Shown here one piece after another: positions 1-64,000 of a stretch of 64,000 nt of DNA. A program made the position numbers and the translations under genes. The stretch's first letter is position 1. Each line of letters opens with the position of its first letter. The stretch comes from Caecitellus pseudoparvulus. Taxonomy: Eukaryota > Protista > Bigyra: Bicosoecida. Below the pieces are notes generated by a model. It had not been told where the DNA came from, searched no databases, and saw only the letters and a program-made list of their open reading frames with translations. The stretch lies in NCBI GenBank assembly GCA_965644315.1, contig CBFFRQ010000066.1:1-64000 (forward strand). The letters run 5' to 3'.

Positions 1-1778
1 TGTCAAGCGGATGGCAGCCAGTGCGCGCCCCGCTGCTGGCTCCAGCCACTGACTGACGAATGCTTGCCAGCGTCCCGCGTCGGTCAGGCTTTCGGGTGGT
101 GACAGCAAACCACACCGAGCGAGGTACAGCAGCCGATCCGGCCTGAACACACCGGCGTGCCGCAGGAAGTCCCACAGCACGCCCGAGGTCGTCCCGTCAT
201 CTGCCCACTTCTCCAGCACTTCGTACGACTCCTGCAGCATGCGGGGCTGCAGCAGCGCCAGCATCATCTCCCAGCAGACCCGCTCCTGCGCAAGCACACA
301 CGCCCACGCACGTACACACACTGACGCGGCTCGTGGCAAGGCATCGCTCGCACGGCCACTGCGCCACTCACCCCAACGTGCATGAGTGCACACTGTGCTG
401 CTCGCACGGCTGCTGCGTCGCATGCTCCTCCCGCCTCCAGCTTGTCCACCGCCGCTTGGATCTTGTCCTTCTGTGGACCGGCCTTTCTCATGAAGTCTGC
501 AAAGCCCTGTCGCACGGTCTGCTCCATGTACTTTCGCCGGATGAAGGCCAGCGCCTTCCAGGTCTCAGGCTCCATGCACTGGCAGATCAGCCATCCATAT
601 GCGTTGTAGTGACCTTGGGGCCACAGCCAGCCTTCTTTCTGGTTCGCCAGCAGCTTGGAGGGGCCAGCATTCATGCAATCCCCAAGCAAGCCGCCATGCT
701 CCCGCACCATCCTTGGGTCAACTGCAGGCTGGTGCATCAGGTCATGCGTCTGTTTCAGCATGTCTGGTCTGAGCACTAGCTTCATCATCTCCACTGAGGG
801 TCGTTTCTGTGCCGGCGCGTCAAGCACGTGTGTGGGAGGTGAAGGGGCAAGGTTCCAGTGCAGCGCTACTACGCACGCAAGTCTCCACCACCGCATACTC
901 CGCTGTCAGCACGATGACATCATCGCAGCAGGTACTCTTCTTCACAGCTTCGATGGCGGCCTCGAGCTCAGAACGCACGTCCGGGACAACGTCATCCCAC
1001 GCCTCCTGCAGCTCCCGGTCTACCCATCGCCGTATGCCCGCCAGCTGCTGCGCGATCTTGCCCTGCGGTCGCTGCTGTCCAGCCCCTGCCGCCGAGCAGC
1101 CGCTCCGCTCTGCCTTCGCGACAGCCCGCTCTTGGTCTGCGGTTTTGCCGCCTCCCCGAGCCAGCACATTGACCAGTCCCTTCACGTCCAAGCCCCAGGC
1201 GCTGGTGAGGAGGCTGTGCGGGTCAAACCAGCGTCTTGGCAGCCCTCGCACTGGGCGGCCCTGGCACAAGCTCGCCAGCACGCTTGCCTGGAGCCCTGAA
1301 GTGAGCATGGCCAGGGGCGGTGCAGCCTGGAAACGCAGGAGGGTGGGTGGCAGTGTGACAGGCGCCACAGCCAGCGTCAGGCGTCGCCCAGCGTGCTCAC
1401 CCTGGAGTACCCAAGCACAGACATGGCGGTGCACAGGGCCGCGCCATGGACACCACTGGAGGCGGGGCTTGAGCAGAAGTCCATGGTGCGCACGCGCTCC
1501 TCCTGGCGGGTCACCCTGCTCAACGACCCCAGGTTCGCCGCCGGGCTCCCGGCCGGGTCGTGCACGGTGGCAGACGCAGGCCCGACCTGGTGTGCTTCAG
1601 TACATTGTGGGAACGCTGCGAGACGGCGTGTGTGTGCGGTGAGGCGGCCTGGCGCAGAGCTGGCGTTGCGGGGACACACAGCGCTCAAAAACCGCAGGCA
1701 GAGCGCTGCTCCACCAGTAGCAGGAGGCCCACGCGCCGCCCTTGTGTTGGTGGGCGAGCATGGCGCCTGCTGGGACAT
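1..1778 (-). CDS. Orphan helical-repeat protein, tandem copy 1 (3' end runs off the window)
   Basis: Model: exons 1778-1401, 1326-877, 806-372, 285-<1, joined by phase-0 GT..CAG introns 1400-1327, 876-807 and 371-286. This links ORFs 1377..1835, 820..1434 and 264..896 into one frame. The start codon is inferred from the M(S/L)QQAPC sequence shared with copy 2. Confidence 0.65.
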
Positions 1779-2253
1779 CGGGGCAGGCGTTTGTTTTGAG
1801 CGGCAGCGTGCTTCGTGCAGGTGGAAGTGGAGCAAGTTGGGAGTTTGTTGCGTGAGGCATCTCTGCCGTGGGCGAAGGTGCGAGGGCAGTCACTGCCGAT
1901 GGTCGTTCCATACGACATGCATTCCATAGTGCTTTCAAGCCGACAGATGGGTGGCTTCCTGACTGCACCCGGCTCCTGCCCACTGTGCAGGCGTGGCGCT
2001 AGTGATGCTCTCCGTGGCCTGCACGCCAGCCGCCAGTCTGCAGGCGTGCGCAGCACAGTCCGACCTTGCAGCACCAGCATCTGCAGTCTCAGCGCGCTGG
2101 GCCGCTCACAGCAGGAGTGGGGGGCACAGCACAGCTCAGACTTGCGTGCTCCGGTAAAGAACCAGCGGCGCGTGCGTTCCTCGGCTGGCGGCAAGGCCAC
2201 GGCACCCTGCTTGCAGAACACTGGCCTTCAGGTCTGTCTGGCAAGTGTCCCCT

Positions 2254-4736
2254 TCACAACATGAAAGAGCGGCCGTCCGCATCTCCGTGCGGCTGTCCAC
2301 GGTTCAGCGCAATCTGAGCATCCTGCAACGGGCTCAGCGGCCCTCGTGCGTGGCCCGCACCGCCCTTCGATGACGGCACCAGCAACGAGCACAGCTTTGC
2401 CCACGCGCCGTCAGACTGCTCTGCCTTGAGTCCAACATGCACCTCGCGACCCAGCTCATGGAGGCCAGGTGGGCGCACCGTCCAGCCGGCCTCCAGCTCC
2501 TCGCACAGCGCCGGCAGCTCCAACGCCATGCAGTCCGACAGGAACCCGGCAAGCACCCTGATCGCTGCTCCTTCGCCACACTCAGAGTTCCCCAGCAGCG
2601 TGTAGGACTGCTCCAGGACGTCTGGTCTGAGCAGCCGCAGCGCAGTCTTGAGCTTGAACAGGGGAGGGCGGCAGTGGAAGCCCTTCACAGCATGCCTTTC
2701 CTTCCTTTCCCAGCACGGGCAGTCGCAGCGGCGTTTGCGCTTCTTGTCATCCTTGCACCGAAGCATGAGAGCATACTTCGCCGCCAAGACAGCGTTCTCG
2801 AGGCCAGGCCTGCGCTGCAGCGCGCGCTCCAGAGTGCCCAGGGCAGCCTTCACCTGGCGCAGCTCAGACTCTGGCAGTCCATCAAGGGCAGGCTGGAAGC
2901 GCGTCTGAACAGTCTTCTTCAGCTCTGTCAAGCGGATGGCAGCCAGTGCGCGCCCCGCTGCTGGCTCCAGCCACTGACTGACGAATGCTTGCCAGCGTCC
3001 CGCGTCGGTCAGGCTTTCGGGTGGTGACAGCAAACCACACCGAGCGAGGTACAGCAGTCGATCCGGCCTGAACACACCGGCGTGCCGCAGGAAGTCCCAC
3101 AGCACGCCCGAGGTCGTCCCGTCATCTGCCCACTTCTCCAGCACTTCGTACGACTCCTGCAGCATGCGGGGCTGCAGCAGCGCCAGCATCATCTCCCAGC
3201 AGACCCGCTCCTGCGCAAGCACACACGCCCACGCACGTACACACACTGACGCGGCTCGTGGCAAGGCATCGCTCGCACGGCCACTGCGCCACTCACCCCT
3301 ACATGCATGAGTGCACACTGTGCTGCTCGCACAGCTGCTGCATCGCATGCTCCTCCCGCCCTCAGCCTGTCCACCGCCGCTTGGATCTTGTCCTTCTGTG
3401 GACCGGCCTTTCTCATGAAGTCTGCAAAGTCCTGTCGCACGGTCTGCTCCATGTACTTTCGCCGGATGAAGGCCAGCGCCTTCCAGGTCTCGGGCTCCAT
3501 CCACTGGCAGAACACCCACCCAATTGCGTTGTAGTGACCTTGGGGCCACAGCCAGCCTTCTTTCTGGTTGGCCAGCAGCTTGGAGGGGCCATGGTTCATG
3601 CAGCCCCCAAGCAAGCTACCATGTCTCTGTACCATCTTGGGATCAACTGCAGGCTGGTGCATCAGGTCATGCGTCTGTTTCAGGATGTCTGGTCTGAGCA
3701 CTAGCTTCATCATCTCCACTGAGGGTCGTTTCTGTGCCGGCGCTTCAAGCACGTGTGTGCGAGGCGAAGGGGCAAGGTTCCAGGGCGACGCCACGCACGC
3801 AAATGTTCACCACCGCATACTCCGCTGTCAGCACGATGGCCTCGTGGTAGTCGCTCTTCTCTGCAGCATTGGGTGCGATCGTATGGCAGACAGTGTCCTT
3901 CACAGCTTCGATGGCGGCCACGAGCTCGGAACGCGCGCCCGGGTCAATGTACCCCCACACCCTTGCCCGTCGCCGTTCCACCTCTCGCCGCATGTCCGCC
4001 AGTTGCTGCGCAATCTTGCCCTGCGGTCGCTGCTGTCCAGCCCCTGCCGCCGAGCAGCCGCTCCGCTCTGCCTTCGCGACAGCCCGCTCTTGGTCTGCGG
4101 CCTTGCTGCCGGCACGTGCCAGCACATTGACCAGTCCCTTCACGTCCAAGCCCCAGGCGCTGGTGAGGAGGCTGTGCGGGTCAAACCAGCGTCTTGGCAG
4201 CCCTCGCACTGGGCGGCCCTGGCACAAGCTCGCCAGCACGCTTGCCTGGAGCCCTGAAGTGAGCATGGCCAGGGGTGGTGCAGCCTGGAAACGCAGGAGG
4301 GTGGGTGGCAGTGTGACAGGCGCCACAGCCAGCGTCAGGCGTCGCCCAGCGTGCTCACCCTGGAGTACCCAAGCACAGACATGGCGGTGCACAGGGCAGC
4401 GCCATGGACACCACTGGAAGCGGGGCTTGAGCAGAAGTCCATGGTGCGCACGCGCTCCTCCTGGCGGGTCAGCCTGCTCAACGACCCCAGGTTCGCCGCC
4501 GCGCTCTCGGCCGGGTCGTGCACGGTGGCAGACGCAGGCCCGACCTGGTGTGCTTCAGTACATTGTGGGAACGCTGCGAGGCGGCGCGTGTGTGCGGTGA
4601 GGCGGCCTGGCGCAGAGCTGGCGTTGCGGGGACACACAGCGCTCAAAAACCGCAGGCAGAGCGCTGCTCCAACAGTAGCAGGAGGCCCACGCGCCACTCT
4701 TGTGTTGGTGGGCGGGCATGGCGCCTGCTGGAGCAT
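2254..4736 (-). CDS. Orphan helical-repeat protein, tandem copy 2 (3' end uncertain)
   Basis: Exons 4736-4359, 4284-3799, 3731-3297 and 3210-about 2254, with the same splice sites as copy 1. Internal repeats MMKLVLRPDILKQTH / MMLALLQPRMLQESY / ALRLLRPDVLEQSY. Confidence 0.65.
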
Positions 4737-4969
4737 TGGGCCAGGTGCTGGTGTCATGTGGTGGCGTGGCGTGCTTCGTGCAGGTGGAAGTGGAGCAAGT
4801 TGGGAGTTTGTTGCGTGAGGCATCTCTGCCGTGGGGGGCAAAATCGTCGCAGCAGCAAGGCACGCCATCGCCCCCCCTCCGTGCCCCCCCGATGTGCAAG
4901 TGGCTTGTGTCACCCCAGCTAGACTTCCACCTGGTGTTTGGTTGCCCCCCTCGTCCCTGTCACTACGAC

Positions 4970-6345
4970 ATGGCGGCAGGCGCAGGTACGACGGCCACGC
5001 TGGTCACCTGCATGCAGCAGGCAGGCGCCGACGACGCACCATGCGTCCGCTCACAGGCAGTGTGTGGAACGCCAATAGCTGGCACTGGGAGGAAAAGACG
5101 TGGGTGTGGCGGGGCAGGCTGCAGAGGCAGGCGGGGCCACCCTGTGGCTTTCCACGCCCACGCACAGGTACACGACATGGGCTAAGGAGGACTTGACAGA
5201 GCGCTTCGGCCAACTGGTTGTAAAGGGGGACAATCTGAACATCACTTTTCCGGAAGTCAGCGATTTCAAGGGCACTGTGCGTGCCGCCTCGGGGCAGGTT
5301 TTCGGGGGGGTGCATGTCAATTTCCGCAGCCAGTGCGACGCCCGACGTTCCCCCTGCACAGGCGGCACTGAACATCCGCAAGGGCAAGAAGATCCCCGTC
5401 GTGGACTTGACGATGAAGGTGAAGTTCGAGGCAGTGCGCCCCAGTGCGCCTGGCTCCAAGCCAGCCCATGGCTTCGTGTCTGTGGCTGACCTCATCGCTG
5501 ACGAAATCGAGGACGACTTTGACATCATGGTGACGCCCAAGACCGCGGGGCCCAAGTCAGACGATGCACGGCGCCTGCTGGCCTCCAAGGGCGCCTCTGC
5601 CATCCGCGGTGTGTTTCGCGCGTTCTTCGCTGCGTTGCAGCAGCGTGACGGCGGTGACGCCGCCCTGACTGCCGACGCAGCGCGGCGCCAGGCAGAGGCG
5701 GCAGTGGCGGCTGAAGCGGCTGCCAAAAGTGCTGCAGAGCAGGAAGCCATCGCCAAGGCCCGAGCGGCGGAGGAAGCGGCCATGGCGGCGGCAGAGGCTG
5801 AGCGCGCCGCCGCTGCGCAGGCCGCTGCGACAGCAGCCGCAGGTCCACAGCCCGTGCCAGCGCCCGCTGCGCAGCCAGAAGGCACAGGCAGCGTGTGGAA
5901 CCCGAACTCGTACCATTGGGAGGAAAAGCCGTTGACTGCGTGGGCAGCGGCGCGCCTGCGCGAGCTGCTGACGACGATGGATGTGGATTTGCCAGGCGGC
6001 ACGTTCAAAATCACCGACATCACGGAGCTGAAGGGGGACGCGTCAGCCTCCATTCGCAAGGGGAAGAAGCTGCTGTTCTTCGATTTCGACATCAAGGGGC
6101 AGTGGGAGGGGGAGATCGTGGACGGCGAGGGTGACATGCTGGCCACAGCAGACGGCGAGTGGCACATCCCGGAAATTGACCAGGACACTGACCTGGACGA
6201 CCCCGCCGAGTGCGAGGTGCGCGTGACGACTGACAAGGACGGCGACCGCGCCGACGAGCGCCTGAAGGACCTCGCACGCCAGCACGCCGTGCCCCACATC
6301 CGGGAGGTGCTGAAGCAGTTCGTGGCAGACATGCGGGCCAGGTGA
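4970..6345 (+). CDS. Hsp90 co-chaperone with two tandem Aha1 N-terminal domains
   Basis: Introns 4986-5056, 5100-5167 and 5277-5361. GSVWNANSWHWEEK and GSVWNPNSYHWEEK (NxNNWHW-type motif) are each followed by an IRKGKK motif. Confidence 0.85.
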
Positions 6346-6480
6346 GGTTGCTGCGGCAGAGTTGCGAGGGCGTGCATCGCACGCGCAGGGGCAAATGCAG
6401 ACCGGCCGACAAGTCCAGCCAGCCACAGGTTCTGCACACCCTCGTGCCGTGGCCAGGCTCGTCCCTCTCCCCACTGCAGC

Positions 6481-8164
6481 ATGGCGGGGTCTCTGGACTT
6501 CATCCTGCCGCCGCCCGATGCCCGCGGCATCGTGGACAAGACGGCGGAGTTCGTGGCCAAGAACGGGCCGGAATTCGAGGCGAAAATCAAGGAGAAACAA
6601 GGCGCAGACGTGAAGTTCTCCTTCCTGGAGCCGGACGACCCCTACCACGCGTACTACCGGGAGAAAGTCAAGCGGCTGGAGGCGGGGGACACTGCGGATT
6701 TAGCTGAGGAAGTAGCCAGTGCGTGCCCCTGCCGTGCTGCCCACGCCGTCCACAGCTGCCAATTTCAACGTTTCAGCCGCAATTTTCACATAACTCCCAC
6801 GATGTACCTGTGCAGAGGCTCGAGAGGCCGCAGAAGCTGCGGCGGCGGCGGAGGACGCAGATGCCTCGGAGGAGGCTGGCGCTGGCGCTGCGCCGGCAGA
6901 GGACACGGCCGTGACACGGGCAGCCGTCATCACACCGTACTTGGCAGCCAAGAAGCGTGTGCCAGAGGGGCCGCCCCCCAAGTTGCAGTTCGCCCTGGTG
7001 CACCCCACGCACCTGCACCCTGCGGAAGTTGACCGCATCAAGCTCACGGCACAGTACACGGCAGCAGGGGGGCGGGAGTTCCTGGGCGCGCTCACGGCAC
7101 GGGAGGCAGAGAACCCCGCATATGGCTTCTTGAAGCCGTCCAATGCCAACTTCGCCTACTTCACAGCGTTGGTGGACGCCTACAGCAAGGTGATCAACCC
7201 CCCCCCTGAACTGCGTCGGCGCGTGGCTGGTGTGGCCCAGGCGCCTCTGGCAGCCTTTGTCGCGTCCGTGCACCGTGTAGAGTGGCAACGGGCAGAGGAG
7301 GAGCGGCGGGCGCTGGAGACAGAGTCTGCCGCCGCCTCGCAGGCCATGGCAGCCATCGACTGGCACGACTTTGAGGTGGTGGACACCATCACCCTGACGG
7401 GGCAGGGGGTGGAGGGGGGGGTCGCAGCCCCTGCCGTGCAGGCCGCCGCCCCCACCGCCTCCTCCACGTACACGGGCCCTGGCGTCTCCAGCTCTGCGCC
7501 TGTTCGGGGGGCAGGCGGCAGTGACGACGACATGGACATGTCGGACATGGAAGAGGGGGAGGAGGAGGAGGGGGGTGTGGGGGGGGGTCAGGCCAGCACC
7601 CAGGCCGGCACACACACCGACGACACTCCAGGTGGGCCTGCCACTGCCGCTGTGGGGGGGGAGGACGACGACGACGACGAGGTGATCAACGTGCAGGCGG
7701 GGTATGTGCCCATCATCCCACCCCAGGCGGGTCGCCTGACGCACTTCCGCGACCCCAAGACGGGCCAGGCCGTGCCCATCGACTCCATCGCCGAACACAT
7801 GCGCATCCGGCTGCTGGACCCGCGCTGGCGCAAGGAGACGCAGCGGGCCCTGGAGAAGCAGAAGACCAGCTCGTACGTGACGGGGGAAGACGTGGCGGAG
7901 AATTTGCGGCGCCTGGCTGCACGGCGAGCAGACGTGTTCGGCGCGGAGGCCGCCAAGGCGCGCGCTGCGGTGGGGGACACGGCAGCTGGCTCGGCACATG
8001 CCCAGGTGGCGTGGGACGGCGACTACGCTTCTGCAGACGCCATGGCGGCGGCACGCAAGCAGGCGGCGGCGGCAGGGCTCATCCACAACGCAGCAGGGAA
8101 GGCCACTGGCACGGAGCAGGGCCCACAGTTGCCGCCAGCCTCCAAACGGGCCCGGACAGAGTGA
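6481..8164 (+). CDS. SF3A1: Splicing factor 3A subunit 1 / Prp21
   Basis: One intron, 6719-6815, joins the two frames. Two SURP domains (IVDKTAEFVAKNGPEFE; IKLTAQY..GREFL..L), plus IDWHDFEVVDTI and EHMRIRLLDPRW. Confidence 0.93.
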
Positions 8165-8304
8165 GGGGGGCGCAATGCAACGCACAGCAATGCACTGTGT
8201 ACAACACTCATCCCCCTGGTCACGCACGCAGTCACACTGCAGCTGCCATACACTCCCCCCTGACGCAGGGTGCGCCTGCAATTCACACTCGGCAGGCGAC
8301 AGCC

Positions 8305-8796
8305 ATGGACACCGCACCGGCTGCTGCGGCACAGGCCACGACAGTGCAGCCCGCCCTGCCGCGTTTCATCTTCCGCCTGGCCTTCGCCAAGGAGTGGCAG
8401 GGCACGCTGGACTCTGGCCTGTACACGGGCGGCGACCTGGACGCCACTGACGGCTTCATCCACCTCAGCACGCAGAGCCAGTGCCAGACGACAGCGCAGT
8501 TGTTCTTCAAGGGCGCCGAAGGCCTGCAGAGCTGGACGGTGGACACGACTAAACTGAAAGCCAGCACGTCGGTGTACCCAGGCGAGGCCGTGGCGGCGGC
8601 CGCCGACGCAGAGGGGGACAGGGAGCTGCGGTGGGAGCCGGCGCAAACACGCCCAGACGACGACCTTTTTCCGCACGTCTACGGCGGCGGCGGCGTGCCG
8701 GTGGATGCCATCGTGAAACGCACAGACCTGCCCCTGGGCGAGGATGGAGTGCCCACCTTCCCAGCGGAAGCCTTTGACACCTCTGCGCTGGAGTGA
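8305..8796 (+). CDS. DUF952 family protein
   Basis: Motifs YTGGDLDATDGFIHLST..Q..TA..FF, LRWE and LFPHVYG; intronless. Confidence 0.85.
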   Translation: MDTAPAAAAQATTVQPALPRFIFRLAFAKEWQGTLDSGLYTGGDLDATDGFIHLSTQSQCQTTAQLFFKGAEGLQSWTVDTTKLKASTSVYPGEAVAAAADAEGDRELRWEPAQTRPDDDLFPHVYGGGGVPVDAIVKRTDLPLGEDGVPTFPAEAFDTSALE

Positions 8797-9041
8797 GGCA
8801 GGGACCGGAGGCCCAGGCGGCTCCCCCTGACAATGCCTCAGCCGTGGCAGTGTGGGGCACTGCGCAGACACTGCCGCGCACACAACACAATTCACTGCAA
8901 CGTCTTCGAAGGTGATCCCCGCCAGGTGTGCCCCGCAGGCTGTGACGCACGCCCACACGCTGAAGGAGCAGTGCTTGTGCCCGACTGAGGAAGCAATTTC
9001 CGCAGCCTTCCCCCGCCTGCACACAGCACCTTCCAGCAGCC

Positions 9042-11437
9042 ATGCCCACGAAGATCCACCACAAGGGGCGCCTGCTCACGCCGGGCTACGTGAAGCCCAA
9101 GAAGCGCGGCGCAGATGGCCCCATCACCGGCGCCCGGCGCCTCTCGCGCATGGGCAAGAAGCAGCAGAAGGGCAAGGATGGCCTGGCTGTGCAGTATGTC
9201 ACGCGCGCCAAGGCGCTCAAGAAGCTGCAGCTGACCCTCCCCGAGTTCAGGTGCGTGCTGTGCGCGTGCTGGACCAGCGGCGCGGCGGCGCCTGGGCCCC
9301 GGGCGCCCTTTCGCATCGCCCGGCGTGTTCTGCTGGCTGAGCAGCGCATGCGACACGTTGGCCGCGCCTCCCGCCACTGTGCAGGCGCCTGTGCATTCTC
9401 AAGGGCATCTACCCGCGTGACCCACCCAAGGTGTCTGAGGGCCGCCAGCAGACGTACTACCACTACAAGGACATCCGTTTCCTGGCCCACGAGCCGCTGC
9501 TGGAGAAGTTCCGTTCAATTTCCGCATACATGAAGAAGGTGAACAAAGTCGCGCACAAGGGCGCCGTGGATCTGGCACGCCGCATGTATGCCCGACGACC
9601 TGAGTACACCCTGGACCACCTGGTGCGCGAGCGATACCCGCGTTTCCAAGACGCCGTCGCGGACCTGGACGATGCCCTGTGCATGGCGCACCTGTACGCC
9701 ACCCTGCCCGGCGACAAGCGCTACGTGGAGCCCGCCGTGACGGCCAAGGCGGCCCTGCTGTGCAAGCAGTGGGCCCTGTGGGTGTCCCGCACGCGCTCCC
9801 TGCGCAAGGTCTTCCTCACCATCAAGGGCGTATACTACCAGGCCTCAGTGTGCGGGCAAGACGTCACGTGGCTGGTGCCGTACAAGTTCGTGCAGGGGCT
9901 GCCCGACGACGTGGACTTCCCCGTCATGAACACCTTCATGGAGTTCTACGACGTCATGCTGCGGTTCACCATGTTCAAGCTGTACCACGACATTGGCCTG
10001 CAATTTCCGCCGCCCGAGGTGGCGGCTGCTGCAGACGCGGGGGCGTTTCTCGGTGCACTGCACCCCCAGGCACTGGGAACACATAACAGCACCGGTGTTC
10101 CTGCCTCCACTGCCGTCACGCCCGTGTCTGCAGGGGGCGCTGCGGCAGACGCCGTGCCGCTGGATCGATCCGTGGCGAGGGCTGCCGCTGCCGCTGCCGC
10201 TGGCGCGGGGGGGGATGCGGGTGACGAGGGGGGGTCTGAGGACAGTGACGGCGAGTCGGAGGAGGGGGGCGATGGACCCGCTGGTGGCGACGAGGAGGGC
10301 GAGGACATTACCTTGTTGGAGACGTTTGGCAAGGCGGATGGGGAGGAGGGGGATGCTGCCGCCACGGCCCTGGCGTCCGCCCGTGCCGCCACCGCCGCCA
10401 CGAAGAAGTTCCAACGGCTGTTCGAAGGCCTGGTGTTCTTCGCTGGCCGGGAGACGCCGCTGGAGCCGCTGGAGCTGCTGGTGACGTCGTTCGGGGGGCG
10501 CCTGGGGTGGGAGGGGCCGGGGTCGCCGCTGGAGGTGGACGACACGCGTATTACGCACCAGATCTGCGACCGCCCCAAAGTGCGCGGCACGCCCTTCGCC
10601 TCCCGCGAGTACGTGCAGCCCCAGTGGGTGTTCGACTCCATCAATGCCCGCATGTGCCTGCCCACTGGCCGGTACGCCCCTGGCAAGGTGCTGCCACCAC
10701 ACCTGAGTCCCTTTGTGGACGATGCTCGAGAGGGGTACATCCCCGCCTACCGCCAGGAGCTGGATGCTCTGGTGGCGGCGGCAGAGGGCAGGGCGGTGGC
10801 AGGGTCAGACGGCGGCGCGGAGGGTGGGCCCACCCCTGCGGAGGAAGCGCAGCACGCCGCTGAGCTGGCGGCAGAGGCAGCAGGCGCCCCCCGGGCCGTG
10901 GAGGCGCTGGATTCAGATGATGACTCTGAAGGCAGTGGTCGCGAGGGTGGTGTGAGCGGCGGCAGTACCGTGCGCGCGTCACGCCAGGGCCTGGGCAAGC
11001 TCGGCAAAGCCCCCAACAAGTTCGCAGACAGGTCAAAACTGCGCGGAGGTGTGGCAGGCATGCTGGGGAACTCACAAGCCCCCCTGACGGCGGAGCAGCT
11101 GCAGGGGCTGCAAGTGGGCGCCGACGGGCTGGTGGCGGAAGCGGCTGACGCGTCGGAGAAACGCGAGCTGGCCGCCAGCATGCTGTCCCGCAAGAAGCGC
11201 CGGCAGTACGACGTCGTGCAGAAATCCCTGCGCCGCAGCGAAAACCACCGCATGCGCCTGGCAGCCAAGCGCCAGCGCGTGCAGGAGCAAGGCGAAGAAG
11301 CCATCATGGCTGCCGACGACGAAACACCGAAACGCAGCAGCAAGACCCGCCGAGGCGCTGCTGCAGCAGATGCAGGCCAGGCAGCCTCCCAGAAGGCTGG
11401 CAGGGCCAAGAAGACGCGCTCCAAGCAACGCAAGTAG
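9042..11437 (+). CDS. PES1: Pescadillo / Nop7 ribosome biogenesis protein
   Basis: Intron 9251-9384 restores [30 protein letters not shown]. Also YYHYKDIRFLAHEP, ERYPRFQDA and the BRCT region REYVQPQWVFDSIN..LPPHLSPF. Confidence 0.96.
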
Positions 11438-11568
11438 ACGCCGCGCAATGCAGACTCCGTGCGAGCAAAGCCTGGCTCTGGACACTTTTGCTGCCTCATA
11501 CTTTGTTTGCTGAGATCCTGCTGCAGCGACGCCACACGGATCCGCGGGACAACTTTGCACGTACAGCC

Positions 11569-12421
11569 ATGAGGGTGAAGCGGCTCAAACAGAGTCGCAA
11601 GATCCTGCGCCTGTACCGCATCAAGCATGGCTTCCAGGCCCCCTTCAAGGTGGGCCACGCATTGTTCCGCACATCAATTTCCGCGGCACTCCCAGCGCCA
11701 CCCCTCCACCGCCTCCGCCCTGCAGGTGCTGCTGGACGGCAACATCATCTTCCAGGCCCAACACATGGGCGTTGTCATGAAAGACGCCCTGGTCAAGCTG
11801 CTCCACACCGAGGAAGTGCAGGTGTATGTGCCAGCAAGCGTCCTGGCCGAGCTGGAAGCACTCGGCGATGTGGGCAAAGCGGCCCTCAAAGTCGCCGCCT
11901 CCCTGCCACGTCTGCCAGATGCGCCACCACCACAGGCACATGAAAGCGCGGCGGAGGCGCCCCCTGCGAAAACGACGCACGCTGCCGCAGCCCCTGCCGC
12001 CGGCATCGTGCATTTGACTCGCGACGGCAACGCAGAGCACTACATGGTCGCAACGCAAGACCAGCGGCTGCGGGCCAAGCTGCGCCGCACAGGTGTCGTG
12101 CCCACGCTGTACTTGAACCAGAACGCCCTCGTAATGGAGCCGCCCCCCACAGGCATGGCCTCTACCGAGACTGGCAGCACACCAGGGGCCGCGCCGAAAA
12201 CCGCCGCAGCTGCAGCAGCAGCAGAGGAAGCAGCTGCTGGCCAGGGGCAAGATAAGGCCATTGGTGGGCGCAAGCGGCGGGCAGCTGGGCCCAACCCCCT
12301 CAGCGTGCGCCGGGCCAAGAAGCCACGAGGGGAACCTGCAGCAAGTGCAGCAGGCTCCAAACGCACCCGCCGCCGCACCAAGCGTGCAGCCGGCTCAACT
12401 GAGGCAGGTTCGGATCAATGA
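11569..12421 (+). CDS. UTP23: UTP23 / Fcf1-family PIN-domain rRNA processing protein
   Basis: MRVKRLKQSRKIL..Y...GFQAPFK, intron 11650-11725, then VLLDGN. Also YMVATQD..LR.KLR...VP and the C-terminal GPNPLSV motif. Confidence 0.9.
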
Positions 12422-13075
12422 TATGGCAAGGGATGGGATGAGGTGAGCTTCTGCTTGGCAGGGCTGGATGAGGCCTCCAAGTGATGTGGCAGCGTGCCAT
12501 GTCCGAGCCGTGGACGGTAACGATACAGAAGGTCAACGGTTGCATGAACTTTCACTGCACCGTCTGGAATCTTGGCCTGCCCTTCTTTGTGTATCCCTTG
12601 CCGTGGAGTGTTTGCAAGAGCCGTTGTGAAGAAGCTGGTTGGAGCTGACGAGTCAAGCAGGATAATGTCTCTGGTTGAACTCAGAGCTGGTGCTGAGTCA
12701 GTCTTCGTTTGCCAATGAACTCCACGTTTGCCCTGAAGGTGTCAAAATGCAGTTTGCACTTGGGGAGACTATTCCTTGTATCTCAAAGAAGGGCTTCATT
12801 GCCATCGAGTCTTCGGTTGAACCGCTCGATGATTCCAACCAGACCAGGCCACATCAAACGGAGACTCGATCCAGGGCAGAGCTCTTAAAGCAGGTCCAAT
12901 TTGGGAATGTGAATTGGTATGTGGTGAAACGAACGCTTCTCTTGCGTGCTCTTGGTTGAGCTCCCTCGGTAACTTGACACACCAATCCTCGCGAGCAGGT
13001 GTCAGCCAAGGAGCACAGTATGACGTTAAGCTCTACAGATTCAAAGCAACAGAGATCCTGGACCCTGCTTTCACG

Positions 13076-15780
13076 TCAGATCATGCCTTCAAGCTCGGAA
13101 AACTTCCTTGCCTTCTCTCTGACCTTGCTCGGGATCCTGCGATCACCGCTCAGCGCCAGCAGCTCCCGCACCACATCCACATGCCCATTCTCGCAGGCAG
13201 CTAGAAAGCCAACCCCGGTGCTGCCCTGAGGCCCAGCACGCACACCCACTGCTCGATCACCCTCTACCGCCAGCAGCTCCCGCACCACATCCACATGCCC
13301 ATTCCCACAGGCAACTGTGAAGCCAAGCTCAAGGCTGCCCTCAAACCTTGCATGCACCCCCACTGCTCGATCACCCTCTAACGCCAGCAGCTCGCGCACA
13401 ACATCAATGTGCCCATTCTCACAGGCAGCTATGAAGCCAGCCTCATGTATGCCCCAAGGTCCAGCGTGCACATCCACAGCACGATCACCCTCTAACGCCA
13501 GCAGCTCGCGCACCACATCAATGTGCCCAAACCTGCAGGCAACTAGGAAGCCGTGCTCAGGGCTGCCCCAAGGTCCAGCATGCACGTCCACAGCTCGATC
13601 ACCCTCTAACGCCAGCAGCTCGCGCACCACATCAATGTGCCCATTCCCACAGGCAGCTATGAAGCCGGCCTCAGGGCTGCCCTCAATCCTTGCATGCACG
13701 TCCACAGCTCGATCACCCTCTAACGCCAGCAGCTCGCGCACCACATCAATGTGCCCATTCCCACAGGCAGCTATGAAGCCGGCCTCAGGGCTGCCCTCAA
13801 ACCTTGCATGCACGTCCACAGCTCGATCACCCTCTAACGCCAGCAGCTCGCGCACCACATCAATGTGCCCACTCTCGCATGCCGCTCGGAAAGCAGCCTC
13901 CGGGCCATCGTCATCCCTCGCGTGCACGTCCACAGCCTCATCACCCGTGAAACTCAACAGCAGGTGCACCTTCTCCACATCACCATCACGGCATGCTTGC
14001 ACGAACAGCTCGTTCCTTGGCGATCCTGCCGGTGCTGCTTCGAGAGTGGCAATTGCTCTCTGCTGCCAGCCAGCCATGAAACGTTCTGTTGCCGGCAGAT
14101 GCACAGCGCTCCCGCAGAAAGACTCACATGCCAGGGCATATGCAGCCGTGCAGCATGTGCTGCCACCCTCTGCCAGTGCACCAAGTGTGCTGGACAGGGC
14201 GTGCTCCCCGCCATCGGCGTGACTCTCAAACACTTGCCCAGCCGATGCTGACCCAGCCTCTGTCGTCCCGAGCACCGCATGCAACACACTTGCCACATCA
14301 GCATCAACACCAACAGCTCTACTGATGCCACCGTCCACATCCCATGCTCCACAGCATGCACTCAGCAACACTTCAACCCCACCCCCACCCACTGCCTCGG
14401 CCAACGCAGCCACACTGCCGCTCTCCACACCCACCACCACAAAGCTCCCCAAGCACAGCCTGCCCAGCTCCACACCACATGCCTCCGCCACAGCACATGC
14501 ACCCAGCACCTTCAAACACACTCGCTGCTTCATCTCCAGCCCAACATCTTGCCACGCCTCGTCATCCACAAACGCCCCCAGCGGCCACCCTCGCTCACAC
14601 TGTGCCTGCACCGCCACATCACTGCGCACACCCAGCGGCTCATCCGGCCTGGACCCGGCGCAGTTATGAGTCACCGCCAGCCCATGCGCAGCTTGGGCCA
14701 ACCGGGGCAGACCATGTGCCTTGCGAGTGGCTTCAGCACGCTTCACAGCTGCAATACTCCGGGCCAGCGCTGAGGCTCCCAAGTCTGCCGCTGCCGCCCA
14801 CTCGATGACATCACTGTCATTGGTCTCCGTGTCAGGGACGATGCTGCTCTCAGCCATGTACACACTCGCTTCCTTCCCACTCATAAAGCTCACGCCGGCA
14901 TCCAGATCGATGCCCGCTGCGGCCGTCAGCTTGCGACCACTGATTGGCCCACTGCACACCAGCAGCTTTCGCAGCTCCTCCACTGCACCCACAGCTGACT
15001 CCAAGTGCTCCGCGGCGGCGTCACTCCTCAGGTCGCCTGCTGCCTCGTCACGAAGCAAGGCCGCTTGCTCCTTCATGGAGGCCAGCGCCTCATCCACAGC
15101 GGCGTCACCAGCACCATGTGTAGGTGCAACTGCCACCCCACCCACATCCACACTGGGAGCTTCGCGGCTCTGCCACCATCGTGTCAAGTCTGCCAGCGCC
15201 CCTTCCACGTCAGCGCCGGCGCGCACACTGCCCCACGCCTCCACAATGGGACCCCACACCGCATCTCCAGCCGGTAATTCCTCCACACTCACCCCAGAGA
15301 CGGCCTGGTGCAGGCTCCCTAGTGCACAGAAGCACCGAAAGGACAAGTACTCCAGTGCAGCGCACAAACTCTTGCTCAGAAGCTGCCCCTTGAGCTGCCC
15401 AGCGCGGTCCAGAAGTGCACTCCCTGCACCCCGCAGCAGACTCTCCAGCTCCACAAGGGTCATGGCTGTGGGAGCATCACCTGCAGTGATTGCTTCGCCG
15501 CGCCCAATGGCCACAAGCCCACGCAGTGCTGGGCCATACAGTAGCTCCCTTCCAGGCTCGCACTGCAACTTGACCAGGCACGCCACAAGCACACCGGTCT
15601 TCGCATCATCCCCACCAGCTTGACCACCTACAGCAGCTCCAAACCCTGCAGCTGGTGCGTGTGCTGCCTGTGGCGTCGCGCAGTGCCGGCGGGTGGGATG
15701 CCGTCAAGACGGTTCGGAACTTGGTGGAAGTGGTGGCGACAGCCACGCCAACTGCAGCTAAGTGCCGCTCCACGCACCAT
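13076..15780 (-). CDS. Helical domain + degenerate (pseudo)kinase + ankyrin-repeat protein, about 864 aa
   Basis: 838-aa ORF, extended by a first exon whose coding part is only the ATG (15780-15778) and intron 15777-15668 (GTGCGT..CAG). The ankyrin array is clear. The kinase fold is inferred from motif register. Confidence 0.75.
13136..13940 (-). repeat. Seven coding tandem repeats of 114 bp (38-aa ankyrin units)
   Basis: Equivalent positions at 13175, 13289, 13403, 13517, 13631, 13745 and 13859 give an exact 114-nt period. Constant part GH(I/V)DVVRELLALEGDRAVDVHA. Confidence 0.97.
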
Positions 15781-16644
15781 CGCGGGTGACGACAGGGTGT
15801 CTTCACCCAAAGGCGGATGAGATTTCGTCATTTCTATCAGGAAGATTCACGGGGGGGGGGGCGTGCAGACCTGAGGCCGCGCTGGCTTGTATGAGCGCTT
15901 TAGCAATCTCACCATTGCCCATCTTGCTGCAGACAAGAAGGCCAGTAAACATATGCTCAATAGGCTCTCAAATGGTTAGTCGTGTTGGCGATACGTGCCG
16001 TTGATTTTGTTGTATGCTATCCGCTGGCTGTCTGTCTGCTTGACGTGGTACCTTCAACCGCATCCTTTGTCCGACCCAGTCTCGGCATTCAGCGGTCAAA
16101 CTCCACCTCCCGTTTGCTCTGCACAACAACTTGTGATTCGCTGTGTTTTCTATGCCTGAGTACGGGGCTTCCTATTTGGCGCTCTTGCGGTGACAGAGGT
16201 GCCGGTCCCATATATACCCAATACAATCACGTGCGACGCCCAGCCAGCTCCTCATGCCCAGCTCAAGAGCTACAGCAGAGCTCTCACACTTCGCAATTGG
16301 GCATATGCCAGGAGCACCTTCTCCCCTTGTCACGGAGTTCAGCAGGTCGGGCAGAGGATGTGGATGCCTGCGCCTGGACCCACACAGCCACCACCGCCTC
16401 CCATCCCTGGAACAGTGCCTCGCACAGCACCAAACCAAGGGGAACCCTTCTCGGCTCACTCCCAGCATGGAAAGTGCCTCTTGCTGGCACCGCGTGTGGC
16501 CCTGCTCAGCTAAGGGGGCTTCGACGAACCTCGTGCAACCCCCTCAGACACCTTTCCTCCGCACCCTCAAAAGCACACAACAGCAAAATCAATACCGACA
16601 CCATCAGCTCTCACACCTCACTCGACTCCCCCTCAGTGTCCACA

Positions 16645-18094
16645 ATGTCCATGCGCACTCGTTTCGGGGGGCAGCACCAGCCACCCGCCACGTGCAGCGA
16701 CGCTGAGAGCGTTGCTTCATCCTCCACGTCCACTGAGGCTCGCCGCAGCGTCAAGCGGCGCCGAGGAGTGAGCTATGCGAAGTCTCGCCAACGAGTGACT
16801 GATGACGAGCTGCAGCGTCTCGCTGACTGCGGCGACAAGGCAGCAGGTGAGGCCGCCTCGTGCCAGCCACCAACGCTGCCACGTGGAGCAGACACGCCGC
16901 CCTCCACCCTGCGCAGCCCGCAAGCTTCGCAACCGTGCGAGCGCCCGACAGTGTCGACAGGCCAAGGAGGCTGAAGTTGACAAGCTGAGGGAGCGCGAAG
17001 CTGCGCTGCAAGCACAGTGCGTGTTTGGGCGTGTGTTTCCGCGAAACGCCCGGAGCAGCGCTCGTCTCACGCACCCGCCCGCCTCTTCCGAGCAGGATGC
17101 AGTCCATGCAAGACATGATCAGCAAGTTGGTTCAGGAGAACATGCAGTTGAAGCAGCGCTTGGATGGCTCCGTGGCTTCGGCCGGTGCACCTACCCCAGC
17201 AGTGGGTGAAGTCCGGTTCCTTGCCTCAGCACGGCACATGCCTGGCATGCTGCGCTGTGCGCCCTTCATGGGGTGCACCGCGTAGGCAGCCAGGACGTGC
17301 GCTGTGCTGTGTCAGGTCCTGGGCTCACAGCAGCGAGGCTCCAAGACGGCCCCACCCCTCCCTCTGCCCCCACCCCCCTGTCTAGCCTGGCGTTCCAACG
17401 CAGCCCGTAGCTGTCGCAGACGTGCTTGGCGCCTCAACCCCCTCAGCACTCCACCTGACAGACACACCTTGAGGGCTTATCGCTTATTTCTTCCCCTTTG
17501 GGTGTGTCTCGACGGCGTTGAGCGCGGGGGGGCAGGCTCCTTGACCGTCTCGAGGCAGCAGCTGCGTTGGGCGCTTGTGTTGGCTTTATTGCGGGGGCAG
17601 GTGGGAGGTGGTGTGGCCACAGGCCGGCAGTTAGGGGCATCTGTGCCACCAGCTGCCTGCCTGCTTGGAGCCTCGTGCGTTTCCGAATTGCTTCGGGAGC
17701 CCCGGCCGACACCACGGTTCCATCCACGCCTTCAAAGGCCCTCACCTCCAAACCCAGCAGTGTGCAGGGTCCCACCGCCCTGCCCATGCACTGCACGGAA
17801 GACGACCACCCTGCCAAGCGGCCCCGTTTGGGCTTTGTCTTGGGGGACGACCCTGCTTCCACGGCAGGCTCCACCGCCTCTCCGACAAGCACTCTGTGTG
17901 ATGCCTCCTCAAGGTTCGACTTTGAGGCAGACGTCGTGCTGCCTGAGCCCCCCGCGCTCCTGCAGGCATCCTCTCTGGATGCCTTTGACATGGACGCGCT
18001 GTGGCCAGGATGTGCGCCCCAGAGTTTCGCGGCTCCCCCCACCGCCCCGCCATGCGCGCAGCCATTCCTCTTTACGGATGACTTCATGGCGTGA
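16645..18094 (+). CDS. bZIP transcription factor (middle exons unresolved)
   Basis: Introns 16847-16916 and 17017-17095 give RKLRNRASARQCRQAKEAEVDKLREREAALQAQMQSMQDMISKLVQENMQLKQRL (N-x7-R basic region plus zipper). An acidic C-terminal exon is assumed in ORF 17567..18094. Confidence 0.72.
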
Positions 18095-18154
18095 CGCGGC
18101 AACTGCGTGTCTTCCCTAATGCAGCGATGTGACTTGTGGCCCTGCATTCCATGC

Positions 18155-20476
18155 TCACTGCTCTCTGGCAACCCCCTGCTTCTTGGCTTTGCGCTTCATG
18201 AGCTTGTCTTTCAGCTGCTCCAGCTGCGCCAGGTGAGCGTCGGTGGAACCCGGTCGTTTCTTCTCCAACGCACGCCACAGCTTGCTGCCATGCTGTGCCC
18301 ACAACCGCTCAATGCCGTCCAGGCGTTTCGGCATGTGCTCGCGGCAGTACGCCTTCAACACGTGCACATTGACTCGCTGCAGCTCGCTGTCGCTCAGCTC
18401 CACCCTTGCGCTGAGTGGCTCGGGGTTCGTCAGGGTAGGCATGGACGTCACAGGAGCCATGTCCGGTTCAGGGCCGTGAGTGGATGAATCCGCGACGCTT
18501 CGAGACTCTTGAGGGTGTGAGTCGCTTGCCGGCGTGACCAGCGCGCGTTCACTGGCGGCTGAGACAAGGCCGGCAAGAGTTGAGCCCGCCACTCCAGTGA
18601 GCATATGCTCGTACTCCTTGGAAAAGGTGTCTCGTGGAGTTTCTTTCTCCTGCTGAGCCTCGTGACTGGTCAGGCACTGTTCGCCCGCCTCCACATCCCG
18701 TGCTTTGCCCTCGTCAACTTCGCTCAGGAGGGCGCCATCGCTCAAGTCAGGAGTGGCGCCAGGTTCGTCTGCCTCTTGAATCTGCTGAGCAGGTGCTGAG
18801 ACTTCAGCTGCACTTTGAGCTGCTTCATCGCTTGGAGCTCTTGCTCCACTCTCCGCTGCACCAAGCAGCTCCCCTTGCCACGCTTCTGCGCCACCTGCTG
18901 CGACTACTACTATTGCACCATGAATCTTGGTCGCAGCTTTCTTAATGCTGTCCATCAAACACGCCAGCTCAGCTTCTTGTTCTGGCTGGTCATCTGATTG
19001 GGGATGCTGCGCTTGCGCCAGAGGTTCATCCAGTTCGCCTTGAATGCTGTCACCTGTTGCAGCTTCGTACGCTTCCTCATCAGAGCCAGCTCTGTCATGT
19101 GCAATAGATGGGGTGGCCTTGCTCTCCTGCTCCGGCATCTCTCCCTGGACTGCCGATGCCGGCTGCTCCCCCTCGCCCAGACTTGCACCAGAGTCACTTG
19201 CCTGCTCAGCTCCATCGGCCAGCAGCGACGGGAGTTCGTGGCCGGACTCCAAGCCAGCAAGTTGCCCGGGTGCTTCTACGGGCTGAGTCTGTGGTTGCTC
19301 TGTATCGTCACGCTGTGGTGCCGCCTTTGGCGCGACGTGCTCCTGCTGCAGCATGACTTTTCGGGACGCCATCCATACCACACCGGCCAAGCAGTACGCC
19401 ACTTCCACCCCCAAGTTCACTGGCGTGGGTGTCGGGGCTGACGATACACTGGACAGTTCACTGGCGTTATCAGCATCTGCGTTCGTGCTTACCTTCGTGG
19501 TGGAAGTGGGTGGGAGTGTGGATGCCGCTGGTTGCGGCGGGCGGGATGGCTCCGCTGGCAACAGCTCCGTGCGGGAGAAGGGCTCGGGGCTGCTCCATGA
19601 CAGGCTGAACTGTTGCAAGCTTTCAAGGTCCGTGTGGCTCTGCGGAGATGAGTCAGCGGCTGGGCCAGCAGTTGGACCTGGTTCGGGAACCGGCACTGCG
19701 CTGGTGTCGGTGCCAAGGAAAGGCATGGGGCTCGTGAGGCCCGCCGCCACAGCAGCTTGCTGTTCTGCCCACCACTTGTCGAAGTGGCGCGCCTTGTGGG
19801 CATGGATCAGCTCCTCCACCTTGAGCATGGGGGACGTGTACGGCGCGTACTCGATGCTGGGCGCTGCCGAGCCGTACTGCACAGGCACACGGGTCGTGCG
19901 ACCCTTGCCGTGCCGGGCGACGCTATGAGCAGCATGTGATGATGCCTGTGAGGCTACGTTTGCGGCAGCTTCTGGGCTGACGGCCAACACAGAGGTGGGC
20001 CGTGTGCCAGAGAGGCTGCCTGAGCTCGCGAGACTTCTGCCGACTGGGGGCAGCGTCAGCGATCCGCCGAGCCTACTGCCGCCCCGACGACGCGAGTGGC
20101 CATGTATCAGGCCAGTCATTGGAGCAGGTCTGCCCTCAGGGCTCCCGTACACGCTCTGAAGGAAGTCGTCCTTGTCTGAAGGAGGCTGCTTGCGCCGCTG
20201 CTTGCGCTGGGCACGCATGAGCTGCGTGGGGGACCTCCGCTGACTTGGCGCGGTGCCTCTCCTTCCTTGAGGCGCCTTGCTTGGTCTAGATCTTCCGGGT
20301 TGAAGTCCGGGGCCGCTGTCGGGCTTTGCAGTGACAGGCTGTACGCCAGAGTCACCAGCCTTTGGCCCGCGGTGCAATGCGCGCTTGCCTGCAGGGAGTG
20401 CCTGGCTGACGACCCCCCCTCTTGGCTTTGGAAGACGAAGTTTGGTGTCTGAGCCAGCCATGCTTTGTGTCCGCAT
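18155..20476 (-). CDS. Hypothetical low-complexity protein with a small C-terminal helical domain
   Basis: 773-aa ORF, basic then acidic and likely disordered. The C-terminus LKAYCREHMPKRLDGIERLWAQHGSKLWRALEKK looks folded. AATGCA lies 7 nt after the stop. Confidence 0.6.
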   Translation of the reverse strand: MRTQSMAGSDTKLRLPKPRGGVVSQALPAGKRALHRGPKAGDSGVQPVTAKPDSGPGLQPGRSRPSKAPQGRRGTAPSQRRSPTQLMRAQRKQRRKQPPSDKDDFLQSVYGSPEGRPAPMTGLIHGHSRRRGGSRLGGSLTLPPVGRSLASSGSLSGTRPTSVLAVSPEAAANVASQASSHAAHSVARHGKGRTTRVPVQYGSAAPSIEYAPYTSPMLKVEELIHAHKARHFDKWWAEQQAAVAAGLTSPMPFLGTDTSAVPVPEPGPTAGPAADSSPQSHTDLESLQQFSLSWSSPEPFSRTELLPAEPSRPPQPAASTLPPTSTTKVSTNADADNASELSSVSSAPTPTPVNLGVEVAYCLAGVVWMASRKVMLQQEHVAPKAAPQRDDTEQPQTQPVEAPGQLAGLESGHELPSLLADGAEQASDSGASLGEGEQPASAVQGEMPEQESKATPSIAHDRAGSDEEAYEAATGDSIQGELDEPLAQAQHPQSDDQPEQEAELACLMDSIKKAATKIHGAIVVVAAGGAEAWQGELLGAAESGARAPSDEAAQSAAEVSAPAQQIQEADEPGATPDLSDGALLSEVDEGKARDVEAGEQCLTSHEAQQEKETPRDTFSKEYEHMLTGVAGSTLAGLVSAASERALVTPASDSHPQESRSVADSSTHGPEPDMAPVTSMPTLTNPEPLSARVELSDSELQRVNVHVLKAYCREHMPKRLDGIERLWAQHGSKLWRALEKKRPGSTDAHLAQLEQLKDKLMKRKAKKQGVAREQ

Positions 20477-21038
20477 CCGCTTTCCCCTTGCCTTGGTGAG
20501 CCGGCGTGCCGCGGTGCGGCAATTGACCTGCGCTTGCAGCGTCTCTTCCCTCCTTGCAGGGCAAGGCAGCGGTGGAGATGCAAAGCAAAGGCAAGGCCCA
20601 GATTGCAGCCACCCAGAGCTTTGTTCTGGAGAAGCTTTTGCTCAGGGGGTGGGTGAAACCGCGCCTCTGCCCGACTTGACCACCAGAAACGCTGTGCGCG
20701 TGCACTGCGCCGGGCAGCTGGTGCAAGTGTGGTCGCGACTCCTGCGCTGATGTCTCACAGTGGCCCTGAACTTCTAGCATCCAAACCTCCAGCATGTGGT
20801 GAGAATATTGACCGCACTTTCACGAGACTTCTGAGCGGTGGCAGCTTCTGCATCGCAGCGTGGCTTGCCAATCGCCACCTATCAGTTGGAACTCCGAAAC
20901 AAATCATGCTCCACGACCCACAAACCTACCCAGCACCCGACACGCGACTCAGCTTGTACCATCGCCACAGTCACCCCAATCTCCGAACCACACAGCCAAC
21001 TGCTGTGTCAACACAGCTCCACGTCACACCCTATCACC

Positions 21039-22004
21039 ATGGCAGCAGACGCAGCGGCAGCCGCACCCACCAATCCCGAGAACCCAGAGGATGTCGAGCA
21101 CTTGAGCATCTCCGACTTTGTCGTGGAGGACAAGAAAGGTGCGGTTGGACGCAGTGCGGGTGCATGCGGAATTTGTTGCCGCTCCGCCGAAACACCCGAC
21201 TGCACGCTGCCCATGCTCCGCGAGCAGGAAGCCCCACGAAGGTCGCTGATCTGGTGGAAGGCAAGAAGGCAGTCCTCGTTGTGAACGGTGCGTGGTCGGT
21301 GTTGGACGGTGGCGCGCGGGGCGCCGCGTAGGCTCGCCACGTCCGAAGCACAACCCACATGCTCTTGTCGCGTTGCAGTGGCGTCCAAGTGTGGCTTCAC
21401 GGGGCAGTACAAGGGGCTGCAGGAGATGTATGAGAAGTTCAAGGAGGACGGCCTGGAGATCCTGGCGTGCGTCGCCTGCCGCGTCTCCGACCACACCCCG
21501 CGCTGCTTCGCTGCAGAACTCCGCCTCCCACCGCGCTGCAGATTCCCCTGCAACCAATTCGGCAAGCAGGAGCCAGGGTCCAACGCAGAGTGCGTGCAGG
21601 GCCATGCGGCGCGCCCAAGCTGCACAGCCTGCACGTCACTGCCGCCTTGCTTCACCTTGCGCAGGATCCAGGAGTTCGCGTGTGAGCGGTTCAAGACGAC
21701 GTTCCCCATCCTCGGCAAGGTGGAGGTGAACGGCGCAGGAGCTGCACCCCTGTACAAGGTGAGCGACGCCAGCAGCAGCCTCGCACTACCCCAGCCTCTG
21801 CACCCCCTTTCGCCCCCACCCCCCTTTCCCCTGGGACAGTACCTGAAGAAGGCGAAGCAGGGCAAGGTGAGCAACGACGTGTGGTGGAACTTCGAGAAGT
21901 TCCTCGTGGTGGACGGCAAGCCCATCGAGCGGTACGTGTCCACCACCACGCCCGCCTCCATCGAGAAGGACATCGAGAAGGCCCTGGGCAAGACCAGCAA
22001 GTGA
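21039..22004 (+). CDS. Glutathione peroxidase family protein (Cys type)
   Basis: Five introns: 21139-21227, 21288-21378, 21467-21541, 21590-21664 and 21759-21839. Spliced motifs VVNVASKCGFT, ILAFPCNQFGKQEPG and WNFEKFLV. Confidence 0.95.
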
Positions 22005-22011
22005 ATGCATT
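22004..22011. terminator. Palindromic AATGCATT, candidate bidirectional poly(A) signal for GPX and AGPS
   Basis: Sits between convergent stop codons (22004 and 22050) and reads AATGCA on both strands. Confidence 0.6.
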
Positions 22012-22049
22012 GACCCCTACCCCACAATGCCTCAGAACCCGGCAGCACG

Positions 22050-24507
22050 CTACAGCTTTGCCTCTGTGCCGTCTCCGAACTCCCGCATGCCTGCGGCAAC
22101 TGACGCGCCCAGTGCTGCGCCGCCGCTCGCTTCCCCCGCAAAGGGGGCATATGCCGTGGGTGCGTGGGGCGTGTTGAACGCGTCTGCATGGCCTGTGGCC
22201 TTGCCCAGCCCGTGGGCGTGCGGCGCGAAGAGCGCATTGGCGGCGCCCATGACGTTGGCGGGGTCCACCGCCGCCTTGGCGCCACGCACGGCGGCAGCGG
22301 AAGCAGGGGTCAGGATGTTGCGCAAGAACTGTGCACGGTGTTTGCCGATGCCGTGGTGATGTGAGAGGCTGCCGCCCAGGGACAGGATGGTGGAGCGGGC
22401 TTCGCCCTCCACTGCGGAAAACACGCCCAGCGGGTCGGGCAGCCCCTTGTGCATGAAGCCGAAGTAAAAGTACACACAGGCGCCAGTATCGTACGTCTGT
22501 GTGACGCGGCAAGAGACGTAGATGGGGCCCTTCACGCCGTGCCTGCGGCAAGCGCCTCGAATGGTCGCCTTGGTGTTTTCGCACACCGCCATGACCTGCC
22601 CCCACGGCACCGACGTCTCGAAACTCTCTGCCAGGAACCAGTACCGCATGGCAAAGTCCCGCACGTACGCGATCATGTACGTGAGGAAGTAGCCGCGGAT
22701 GCCGTTGGCCTCGCCGCCCACCATGCCGCCGTGCTTGCGGCCCAGTGCGTACACTTGCGCCTGGTGCCGTGCCACAACGTCAGGCTTGCCTTCGAACATG
22801 AGGGTGGCAGCCACCATGGTGTCAGGGTTGAACCCCGCCACCTTGGTCACGTACGCTTTCTGCAGTGTGTCCTTGACGGCGGTGAGGAAGGGGTTTGACG
22901 GGCGCGCCTTCAAGCTCTGCCCGAACTGGAACTGTTCGTTGTCCACGAGGCGGATGCTGGCCGGCTGGGCTCGCTCTGCGGCCACCTCCCGCATGAAGGC
23001 CACCCCTGCGGCAAAGGTGGGGAACACCATGCTGCCATAGGCACGCGCTTCGGGGACGTTGTGCACCGTCACCACGACGTCTGTGATGATGCCCAGCGTG
23101 CCTTCAGACCCCAGCACCAGCTGCAGAGGGTCGGGGCCGGTGCTCTGGCGGGGGACGAGGGAGGCGCTGGACATGACGCCTGCAGGCGTCACGCAGCGGG
23201 CGCCGACGACAATGTCCTCGATGTTGCCGTACACGTTCTTCTTCATGCCCGAGGCACGGGTGGCCACCCAGCCGCCCAGGGAGGAGAACTCGTAGCTGTC
23301 CGGTTCGTGGCCCATGGTGAGGCCTTGCTCCTTCAGCTGGGACTCCAGCTCGATGCCCAGGATGCCCGCCTGCACGCAGGCCTGCATGGACTCCCGGTCC
23401 ACCCACAGCACCTTGTTCATGCGCCGCGTGGACACGACGATGATAGATCGTGTCTCGTCCTCGGGGCACTCCAGCGCCCCCGACACAGACGTGCCGCCGC
23501 CAAAGGGCATGAGGGTCACGAAGCGGGCGTGGGCGTGGGCGGCCTGCACCAGGGCCACCACCTGCTCGTGGGAGGTGGGGAACACCACCGCATCGGGCAT
23601 GCGCCCCACTCGCCCCGTGCGGATGGCGAACATCTCCTGCACCGTGTGCCCGTGACCGTGGAACAGGCGCACAGCGGGGTCGGTGGTGCCCTCCAGTGCG
23701 CCGGCTTCAGCGGTGGCGCCACCCTGCGGAGGGGTGGGCCCACCTCCCCGCAGTTCAGCCACCGTGCCGCCCCTCGCCTCATACGCCTCCAGCGCCTGCA
23801 AGTCAGCATCCGTCACTTGCTCGTGGCTAGGTGTGTCCACAGCCACGCCACTGCCTGAGCCGGGCGCTGCCTGGCCCTGAGACTGGGTGTGAGCGGTCAG
23901 CTCCAGGTGCGTGGCGCCAGGCAGCGCGGCCTTGACGTCTGCCCAGAATGGCTCGTGCAGCACCGGCTCAGGCAGCAGGTGCAGGGGGGGCTCGGACAGC
24001 AGCGGCATCGTGTCACTGCGCCAGCAGCAAGCGGGGGAAATGTGCGTGTAGGAGCACGTGGGTGTGGCTGTCGGCGACTTGGCTGCGCTGGGCACCCTGT
24101 GCCGCGGCCTACGCACTCGATTTTGAGGCCGATCTTGGCCTCCGCGTAATCCCTGAACTTGGGCAGCACCCGCCCGTCCTCAAACACGCCATCGTATCGC
24201 TTGCCGCTCAACTCCACGTCCCCCTGCTTGTTGATAAAGAACTGCGTGTCCTGGTAGCCCCACCTGTGGTGCGCGGGGGGGCATGCACTCGGTGCGGTGT
24301 GCGCAGACGCCAGTTCAGCGCCGCCAGCCACGCACCCGTCCCACTTCACCCGCGAGCCGTTGGCTTCAAAGCTGCGGTAGGGAGAAACAGTGACAGCCAT
24401 ACGCAGCGGTACACGATCACCACGGCCTGGCGCGTGCTGGGGGGCACTGCAGCCCAAGCACCGACCGCAGGGGCGGCTTACCATGGGTGGGTGGTGCTGC
24501 TTGCCAT
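22050..24507 (-). CDS. AGPS: Alkyldihydroxyacetonephosphate synthase (peroxisomal, FAD-linked)
   Basis: Introns 24481-24372, 24335-24264 and 24116-24016. Motifs KWDGWGYQDT, GHEPDSYEFSSLGGWVATRASGMKKNVYGNIED, GSEGTLG and GGSLSHHHGIGK; ends in -AKL. Confidence 0.96.
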
Positions 24508-24671
24508 GGGGGTGAAGTGAGTGGACGCCTGCAACACACTGACCGGCGACGACACGCGTGAAGCAAAATCAAGCTGCTACTGCATCCTTGTGTTTTCCCT
24601 GCAAGCCAGCCTGCACCTTGTCCAGCTGGCAGTCAAGTTTTGGAGGAGGGCGGCTTTTGAGTGGGGGCGTT

Positions 24672-24681
24672 CAATTTCCGC
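24672..24681 (+). promoter_or_regulatory. CAATTTCCGC motif in the AGPS/THOC3 divergent promoter (one of 13 copies)
   Basis: Starts 19 nt upstream of the THOC3 ATG. The same motif precedes PES1 (8994), the TPR gene (29789) and RPL12 (42406). Confidence 0.5.
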
Positions 24682-24690
24682 ACCGCTGCC

Positions 24691-25984
24691 ATGGATGCCC
24701 CCGCTGCTGCTGCAGGCGCAGGGGATGTCGCCGCGCCCCCTGCACTCGGCACTGTCTTGAGTGACACGCCGCTGCTGGATGCCGACGTGGAGCTGGCCAA
24801 GGCCACCACGACAAGCTTCACGCTGTCCCAAAGAGACCCCTCCAAGCCCTCGGTGAGTGCAGCACTGTGCAGGGCTGCCCAAGCGCCTGTTGGCGCCCTC
24901 GCCAGCCCTCGCACGACACAGCCTCCTCCCCGCCCCCTGGAACCCCTGCGCAGCCCAGCATCCAGTGTCTGCAGTGGAACGTAAACGGCACCTGCCTGGC
25001 GGCGGGGCTGGGAGACGGCACAGTGAACGTGCTGCTGGCAGACGCAGCCAGCCCGGTGCGTGCGGCACGCGGCAGCGCTGCGGGCCCACCCTGTGCACAC
25101 CCTCACTTCCTGTCCTCCACCAGAGGATCGAGCGGTCTCTCGCCACCACCACCACGAGTGTCGCGGCCCCCGTGCGTGCCGTGCGGTGGCACACCACACA
25201 GGAACGCCTGCTGCTGTCGGGGGGCAAGGACCAGGCCCTGCGTGTGTGGGACATGCGCAAGCTGGCTATGGTGCACCGGCAGGAGATGTCTGCCCCCGTC
25301 ATGTGGTGTGACGTGGCGCCAGATGGCCTGACAGCCGCCGTGGGCGTGGCGGGCACCGGCGCCAAGGTGCTTGACCTGCGCACACACAAGATCCTGCACA
25401 GCGTACCAGCGCCCGCTGGCGTGACGGTGAACTCTGGCGCCTACGATGCCGAGGGCAACCTGGTCATGGTGGGCGTGAAGAACATTGAGCATGGACTGCG
25501 CCAGGGCGGCGGCTGGCTCGTGCACGGCAACTCCGGCGAACTGGTGGCAGAGCTGCTGTCCCACAGCCTGGCATGCAGGTCCGTGGCCTTTGACCACAGC
25601 AGGAGCCTGCTGGCCATGGGGTCTTTGGACGCCACCGTCAGTGTGTGGGACTACGCCGAGCGGAGCGTGCTGCGCACCCTGGACCGCCCCATGTGCGTTG
25701 ACCCGCGCTGCGTCCCACCAGCCGGGCGCTGCATCACCACTGTCGCTCCTTTCCGCAGACTGTCCGTGGATGCGCTAGCGTGGTCCCCGGGCGGGTCATA
25801 CCTGGCCCTGGCTTCGGCCGAGGCGCCTGTGGAAATTGTGCGTGTGCTGGACGGGACGAGGGTGCGGTGCTTGGAGGGCACCAACAGCTCCTCCAGTGTC
25901 GCGTGGGCGCCGCAGTCTGCCTTGCTGGCCATGTGCTCTCGACCAGACACCCTGCTCGTAGTCAAGGGGCCGCAAGAGCTGTGA
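24691..25984 (+). CDS. THOC3: WD40 protein, THO complex subunit 3 / TEX1-like
   Basis: Introns 24853-24953, 25056-25123 and 25693-25758. The C-terminal blades (H...C..VAFD....LA.GSLDATVSVWD..E....RT..R....V..L.WS..G..LA.AS...VAW.P...LLA..) follow the THOC3 pattern as I recall it. Confidence 0.7.
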
Positions 25985-26219
25985 GCTGTGTCCTCTCTGC
26001 CTTCGCCCGCGCAAATGCAAATCCCACGTGATGCTGTGAGGAAAGCACTGGACATGCAGGGGGTGATTGCACTTGCCTTGTTTCACCTTCTCCATTGCTC
26101 TGCTCTGGGGGCGCAGTGCCGCCGAGAGGCACTGCAGGTGCGCGTTTCTTTGCACCTGCGTTTCAAGCCCCGCTTGATTGCCACAGCGGCCACTTGGGCT
26201 TGGCACAACTCCACCTGAA

Positions 26220-29200
26220 ATGGCTGACGCTCAGCAGGACCTTGGCCTTGGGACGGCCCGCGTTGTCGTGTACCAGTTTGGCAACCACCTGCTGAAGGGC
26301 GTTGGCACTGGCCAACCAGTGCGAGTTGGGCTGGATTCGCCGTGGAACAGTATGCAGCTGCAATTGGTGGAAGCGGCATACCAAGACAAGTTGCCGGCAG
26401 GCACTCTTGATCACATTGATCCCGAGACCATTTTTCTCTACCTGCTGCCCAGCGGGGAGGAGCTGACGGATTCATGTACGTGCTAGGGTGCCCGAGTCAT
26501 TGCAAGGAAACGCCACACGCAATGCCCGCCTTGCCTGCGCCTCACCACCGCAGCGCTGCTGGCTGACCATGACCGGATCGTAGTTTTCATTGGATCCCAG
26601 CCCCTGGAAGGGGACATCATGGACCCCAGCACTGCCCTGCACTTTGCTGCCTTGCAGCCCTTCGCCCTGCGGCCTGGTGCTGAAGTGCAGCGGGAGCTGC
26701 GCCTCCGGCAACACGGCGTGGCCCGGGGCGGTGCCAAGCCCCAGCCTCGCCTCATGCGATCTATGAGCGGCTTCACCATGCGCTCCGCGACGCAGTCAGA
26801 GCAACTCAACGCGGCCGGCAGCGTGGATGGCGGCATGTCCCGCTCGGCCAGCGTTCGCAGCGTCCTGAAGCGGGTGTCCAGCGCTTCCAGCCTGACAGAC
26901 TTGGAGCCGCCCCAGGCTGCGCCGCAAGGGACCCTGCCTCAAGGCACCCTCGGCGTCGCCCTGGAGGAGCACAGCAGCGGCACGCCTTCCCTTTCGTTGT
27001 CCTCCAACGCCAAGCTCAGGCGGGTGGTGCGCAAGCTGGTGCTCATGAACCGCATGCGCAAGGTGAACAGCAAGCCGTCCCTGGCCTCCACTGTGTCACG
27101 AACCTTGTCAGCGAAGCGGGGCTGGGGGCTGCGCAGCACAGCTAAGACCATGGACGCCTACATTCGCGAGCAGAGCAACATCTACTCGTACAACGAGCAG
27201 CGTGTCGCAGAGGAGCAGCGCCTGCCGTGGCACATCGTGGACCCCGAATCCACAGCCAAGGTTGCCTGGGACTTCCTCGTGCTGATGTTGGTCATGTTCT
27301 ACGGCGTGGTGGTGCCGTACCGCCTGGGCTTCCAGGTGGATGGCTCCGAGACGGAGCAGGTGCTGGACGACATCGCCAACGTCATCTTCATGATTGACAT
27401 CGTGGCATCCTTCCGTACGGCGTACAAGGAGGATGGCGTCCTCATCAAGGACCCCCACCGCATAGCGCAGCGCTACGCCAGATCTTGGTTCATCATCGAC
27501 CTTGTCGCGTCCATCCCGCTGGACTGGTTTGTGGACACCAAGGGGGGCATCAACAAACTGCTGCGCAGCCTGCGGCTGTTCAAGCTCTTCCGCATGCTGC
27601 GGCTGCTGAAGCTGTTCCCCCGTCTATTCCAAGTGCTGGAAACCAACATCAAGTTCAATCCGTCCATGATTCGTTTCATGCGCTCCTTCATCATCATGCT
27701 TCTCATGTGGCACTGCATCGCATGCGCCTACTGGTGGGTTGTGCGCATCGAGTACGGCGGGTACTACCAGTGCTCCAAAGACCCTGACATCGTCTGCTGG
27801 GTCAACAAGTGTGTCTGTGTCACTGCACCCTTTGATCCAAACGAAGTGTACGAAGTCCTCGTGGACATTCCCGACGAAGACTACGATCCCAACTGGGCAA
27901 GCGACTTGCCGCCTGATGACTGGGTCCCTGACGTGCACAGCGCCAACCGCCCCGAGAGCTACAAGTATGCGCAGGCCCTGTTCTGGGCCGTGGAGGTCAC
28001 CACCGGCATCGGCGACGACATCATCCCCAAGACGCAGCTGGAGGTCAGCTTCACATCAAGCATGGTGGTGGTGGGCCTCATGATGTACTCCCTCATCATT
28101 GGCTCAGCCTCCTCCGCCCTCGCCAACATGGACAGCACTGCGACGCAGCGCCGCCAAACCCTGGACAAGGTTTCGGCGTACATGCGCTCTCGCCGCGTGC
28201 CCTCCTTCTTCCAGCGCATCATCGTGGACTTCTACCAGCACATGTGGACGACGCCCATGAAGGAGAGCGACGTATTCAGGGACCTGCCGGACTCCCTCCG
28301 CTCGCGCCTGTCCATGGTGCTGAACAGGGACCTCATCGACCGCATCCCCATCTTCCAGCACATGCCCGCAGACGTGTACATCCGCCTCGTGCAGAAGCTG
28401 CTCCACAATACCTTCTTGCCGGGCGAGTTCGTCATTCGCCAGGGGGACACGCCCCGCTGCATTTACTTCGTCAAGCGCGGTATGGCCGACGCCATCCTGC
28501 CGACCGGGGGCCTGCTCATGTCCTACGAACCCGGGGACTTCTTCGGCGAGCACGCCCTGCTGCAGAACCGCAAGCGGTCTCTTACCGTACGAGCCGTGGA
28601 CTTCCTGGACGTCTTGCAGCTGCGCAGGGAGCACTTCATGGAACTGTTCACGGCGGCACCCGCATTCCTCGCAGAAATCCGCCGTGTGGATGCAACTCGG
28701 CAGCAGTTCCGGCTGGCCAAAGAGCTGGAGCTGGTCCGCGTTCGCCTCGGCATGCCCCGCCAGCGCCGCGGCTCCACCGTTCTGGAACACATCCAGGCTG
28801 CACGTGGGCTCAAGAGTTGCATGTCGTCGGTGTCTGCCGTGGAGCCGGCGCGAGGCTGCAGAGGCAAGGCTGCCATGGAGTCCAGCCCTGCAGACCCCAG
28901 CATGAGCAAGCTGCGAAGGGCTCTGGACGGCGGGGAAAAGCTGGGCGGCATCGCGTCGCAGCAGGCGTATACTGGCCACAGTCGGCCATCCAGCAGCCCA
29001 TCTCCAGCGCCCTCAGCGTACACTGGCATCGACAGCAAGTCTGCTGATGCAAAAGGGCACGCACAACAGGGGCCGGTTGGGGACAAGTCCTCGCTGTCGT
29101 CGAAGAAAGGTCGGCAGCCGCTGCGCGAGCCGCGCCTGGCCAGTGTTCGCGAGGGCAAGCACGGCGCACCACGCCAACTGCCCACCGTGGACTTCCAGCC

Positions 29201-29279
29201 ACCCGTGCCGGCCCCCACAGTGGGCACCCCCACAGAACCACGCACTCCCTCGGAGGACAGGGAGTCCCAGGGGCCATGA
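26220..29279 (+). CDS. Six-transmembrane cyclic-nucleotide-binding-domain ion channel with N-terminal KHA-like domain
   Basis: Extra exon 26220-26475 plus intron 26476-26553 is in frame with ORF 26619..29279. Motifs WFIIDLVASIP, S4 LRSLRLFKLFRMLRLLK, a pore helix, a C-linker and the CNBD GDFFGEHALL...RSLTVRA. Confidence 0.9.
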
Positions 29280-29811
29280 ACTCGCCACCCGCTGCTCCGC
29301 TCATCCAGAGACGCCTTGGGCGAACTGAAGCAGATTCTGCACTAGACGCCCCCCCTTATTTCCAGCAAGCTGGGGGGCACTGCTGGGATGGGGGCCCACT
29401 TTGCCGAACGTGCAAGTCAACCCGACCAAGAGAGCAGTGGACGCAGAGTCCCCGGGACGTGTCTCTAACCTCCCCCTTGGACTCGAGATGGGGCCCACCC
29501 AGCAGCTAGCATGTGACGTGCACGTTTTTCTAGTTTGAAGGAATGAATCTATGCATGATTGCCCACAGCGTCCCCGCCCGGAATCTGCACGAACGCACGC
29601 ACGCCAAGCGGCGAGAAACCGGATTTCTCCTAGAAGCCGGGGAAAATCACTGCCGCCGGCAAATCCAACGTACACAACACATCGCAATACAAGCAGGGCA
29701 GTCCTTGGTGCCGTCAGACTAGCTGGCGCTGCCCCAAGGCGTTTGGTGCTGTAGAGTTGCATCGAGCAACGGCAGTTGGGGTGCGGACCAAATTCCGCTG
29801 CGCTTTCCTTC

Positions 29812-32800
29812 ATGCGCAAGCAATGGCTTGCGCTGGCCACAGCGGCCACGCTGGTGGTCGCAGGCACTGCGCCAGCGCTGGCATCAGTGTCTATCAGCCT
29901 GCCTCAAGACGCTGAGCTCATCCTGGGCCTGGTGGGGCACCCAGCAGGGGAAGTGGCCTTGCATCGCTTCCAGACTGGCCGCTTCACTGCCGCCATGGCG
30001 ACGCTGGGCGACGCGCTCAAGCAGAGCAGCAGCAACAACCAGTCCACCGATGAGGGGGACTTGGTGCTGTCACAAGTGCCTGCCCATCGAGCCTTTGGGC
30101 AGCACGGACTGGCTGCGCGCTGTGCCGAGGTGGCCCTGGCGGTGTACAAGTCGGCCAACGCCAGCATGGACCGGGTGCTGCTGGCTGAGTGGGCAGCGCT
30201 GTCGGCTATCATTGACGGGGGACACCTCGCCAAGGCGATTCAAAGCGCCTCCCACCTGCCCCTGCGCCACATGCAGTCGCCAGTGTGGCCCCTGTACACT
30301 GGGCGAGTGGCGGGGTTGCTGGCCGAGGTGGGCCAGTACGCCGCCAGCTTGGAGCTGTGGCGCCTGGTCCTGGCGCGCTCCGCCCTGCACGGCTCTGCGT
30401 ACACTGCCCAGACCCACCTGCCGCCCGAGGTGGCCCCCGCCCTGCACGCCACACAGGGGGGTGACCCCCAGCTCCCCCCCACGGGTGGCCTGCGCAAGAC
30501 CCGCCTGGCCATGCGGCGGCCCCTCAAGTTCTTCACGCGCCAGCCGGGCCTCCTGGACTGGCGCGCAGTGCACCGGGACCTGGCCCTCCTCCTGCAGGAG
30601 ATGGACCTTCGCCGCGCCAGTCGGGACCTGGCAGAGGAGGCCATGCGGGGCCTCCTGCCCGCAGGCGCGTCGGCTGGCTGGCCGGACGCCGTCGTGTGGA
30701 CGGAGAGCCTCATGACCCTGCTGGACGCGCAGACGGAGAGCGCTGTGGCAGGCGTCGCTGTGCTGGGCGTGCGCAAGGTGTGTGCGCTGCCTGCCCCGCC
30801 CAACCCCGCACACCCTCAACCCCGCCCACGCCACTTGCACAGATGAGTCGCATCACGTACACCGACACAGCGGGCCATGCTCGGGACGAAGCACAGGTAT
30901 CCTTTGTGCATGCCCAGCGGGAAGTGAGCCGTGGAGCGTACGCGGCGGCAGAGGGGCACCTGAAGGCTGTTCTGGCAGCTGACAGGGCACGGGTGGGGAA
31001 GGACCACCCCGCCCTCATCCGCACCTGGGTGGCCCTGGCGTACGTGCGCCTGGAACAGGGCATGGTGGAGGCGGCGGAGGAAGCCCTCACAGCCGGCTCC
31101 GCCATTCTGCACGCCCAGCACGCCCTCACCGCCGCTGCCGTGGACTCCCTGTACCTCCTCTACTACTCTGCTACGCTGGAGTGGTTCCAGGGTCGCCTGC
31201 TCTCAGCCATGGCCATGTACGCACAGGTGTTCCGAGAGGCCCGGCAGTCCCTGGGACACCACCACGCCCTCGTCGCCACGGCCGTGACGCAGTGGGCGTA
31301 CCTGTCTGAGGAGGTGTTGGTGCAGCGTCTGTTCGATCGGTGCATGGTGCCCGACTCCGCCCACGTGGACTGCGTGGGCTGCCTGCACTGCGAGGAAGAC
31401 AGCGACAGCTGCCCGTCCTGCTGTGCTGGCGGCGCAGATGACTTGCCGCCGCCGCCCCATGAAGGCGACCTGGACCCCTGTGAGGCAGACCTGCTGTACC
31501 TGGAGGCGGCTCGGCGTGCGCTGCCCATTCTGCAGCGGGCGCACGCACGGTGGCTGGCAGTGGAGGACTACAGGTTGAACCTGGACTACCAGTACTTGTC
31601 CAAGCGCCTGGCGCTGACGCAGTTCAAGGTGGACACGGCCGACTCTGCCTCCGCCATCGAGAGGGGTGTCCTAAGCGTGGTGATGATGGCTGACACGTCC
31701 CTGCGCAGGGGCAAGACGCTGTTCCACAGTGCCGTGGAGGCCATGCTTGTCGCGCGCACGTCCCTGCTGCAGTTCGACCACGCCCACGCATACGTCACTG
31801 CCGCCGAGCGCGTCGTGACCCGGGAGGTCCTGGCTGCGCTGAAGGAGGGCAGCGTCCACTTCGCGCCCCGGCCCCCAACAGCGGGCCCCCCGACCCCGCT
31901 GTTCATAGCGGGCGGCCGCAGTGACGAGGGCACACCGCCGGCCCAGCACACTGGCGCTGACGTCCTGACGGGGCAGGCCACCCTGCACGCCATGTCTGAG
32001 GCAGCTCGCACGGGCAAGTGGCGCTACGACGCACTGAGCCCCCTGCGCAGTGTCCTGCAGCATGCCTACCCCGGCCTGCGAGTGCTGAGCGCCACTCCCC
32101 TGGGGCACAGCGCCATCCCCACCAACGCATCCCTGTTCTGGGCCGGCTACGGCGCGGCGCAGGACCTGCTCCGGCAGCTACAGGCCCCTGCCGAGGCGTC
32201 TTCGCATGGCGCCGTCACGAGCCGAGCCGCCCTCCGCCGGCGCTGCGTCAAGGCTCGGCTGAGCGACGTCACATCCCTGCACCTGCAGGCGCAGATCCGG
32301 CGCGAGGCCCTGCGCAACCCCACGGGGCCCGTGTCCCAGGTCGTCCTGCAAGACATGCACCCCGTCCTGCGGCAGCAGGTGATGACGCAGCTGGGCGTGG
32401 CCAGCACGCCCCCAACGGGCCTGCTGGCCGGCATCCAGCAGTACTTTTCTGCCCACCCAGAGGCACCGCCGGCTGACAGAGGGCACGGCGTGCGGGCTGC
32501 GACAGAGCGCCTGCGCCACCTGCTGCGCGCTGAGCCACAGTCCGTGCTGGCAGCTCGCATGCTGCAAGATGCAGGGCACGCCATGCCTGCCGTGGTGGCG
32601 GCGCTGCGGCAAGTGGAGAGTGACCCACGGGAGTTCGGGCGCCTGCTGCAGCAGCTGGTGGTTCCGCCCGCCACGTCCGCCCCCGATGCTGAGCCGGGGG
32701 CGTCGGGCACCGGGCCTGCTGCCGAGGAGGAGGGAAGCGGCGGCGCAGCACCCCTGCCTCGCAAAGTCCAACGTCGGCGGCGGGTCAAGAAGGCCAGGGC

Positions 32801-32816
32801 CAAGGTGGCGGGGTGA
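29812..32816 (+). CDS. Putative secreted TPR-like helical protein
   Basis: Signal-peptide-like start MRKQWLALATAATLVVAG. Intron 30778-30842 joins two ORFs. TPR-like segments G.DHP.L / LG.HH.LVA resemble kinesin-light-chain-type repeats. Confidence 0.6.
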
Positions 32817-32872
32817 GGCGGCCCACGAAACAGCAAAGCATCGTACACTGCACGTGTGCACGTGCAGGGAGG

Positions 32873-32880
32873 AATGCATT
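32873..32880. terminator. Palindromic AATGCATT, candidate bidirectional poly(A) signal for the TPR and EF-hand genes
   Basis: Sits between convergent stop codons (32816 and 32894). Confidence 0.6.
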
Positions 32881-32893
32881 GCGCTGCATGCGC

Positions 32894-33791
32894 TCAGCGG
32901 GCGTTGCTGTCGGCACTTGGTGCAGCACCTGTCATGAGAAACGCCAAGGCTTTCGTGGTGCTGGTGGCACGCCACCGACGGGCCAGCATGATGGTCAGCG
33001 CAGCTGTACCGAGGGCGACAGCGACTTCCCCTGCGGTGAGCGCCGTGTCCACGCGCTCCAGCGTCGCCGCGGCGCTGACCAGCTTCCACCGAGCCAGCTC
33101 CCTGAACTCCTGCGGAGACAAGTCCCCGGACTTGCTCAAGTCCACCCGGGCCAGCCATGCGCGGGTCTCGGCGGCCGTCACCAGCTTTGCTTTCTTCTTC
33201 AGATCCTTGTCTGAGGCTGCCTTCGTCACCTCCCCGCCAAAGACGTGCAGCAACATCTGCAACGCGTGGGATGCCACGCTGTGCCGTTGCAGCAGCGACG
33301 GCCGACGAAAGCACTGCAAGCACGCACCTGGGCACCGTGAAGGTCATCGAAGTATGCCAGCGCCTCGGGCAACTCCTTTGCGTCAATGGCGCCGTTGCCG
33401 TCCTTGTCGAAGCGACTGAAAGCTGCCTTGGTGTCCTCTGCAAATTCCGCACTGTCCAGCACGCCCTGCAGCCGGGCCTGTGTCTCGGGCTTCAGAGCTT
33501 TCAAGGTGGCTGTCCACTCGCCCTTGGCGCCCCTGGGTCGCACGGTAGGCTCCTCCAACGCTGTGCTGGTGGATGCCTGGCAGTGTGCCCTGTGCAGCAG
33601 CAAAAGGCGCGCAGCTGGTGGTGGCACCACACCAAATTCGGCACTCTCTCAGCCACTGAGGCGCGTGCGCAGGCACAGCACGTGGCACGTGCAGTCTATG
33701 GTCCGCCCAATACGCACGGGAAGCTGCTGGCGAGCATCGCTGCGGCAGGCACTGCCAGGCCACTCCAGCCGGCGAGGAGGCGAGCTGCCAT
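32894..33791 (-). CDS. Small two-EF-hand protein with a hydrophobic C-terminal segment
   Basis: Introns 33717-33590 and 33327-33257. EF loops FDKDGNGAIDAKEL and VDLSKSGDLSPQEF. Confidence 0.8.
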
Positions 33792-33941
33792 GTGTGGTGT
33801 GTTGATCACGGGTAGGCAAATCGCATCACTGCGTCGCAGAGGCAGTACGGTGCCTTGCTTGGCGTGAAAGGTTACAATTTTGGAGGCGTGCATTGGCGCT
33901 GTGCACCAGGAACCCCCCCCCCCATTCTCCTCTTTCACCGA

Positions 33942-36900
33942 CTATTTGGGCCGCACAGCCAGCAGGTACAGCCACACCGCCATGACGTAGTTGGCATACG
34001 CCACCACCCGGCACTCCACGGCGAACTCCACGCCCTCCACCTCCGTGTCGTGCAGCCCCGACGCCTTGACCACCGACACGATCTCAGCCAGGTCCCGGAA
34101 CGGCACGCACAGCGGGAACCCCGTGATCTCGTGCCTGGACAGCGTGGAGGACAGCTGCCCGGCGTGCTCCACAATGGTGCGGGCCACTGTGCCGGCGCCG
34201 CGCCCGCCGTCTCCCACGCCCAGCGGCACACCCTGCAGCAGAGCCAGGTCCTCCAGGCTGCCCAGCAAGTCGTGCAGCTTGTCTGTGAACTTGAACGTAA
34301 GGCGGGTCGTGAGTTTTTCTGCCGTGCGCCAGGACTGGAACTCCCGCTGCAGGCGCTCGGCGATGTCGTCCTGCAGCTGCTCCACAAAGGCGGGGTTGGG
34401 GCGCGTGTACACGATGGGTTCCTGCACTGTGGGCGGCAGCGGCATGTCCGAGCCGGCCGGCCACAGCGGCACCCAATCCCGCGTCGCGCTGACGTCCCAC
34501 CGCATCTTCCACGGCTCCCCATCCCGCTGCACGTTGGCCCACAGGTTGGTGTCGGAGGCCACCATGCCAACACAGTCCAAGGGGCAGGCTGAGTCCGTGC
34601 TCAGGTACGTCCGCCCCGAGCAGGGGTTGATGAGGATAGTCTGGTTGGAGCGTGGGAAGTACCGCGCCACCCACGCCGTGTCCCCCACGTTCTTGGCGTG
34701 CCCCAGCAGCAGGTAGTCGCGCCAGGCGCCTGACCCGCCGTTCTCGGGCTGGTTCAGCCACAGGAGGTAGTTCAGCAGCAGCAGCGCGTGCTCCTCGAAG
34801 TCCCCTGCGCCCATGTCCAGCGCCTGCGCACACGTGGCCCAAATGTCCGCGTGCCGTCCGAACACGTCGATGTCAGACAGGAAGGGCACCAAGGACACGA
34901 AGCGCACGACTTCCTCCGCCGTTTCCATGGGTGGCCCCACCAGCAGCTCCTCCCCCAGCTCCCCAACCTGCCCCGCGGGGGCTGCACCCGACGCAGCCGT
35001 GAAGCGGCCTGACGCCCCGCCGCTGCGCCAGTCATCCTCAGACTCGGCTGAACCCGTGCGTGTGAGGCCGCCCTCCTCCAGGGTGTGGGCCGTGTCTGGG
35101 TGGGGCGGCGGCTGCAGTGGCGTGATGTACTGCGTGATGAGGCGGGGCTGCTTCTCGATGTCTTCCACGACACTCTGCACGTGGCGCCCAGTGCGGGTGG
35201 CGAGCTTGACGGCCCACGAGTACGCCTCAGACAGCACGCGCTTGTAGTCGCTGTCTGAGAGGACAGAGGGTGTTGTGGACAGGGGCGCAGGGGCGGCGCC
35301 TGCACCGCCCTCCCCACCACTACCCGCCCCGCTGTCCTCAGCCCCCCCCCCACCGCCAGATGGGGAGGCTGTAGCTGTGCGGGAGGGGGAGGGGCCCAAC
35401 GCCAGGGCGGGACCAGCAATGGCGGCGTGCTGCCGCCGCACCCTGGCCCGTCGATTGGCCCGTTGCAAGGCGTTGAACCAGGAGGACCCAAACAGGTCAT
35501 CGATGGCAGAGTCCATGGGGGGGGGTCCGGGCAATGGGGGGTCCACGGAGATGGCGCAGAACACCTGAGCAGCCTTCGCGTTGGTCTCAGCCGCCAGCAG
35601 CAGGCCCCGGGAGTCAGGCAGATCGTTGGCCACAGCGGCCGCGCGGGACTCCCCCACCACCGCCCCCGCCCCACGCGGCGCATACCCGAACAGCACCCCG
35701 GGCAGGGCCAGGCGCAAGTGCGCCTCCACCTTGCCTGCCGCGTACAGCGCGTCAAAGGGGATGGACAGGTTGCCCAGGAAGCGCTTCTCGCGCACAGTCT
35801 TGGTGGTGGAGCGTGCCCGGCGGCTGGCGGCGGACTCCACCACCACCTCGTCGAACAGGGCGATGTTCAGGGGGTCTGCCACCCCCGCCAGCACCGTCGG
35901 CGTGACGGTGTCCCCAGGAATGTTCAGTGGCAGCTCCAGCACCTGGTTCCACGTGGGCGTGGGGCCCACCGCGCCCAGGGAGGTCACTTCTGCCCCGCCA
36001 AAGCTGGCCACGGCGACACACCGCACCTGCACGTCGTCCGCGCCACCTGACCACACCTCTGACGCCTCGTTGAAAGCTGCCCAAGTACTGCCATTGGCCG
36101 GGCCGTGGTGTGGCCGGGCCATCTCCTGCAAGTCCTCCTCGTCTGTCCCTGGCCCTCCGGGCAGGGTGTGCTGGCGCACGGGGGGCATGCCACCAGGGGA
36201 CCCGGGGAAGCCCCCCCCTCCACCCCCTCCCAGCCCAGCCCCCCGCCCCGTGGCACTGCGCCGCATGCTCTGCTCCGAGGACAGCGTGTCCCCCAGCGCG
36301 CCCAGCGCCTGCAGGGTGGACCGGTGGGGCATGTTCAGGGCACGCACCAGGTGGATCTTGATCTTGTACTTTGTGGCGGCGGAGTCCACGTCGGCCGTGC
36401 CCCGGATGGCATCCGCCGACAAGCTGGCGGCGGCTGACGGGGCCCGGGAGCTGTTGGGGTGCAGGCTGCGCTTGGGCTTGAAGATGTCCCCCAGCGCAGA
36501 CAGATCCAGCGCCCCCAGCGTGGGCAGGCGCACATCCCGCACGAGGCGGCTGAGCTCCGTGCCGCCGCCCTCGTACTTGGCCTTGCCACTGGGCGTGGCT
36601 TTGATGCGGGAGAGGTAGTTGTGCGCCCTGGCCTTGGCGCGTGCCGCCATGAGCGCAGAGACGCTGTTCTGCCCCTCCCCGAAGGCGAACCCCAGTGCCT
36701 CCGCGCCGGAGCGCTTCTTGGGCGGCTTGAACCCGCCAGCTGCCTCCAGCGCCAGCAGGCGCTTCAGGGCGGCGTGCTCGTTGATCTCAGCGCTGGTGAG
36801 GGGGATGGGCGCGTCCCACTCCCGCCGGAAGGCGTCTGGGTTCGTCGCACGCAGGCGCAGGAGGCGGTGCCGCAGGCCGCCCCCCGTCACCACCATACCC

Positions 36901-39900
36901 CCGGCACGCCCCACCGCCCCGAGCGAGCCGCCCCCCACCGCCTCGGGCAACGACAGGCCTGTACCTGCCGCCAGGGCCGGCGCCAGGAACGCCACTGCGT
37001 GCTGCAGGGCCGCCTCACGGAAGGGCATGAGGGGGCCAGTGGGGCCCCAGATCTCGCCCCGCTTGCCCAGCCCCCCGCTGTCCGGGCCCGCCCCGCCACT
37101 GGCCCCACCGGGTCCGCCCTCTGTCCCCGCCTCGGTCGTGCCATCCTGCAGGAGGGCCAGGGTGCTCTTGCGGGGGTCGTTGGGGTCGGGGATGTGCATG
37201 ACACCCCCCCGCGTGCGGCGACCGGGGGTGGCTGGCTGCCCTGTCCCCCCCTCCTGCGCCTCGGCTGCCCGGCGGGCCGGCGTGTCCCACGTCACCCCCC
37301 CTGGCGCGAAGGCGTTGGGGTCCGCCGCCCATGGCCCCACCAGCAGCTTGTGATTGACGCCGCCCACCGGCACAGGCTGCACGAGCAGGTGCTGGGAGGG
37401 CGCCAGGGCGGAGTTGAAGTGCAGGCGGCCCTTCTTGCCTTCCCACGGCTGGGCGACACCCGTGACCGTAATACGCCCCGTGCTGGAGAAGTCGATGCGC
37501 ACGGGGCGCGGCGGCATGGTGCCCGGCGCCCACTCCAAGTGCACCGCGATGACTCCACGATACCGCCTGTCCACGTACGTCGGCTCAGAGGGCGCGGGGG
37601 CTGGGAGGGGTGTGGAGCCGCCCTCCGCCTCCCCTCGCGGTGGACGGGTGGGGGGCAGCACGCCCTGCCACGCGACGCCCCGCGCCACACGCCCCTCCTC
37701 GTGCCGCACCAACTCCTTGTTGCAGGCGAATTCAAAGGTGCCCCGCACCGGCGGCACGCCCTGTGTCGGGGCGCCATCCTCCGTGTCCGCGCCGGGCAGC
37801 GGCACCAGCACCGTGGACAACTTGGTGTCGAACCAGGGCCCCCCCGCCATGTCTCCGCCCCGCTGCCAGATCTCCACCTCCAGCGTGGACGGGCGCATGT
37901 ACGGCTGCAGCACCAGGTCCTGCCCCACCTCCGCCACGAAGCCCGGCGTGCGCAGGGACACCGCCCGCGACTCGGCAGCCGACGTGCTGACCAGGAGCCC
38001 CCCCCCTCGCTGGTCCGTCAGCAGCTTGCCGTTCACGAGGACCCGTGTGTAGATGCGGGTGCGCGCGGCGGCGAGGCGGCGGGCAGCCTCGCCAGGCGGA
38101 CACGCCGTGTCCGGCGTCAGGATGGTCTCATCCCGGCCCAGCTGCAGGGCGTAGTCCTTGCCATCCCCCCCAATGCCGCCCGCCTCCACCGTGCCCAGTG
38201 CAGAGCCGTCCGCCACACGGCCCAGGCGCAGCAGCAGTTCCTCCCCTGCCCGCACCAGTGCCGCGACGTTGGGGTACAGGTTCCAGTGGGCGGCGGGAGG
38301 GGGCAGAGGGGGGGGCTCATCCCCCCCTTGCCACTCCTCACCCCCCTCTGCGCGCTGCCGCTCCCACGCCCGCTCGTGGTGTGCTTCCGCGTTGGCGCGT
38401 GCCGCCACCGCTGCCGGGTTCACGAACCGCGTCTTCAGGCGCTCCAGCAACACCTCCAGCGCAGGCAGCACGCCACGTGGGGTCGTGCCTGCCGCAGAGC
38501 GGGAGCCCTCGGACCGACCCCCCACCCGGTTGATCTGCAGGTACACCGGCGTGCGGACGACCTTGTCCCTGCGCCGCACCTCCTTCATGGCGCGCCAGGT
38601 GCCGTACAGGCCCGTGGCCATACGCCCCAGGTGCACCCACTCCTCCTGCCGTGTGGACAGCGCCCGCACGGCATCCTGCGCCCGCAGCAGCAGGGACATG
38701 TCGTCGTCCTCCCCGAACACCGCTGCTGAGGACACCTGCGGCACAGGTGCGCCCATGCGCGCTGCAGCACGACTGAGACCCCGTCCCCCCACCTCCTCCG
38801 CCAAGATGTCTCCCGCAGGCACCTCACGGCCGGCAGCGTCCAGGAACCGGTCCAACGGCAGCACCGCTGCTAGGCGTGCATCGCAGTGGGCGATGACATC
38901 TTCCTGCACCCGCCGAGCGTACTCTGCGTGGTCCGCTCGCAGCTTGGCTGCCAGCCAGTCCTCCTCACTGGCCAGGGCGTGGTCGTCGAACACCACCCGA
39001 TCAATGTGCACGTGCAGGCGGGAGCGGGTGCCGGACAGCAGGGCAGCGGCTGCCTCCGCGGCGGCGGCGTCGCCCCTGCCCTCCTTGCGCAGCTTGGCTG
39101 CAGCGGCGGCCGCTGCCGCCTGGGCCGTGACGTCCCCTGCGTCGCCTACGAAGGGGCGCTGGCGGTGTGTGGCCACCTCCTCCCGCGCACCGCCTTGGCC
39201 CTCCACGGCAGACTCCAGGATGACGTCCCCACTCTCATCTGCGGTGTGCGTGGCGCCCAGGCGGCGGGACCGGGGCACGTGTAGGGAGATGGAGCCGACC
39301 TTGAGCACGGGGGGGATGTTGTGGGGCGTGGCGATGGCGCTGGCCCCCGCTGACACCTGCGTGTTGACGTCGCCCGACCCCCCCACCACCACCGGCACAT
39401 CCACTGGCCCCACATGCGGCGGCAGCCACACCGTGCTGGTGGCGCCCCGGGCGGGGTACTCCCGTGTCGACCCCCCCCACACCACCCACCCCTGATCGTT
39501 GGCGGCCTGCACCCCCGCCAGCAGCGCCTTGGACACACCCCTCTCGTGTGCCCGGGCCAGGCGCAGTGCCCGGCGCACATCTGCATCCCACGTGGACGTG
39601 CCCTGTGCCGTGTACAGGCCGTCGGCGGCATCCACAGTGCCCCGGGCCAGGCCCGTCTCGCCAGCAGGCATCGACGCACCCGCTGACCAGTGGGAGCCGC
39701 CCTGAGCACTCAAGTACACTGCGTCCTTCCCCGTCACGTGGCGCAGGATGTACCGTGCCGTGGACGCGACACGGAGAGGTTCATCCCCCACCAGGGAGGG
39801 CGGCTCCCACCAGAACCGGAAGTCACCCATGTCCCCCCGCACCGCGCCAAAGCGGTGCACATTGCCCCGCGATAGCACCTCCACCACCGGCCACAGGGGG

Positions 39901-40584
39901 TACGCCGATGGTGCTCGCGGCAGGTGGGCCGTTTCTGCTGCCCGTAGCCACGGCGCGTCATAGTCTGGCAGCAGGCGGGTGTAGGCGGTGCCCAGAGGGG
40001 TCTGCGCCGGCCGCACCCGCTCGTAGTACAGCAGGCCACGGGAGGCACTGGAGCCTGCCGCCCCTGCAGCGACCAGTGCGCGCCGAGTCTTGACTTGCTG
40101 CGCGAACGCCTCGGCAACCTCCGCATCCCCCGTGCTCTCCGCGTCGTCCTCGGGCAAGCGCTGCACAGCCACAGACGGGACGGCCTCGTCATCCTTGGTC
40201 TCCCCTGTGCCGCCCACGATGGGGGCAGGGCGCCGGCGCCCCCTCTCCAGGTCCTCCCCCTCCTCGCCGCCGTCGCCCCGGCGCCTCGCCGCCGCTCCCA
40301 ACGGTGGACGCCCACCACCACCACCACCACCACTGCTGCTGCCGCGGCCGCGCCAGGACGGCTCGCGGCCAGGCTGGCGCACGCTGCCCTCTCTTCGAGC
40401 ACCGGGCTTGGCCTCTCGTGTTGTGCCGCGGTTTCCCCGCCCTCGCACAGGCTCTGCGACGTGTGGCGGTGCGAGCGTGCTGCGGGGGCTGGCCTGCCGT
40501 TGGCAGCGGCACACGCTGGGATGGCTCAGACGCGCACAGCCAGGCGAACTGACCAAGTGGCTGTCTTCTGGAAGGTGCTGACAT
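33942..40584 (-). CDS. CC2D2A: Ciliary transition-zone protein CC2D2A / MKS6
   Basis: About 2170 aa, with a short first exon and intron 40553-40454. C2 domain (GPTPTWNQVL..LFDEV..REKRFLGNLSIPF), transglutaminase-like GDFEEHALLL.NY, WANVQ and the C-terminal VWLYL. Confidence 0.9.
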
Positions 40585-41046
40585 GGTGCACTTTGCTTTC
40601 AACGCAGGCCCTCAGGCAGCCCTTCCCTCACGTGTCGGATTGCTGGCAGGCGAGGCTGTTGAGGCGAAACGCCCGTCCAACGCCAATGCACGGGAGGCAT
40701 CAAGCGTGCCTCGCAGCGGCACAGAGCAAGCCGGGAGGGTGAAACTGCGGGCATGCAGCACATGCCACACTTGGTACGCAGATGTTTTGTCCGGGACGCG
40801 TACTGAGAGGAGCAGAGCCCTGGACCGGGCACACCGTCGCTCGCCTGCCTCACCCTCAGTTTTGCCCCCGCTGGCATGCGCACTGCGTCCCCCCCCCCCG
40901 CACCGCGCACGCGAAACTCGGTGCCGCTACACACAAACTCAGTCCCCTCATCGTTCCCCCTTTGTCTAGCTGCTTGTGTAAAGCGCCAACACCACCCTCG
41001 CCCCTCGCGCCTCCGTTGGGAGACAAGTACTCTCCTGAACGCCACG

Positions 41047-41892
41047 ATGCAGGTCATGCGCAGGGCGGCAGCGTCCTCCCTGCCCTTGCTGGCTGCAGCA
41101 GGAGGCGGGTGTGCGTACCTGGTGCAAGCCCCCATCCGTGCTGAAGATGTGGGGCCCGCGCCGCCCCCATCCGCCACGCCCGTTGAGCCAGTATTTCTCA
41201 AGCGGGAGTTTCAGGGACCAAATTCCGGCGTCAATCAAGATGCCCTGGACCACGTCGTGGGCCGCACCCTGGAGATGTACGACTGCAAGATGACCAAGCA
41301 GAGCCTGGACATTGTAGCAGAGGACTGCATCTTTGAAGACGTCTTCATGCGCCTGCCAGGCGTGCACATGGTCAAGGCTGGCTTTGACGGCATGCGGCGC
41401 GCCTTTGACGCCGAGCGCAAGGCCGTCATGGTGGACCTGCACACCTACCCGCCGGACTCCTGTCTCTTCGTGCACTCAGATGTGCCGGGCTCCGCCCAGA
41501 CGGACGCGGCTCCGGCAGGTGCTGGCGCTGGGGCGGACGCCACGTCAGCGCCCGAGCCCCGCCACGTGCCCGGCCCCGCGCCCATCCACGCTACAGACAG
41601 GGCAGTGGTCATGCGCCTGACATACACCTACACCATTCTGGGCATGGACGTGCCCTATGACACTGTCGTCAGGCTGTACATCAGGGATGTGGGGGTGGAC
41701 CCCGAGGGACCAGGGGACACTGAGGCGACGCCGCCACACCTGCGCTGGCGCGTGGTAAGGTGGGAGGACATGCTGTGGGGGGCGGAGTTGTTGTCCTGGA
41801 AGAACGGCGGGCTGGCTGGTGGCGCGTTTGCCTTCACTCGGCGGCTGAACGGCGCCATTTACTACGTCCTGCACACGGTGTTTTGCGGGTGA
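41047..41892 (+). CDS. NTF2/SnoaL-like fold protein with a possible organelle-targeting N-terminus
   Basis: AEDCIFED motif and terminal VVRWEDMLWG strand; codon usage is that of a coding sequence. Confidence 0.55.
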   Translation: MQVMRRAAASSLPLLAAAGGGCAYLVQAPIRAEDVGPAPPPSATPVEPVFLKREFQGPNSGVNQDALDHVVGRTLEMYDCKMTKQSLDIVAEDCIFEDVFMRLPGVHMVKAGFDGMRRAFDAERKAVMVDLHTYPPDSCLFVHSDVPGSAQTDAAPAGAGAGADATSAPEPRHVPGPAPIHATDRAVVMRLTYTYTILGMDVPYDTVVRLYIRDVGVDPEGPGDTEATPPHLRWRVVRWEDMLWGAELLSWKNGGLAGGAFAFTRRLNGAIYYVLHTVFCG

Positions 41893-42503
41893 AGCCATGC
41901 GCCCACTGAGGCTGCAGGGCGGAAACAGCACATGAACAGATCCCGCAACTCTGCATTGGTGTGCACCCTTCCATGGCCGTTTGTAGGCGGCGTGGTGCGG
42001 GCGCTGGCTGGACCACTTGGCTGAACCCATAAATGCATCATTCGCGCAACTGCATTTAGCTCCGCATTCCGTGATTCGTTGCACCACACGCCGGGTACTT
42101 TAGAAGGACCAAACCAACCACACTCCTCAGTGATTTCAATAGCAGGTGAGTTCTTGCCACGTGTTTTGCTCGTCGCGGTGGAGCGGGCGCTGTGCTGGCC
42201 AAGCTGAGAGCTAGGGGCAGGCGGCTGAGCAGAGGAGCAGGCACACTGCGCCGGCCAGGTCGCGGGCAGCCTCTTTGGGCGGCCCCGCAGCCGATGCACA
42301 GCAGTTGTGCAGGGATATCCGTGTGCTGTTCCGGGCAGTCTCCCAGCCCTGGCTCCAGCAGAGCCGCGCAGAGCGTGGCGTTGGGAGGCGGACATCTGGC
42401 GCTCGCAAATTCCGCACCCCCAGCACTGCTGCCCTCCCCGCTCGCGTCACAGAGCCCGTCACGGCCTGCCGTTGTTGCACCACCCACACACAGCCAGTCC
42501 AAG

Positions 42504-43013
42504 ATGCCCCCTAAGGGCGGCCCCCCTGCCGCTGAGGCAAAGGTGTTCTACTTGCGCTGCACTGGTGGCGAGTCCACGCCCGCTGCCGTGCTGGCACCCA
42601 AGGTTGGTTCTCTGGGTGTGCCCCCCAAGAAGGTGGGTGATGACATCATGAACTCCACCATGGACTGGAAGGGCCTGCGCGTCATGGTCAAGCTGACCAT
42701 CCTCAACCGCCAGCCCTCTTGCGAGGTCATCCCCTCCGCCGCCGCCCTGGTGCTCAAGGCACTGAAGGAGCCCGCTCGCGACCGCAAGAAGGGCCCCAAG
42801 GACATCGTCCACGACGGCAACTTGACCATGGATGACGTCAAGAACGTCGCTCGCGAGATGCGCTTCAAGTCCATGGCCCGCACCTTCGCCGGCACTGTCA
42901 AGGAGATCCTGGGTACCTGCAACTCCATCGGCTGCACCGTGGACGGCAAGGGTCCCCGCGATGTCATCGCTGAGGTCAACGACGGCCTGTACGACTTCGA
43001 GGGCGAGGAGTAA
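42504..43013 (+). CDS. RPL12: 60S ribosomal protein L12 (uL11)
   Basis: MPPK...YLRCTGGE...[17 protein letters not shown]...WKGLRV.VKLTI.NRQ...ALKEP.RDRKK...GTVKEILGT; intronless. Confidence 0.98.
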
Positions 43014-43071
43014 GCCAACTCACAGTCAATGCAGCAGTTCCTTCGCACGTCTTGCGCTTGCATTGCTGCAC

Positions 43072-45288
43072 TTAGCCCTGTGCTGCGCCCCCCGTCAGCC
43101 ACCGCCCAACCCGCTGCATGCGAGAGTTAAGCTCGGGGAGGCGAGCCGGCGGGGTGCTGCGCACGCCATCCAGCTCCAGGTAGTCCTCTTCGTCCTCCTC
43201 ACCCTGTGCGTCTGGCAGAGGCGCCCCGCTTCCGCCGTACTCCCGCCGCCCTGCCTTCAGCACAGTCTCGCCGGCGGCATTGTACCCCGTCGCCCCCGCA
43301 CACACCAGGAGCTGCATGAGCAGGGGCACTTTGAAGAAGACAAAGGGGGCTGCCGACAGGCCAAACACCGCCCGCACCCAGAACAGCGTGGCCTGCAGCC
43401 GCCACACCGCCACGGCGTCCTGCGGCGACAGCCACAGGAAGTGCCCCACAGCCAGCCCGCCAAGCGCCAGCGTCACGCCTGCAGCTGCCACGTAGTACCG
43501 CCACGTCGCCGCTAGATACCCCCCTCGCTCCTGCAGTGACAGGGTGCTGCGGGCGGGCCTGGAGGGAGCCAGGTGCCGCGGTAGCCCCACCCGCGCCAGG
43601 CACCGCATGCCAGGCCCCTGCACCCAACGAGCCGCCACGTGCCAGGGACAGGGCAGGCGCCAGCAGCTGCGGCCCATGACGCCACACCTGGCAGCGGTGC
43701 GGGGCGTGGCTGGGGGACTCTGCCCTGCGCCCTGCTGTGTGGGAGGCAGCGTCAACTGCGGCAGCCGGTCTGCACCCCCCCCCTCCTCCTCCTCCTCCTC
43801 GTCCACATCCGCCCAAATGGTGCCACGGCCCCAGTGTGAAGGCGGCGTGGATGGTGCTGATGGCGTGGAGAACGTCACGCCCCCGGGCCTCCCAGGTGTG
43901 GTGCTGGTGGCAGCAGGGCTGGCACCGCCCCCCTCCTCCTCCCCCCTGGCTGCAGGCGAGTGCACGTGGCGGCGGCGTGACCAGGGCAGCATGCCATACG
44001 CCGCCGCCACCAACACCAGCTGCATGAGGAAGAAGGTGCCGTCCAACCAGTTCAGCGTTGGGCCCCACTCCATGCAGCTGTGGTGGGAGGGGGGAGTAGA
44101 GGGGGGCGGTGTCCACCACGTGGCATTCAGTTGCGCACCCCCCTCCACCGTCAACAGCGGGGTGTGCGGCCCCACACCTTCCCACCAAGCCCACCCAGCA
44201 GCAGCAGGCAGTGCGCCGAGCTTCAACCCTTGCGCCTGCTGTGCCAGCCACACCAGTGCCCCCCAAATGGACCCCGCCACGCTGAACCCACGCGGCAGCA
44301 CGTGCATGCACAGGTGCTGCCGCGCGGCGCCGTACACGACGGACCACAGCCCCACGCCCACGAACTTGGACGCTTCAAAGCCCACGATGAACTCCGCCAG
44401 CTGGAACTCGTCCGTCTTGTCCTTGGCCACGAACAACAGCAACCACCACAGCTGCCCCAGCAGGGGTGTCATGCCCAGCGCCTGCGCCGCCCACCAGCGC
44501 TTACTGCGCGCTGAGCGCCACACAGACTTGTCTGCTGGCCACATGACGTACAGGATGCGTGCTCGCAGGGCTGCCCACCAGGCGGCGAGGGTGGGGGCGC
44601 TGCTGCTGTTGATGCCTAGGGCGGGAGCTGTGGGAGTCACAGCCAGCGTGCCGCTCCTGCCGTGGGCAGGCCCCGCGTGCGCTGGGGGGAAGAGCCCCAG
44701 TCGGCGCAGCTGCAGGTGTTTGACGGGGGTCAGGATGATGCGGCGGGTAGTGCTGAAGACCCCCTGCTTGACCTCGGGGATGACGCCGCGGATGGTGTCC
44801 CGCACCAGGGCCTGCACGAACAGCGGCATGTGACGGTCCACCGCCGCCGCCTCCACCCGGGCCGCGACGGTGTCCACCAGCACGGCCATGTTGCCTTCCA
44901 CAGCGGACTGCACTGCGCGGTCCAGGTCCGCTGTGCGCTGCTGCACGAAGGCCTGCGCGGACTGCACCGACGCCACGACGCCTGAGCGGCCGGCCGAGAC
45001 GACAGCGTTGGCGCCGCTCTGCAGCTCCTGCAGCGCGTCACGCAGGGCAGGCATGCTGTCAAACAGGTTCGGCCGGAACCACAGCCACACCATGAGCGTG
45101 GCCGTCAGCAGCGTGGCGGAGGCTGAGGTCAGGGACACGCCCGCTCGTCTGGAGGAAGTGGCCTTGAACATGGCTTGAGCAGCGAGGTAGGTGAGCAGGA
45201 TGCCGGTCGCGAATGACAGTCGGTCATGGCCGGTGTGAGGCCGCTCCCGGAGCCCTGGCTGCGCCACGCGTCGCCGGGGCGTCTGCAT
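43072..45288 (-). CDS. Uncharacterised multi-pass membrane protein
   Basis: 738-aa ORF with several hydrophobic helices and conserved-looking blocks (DKTDEFQLAEFIVGFEASKF; TGYNAAG). AATGCA lies 8 nt after the stop. Confidence 0.65.
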   Translation of the reverse strand: MQTPRRRVAQPGLRERPHTGHDRLSFATGILLTYLAAQAMFKATSSRRAGVSLTSASATLLTATLMVWLWFRPNLFDSMPALRDALQELQSGANAVVSAGRSGVVASVQSAQAFVQQRTADLDRAVQSAVEGNMAVLVDTVAARVEAAAVDRHMPLFVQALVRDTIRGVIPEVKQGVFSTTRRIILTPVKHLQLRRLGLFPPAHAGPAHGRSGTLAVTPTAPALGINSSSAPTLAAWWAALRARILYVMWPADKSVWRSARSKRWWAAQALGMTPLLGQLWWLLLFVAKDKTDEFQLAEFIVGFEASKFVGVGLWSVVYGAARQHLCMHVLPRGFSVAGSIWGALVWLAQQAQGLKLGALPAAAGWAWWEGVGPHTPLLTVEGGAQLNATWWTPPPSTPPSHHSCMEWGPTLNWLDGTFFLMQLVLVAAAYGMLPWSRRRHVHSPAARGEEEGGGASPAATSTTPGRPGGVTFSTPSAPSTPPSHWGRGTIWADVDEEEEEEGGGADRLPQLTLPPTQQGAGQSPPATPRTAARCGVMGRSCWRLPCPWHVAARWVQGPGMRCLARVGLPRHLAPSRPARSTLSLQERGGYLAATWRYYVAAAGVTLALGGLAVGHFLWLSPQDAVAVWRLQATLFWVRAVFGLSAAPFVFFKVPLLMQLLVCAGATGYNAAGETVLKAGRREYGGSGAPLPDAQGEEDEEDYLELDGVRSTPPARLPELNSRMQRVGRWLTGGAAQG

Positions 45289-45695
45289 CGCTGCACCGGC
45301 GTTTCGCCGCGGCGTTTCAACACAAGGCCAGCCTCACTGCGCTGCTGCGACACCGACGCCCAGTGCCTGCTTCCTGGGCGTGTCTGGTCAAACAAAGTTC
45401 GATTTCAACTCAGCCATGCTCCTCAGGTCGCCCTGGCAGGCTTGTTTCTGTCCACTGGCGCGCTCTGACGCCACGGCTTACCGTCGCCGTGCCAAGCATT
45501 GTGCTCGCAAGCTGACGTGCAATGCACGCCCCGCCACCACTTTGCCAGAGCACGCGCACCTCGCCAGCCCCCACTTCCCTGCCTCCCAGCCCCCCCGTGC
45601 TCGGCCAGGACAACGAGGCTCCAGTGGCCGGCCTTTCCTGCCGCCCTGCCACGTGAGGCACACGCAGCGCCAGGCTTGGCCACGCACCTGCCACC

Positions 45696-48355
45696 ATGGC
45701 AGCGGCCAAGGGAGCGGCGAGCGCCGGCTCGCCAGCCTACTTCGACAACCGTCGGGGCGAGGTGGAGCAGATGAAGACGCTGCTGCGCAAGGCCATGTCC
45801 AGCCGCACGACGGGCCAGCGGAAGGACGTCATCAAGAAGGTCATCGCCTACATGACCATGGGCATTGACGTGTCCCTGCTCTTCTCAGACATGGTCATGG
45901 TGCGTGTGCCAGGCGCAGTGTTGGGGTGTCCTAAGCCTTCGCACCCCTGCCCAGGCTTTGCTGCGCTGCCCTGGCATGGCACGGCCCCGCGAGGCTCCTG
46001 TGTGCCAGGCGGGGTGCGGCAGTGCACCAGCTCACCCTGCCGCACGCGCGCCCTCGCCCGCCCCTCGCAGGCTGCCAACACGACCGACTTGGTGATTAAG
46101 AAGATGGTGTACTTGTACCTATGCACCTACGCGCAGCAGAAGCCTGACCTGACGCTGCTCACCATCAACACGCTGCACACGGACTGGTGCGTGCACAGCG
46201 CGGAAGCGCGCTGTGGCCTGCCGCACTGCGCCCCCCCCGCCGCGCCGCGCGCAGCCAAGACACAGACCCCATGGTGCGAGGGCTGGCCCTGCGGTCCCTC
46301 TGCTCGCTGCGCCTGCCTGGCATCATCGAGTACGTCATGACGCCCCTGCGGTCCAGCCTGGCTGACTCGTCCTCGTACGTGCGCAAGACGGGCGTGCTGG
46401 GCATCGCCAAGGTGCACCGCCTGTCCCCCGAGGCCATCTCCTCCACCTCCTTCGTGGACCAGCTGTACAACCTGCTGCGCGACCGCGACACGGGCGTCGT
46501 CACCAACGTCATCGTGGCGCTGCAGGAGATCCTGCGCTCCGAGGGTGGCATGGCCGTGAACCAGCCCATCATCCACCACCTCCTCACCCGCATCAAGGAC
46601 TTCTCCGAGTGGGGCCAGTGCCAGGTCCTGGACCTTGTCGCACGGTACAAGCCCGAGAACGACACAGAGCTGTTCGGCATCATGAACTTGCTGGACCCGT
46701 GCCTGAAGGCCTCCAACGCGGCAGTCGTGCTGGCCACCACCAAGTGCTTCATCACCTTCACACAGGCCCTCCCAGACATCCAGCAGCAGGTGTTCATGCG
46801 GCTGAAGACGCCCCTCCTGACGCTGGTGGGCACGGCCACCCAGGAGACGGGCTTCGTCGTCCTCAAGCACGTCGAGAGCATTGTCAGCCGCGCGCCGGGC
46901 GTCTTCAACTCCGAGTACAAGCAGTTCTTCTGCAGGTACTCGGAACCCACCAGCGCCCAGAGCATCAAGCTGCGCATCCTGCCTGCAGTGGCCGACACGG
47001 ACAACTTCGGGGACATCGTCTCGGAGCTGTCCGAGTACATCGGCGGCGTGGACTCGGACGTCGCCGCCCAGGCAGTGGTGGCGGTCGGCAACATCGCCCT
47101 CAACGTGCCTGCCGCAGTGGACACCGCCATCGCCACCCTGCTGGAGGTGCTGGACCTGGACATGGAGGCGGACTGGGTGCTGTCCCAGACGACCATGGTC
47201 ATGCAGTCCCTCCTGCGCCGGTACCCCGCCCGCGCCAGCTCCGTCATCCCCTCCCTGCACAAGGCCCTGCGGCAGGTGACGGACCCGGATGGCCGCTCCG
47301 CCGTCGTGTGGATGCTGGGGGAGTACGGTGAGATCCTGGACGACGCGCCGTACCTGCTGGAGGAGCTGGTGGAGGAGGTGGCCGACGGCACGGTGGAGGT
47401 GGAGGTGCCCGTCAAGTTGGAGCTGCTCACATCCACTCTGAAGCTCTTCTTCAAGCGGCCGCCAGAGGTGAAGCCTGCCCTGGGCAAGCTGCTCTCCACC
47501 GTGCTGGAGGCGGAGGAGGAGGACGCCGCTGTGCGGGACAGGGCCCTCCTGTACTACCGCCTGCTATCCACCGACCGGGCAGCGGCGGCAAGCATGGTGG
47601 GCGCCTCCGAACGCAAGGAGCCCCTGGGCGCCTTCATGCCAGACCTGTCCCTCGCCGTCACTGCCGTCATCTTCTCCGAGTTCGACTCCCTCTCCATCAT
47701 GTACGACAAGCCCAGCAGTGAGTTCATCGGTGACAAATTCCGCACCCCCGCTGCCTCGGGCGGCGGCGGCGGCGGCGCTGCCACCACTGCAGGCGCCCCT
47801 GCGCCCCAGGCAGGCCACGCACCCCCTGCAGGGGGGCTGGACGACCTGGATGACTTGCTGGGAGGGGGCACTGCGCCGCCCCCCGCCCCCACCTCCAGCG
47901 TGGACGACCTGGATGACTTGCTGGGAGGAGGCGGCACGCCCAGTGCAGCGGCACCCGCCAGCCCTGCCCCCACCTCTGCCGACTCGTGGGCCCTGCAGGC
48001 TGGCGCCAGCATGGACCCACCCACCTTCAAGAGCAAGTGGTCCACCTTGCCGGACAGCGCCCAGGCCACCTTCGGCGTGGCGCCGCCCACCCCCATCACC
48101 ATGGACAGCCTCAGGGAGGCGCTGGTTGCTGCCAACATGGCCGTCGTGGCCACAGGCATGGCAGGCACGGCGCTGAAGGTGTTTGTGGCTGGGGTGGAGG
48201 CTGGCGGGGGAGCAGTGCACGTGGCCCAAGTGCAGATCGCAGCCGGCACCAGCGCCGACGGCATCGCCATCACCATCAAGAGCGAGCCTGGTGGCGACGT
48301 GCCAGCCTTCGCCACAGCCCTGCGTGCCAGCCTGCTTCCCTTGGGCCTGCAGTGA
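45696..48355 (+). CDS. AP4B1: Adaptor complex beta subunit, AP-4 beta type
   Basis: Introns 45900-46070 and 46187-46254. Motifs [22 protein letters not shown] and [25 protein letters not shown], then a hinge and a C-terminal appendage platform. Confidence 0.85.
47838..47928 (+). repeat. Perfect 28-nt direct repeat encoding two DDLDDLLGG motifs in the adaptin hinge
   Basis: tggacgacctggatgacttgctgggagg at 47838-47865 and 47901-47928. Confidence 0.9.
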
Positions 48356-48513
48356 GGGCAGTGCGTGTGGGGGGGGGGGCGGGGCATTGGCCCCCGCCCC
48401 ATCAAATGCAACAACCTCAAACACACCGGGGAGTGGAGCCCGCACCGCAGGGAGACCCATTCCTCACCGCCGCGCCCACGCCGTGTGCTTCGGGCCCGCC
48501 TGCTCCCGCCAGC

Positions 48514-51500
48514 ATGTCGTCGGCTGCGCCAGGCGGCAGCTCCTCGGCTGCTGCAGCAGCTGGACTGAACACTGGCGGCCGCGTCAGCCGCCAGCGCACG
48601 GAGAAGTTCTGGAAACAGACCAGCCCCCGACGGGGGTCGTACTGGGGGGCCTACTCAGGCGACTCCATGCAGCGCAACGTCACCAGCGGCAGTGCAAGCA
48701 GCCGGCGTGGTGGCAGTGCCGCTGCGACACCAACCCGGCAAGGCTCCCGTCGACGCGGGCAGGCAGGCGCTCCAGGGCCTGCTCCTGCCGCCGCTGGCAC
48801 GCCCACGCGCCGGGCTGGGGGTGGTGCTCGCATTGTGCATGCAGGCGGGTATGCTCGGCCAGCACCAGCCCCTGAATCGCCGCCGCCTTCGCCGACTGCT
48901 TCAGCACATGACGAGGAGCCAGAGCCTCAACCTGCAGCAGCACCGCCCCAGCCCAGCAACGCCCCCGACGAGTTGGAGCTGAAGTTGACCCAGGAATTGA
49001 AGGAGTTGAAAGCCGAGCTGGACGCGCTGGAACGCACGCAGTCGGTGAGTGTCGCCACGCCCCGTCGCCCTTGCAGTGATTGCAGCGGAAAGCAAGGCAC
49101 GCTCGAGCTGCCTGCCACACGGCACGCCACGCGGCCCCCCCACACACACCCTGCACGCTGCCACCCTCTCTCAGACACTGCGTCAAGCCAATGCGGATGG
49201 GCAGGAACAGCTCAGCTCCGCGCTGCGGGTGAAGCAGCGTGTGCAGGTGAGCTCGCCACCCAGCGTCGCAGCGGCCAGCTGCACTTCCCACCTGCACCCC
49301 TGGCATATGCCCGCCCACCCTGCGCAGGACCGCATCAGCAGCATGGACGACGATGCAGCTGCCAAGCGCACGCGCCTGGGCGAGGTGCGCCGGCTCATCA
49401 AGGAAAAGCAAGCCGCCGTCACCGACGCCCTCATCGTGCGTGGTGCTGGTGTGGCACGCCAACCCCGCCGCACGTGCACGGTGCCTCGCTGCCCCCGCCG
49501 CAGGAACGCGATGCAGGGCAGGCAGCCGTGAGCATGGCCCAGCGGGACCTGGAGGCCGCCCGCCACGCCCGGGCGGTGGCCAAGGACCAGGGCCAGGAGC
49601 GCCTCACGTACTCAGAGATCTCCATCAACAACGCAGAGCGCTTGAGCCTGGAGGCGGTGACGCGGGCGCAGGAGGCCCTGCGCGCCGCCCAGGAGCGCGT
49701 GGCGTCTCTCAAGTCCCAGATCGCCGCACTCAGCATGGGGCGCTCCCTGGCGGAGCATCAGGAGGACATCAGCGTCATGGCGCAGAGCCTGGAGCTGGTG
49801 GACGCGGGGGGCGTGACCCTGCTCAAGCGCCGCCTGCGCGCCCGCCAGGACGGCGCGGTGAAGTCCGTCGCAGCGACGCGTGCAGAGATCACCCGCGTCA
49901 CAGCGCAACGCATGGAGGCGGCCAAGGGCGGCCGCCGCATGCGCCTGCACGCCAACACCATGCGGGAGGCGCTGGACCTGCTCATGGCCGCGATCAAAGA
50001 TCGCTCCGTCACCCCCGAACTCATCGCCATGACCCGCGCCGCGCTCACCATGGAGTTCCCTGACGACCCCATCCCCGAGGAGTCTGCCCCAGCCCTGGAG
50101 AATGCGCCCGGGTCCCCCCCCGGCGGCGGGGGCGGCAGCGGCAGCGGCAGCGGCGGCCTCATCTCAGGCATGACCATCAAGTCCGGCGCCTCGGACGCCT
50201 CCCGCATCCTGCCGCCCAGCATCGGCGAGCAGGAGGCCGCCACCCGCAGCATCATGGCCGCCTCCGCCTCCTCTGGCGGCATGGCGCTGCTGGCAGGCAA
50301 GTCCATGGACGAGGGCGCGCTGCAGCTGGCCCTGGCGTCCGGCGGCGCCGGCGGCAGCGGCCGCGGCATCAAGTCTGCAGGCCTGGGTGGACGAGACACC
50401 GGCGCGCCCCCCACAGCCAAGGGCATCATCCTGCGGGACGGCAACATGGCAGGGAAGGGCAAGCTGTCCCGCGGGTACGACCTGGGTTTCCAGGCCTCCC
50501 AGACTGAGGAATACGAGGGCACGGAGGCCGCCCTGGCCGTGGCGAGGGGCGGCACCAGTGCCAGTGCACGGGGCCGCCAGGGCGCAGGCACCAACTCCGC
50601 CAAGCGCATGTCCTTCTTCGGGACGTTCTCGGGGACAGAGCGGGTGCACAGTGCGGCGGCCTCTGCGGCTGCGGCGGAGGCGCGGCGGCAGCACATGGAG
50701 CGGCAGCAGGCCGTGCTGGACGCCGCCAACGCAGGGAAGGGTGCGCCACCCCCACCAAGCTCTGGCGTGAGCCCGGCCCGGGCCAGGTCACCCCCCCCTG
50801 CACCCCCCACTCGAGCCGCCATGGGCACTCCGCCCATTCAGGAGGACCAAGGGTATGACGAGGAGGAGGAGGAGGAGGGCGGTGGTGGGTGGGGCGAGAG
50901 CCCCCCTGCAGCGCGCACGGGGGCCGACCAGGCCAACCTCAAGTCGCGCATGACCCGCAAGGCCCGTGGCAGCATGCTGCGGGACGGGGGTTCTTGGGGA
51001 AAGTTCCGGGAAGAGGCCAAGGCCCGCCACGCCCGCAGCAAGGCACGCAAGGAGCGCGGCCAGGCGTCGGCCCGCAAGGAGTCGTCGCCCCGCACACGCG
51101 GCTCCACCAGCCTGGTGGCGGAGTACATCAAGGCCCCTCCTGGCGTGGCGCCCCGACGCAGCATCAGCCAGGCCACCCTCACCCACGCCCAGCTGCGGGA
51201 AGCGCTGGAGGAGGGGGGGTCCCCACCCTCCGCTCGCTCCCGCTCCCGCGGCAAGGCCCCTGGCTCCCGGCAGAAGGGGGGGGGGCGGGGCTCCCCCGGT
51301 CCGTCACGAGGGGGGGCCCATCGCTCCAGTGACGCCCCCCCCCTCGTCGAGGCGGTGCCCACCCCTGGCCAACTAGGCCCCGCCATCCAAGAGGAGGAGG
51401 GTGACTCCTCTGACGCCTCCTCCCCAGGCGGCGGGGGTGGTGCCCCCCCCCCTTCCTCCTCCCCCAAGGGCAAGCCCACCCCGGGCTTCGGGCGAGGGCC

Positions 51501-53112
51501 GTCCTCCCCCCCTCCCACTGGCGTGGGCCGTGTCACCAAGATCAGGCGCCAGTCACGCCTGCTGAAGCCGACGCGCTCCACGACCGCCAAGGAGGTGCCC
51601 ATGTCACCCGTGTCGCCTGAGGCACCGGCGCCGGCGGGTGCCTCCCCCTCTGGCAGCACACAGCAGGCACCTGAGGCTGGGGATGCACCTGCTCCCTCCA
51701 CTCCAGGTGCGGCACGGGGCTCCCCCCGTCGGGGGCGTAGGGAGGGGGCCTCCGGCACCCCCCTCAGCTCCACGTCACCCCCCCCTGCCAAGTGGAACGC
51801 CAGCACCAACCCCTCCAGCGTGGCCAAGCGCAAGGCCGCCTCTGCCGCTGCCGCCGCAGCTGCCCAGGGCGAGGATTCCGCGAAGGCGGAGGAGGAGCGT
51901 CGCGCCGCAGCCCGCCGTGCCGCCCAGGCAGTGGCTGCCCAAGTGCAGCGCGCCGAGGCAGCCAAGCAGCGTCGGGAGGCGGCACGACAGCCCGCCTCGG
52001 CGCAGGTGTGGGCGGACGCCGCCGTGCCTGGCTTCAGCCCTGTGGCGGCCCCCAGTGACGGGCGCAGCGTGGGGCGTGTGCGAGACACGTCTGGGGGACA
52101 GGCTCCCCGCCCCCTGCATGAGGGCGAAGAGGTGGACCCACACAGCCACTGGTCCCCACGCTACGCCGCCTCCCTGCGAGGGGAGACGTCGGGGGCCCCC
52201 TCCTCCCCCCGCCGCCTGCCCCGGGGTGTGGTGGCTTCCGAGGCTGGCAGCGAGTGGGAGCTGGATGGGGGGTCCGGGCGGATGCCCCCCCCCTCTGCCG
52301 GCCTGCAGGGGGGGTCCCCCTCTGGCCTGGGCGAGCGCGAGTGGAATCCCTACTTCCACACCCGCGGCCCGGGCGCCGTGAACAAGAGCACACGCTTCCA
52401 GTACGACAAGGCCCTGCACGAGCCGGACCCCACCCCCGAGATGGGGCCCACCCTGGCCTCCAAGGTGTCCGGCACCCACATGGAGGCGTACATCCTGGAT
52501 GCCAAGGCGGCCCGCAAGGGGTCTCCCGGGTCCACCCTGTCCTCCGTGGCGGGGTACCTGCCCGACAACCTGGGGGAGGCGCCTGCCTCCGCCACCTCCA
52601 TGGTGTCCGACGAGCGCTCCGTGCCGCTGCTGCAGCCGGCGCCAGGTGCTGGCAGCATGGCCAGTTCAGGGGGGTCCCTCCTGGAACAGCTGGCATCCGG
52701 CAGCATCCCGCCTGGGCTGCTGGGGGGGGAGGACTCGGATGAGGAGGCCAGCGAGGGTGCCGCCTCTGCCCCGCCGCCCACGGAAGGCAGTCCCGACGCT
52801 TCCCGAGCACGGGAGGGGGGGCTGACCCCCCCTCAGGGCGAACAGGCACCCCCCCCCGCGCCAAGCGGCGCCCCCGGACGCCCCCTGCCCCCACCAGGCG
52901 CAGTGGCCTCCCCCACCTCGCAAGGGCCGCCGCCTCGCGGCCCCCGTGGCAGCCCCAGCAGGCCCGCACCCACCGCCCCGCCTCCAGGCGTGTCGGCGCC
53001 GGCAGGGACCAGCGCGTCGCCCCGCGGCCCACCCCCTGGCGCGGCACGCCCCCCCCCCACGGCCCTCCCCGCCCTCCACCTAGTTCGCACGCGCACACTT
53101 CCAATGCAGTGA
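48514..53112 (+). CDS. Large coiled-coil and Pro/Ser/Gly-rich hypothetical protein
   Basis: ATG at 48514. Three phase-0 introns (49045-49174, 49247-49327, 49436-49503) give a continuous coiled coil, followed by a long low-complexity tail. Confidence 0.65.
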   Translation: MSSAAPGGSSSAAAAAGLNTGGRVSRQRTEKFWKQTSPRRGSYWGAYSGDSMQRNVTSGSASSRRGGSAAATPTRQGSRRRGQAGAPGPAPAAAGTPTRRAGGGARIVHAGGYARPAPAPESPPPSPTASAHDEEPEPQPAAAPPQPSNAPDELELKLTQELKELKAELDALERTQSVSVATPRRPCSDCSGKQGTLELPATRHATRPPHTHPARCHPLSDTASSQCGWAGTAQLRAAGEAACAGELATQRRSGQLHFPPAPLAYARPPCAGPHQQHGRRCSCQAHAPGRGAPAHQGKASRRHRRPHRAWCWCGTPTPPHVHGASLPPPQERDAGQAAVSMAQRDLEAARHARAVAKDQGQERLTYSEISINNAERLSLEAVTRAQEALRAAQERVASLKSQIAALSMGRSLAEHQEDISVMAQSLELVDAGGVTLLKRRLRARQDGAVKSVAATRAEITRVTAQRMEAAKGGRRMRLHANTMREALDLLMAAIKDRSVTPELIAMTRAALTMEFPDDPIPEESAPALENAPGSPPGGGGGSGSGSGGLISGMTIKSGASDASRILPPSIGEQEAATRSIMAASASSGGMALLAGKSMDEGALQLALASGGAGGSGRGIKSAGLGGRDTGAPPTAKGIILRDGNMAGKGKLSRGYDLGFQASQTEEYEGTEAALAVARGGTSASARGRQGAGTNSAKRMSFFGTFSGTERVHSAAASAAAAEARRQHMERQQAVLDAANAGKGAPPPPSSGVSPARARSPPPAPPTRAAMGTPPIQEDQGYDEEEEEEGGGGWGESPPAARTGADQANLKSRMTRKARGSMLRDGGSWGKFREEAKARHARSKARKERGQASARKESSPRTRGSTSLVAEYIKAPPGVAPRRSISQATLTHAQLREALEEGGSPPSARSRSRGKAPGSRQKGGGRGSPGPSRGGAHRSSDAPPLVEAVPTPGQLGPAIQEEEGDSSDASSPGGGGGAPPPSSSPKGKPTPGFGRGPSSPPPTGVGRVTKIRRQSRLLKPTRSTTAKEVPMSPVSPEAPAPAGASPSGSTQQAPEAGDAPAPSTPGAARGSPRRGRREGASGTPLSSTSPPPAKWNASTNPSSVAKRKAASAAAAAAAQGEDSAKAEEERRAAARRAAQAVAAQVQRAEAAKQRREAARQPASAQVWADAAVPGFSPVAAPSDGRSVGRVRDTSGGQAPRPLHEGEEVDPHSHWSPRYAASLRGETSGAPSSPRRLPRGVVASEAGSEWELDGGSGRMPPPSAGLQGGSPSGLGEREWNPYFHTRGPGAVNKSTRFQYDKALHEPDPTPEMGPTLASKVSGTHMEAYILDAKAARKGSPGSTLSSVAGYLPDNLGEAPASATSMVSDERSVPLLQPAPGAGSMASSGGSLLEQLASGSIPPGLLGGEDSDEEASEGAASAPPPTEGSPDASRAREGGLTPPQGEQAPPPAPSGAPGRPLPPPGAVASPTSQGPPPRGPRGSPSRPAPTAPPPGVSAPAGTSASPRGPPPGAARPPPTALPALHLVRTRTLPMQ

Positions 53113-53200
53113 CTGTGGCCCCCCGCCCCCTCCGCGTGTGTGCCGAGCTGTGTTGCCAAGGGGTCGCCGGCTGCTGCCCCAGCCACAGCGCAGCGCCACG

Positions 53201-54058
53201 ATGAAGGTCGTCTTTGCACCAGGCAGCACGAGCGTGCCGGAAGACTGCACGCTGGTGCTGCCTGGCGTCAGCGTGGGCAACGTCGGGCAGCAGGCTGTGG
53301 ACCTGGTGGTGCAGACGCTGCGAGAGCGTGCAGGGGAGGACGCCGTCGTGCGGCTGGGCGACGTGACCAGCCCCTGCCTGCGAGCGCTGGCTGGCGCCGA
53401 CGTGTTCAAAGGAGAACACGGCACCATCCACACGGCCGCGACCCTGTACCATGTCCCATCAGCCAAGCTGTTGCTGCTGCAGCAGCGCGCCCTCGTGCAC
53501 GAGGGCTTCGAGGAGGCCTTCGCAGTGGAGGTGGCAGAGTTTCAAGTCGAAACGCGGTGCGCAGGCTGCGTCGTGCTGGCTGGCACACACGCCTTCATGC
53601 GTGACGACGCCGCCCTCCGTGGTCCCCAAGTAACTCCCGTCATGCTCTTGCCCGAGGGGGTCGTTGAGTCCCCTGTCTTGGCAGGCATGCGAGCTGCCTT
53701 CACCGAGGCATTCACACCGCTGCCCGTCCCTACCACGCCAGCGGGCGACGAAGAGACGCCCGCCGCCATTGCCGTCGCAGGCAAGGCGTTCTCCTCCCTG
53801 TTTGGCGCTGGCCTGGCGGTGCGCCACCTGCGCCGTTCCGCCGCTGCAGGCCTGCCAGCGGCCGCTGTGCTGGTGTATGTGGACGAGGGCACCCACAACG
53901 CAGCAGACGCTGGCGTGGCAGCGGCCGTCCTGCAGGGCATGTTTGCATTGCTGCCGGCCCCGACGTCAGCAGCGGCTGCTGGCGCCACAGGGTGGGTGGC
54001 GCCACCCTCCTGGGATGTGCCCGAGGGCCCCGCGCCCCCCCCTGACTTCTACATTTGA
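53201..54058 (+). CDS. PSMG2: Proteasome assembly chaperone 2 (PAC2 family)
   Basis: LVLPGVSVGNVGQQAVDLVV, LQQR, EG..N..DA and the C-terminal W..P.SW motif. Confidence 0.85.
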   Translation: MKVVFAPGSTSVPEDCTLVLPGVSVGNVGQQAVDLVVQTLRERAGEDAVVRLGDVTSPCLRALAGADVFKGEHGTIHTAATLYHVPSAKLLLLQQRALVHEGFEEAFAVEVAEFQVETRCAGCVVLAGTHAFMRDDAALRGPQVTPVMLLPEGVVESPVLAGMRAAFTEAFTPLPVPTTPAGDEETPAAIAVAGKAFSSLFGAGLAVRHLRRSAAAGLPAAAVLVYVDEGTHNAADAGVAAAVLQGMFALLPAPTSAAAAGATGWVAPPSWDVPEGPAPPPDFYI

Positions 54059-54106
54059 ATGCACACCCACACACGCACGCAGACGAGCGGCCAGGGCGCG
54101 CCGGCC

Positions 54107-55212
54107 TCAGTAGAAGGGCGTGCGTACTTTGTGGTGGGGCTTCAAGGAGTCCTTCGCCTCCTCCCCGCGCTGCCACAGCCACCAGTCCACCTGCACCGCT
54201 GTCAGCTGCACGGGCGTTGCGCCAGCAGCCAGGGCGCCCTTCAACGCCTCCACCGCAAGCACTGTCGCCGCCCGCACCTCCACCTCCTCAGCCCCCCCCG
54301 CAGGCAGTTCCTCTCCACTGTCGATTTTCTGCGCCAAGGCGGCACTGTACTGCAGCACGCCCATGGCACGCAGGATTTGAGGCACGCGGTAGTCAGCGAA
54401 CATGGTCAGCTGGTCCATGTCGTGAAACGCCCACGGAGTCACTGCGTCAGCGCTGCACGTGCGCTGGCCGTAGGCAGCCCACATGTCCGCCACGGCGATT
54501 TGGGCACGCTTGTAGAACGCCACCTGCACGCCCGCGTACGTCGTTTCATCACGAAACCCCGGGAAGTGCGACACCAGCAGGTGCACCAGGCGCACGGCGG
54601 AGCCTTCTGCTGCCGCCACCAACTGTGCAGCACTGCCTCCAAAGTCCCGTTCCAGGACACGCCCCACTTCCACCAGCTTGGCTGCGCGGTGAGCGGCGTC
54701 AGGCAAGTCGTGCGGCGCGAACCAGCTCGCCAGTTTCGGCCCCGTGAGGCTCTGCAACGCCGCCGCATCCAGAGCATGCTGGTCTGCCTCCAGGGCCTTC
54801 TTGATGCCCACGGCCAGCTGCTCGTACTCCATGCCGGTGGTGGAGGGCCAGAAACACCAGTTCAGCGCATCCAGCACCAGCACGTACTGGGCCGTGAGGG
54901 GGCCCCCTGCCGCCGCGTCGGCGGCGTAGTGCCACCCGGCCTCGTCCCACGACACCGTTTCGATGTGCTCCGCAGCCAGACGCTCTGCCGCCTTGGCCAG
55001 GGCGTCCCCGTCCGGCATGGACACGTGCTGTGCTTGAGCCATGATGAACTCTGCGCTGCTTCGAACAAAAGCAGTGGGGGTGGACGTGTCAATGGACCCC
55101 CGGGAACCTGTGGCATCGCATGTAGGTGCAGTGTCCATGGGTGCGCCAGAGCCCCGCGCCGCCCCCGGCACTCACCTTGCTCTGCATCCCCTGCAGCTGC
55201 CGTGGACGCCAT
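54107..55212 (-). CDS. QNG1: Queuosine salvage protein (DUF2419 / C9orf64)
   Basis: Intron 55175-55108. Motifs VLDALNWCFWP, FPGFRDE, FYKRAQIAVAD, LTMFADYRVPQIL, EVEVRAA and PHHKVRTPFY. Confidence 0.95.
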
Positions 55213-55383
55213 GGTGTGAAACGCAGGCGAAACTCGGCAAAGACCCAAGCCGACCAATATACAGCTGCATAACCCAGCTTGCGCAGTGGAAAACAGCACC
55301 TAAACGTGATATGCAGAAGGATCGTAGTGGCGGGAAGTGCGTTGTGCCCAGCATCGCCCGAGCGGGGTGCTCCCGTGCCGCCC

Positions 55384-57958
55384 ATGCCAGCGCTGGTCGC
55401 AGCTTGGCTGGCAGCTGCCCTGGCAACAGCCGGCGCAGCCAGCCACTTGGCGGCCACAGGCGTCCCATCCGACTGGAAAGCACAGGTTGAGCAAGGTACC
55501 TTGCTGTTCTCGGCCTCGGTTCCTCCCCCAGGTGAGCGGGCGCCGCCCCGCCCTGCCAGCACGCGCACGGTTGCCCTTGCACGAAGGCGATGCGCTCACC
55601 TAGCTCCCACACCACACACGCGCAGGCTACGGCCCGAACGTAGGGAACGGGCGCATGGCCTGGAGCACGGACACCGGTGTCGTGTTCCTGGAAGGCGTGT
55701 ACAGCGGCTTGTACAACGTCACGCCCTCCCACCGTGCGGCCGTGCCGCGGCCCTGGGCAGCTCACCTGCCCGACAGGCCCGGCATGCAGCACGTGGGGGG
55801 GGCCCTGGACATGGCCGCCGGCGTAGTGCTGAACCGCACGTGGGTGAACACGCCCACATGCCGGGGCTTCATCGTGCAGACCACTGAACTGGCGCACGCA
55901 GCCTTGGGGGACTTGGCGCTGCTGCGGCTGGACGTGTGGCGGGCGGAGTCACCCCTGCAGCCACAACCTGCCTCCCCCGCCACCGACGGCTGGTGCGCCG
56001 TGCCACTGACCTGGAACTGGGTGCCTGGCAGCAGCCCTGACTTCACCTGGCAAACCCTACCAGGGCCGGGCAATGCCACGGTGTGGGTGGGCTCCACAGC
56101 TCTGCCAGAACTGACAAGCATCGGCCGACGCTGTGTGGCCATGGCAGTCCCCCCAGGCGCGCCTGCTCAGCTCCTGAACATCAGCGCTGCTGACGGCGCA
56201 ACGTTCCGCTTCACGTTGAATCGCGACAACGCCAGTGCAGCGCATGCGCCGGCGGCAGGCAGCAACGACTTGCACGACTGTTCAAATGCCGCCAGCCACG
56301 CCCTGGCCACCACCCGGGCGCATGCTGAGGCTTACGCTGCCTTGCCCTTCCCTGCCCTGCTCTCAGCACACAAACGTGTGTGGGACGAGTGGTGGCGGGG
56401 GCAGGTGTTCGTGCAGGGCAACCGCACCATCGACACTGCCGTGCGGGCGTGCCTGTACTACCTCTTCGCAGCGGGAAACGAGGCCAGCACAGGCGGCGTG
56501 TCTCCGGGGGGCCTCACGAGCAATGCCTACAACGGTCACGTCTTCTGGGACCAAGAGACGTGGATGCTGCCTGCCTTGCTGCCGCTGCGCCCAGCCTACG
56601 CCGCCGCCATGCTGCAATACCGCGTGGACCGCTTGCCTGCCGCGGTGGGCCGCAGCGGGCAGTTTGGCTACTCTGGCGCGCAGTTCCCGTGGGAAAGTGC
56701 ATTCACAGGCGTGGACTGCTGCCCAGCCCCCAACATCGAGGGCATTTTCGAGCAGCACATCAGCGGTGATGTGGCCATGGCCGGCCGCACGGTGTGGCAT
56801 GCCGCTGGCTCGACGCAAGTGCTGCGAGACCTCGGCTGGCCCCTGGCCCGCGCCGTGTGTGACTTCTGGGTTTGCCGCATGCAAGCCATTGCAAGCGCGA
56901 CATACGCGACCTTGCCAGCCAACCGGCCAGCGGTGGCGCGCGGCGCAGGCGCTTGTGGCGACAAAACCACCCCATTTCCACAAGGCGGCACCGGCCCCAC
57001 ACGCTTCACCATCTGGGATGTGCAGCCCCCCGACGAAAGCGCTGGTGTAGTGAACGACTCAGCCTACACCAATGCCGTGGCGGCGTCCAGCCTGCGCTTC
57101 TGCCACGCTGCGTCTGAGGCGATGGGGGTCCCGGCTGACCCGGCGTGGAACAGCCTGGCAGCTGACGTGTACTTGCCAGAGAACGCGACCTTGTTCCCGC
57201 CAGCGCCTGTGCTCGCGGAGTACACTGGGTACGCAGGCGCCACCATCAACCAAGCTGATGTGGCCCTGCTGTCGTACCCTCTCGCATACCCCCTGCCATC
57301 CTCGCTCGCCGCGGCAAACCTCGAGTACTACCAGGGCGTTACCGCCGCCGACGGGTACTTCACAGGGGACTCCGCCTACAGCATTGCCTGGCTGCGTTTG
57401 GGGAACCGGAGCGCTGCCGATGCACAGTTCAAGACGGCCTTCCTGCACATTGACACGGCCCACTACAGTATTTTCAAGGAGCGGGCATTCACTGGCGGGC
57501 ACCTGAACTTCCTCACGGGAGCAGGGGGCTTCCTGCAAAGCGTCATTGCAGGGTACGCAGGCGTCGCGTACACTGCCCCGGGCACCATGGAGGGCATCTC
57601 TGCGCCGCTCCTCCCGCCAGGAGGTGTGTCCAACGTCACCCTGCGCAGTTTGGCTCTGGGCGCGTGTCGGGTGACCCTGTCCTTCAACGCCTCTGCCATG
57701 TGCTTCATGGCCGAGGCTGACAGCGCTGCGCCCGGCTCCCTGCTGCATGCTGTGGCTGACGAACTGGGCATGGGACCGGGGCCGGGCCTCCTGCGCTCTG
57801 CCTTGGACTTGCAGTTGCAGGGTGCAGTGCAGTGGCCGTCCGCTTGCCGTGGTTTGCAGCTGACAGTGCCGGGCGATGACGCGGGACAACCGCTGACACC
57901 CGGGCAACCCATCTGCGAACTCGCCGCTGCGGGATGGAAGGTCTTCTTGCAAGCTTGA
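55384..57958 (+). CDS. Glycoside hydrolase family 65 (PGGHG/ATHL1-like), with signal peptide
   Basis: Intron 55532-55625. Motifs SPGGL...YNGHVFWDQETWM, FPWESA.TG, EQHISGDVA, PPDE, INQADV.LL.YP and NFLTGAGGFLQ. Confidence 0.92.
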
Positions 57959-58361
57959 TGGGCAGGTGGGGGGCTCCACTCCAGCTCGTGCGCCAGGAGT
58001 CCTCCGTACCGCCAACAGCGTGCACATGAAGAAGCCGGCTGCCTCATGGCAGACAAAAGGGCAGGAGAATCAAGCACACCGCCGCCCCAATTCATCCCCC
58101 CCAGCCCAGTGGGTCCAGTCAGCCTTGCCTTGCACGGCCTTGTGCAGGCTTCGCGTTGCAGAGTGCTTGCTGCCTGCCTCTCGCGACTGCGCATCCTGAC
58201 CCGGCAGCTTCATTCCCAGTCCAAGCGATGCAGCGCCCGTCCATTGGAAACCAGCCCATCACACTTTGTTTTTAGGTGCCACTTTCATTCAACCTCCAAC
58301 GTGCTCGAGACGGCAGCAAGTGCTGGCTTGCAGTGGGGTTTCACACACGTTTCGCAGCTAC

Positions 58362-61300
58362 ATGTCCTGCAAGCCAGGGGGCGCCAGGGAGGGCCCAGGC
58401 CCCTCCCTTGCCGCATCGTCCTTGGACCTCCTGTCTCCATCAAGCTTGGCTGTCTTTCGCGGCGTTCCTGCCTCCATCTGTGACGAGGAGCAGTGCTGTG
58501 TGCAGTACAGTGGATGTGTTGAAGGGCAGGTGCGAGTGGGAGACAGCCCCCTGAATGCCGAGCCGTCCCCGCACGGCATTGTCCTGTTCGCGAGCCTCCG
58601 CGGGGACATGGCCGTGGACGTGCACATGTCTGTGCTTGACACGGTGCTGCCCAGCGGCTGCCTGGAACTGCGCCTGCCCGGCGGCCGGGTGCAGACCCTG
58701 TCCGTCACCGCACCGGCACAACTGGACCCCCCTGCGCAAGGCGCCCTGCAATGGCAGACGGCCGGCCACCTCACACGTGCTCTCCTGGCTGACGATGTGC
58801 CTGGCGTCCAAGCCGCTCTCCCTGGCCCGCCCTCGGAGCCCATCCCCACCCTACTCGGCCTGCCGCCCATCAGCCTCGGCCGCGGGCTGCTGGACTGCTG
58901 GACCCCCGGCGCAGGCGACTCCAACCGCGCCTACCTCCCGGGGGTCTCTGCGCCGGTCGTGCCTCGGCAGCAGTGGTGCCTGCCCTCGCACTTCGACGCT
59001 TCCGGGCAGCTGCCCATGTCTGACGTGCCCCTGCCAGTCCTGGCTGCTTGGTGTGGCGCACGCGCTTGCCTGGAGACCCTGTGCCAGTCGTGGGTAGAAG
59101 CGCAGGACTCGCAGGTGTGGACGGCCACCCTGCACGCAGCCGCCGTGCGCGGGCACGTGTCAGTGCTGGAGCTGGCATGGGCCCACGCGCCGCCTGATGC
59201 GCGCACGGCGGCGCTGAGTGTGCACCCCCCCCTCATCACGGCGCCAGGCCCCTTGCGGAACCTGGAGCTCGTGCACTGTGCTGCAGCAGCAGGGCAGGCT
59301 GCAGTGCTGCAGTGGCTGGTGCACAGTGCCGGCGTGTCCCCCACCACCTTCACCAGCGGTGCAGAGGACGGCCTGTCGCCGCTGCAGGTGGCAGCCTTGG
59401 CGGGGCAGCCGGCAGCCGTGGATGCCCTCATGCAGGGTGACAGCGCAGACATGTGCGCGCAGGGTGCAGCGCAGCAGAACGTCTTGCACTTGCTGGCCAG
59501 CGTGCACCCCCGGGAGTGGCGGGCCGCCCACGATGTGGTCCTGGACATGCTATGCGCCGCACCGCAGGCGGCGGCCCTGTCCCGAGCACGCGATGACTGG
59601 CGGCGCGTGCCCCGCCACGTCGCGCACGTGTCGGGCAATGACGCCCTGCTCCTGGCCCTGGTGGATGCGGGGCTGGAGGGCAGCACGGAGACAGCAGAGG
59701 GGGAGGCCTCCCCGGGGCGCCGGCTGCGTCGAGCTGACACGGAGGTGGCCCTGTCCGAGGGGGGCACCCCCGTGTTGGGCGGCGCGGAGGACGCCTCCCC
59801 ACGCAGCACAGACACGGTGCCGGGGGTCTTGTTGGTGCCCAGGCCCCTCGCGTCGGCCATGCTGAGTCACTCCGGGCGGGAGCTGATGGAGGTGTGGCTG
59901 TGGCAGCAGCGCAGCGTGGCGCCACCGCCCACGCTGCCTGGTTCTCTGCAGCACTCCAGGCTCCTGGCCATGTGCCGCAAATGCGCCAAGGCGGGGGACT
60001 TGGCCAGCTTCCACGCAGTGGCCGCAGCGCTGCCGCCGCGTGAGGATGGTGATCTGCCCACTGCGCAGCTGCTACTGCACTGTGGCCCGCTGCACGCGGC
60101 TGTGGTGCATGACCACCCCGCCATCGCCTCGTGCATTGTGGCCCAAAAGCGCACAGCCTGGTGTCTACCGCGGCATGCGCCACACACCGTGGAGAAGGGT
60201 CCGTGGACCCCCCCTCGCGCCGCGCGCCGGGGGGCCTCCCGCCAACTCGTCCGCAGCCATGCTCGGCTGTCAGCACGCGACACAGCCCTCCTCAGCACCT
60301 ACACCACCTCCGTGCACAAGCTGGTCATCCAAAGCGTGCAGCTTGGCTCTGTCGCCGGGCTGGCCTGGTTGCTGGACACCCTGCGGGATGCTGCTCTGGC
60401 TCGTGCTGTGGCAGCCGCCGAGCAGGGCAGCTGCCCCGAGCAGGACCTGCGGGCGTGGTGGGCGGACATGGGGGGTGTGGCCATGCAAACAGCTGCCAGT
60501 CGAGGAGACGTCCGTGTCTTGCAGACCGCCTGGCACTGGCTGCAGAGCCTGGACGCCCAGGGCGAACCCGGCCTGGCGAGTGCGCTGTTCGAAGCACTCG
60601 TGCACGCGACGGAGGCTGGGCACTGGGCGGCTGCTGCGTGGATCATGGGCACCACTGGCATGACAGGGGCCCAGCCGCCGCCCCTGCGGTCAGGCCGCCC
60701 CCGCACTGGCAACATCCTGCACTGGGCGTGCCGTCTGGACCAGACGGAGGCGGTGCAGTGGTTGCTGCGGACGCCCGCCCTGCTGGCACTGCTGAACGCG
60801 CCAGACAGGTCTGGTCTCACGCCCCTGCACATCGCCTGCCGCTCCGACCACGAACACACCGTGCAGGTGCTGCTGGCAGCTGGCGCCCGTGTGGAGGAGG
60901 GTGGCCCGGGCGGCAGTGTCGTGCACTTGGCGGCTGCCAGCGGCAACTTGGGCCTCGTACAGCAGCTGGTGGGCAGCGCCCCCCACACCGTGCACAGCAT
61001 GGACGGCGATGGGCGGACGCCCCTGCACGCGGCGTGTCGTCGAGGCCATGTGGCTGTGGCGCAGTGGTTGCTGGAGGAGGCTGGCGCGGACCCCGACGCG
61101 GTGGACGCCTTTGACGCCTCCCCCCTCCTGCTCGCCTGCGCTGCGTCGGCTGTGAACCTCGTCAAGTACCTCATGAGTCTGCCGGGGGTGGACGTGGCCC
61201 GTGTGGATGCGGCGGGGCGTGGCGTGCTGTCCCACGCCGCACGCAGCGTCACACAGCGAGCGGTGCGCCTTGTCACGTGGCTGCTGCGCAAGGCGGCTCA

Positions 61301-62570
61301 GCTGCACGCGACACCGCACACACGGCACATCCCCCAGGCCTGGCGGCAGCAGCGCCCGCCGCCCCAGAAGGAGTCGGGCGCCAGCTTGTACCTCTGCGTG
61401 GACCCCAGCACGCCCTCCACCCTGCTGCCGCTCAGTGGACACCACCTAGCCGACTGCACCCCCATCGGGCAGGGCGCCTTCGGGCGGGTGTACAAGGGCG
61501 TGCGCGAGAAAGTCTCCTCCCTGCCTGCCATGTTGCAGGGGAGCAGGGCCAGTGCTGCGCATGCCCCCCGCAAGGGACTGCGGTCAGACGTCGCCATCAA
61601 GTGCTTCCGCGAGGTGTCCATTTCTCCGCATTACTCCGCGCCCCTTGCAGCCAGTGCCCTCCCCCCCGCCCTCGCGCCGCGACCCGGCGCGCCGGACTGG
61701 GTCCTCGCCTACCTAGAGATGGCGCCCGTGTTCACGCTGCCCAAGCACCCACACGTGCTGCCTGCGCTGCAGCTGGTGTACCAGCCACTGGCCCTCGTCA
61801 CGCCCTTCTGCCACAATGGCTCCGTGCAGGGCCTGCTGGTGGAGGACACCCACCCCTCCAAGCGCGCCAAGGACGTGCCCATGTCCCAGCGCCTGACCTG
61901 GGCTGCGCAGGCCGCCAACGGGCTGCAGGAACTGCACTCCCACAACATCGTCCACCGCGACGTGGCCACGCGCAACCTGCTCCTGGACCGCAGCTTCAAC
62001 GTCGTGGTGGGGGACTTTGGCCTGGCCCGCATGCTGGGCAGCAGCGCCCCCCTGCCCTCCCCGGCCCTGGCTGTCCTGGCCCGTGGTGCTCACGCACGCC
62101 GAGGTGGGCCCACTGTGACCCTGCAGGCAGCGCCGCCCCGCAGGCGCCGCCGGGGCAGTGGCAGCAGCGCCTACCGTGCCGAGCACGCGCCGAGTGGAGG
62201 CGAGTACGTGTACCACTCGGCAGGGGGGGGCATGCTGCCCGCCGCGTGGACGGCACCCGAGTGCCTGACCAGCGGGGACTTCTCCGCCGCCTCCGACGTG
62301 TACGCCTTTGGCGTGACGGTGTGGGAGATGGTGACGGGGTGGCGCCCCTGGCACGCCCTGGCCAAGACCCGCGGGCCAGCTGCCGTGGCGGAGCACGTCA
62401 TGCGGGGGCACACCCTGCCCCTGCCGCACGACGTCATCCCCGCCCCCATCCGCTCTCTCCTGCGCAGGTGCTGGGGCCCTGCCCACCGCCGGCCCACGGC
62501 GGCCACCTGCAGGCAGTGGCTGCAGCGGCAAGCTGCCCTGGAGGCCGCTGCGGAGGCAAGCATGCATTGA
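58362..62570 (+). CDS. Ankyrin-repeat protein kinase with tyrosine-kinase-type motifs
   Basis: Ankyrin motifs (GLTPLHIAC, GRTPLHAAC). Kinase motifs IGQGAFGRVY, VAIK, HRDVATRN, DFG, LPAAWTAPE and SDVYAFG. The start codon is uncertain. Confidence 0.85.
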   Translation: MSCKPGGAREGPGPSLAASSLDLLSPSSLAVFRGVPASICDEEQCCVQYSGCVEGQVRVGDSPLNAEPSPHGIVLFASLRGDMAVDVHMSVLDTVLPSGCLELRLPGGRVQTLSVTAPAQLDPPAQGALQWQTAGHLTRALLADDVPGVQAALPGPPSEPIPTLLGLPPISLGRGLLDCWTPGAGDSNRAYLPGVSAPVVPRQQWCLPSHFDASGQLPMSDVPLPVLAAWCGARACLETLCQSWVEAQDSQVWTATLHAAAVRGHVSVLELAWAHAPPDARTAALSVHPPLITAPGPLRNLELVHCAAAAGQAAVLQWLVHSAGVSPTTFTSGAEDGLSPLQVAALAGQPAAVDALMQGDSADMCAQGAAQQNVLHLLASVHPREWRAAHDVVLDMLCAAPQAAALSRARDDWRRVPRHVAHVSGNDALLLALVDAGLEGSTETAEGEASPGRRLRRADTEVALSEGGTPVLGGAEDASPRSTDTVPGVLLVPRPLASAMLSHSGRELMEVWLWQQRSVAPPPTLPGSLQHSRLLAMCRKCAKAGDLASFHAVAAALPPREDGDLPTAQLLLHCGPLHAAVVHDHPAIASCIVAQKRTAWCLPRHAPHTVEKGPWTPPRAARRGASRQLVRSHARLSARDTALLSTYTTSVHKLVIQSVQLGSVAGLAWLLDTLRDAALARAVAAAEQGSCPEQDLRAWWADMGGVAMQTAASRGDVRVLQTAWHWLQSLDAQGEPGLASALFEALVHATEAGHWAAAAWIMGTTGMTGAQPPPLRSGRPRTGNILHWACRLDQTEAVQWLLRTPALLALLNAPDRSGLTPLHIACRSDHEHTVQVLLAAGARVEEGGPGGSVVHLAAASGNLGLVQQLVGSAPHTVHSMDGDGRTPLHAACRRGHVAVAQWLLEEAGADPDAVDAFDASPLLLACAASAVNLVKYLMSLPGVDVARVDAAGRGVLSHAARSVTQRAVRLVTWLLRKAAQLHATPHTRHIPQAWRQQRPPPQKESGASLYLCVDPSTPSTLLPLSGHHLADCTPIGQGAFGRVYKGVREKVSSLPAMLQGSRASAAHAPRKGLRSDVAIKCFREVSISPHYSAPLAASALPPALAPRPGAPDWVLAYLEMAPVFTLPKHPHVLPALQLVYQPLALVTPFCHNGSVQGLLVEDTHPSKRAKDVPMSQRLTWAAQAANGLQELHSHNIVHRDVATRNLLLDRSFNVVVGDFGLARMLGSSAPLPSPALAVLARGAHARRGGPTVTLQAAPPRRRRRGSGSSAYRAEHAPSGGEYVYHSAGGGMLPAAWTAPECLTSGDFSAASDVYAFGVTVWEMVTGWRPWHALAKTRGPAAVAEHVMRGHTLPLPHDVIPAPIRSLLRRCWGPAHRRPTAATCRQWLQRQAALEAAAEASMH

Positions 62571-62582
62571 CGGCTGGCCAGC

Positions 62583-64000
62583 TCAGTAGCCGGGGCGGCC
62601 GTACCCCCCCGACGTCGTGGTGTACATGGCAGGGATCTTGACGCCTGCCGGCACTGCGACGCCTGGCACGGAGCCCTTGGCCACCTCCCGGGTGGCGGCC
62701 TGCACCAGGGCAGCCTCGCGGGCGGCCTGCTCCTCAGCTGCTGCAGCGCGGGCGGCTGCGCGGCGCGCGCGGAATTCATCCTCAGCTGCCTGCGCCTCCG
62801 CCTCCAGCTGGGCCAGGCGGGCCTGCTCCTCCTTGCGCTCCTCGGAGGGCGGCTTGGAGGGTTTGTGCAGGGCGAAGAACACCTCCGTCGCCTCCACGTC
62901 CGTCGAGGGCAGCGTCTCGCGGGTGAACGGGTCTGCGTCCAGGATCTCGAACACGTGCCCCATGATGGTGGCCGTCTGCCCCGGGACGAACGTGGACGGG
63001 TCGTACGGCGCCCCGGCGGGCGTCTTGTGGGGGCCCCGGCGCAGGAACTTACCCCCCACGAAGCCGCCGTCCCGCGCAGGCGGCTCGAAGATGGCCAGGG
63101 AGTCGTCAGACGGGTAAAAGGAGATGCTGAAGCGGCGGGGCTCATCCTGCGGCACGCTGGACACCAGGCGGGCGCGCCAGCGGTACACCTGGCCGTCGTG
63201 CACCATCCACTTGTTGTAGTTCTTGCGGGGGCCGCGCATGGGCCGCACGTACCGCACAGACAGCTTGGAGTCCTCGTCAGTGCCGAAACCAGTGGCGGGG
63301 GGCACCACGTGCTCAGCCGGCACGTGCTTGGCGGCGCTGGTCCACTGGGCTGGCGGCTGGGGCTGCCCCAGCACTGTCTCGTAGTAGTGCCGCGTGAAGG
63401 GGTCCACGGCGCGGATCTGCAGCGTGCGTCCGTACACGTCCACAGTGCCGCCCACGCGCAGGTCCTTGGGCCGGATGAACAGCTCCGGGTGGTGCCGCAC
63501 CGCGTCCGAGCCGACGTCCAGGGAGCGGCGCCAGTCCTTGGGCAGGGGGCACTTCTTGAGCAGGGCAGGGAAGGGGTCCTTGCCGTTGTTCACCTTGTGC
63601 ATCTCCCGCACCTCCACCTCGTCGTCGGCCAGGAAGTAGTTCAGGCAGAAGTGGGAGATGTCCCCGCCCTCCTTCTCCCGCTCGTCCCAAATGCAGTCGA
63701 AGCGCAGGACATCCCCGTCGTGCTGCTGGAACTGCGCCCGCCGCCGGGGGTCCCGCACGAACTTGCCCCGCATGGCCTCCATGTGCTCCTTCACGCCGTA
63801 CATGCGCTTGTTGTGCCCGTGGGTGCTCTTGGGCCCCGCGCGCTGCGTGAGGGCGAACAGGCCCTCCTCGTGGGGGTCGCTGGGCACGGGCTCCGAGGGG
63901 CCCTGGTCAATGCCGGCCTGGGCGAACCAGTGGCGGGTGAAGCCGTCCACGTCGTAGATGCGGAAGGTGCGCCCGTAAAACGTCACCTCGTTGCCCACCA
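62583..64000 (-). CDS. EFHC1: DM10-domain axonemal protein EFHC1/RIB72 family (5' end outside the window)
   Basis: DM10 motifs YGRTFRIYDVDGFTR, YFLADDEVEVRE....NGKDPFP and RRFSISFY.SDDSLAIFEP..R..GF.GGKFL. EFHC1 versus EFHC2 is not resolved. Confidence 0.8.
   Translation of the reverse strand, partial: VGNEVTFYGRTFRIYDVDGFTRHWFAQAGIDQGPSEPVPSDPHEEGLFALTQRAGPKSTHGHNKRMYGVKEHMEAMRGKFVRDPRRRAQFQQHDGDVLRFDCIWDEREKEGGDISHFCLNYFLADDEVEVREMHKVNNGKDPFPALLKKCPLPKDWRRSLDVGSDAVRHHPELFIRPKDLRVGGTVDVYGRTLQIRAVDPFTRHYYETVLGQPQPPAQWTSAAKHVPAEHVVPPATGFGTDEDSKLSVRYVRPMRGPRKNYNKWMVHDGQVYRWRARLVSSVPQDEPRRFSISFYPSDDSLAIFEPPARDGGFVGGKFLRRGPHKTPAGAPYDPSTFVPGQTATIMGHVFEILDADPFTRETLPSTDVEATEVFFALHKPSKPPSEERKEEQARLAQLEAEAQAAEDEFRARRAAARAAAAEEQAAREAALVQAATREVAKGSVPGVAVPAGVKIPAMYTTTSGGYGRPGY

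Follow-up and report, generated by a model that had tools for sequence, protein, structure and literature searches.

The 64,000-nt window analysed here, on contig CBFFRQ010000066.1 (C66) of the Caecitellus pseudoparvulus assembly GCA_965644315.1, carries on its minus strand a gene whose protein can be divided into a helical domain, a predicted kinase-like domain and an array of ankyrin repeats (Table 1). Its frame runs without interruption from 15667 to a stop codon at 13076-13078 and has no opening ATG. The original prediction had placed the gene at 13076-15780, of which the open frame accounts for 13076-15667, whereas a start at 15780 is plausible only if a 110-nt intron directly follows the ATG. 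As it stands, this ATG and the long ORF are in different frames, with in-frame stops between the two, and an acceptor at 15668/15667 (CCACAG followed by GCAGC) brings them back into frame. Because 26 of 30 paralogues show the same arrangement, ATG immediately followed by GTGCGTGG, at 146-226 nt before the conserved domain, and because in 17 of these the reading frame or stops prevent read-through from the ATG, the favored model consists of the ATG (15780-15778), the intron and a second exon (15667-13076), and would yield an 864-aa protein. All searches and folds were run on exon 2 alone.

The product, of about 864 aa, would be soluble and probably cytosolic, with a helical domain of some 210 aa, a pseudokinase of some 285 aa and the ankyrin array. 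Neither a signal peptide nor a transmembrane segment was found, and the hydropathy maximum (1.8) lies within the folded kinase core. The gene is a singleton on its contig, 14 kb from the contig end and outside any cluster of the family to which it belongs, and is flanked by housekeeping-type genes, a UTP23/Fcf1 gene and a bZIP gene.

Table 1. Features of the gene in window coordinates. Residues are counted from the GTG codon at 15592; numbers in the spliced model are higher by 26.
Feature	Residues	Position	Strand	Basis
Proposed start codon, all coding sequence of exon 1		15778..15780	-	Inferred; ATG then directly GTGCGTGG
Proposed 110-nt phase-0 intron, GTGCGT...CCACAG		15668..15777	-	Inferred
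Exon 2, whole coding body		13076..15667	-	Open frame
Ala/Gly-rich N-terminal leader, 25 aa, poorly conserved		15593..15667	-	Paralogue comparison
All-helical N-terminal domain, predicted orphan fold	1-210	14963..15592	-	AlphaFold2 models
Very diverged pseudokinase, predicted eukaryotic protein-kinase fold	211-495	14108..14962	-	AlphaFold2 model
Putative catalytic-loop equivalent, CGVELGRLCLGS	372-383	14444..14479	-	Column counts in 36 members; secondary-structure order of model
Putative DFG equivalent, S-A-C here, [GS]-A-C across family		14354..14362	-	Column counts; equivalence from secondary-structure order
Variable linker between pseudokinase and ankyrin repeats	496-527	14012..14107	-	Poorly conserved in family alignment
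N-terminal capping ankyrin repeat	528-553	13934..14011	-	Pfam Ank_2 match from residue 532
Seven 38-aa ankyrin repeats	554-819	13136..13933	-	Pfam, tandem repeat period, sequence
Conserved C-terminal tail, IPSKVREKARKFSELEGMI		13079..13135	-	Present too in P0003 and P0007

Predicted fold of the N-terminal module

Sequence comparison recognizes only the ankyrin repeats of this protein. Over its whole length, Pfam returns no kinase match at E-values up to 1, the Pkinase and PK_Tyr_Ser-Thr profiles are unmatched, and there is likewise no Pfam match to a NACHT or NB-ARC P-loop NTPase, the central domain being instead of predicted kinase fold. The N-terminal 505-538 aa have no matches in Pfam, NCBIfam or PADLOC, and both a sequence search and a profile search of the PDB with the helical and kinase-like module are empty, so that no similarity to any enzyme family was found in Pfam, NCBIfam, PADLOC or by PDB profile. 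A profile of the kinase-like domain, compared by hhalign with eight bona fide kinases (PF07714) from this genome, scores a probability of 0.06%. The sequence-level kinase signal that the original prediction had read from short motifs is thus absent (hhalign, PDB profile and Pfam all being negative), and, since sequence profiles give no such signal, those motif matches are no better than chance as sequence evidence. Sequence homology by that route is unsupported, though the predicted fold bears out the conclusion that had been drawn from it.

AlphaFold2, given 36 closely related family sequences, models residues 1-505 with a pLDDT of 84.8 and a pTM of 0.86, and its five models agree within 1.6 pLDDT units. 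In this model, residues 1-210 are helical, and from residue 211 there follow strands, a long helix, two strands, short helices, a second long helix, a strand, a helix, a further strand and terminal helices. This succession describes a bilobal kinase fold, with an N-lobe β-sheet and αC helix, a hinge and a helical C-lobe. When compared with the PDB by Foldseek, the model matches kinases exclusively, with weak E-values from 1.6e-3, and the structural match to kinases is, for a mixed α/β domain, well above the background stated for the tool. The MLKL pseudokinase is the top structural match, with ALK, IRAK4, RIPK and plant RLKs falling within 1 Z unit of it, and the kinase domains of TNNI3K and RIPK are also among the matches. 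Language-model features of the module fall on kinase clusters, and a search of viral structures returns ordinary viral kinases and no closer relative. The model confirms residues 211-495 as a predicted protein-kinase fold that is very diverged, TKL/TK-like, and invisible to sequence methods. The kinase-like stretch proposed in the original prediction (14910-14110, residues ~228-494) coincides with this domain, and the kinase fold with dead motifs that was expected from AlphaFold and Foldseek was obtained. Overall, the three-part architecture and the pseudokinase fold can be regarded as very probable.

The positions at which a kinase would carry its catalytic residues can be located in the 36-member alignment, with the equivalences drawn from the order of secondary-structure elements in the model rather than from residue-level superposition. 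The strands that precede αC lack a conserved lysine, and the β3 Lys, the HRD Asp and the DFG motif are missing across the 36 aligned members, a single aspartate at the HRD-Asp position excepted. That position is occupied by glycine in 23 members and by arginine in three, including the protein described here, and the position of the catalytic asparagine is a serine in 32 of 36, again including this one. The replacement of Asp by Arg and of Asn by Ser, and the lack of a DFG motif, all three of which had been read from the sequence alone, therefore reappear in the family as G/R, S and [GS]-A-C. The alignment of GVELGRLCLGSFVV with GxxHGDLxxxNxxx, from which the two replacements had been read, is consistent with the model as to position, after a long αE-like helix and leading into a strand, but not as sequence homology. 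The proposed RIO-type glycine loop (GKEAxVY) is rejected as a chance match because its glycine and lysine, G239 and K240, are conserved in just 11 of 36 members. With the β3 Lys, HRD Asp, catalytic Asn and DFG lost in the members examined, the domain is best classed as a pseudokinase. Nowhere in it is there a near-invariant Lys, His or Asn among the 36 members, and a Gly-rich loop is also absent, which argues that the whole family is dead for canonical phosphotransfer, as judged from alignment and model.

Eighteen residues are invariant among members down to ~30% identity, and the conserved positions comprise E287, R290, G294-L-P-R297, Q300, Q329, C332, W336-P337, D344, E370 and six cysteines. 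These are found mainly in the αC-β4 loop, β5, the hinge and αD-αE, which are typical interaction or structural sites; C372, C406 and C413, among the six near-invariant cysteines, occupy the former catalytic-loop and DFG positions.

The domain that precedes the kinase fold, for which a length of ~260 aa had been estimated, measures about 210 aa in the model and contains two invariant motifs, LSFRCF and DLTRWW. When folded alone it reaches a pLDDT of 85 and a pTM of 0.65, as compared with a pTM of 0.86 for the whole module, a difference that suggests that the helical and kinase-fold domains are packed as one unit. No match to the isolated domain was obtained in the PDB by Foldseek (best E-value, 0.49) or by unbiased VIA-align, nor in the ESM Atlas, where TM-scores do not exceed 0.34, and its language-model features are without a match apart from weak hints of generic helical repeats. 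MLKL, HeLo and 4HB entries are absent from its structural matches. The possibility, raised in the original prediction, that this region is a 4HB or HeLo domain was examined by folding it alone and searching the PDB and ESM Atlas, and is rejected on the strength of these searches; an MLKL-type four-helix bundle is unsupported because the helical part resembles no known fold.

Repeat arrays, selection and distribution of the family

From residue 532 to the end, the protein is matched by the Pfam ankyrin profiles Ank_2 (E-value, 1.5e-30) and Ank_3 (E-value, 3.2e-19), and Tandem Repeats Finder identifies 7.1 copies of a 114-nt period at 13140-13946. The ankyrin array of the original prediction is thus present as seven near-identical units of 38 aa, with a mean pairwise identity of 75% at the protein and 80% at the DNA level. 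They share the motif GF-AAC--GH-DVVRELLAL, which lacks TALM, and they differ mainly at positions 6-8, 10-11, 13, 16 and 20-21, in the loop and at the beginning of the first helix, where ankyrin repeats usually have their binding face. The summed contig depth at the C-terminal tail is very high, which reflects the sharing of this segment across the family.

At least 80 matches to the module are present in the 30.6-Mb genome, 32-85% identical to the copy on C66, so that the gene, for which a count of paralogues had been advised, is not single-copy. About 75 of 80 matches are long open frames without stops, and some are fragments or contain stops. The nearest paralogue, on contig C26, is 85% identical. 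A census of architectures, covering 33 module-bearing reading frames on the loci examined, shows that the helical-pseudokinase module is joined to exchangeable arrays that differ in length (1-20 ankyrin repeats) or in kind (ankyrin or Sel1). Arrays of 38-aa ankyrin repeats, from 1 to 20 in number, follow the module in 27 frames; in two others a short ankyrin stretch gives way to 18 or 32 near-identical Sel1 repeats; and in a further two the module lies at the C-terminus of a long protein of no known kind.

The two parts of the protein appear to evolve under different regimes. Between the C66 copy and its C26 paralogue, the module has an ω of 0.34 (0.26 for the helical part and 0.38 for the pseudokinase), as expected under purifying selection. 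Within the seven repeats of the gene, dN/dS is 1.58, a value based on eight codons, at the positions where other paralogues are hypervariable, as compared with 0.30 in the framework. Given the small sample, a dN/dS above 1 is only suggestive of diversification at the binding face of the repeats.

Copies frequently occur in tandem, as exemplified by five on C71 and four on C79, and 36 of 79 are on contigs shorter than 100 kb. On large contigs, 49% of copies lie within 100 kb of an end, as compared with 30% expected, and several of the contigs that bear copies begin with (CCCTAA)n telomere repeats. The same genome encodes at least 88 ordinary kinases; in a domain search it yields six marginal NACHT matches and no NB-ARC.

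Outside this genome, the family is nearly absent from the databases searched. A word-based search of 5.8 billion proteins returned nine unnamed metagenome proteins, and when 1.84 billion representatives were searched exhaustively by HMMER profile, 20 proteins were recovered, of which 19 are members of the family itself. Those of them that were checked on a tree lie next to paralogues of the C. pseudoparvulus genome at distances of ~0.01-0.2, and their source is therefore this organism or one very near to it. The remaining protein, P0023, is genuinely but distantly related (hhalign probability 92.5%; E-value, 4.8e-7); it is encoded on a metagenome contig of 59% GC and is likewise equipped with Sel1 repeats. 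By these searches, the family is lineage-restricted, with one remote relative beyond it among the 1.84 billion representatives. Read data containing the gene come from DNA runs only, with short contigs and cross-mapping among paralogues; contigs from these runs include exact pieces of the gene in two samples of one organism and relatives of 90-95% identity in marine samples. No description of a helical-pseudokinase-ANK/Sel1 family was found in Pfam, protein databases or the literature, in agreement with the initial impression that it had not been described.

Parallels in known systems

Several described proteins resemble parts of this architecture. Like vertebrate and plant MLKL, the family has a helical N-terminal region followed by a catalytically dead kinase fold, and by analogy both could plausibly act as non-catalytic switches. 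Unlike MLKL, its N-terminal domain resembles neither the 4HB/HeLo bundle nor any solved fold, and sequence similarity between the two is undetectable; MLKL, for its part, lacks a C-terminal repeat array and is encoded by a single or low-copy gene. The MLKL layout originally proposed is therefore unsupported beyond the presence of helices before a pseudokinase, and MLKL shares its rank as the top structural match with ALK, IRAK4, RIPK and plant RLKs.

A kinase-fold domain and an ankyrin array are also combined in one polypeptide in ILK, RNase L, RIPK4/ANKK1 and TNNI3K, with a kinase fold that is non-catalytic in the first two. These proteins differ from the present family in being single-copy, conserved and recognizable by sequence, and in ILK, RNase L and TNNI3K the ankyrin repeats are N-terminal. 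None of the four is known to show hypervariable repeats or family expansion.

Among described families, the one nearest in architecture and expansion is Nek/21.1 of Giardia. That organism has 198 Neks, of which 71% are catalytically dead and most carry 1-26 C-terminal ankyrin repeats that affect localization, and a role of the expansion in subcellular targeting has been proposed (PMC3218828). In both cases kinase domains, most of them dead, have expanded in a protist-specific manner and are followed by ankyrin repeats in variable number, and some of the Giardia kinase domains are also too diverged for standard models. However, the Giardia domains are recognizable Neks, whereas the fold predicted here is TKL/TK-like with no kinase match at the sequence level; the Giardia repeats are divergent and of the TALM type, whereas those of the C66 protein are 38-mers, nearly identical and with variation concentrated at certain positions; and the present family has a 210-aa helical domain ahead of the kinase fold and may replace its ankyrin repeats with Sel1 arrays. 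With neither a Nek-type kinase match nor TALM repeats, it falls outside the Nek/21.1 family.

A different parallel is provided by fungal NLRs with strongly conserved ANK, TPR or WD repeats, such as HET-E and NWD; in these receptors, variable positions on the binding face of otherwise well-conserved ANK and TPR repeats are a distinguishing mark (PMC4986451). The family shares with them the succession of an N-terminal domain, a central module and C-terminal superstructure-forming repeats, as well as high internal repeat conservation, variation at binding-face positions, variation in repeat number, the pairing of related central modules with more than one type of repeat, and a large, variable repertoire. 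The seven ankyrin repeats, with their 75% identity and their variation in the loop and first helix, and the Sel1 repeats of paralogues correspond to the repeat pattern by which NLR/STAND proteins are recognized. The family differs in that its central domain is a pseudokinase rather than a NACHT or NB-ARC P-loop NTPase, and its N-terminal domain is unrelated to HET, HeLo or other known fungal effector domains.

Possible functions of the family

The best overall explanation, with about an even chance of being correct, is that the family constitutes a receptor-like repertoire in which a constant module, composed of the helical domain and the pseudokinase, is combined with variable repeats. In such a protein the repeat array would bind diverse protein ligands, the pseudokinase would serve as a non-catalytic conformational or oligomerization switch comparable to MLKL, JAK JH2 or ILK, and the helical domain would pass on or execute the signal. 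The family could then operate in the manner of a fungal NLR, with the pseudokinase standing where the NOD would be, as a repertoire of intracellular recognition receptors directed most plausibly at viruses, parasites or conspecific non-self. By analogy, such a sensor-switch-effector receptor is the best reading and a plausible one, and recognition of non-self would fit the way the protein is built, the exchange of repeat arrays, the number of copies and the selection pattern; the odds that these proteins do function as receptors are nevertheless put slightly short of even.

The main rival to receptor function, unlikely as it appears, is a role in targeting or scaffolding of the kind proposed for Giardia, whereby the constant module would perform a housekeeping or cytoskeletal job at a cellular site, or with a partner, set by the repeat array. 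The outline architecture is that of the Giardia Neks, and Nek/21.1 illustrates that such an expanded pseudokinase-ankyrin family may be employed in subcellular targeting and not in immunity (PMC3218828); in addition, ankyrin and Sel1 arrays serve quite generally as adaptors between proteins, and the C66 copy lies among ordinary genes. However, near-identical repeats that vary at the binding face with a dN/dS above 1 would be unexpected if the partners were fixed components of the cell, and the Giardia repeats are divergent and TALM-type rather than near-identical (PMC3218828). The confinement of the family to one lineage, and the enrichment of its copies near contig ends and in tandem clusters, also speak for a repertoire of receptors rather than for targeting proteins.

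It is also conceivable, if improbable, that the kinase-like domain is not dead but represents an atypical enzyme, or a sensor of nucleotides, metals or redox state, with a relocated active site built, for example, from near-invariant Cys, Glu, Arg and Gln residues, for which the repeats would recruit substrates. SelO and WNK exemplify proteins that were classed as pseudokinases and have proved active with altered chemistry, and the domain does offer near-invariant polar residues (E287, R290, R297, Q300, Q329, D344 and E370) together with its six cysteines, C372, C406 and C413 included. Nevertheless, the residues that are conserved are mainly at sites typical of interaction or structure, the domain has neither a Gly-rich loop nor any near-invariant Lys, His or Asn, and no enzyme family with sequence similarity to it was found. 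Least probable of all is a fast-expanding and largely functionless or selfish subtelomeric family, with many decaying copies and a kinase resemblance that is convergent or over-interpreted, since the finding of the gene in DNA runs only, the enrichment of copies at contig ends and on small contigs, the matches that are fragmentary or contain stops and the silence of sequence profiles as to a kinase are set against long stop-free frames in ~75 of 80 matches, an ω of 0.26-0.38 across the module and 18 residues that stay invariant down to ~30% identity.

A more far-reaching version of the receptor reading can be put forward only tentatively and is itself rather doubtful: that the family is an undescribed class of eukaryotic intracellular receptor for immunity or allorecognition, whose switch is a cryptic pseudokinase instead of a NOD/STAND ATPase, whose executioner is an orphan helical domain and whose sensors are interchangeable, diversifying ankyrin or Sel1 arrays, and that it would form the main innate repertoire of a marine protist nearly devoid of canonical NLRs. 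Whatever its function, the family adds a pseudokinase lineage that is unseen by sequence methods, an orphan helical domain and, on a fixed scaffold, a naturally occurring collection of ankyrin and Sel1 binders. Should the receptor reading prove true, marine protists would possess an NLR-like repertoire built on a dead-kinase switch and an effector domain of orphan fold, which would widen the range of ways in which eukaryotes are known to assemble innate immunity and could help to approach virus-host and parasite-host interactions among plankton.

Conserved features of the family module

In 26 of the 30 paralogues inspected, the helical-pseudokinase module is preceded by an ATG that leads immediately into a putative intron, ATG|GTGCGTGG ... 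CAG (positions 15668-15780 of the window; upstream of the module in loci L002-L032 of the same genome). Because the predicted intron lies directly after the start codon, exon 1 would encode methionine alone.

Within the pseudokinase domain there are six near-invariant cysteines (window 14100-14600; residues 332-481, counted from the GTG codon at 15592), three of which occupy the former catalytic-loop and DFG positions. Conceivably, these cysteines could constitute a metal or redox site. Contigs 92-93% identical to the module (window positions 14435-15584) come from a seawater run that is labelled metatranscriptomic and flagged as probably DNA. They could represent transcription of a copy or strain related to this one.

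Genomic setting

The family member in the window is flanked by ordinary genes (table) and resides in a segment (12001-20000) with a GC content of 59-62%, compared with 63-67% in the surrounding window. GC skew over the gene is strongly negative (-0.15 to -0.22), which is consistent with a G-rich coding strand, here the minus strand.

Elsewhere in the genome, contigs C196, C43, C19, C67 and C211 (loci L055, L056, L059, L060 and L062) begin with (CCCTAA)n, which indicates a TTAGGG-type telomere repeat. On C196, C19, C67 and C211, the distance between this end and the family members is 19-80 kb, and the copies on C43 are about 610 kb from its (CCCTAA)n end.

Alternative domain arrangements

Coordinates of paralogues, related frames and flanking genes
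Feature	Location	Strand	Remarks
Sel1-bearing paralogue	L023:2-5719	-	module + ankyrin repeats + Sel1 repeats
Sel1-bearing paralogue	L027:2524-7908	+	module + ankyrin repeats + Sel1 repeats
966-aa reading frame	L020:5716-8613	-	18 Sel1 repeats, without module
Divergent member	L029:4067-8416	-	module at C-terminus
Divergent member	L030:1-4470	+	module at C-terminus
Divergent member	P0016		module at C-terminus
UTP23/Fcf1 PIN-domain gene	window 11627-12421	+	E 1.1e-12
Weak bZIP match	window 16802-17209	+	E 4e-5, below Pfam's cut-off

In three divergent members (about 31% identity), the ~960-1100 residues preceding the module matched no Pfam family; in the genome search, the matches at L029 and L030 each contain one internal TGA.

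The Sel1 frame at L020 adjoins a family member encoded on the opposite strand. In the two Sel1-bearing paralogues, 2-4 ankyrin repeats separate the module from a run of 32 (L023) or 18 (L027) near-identical 36-aa Sel1 repeats. The sensor array in these paralogues is swapped for a different repeat type.
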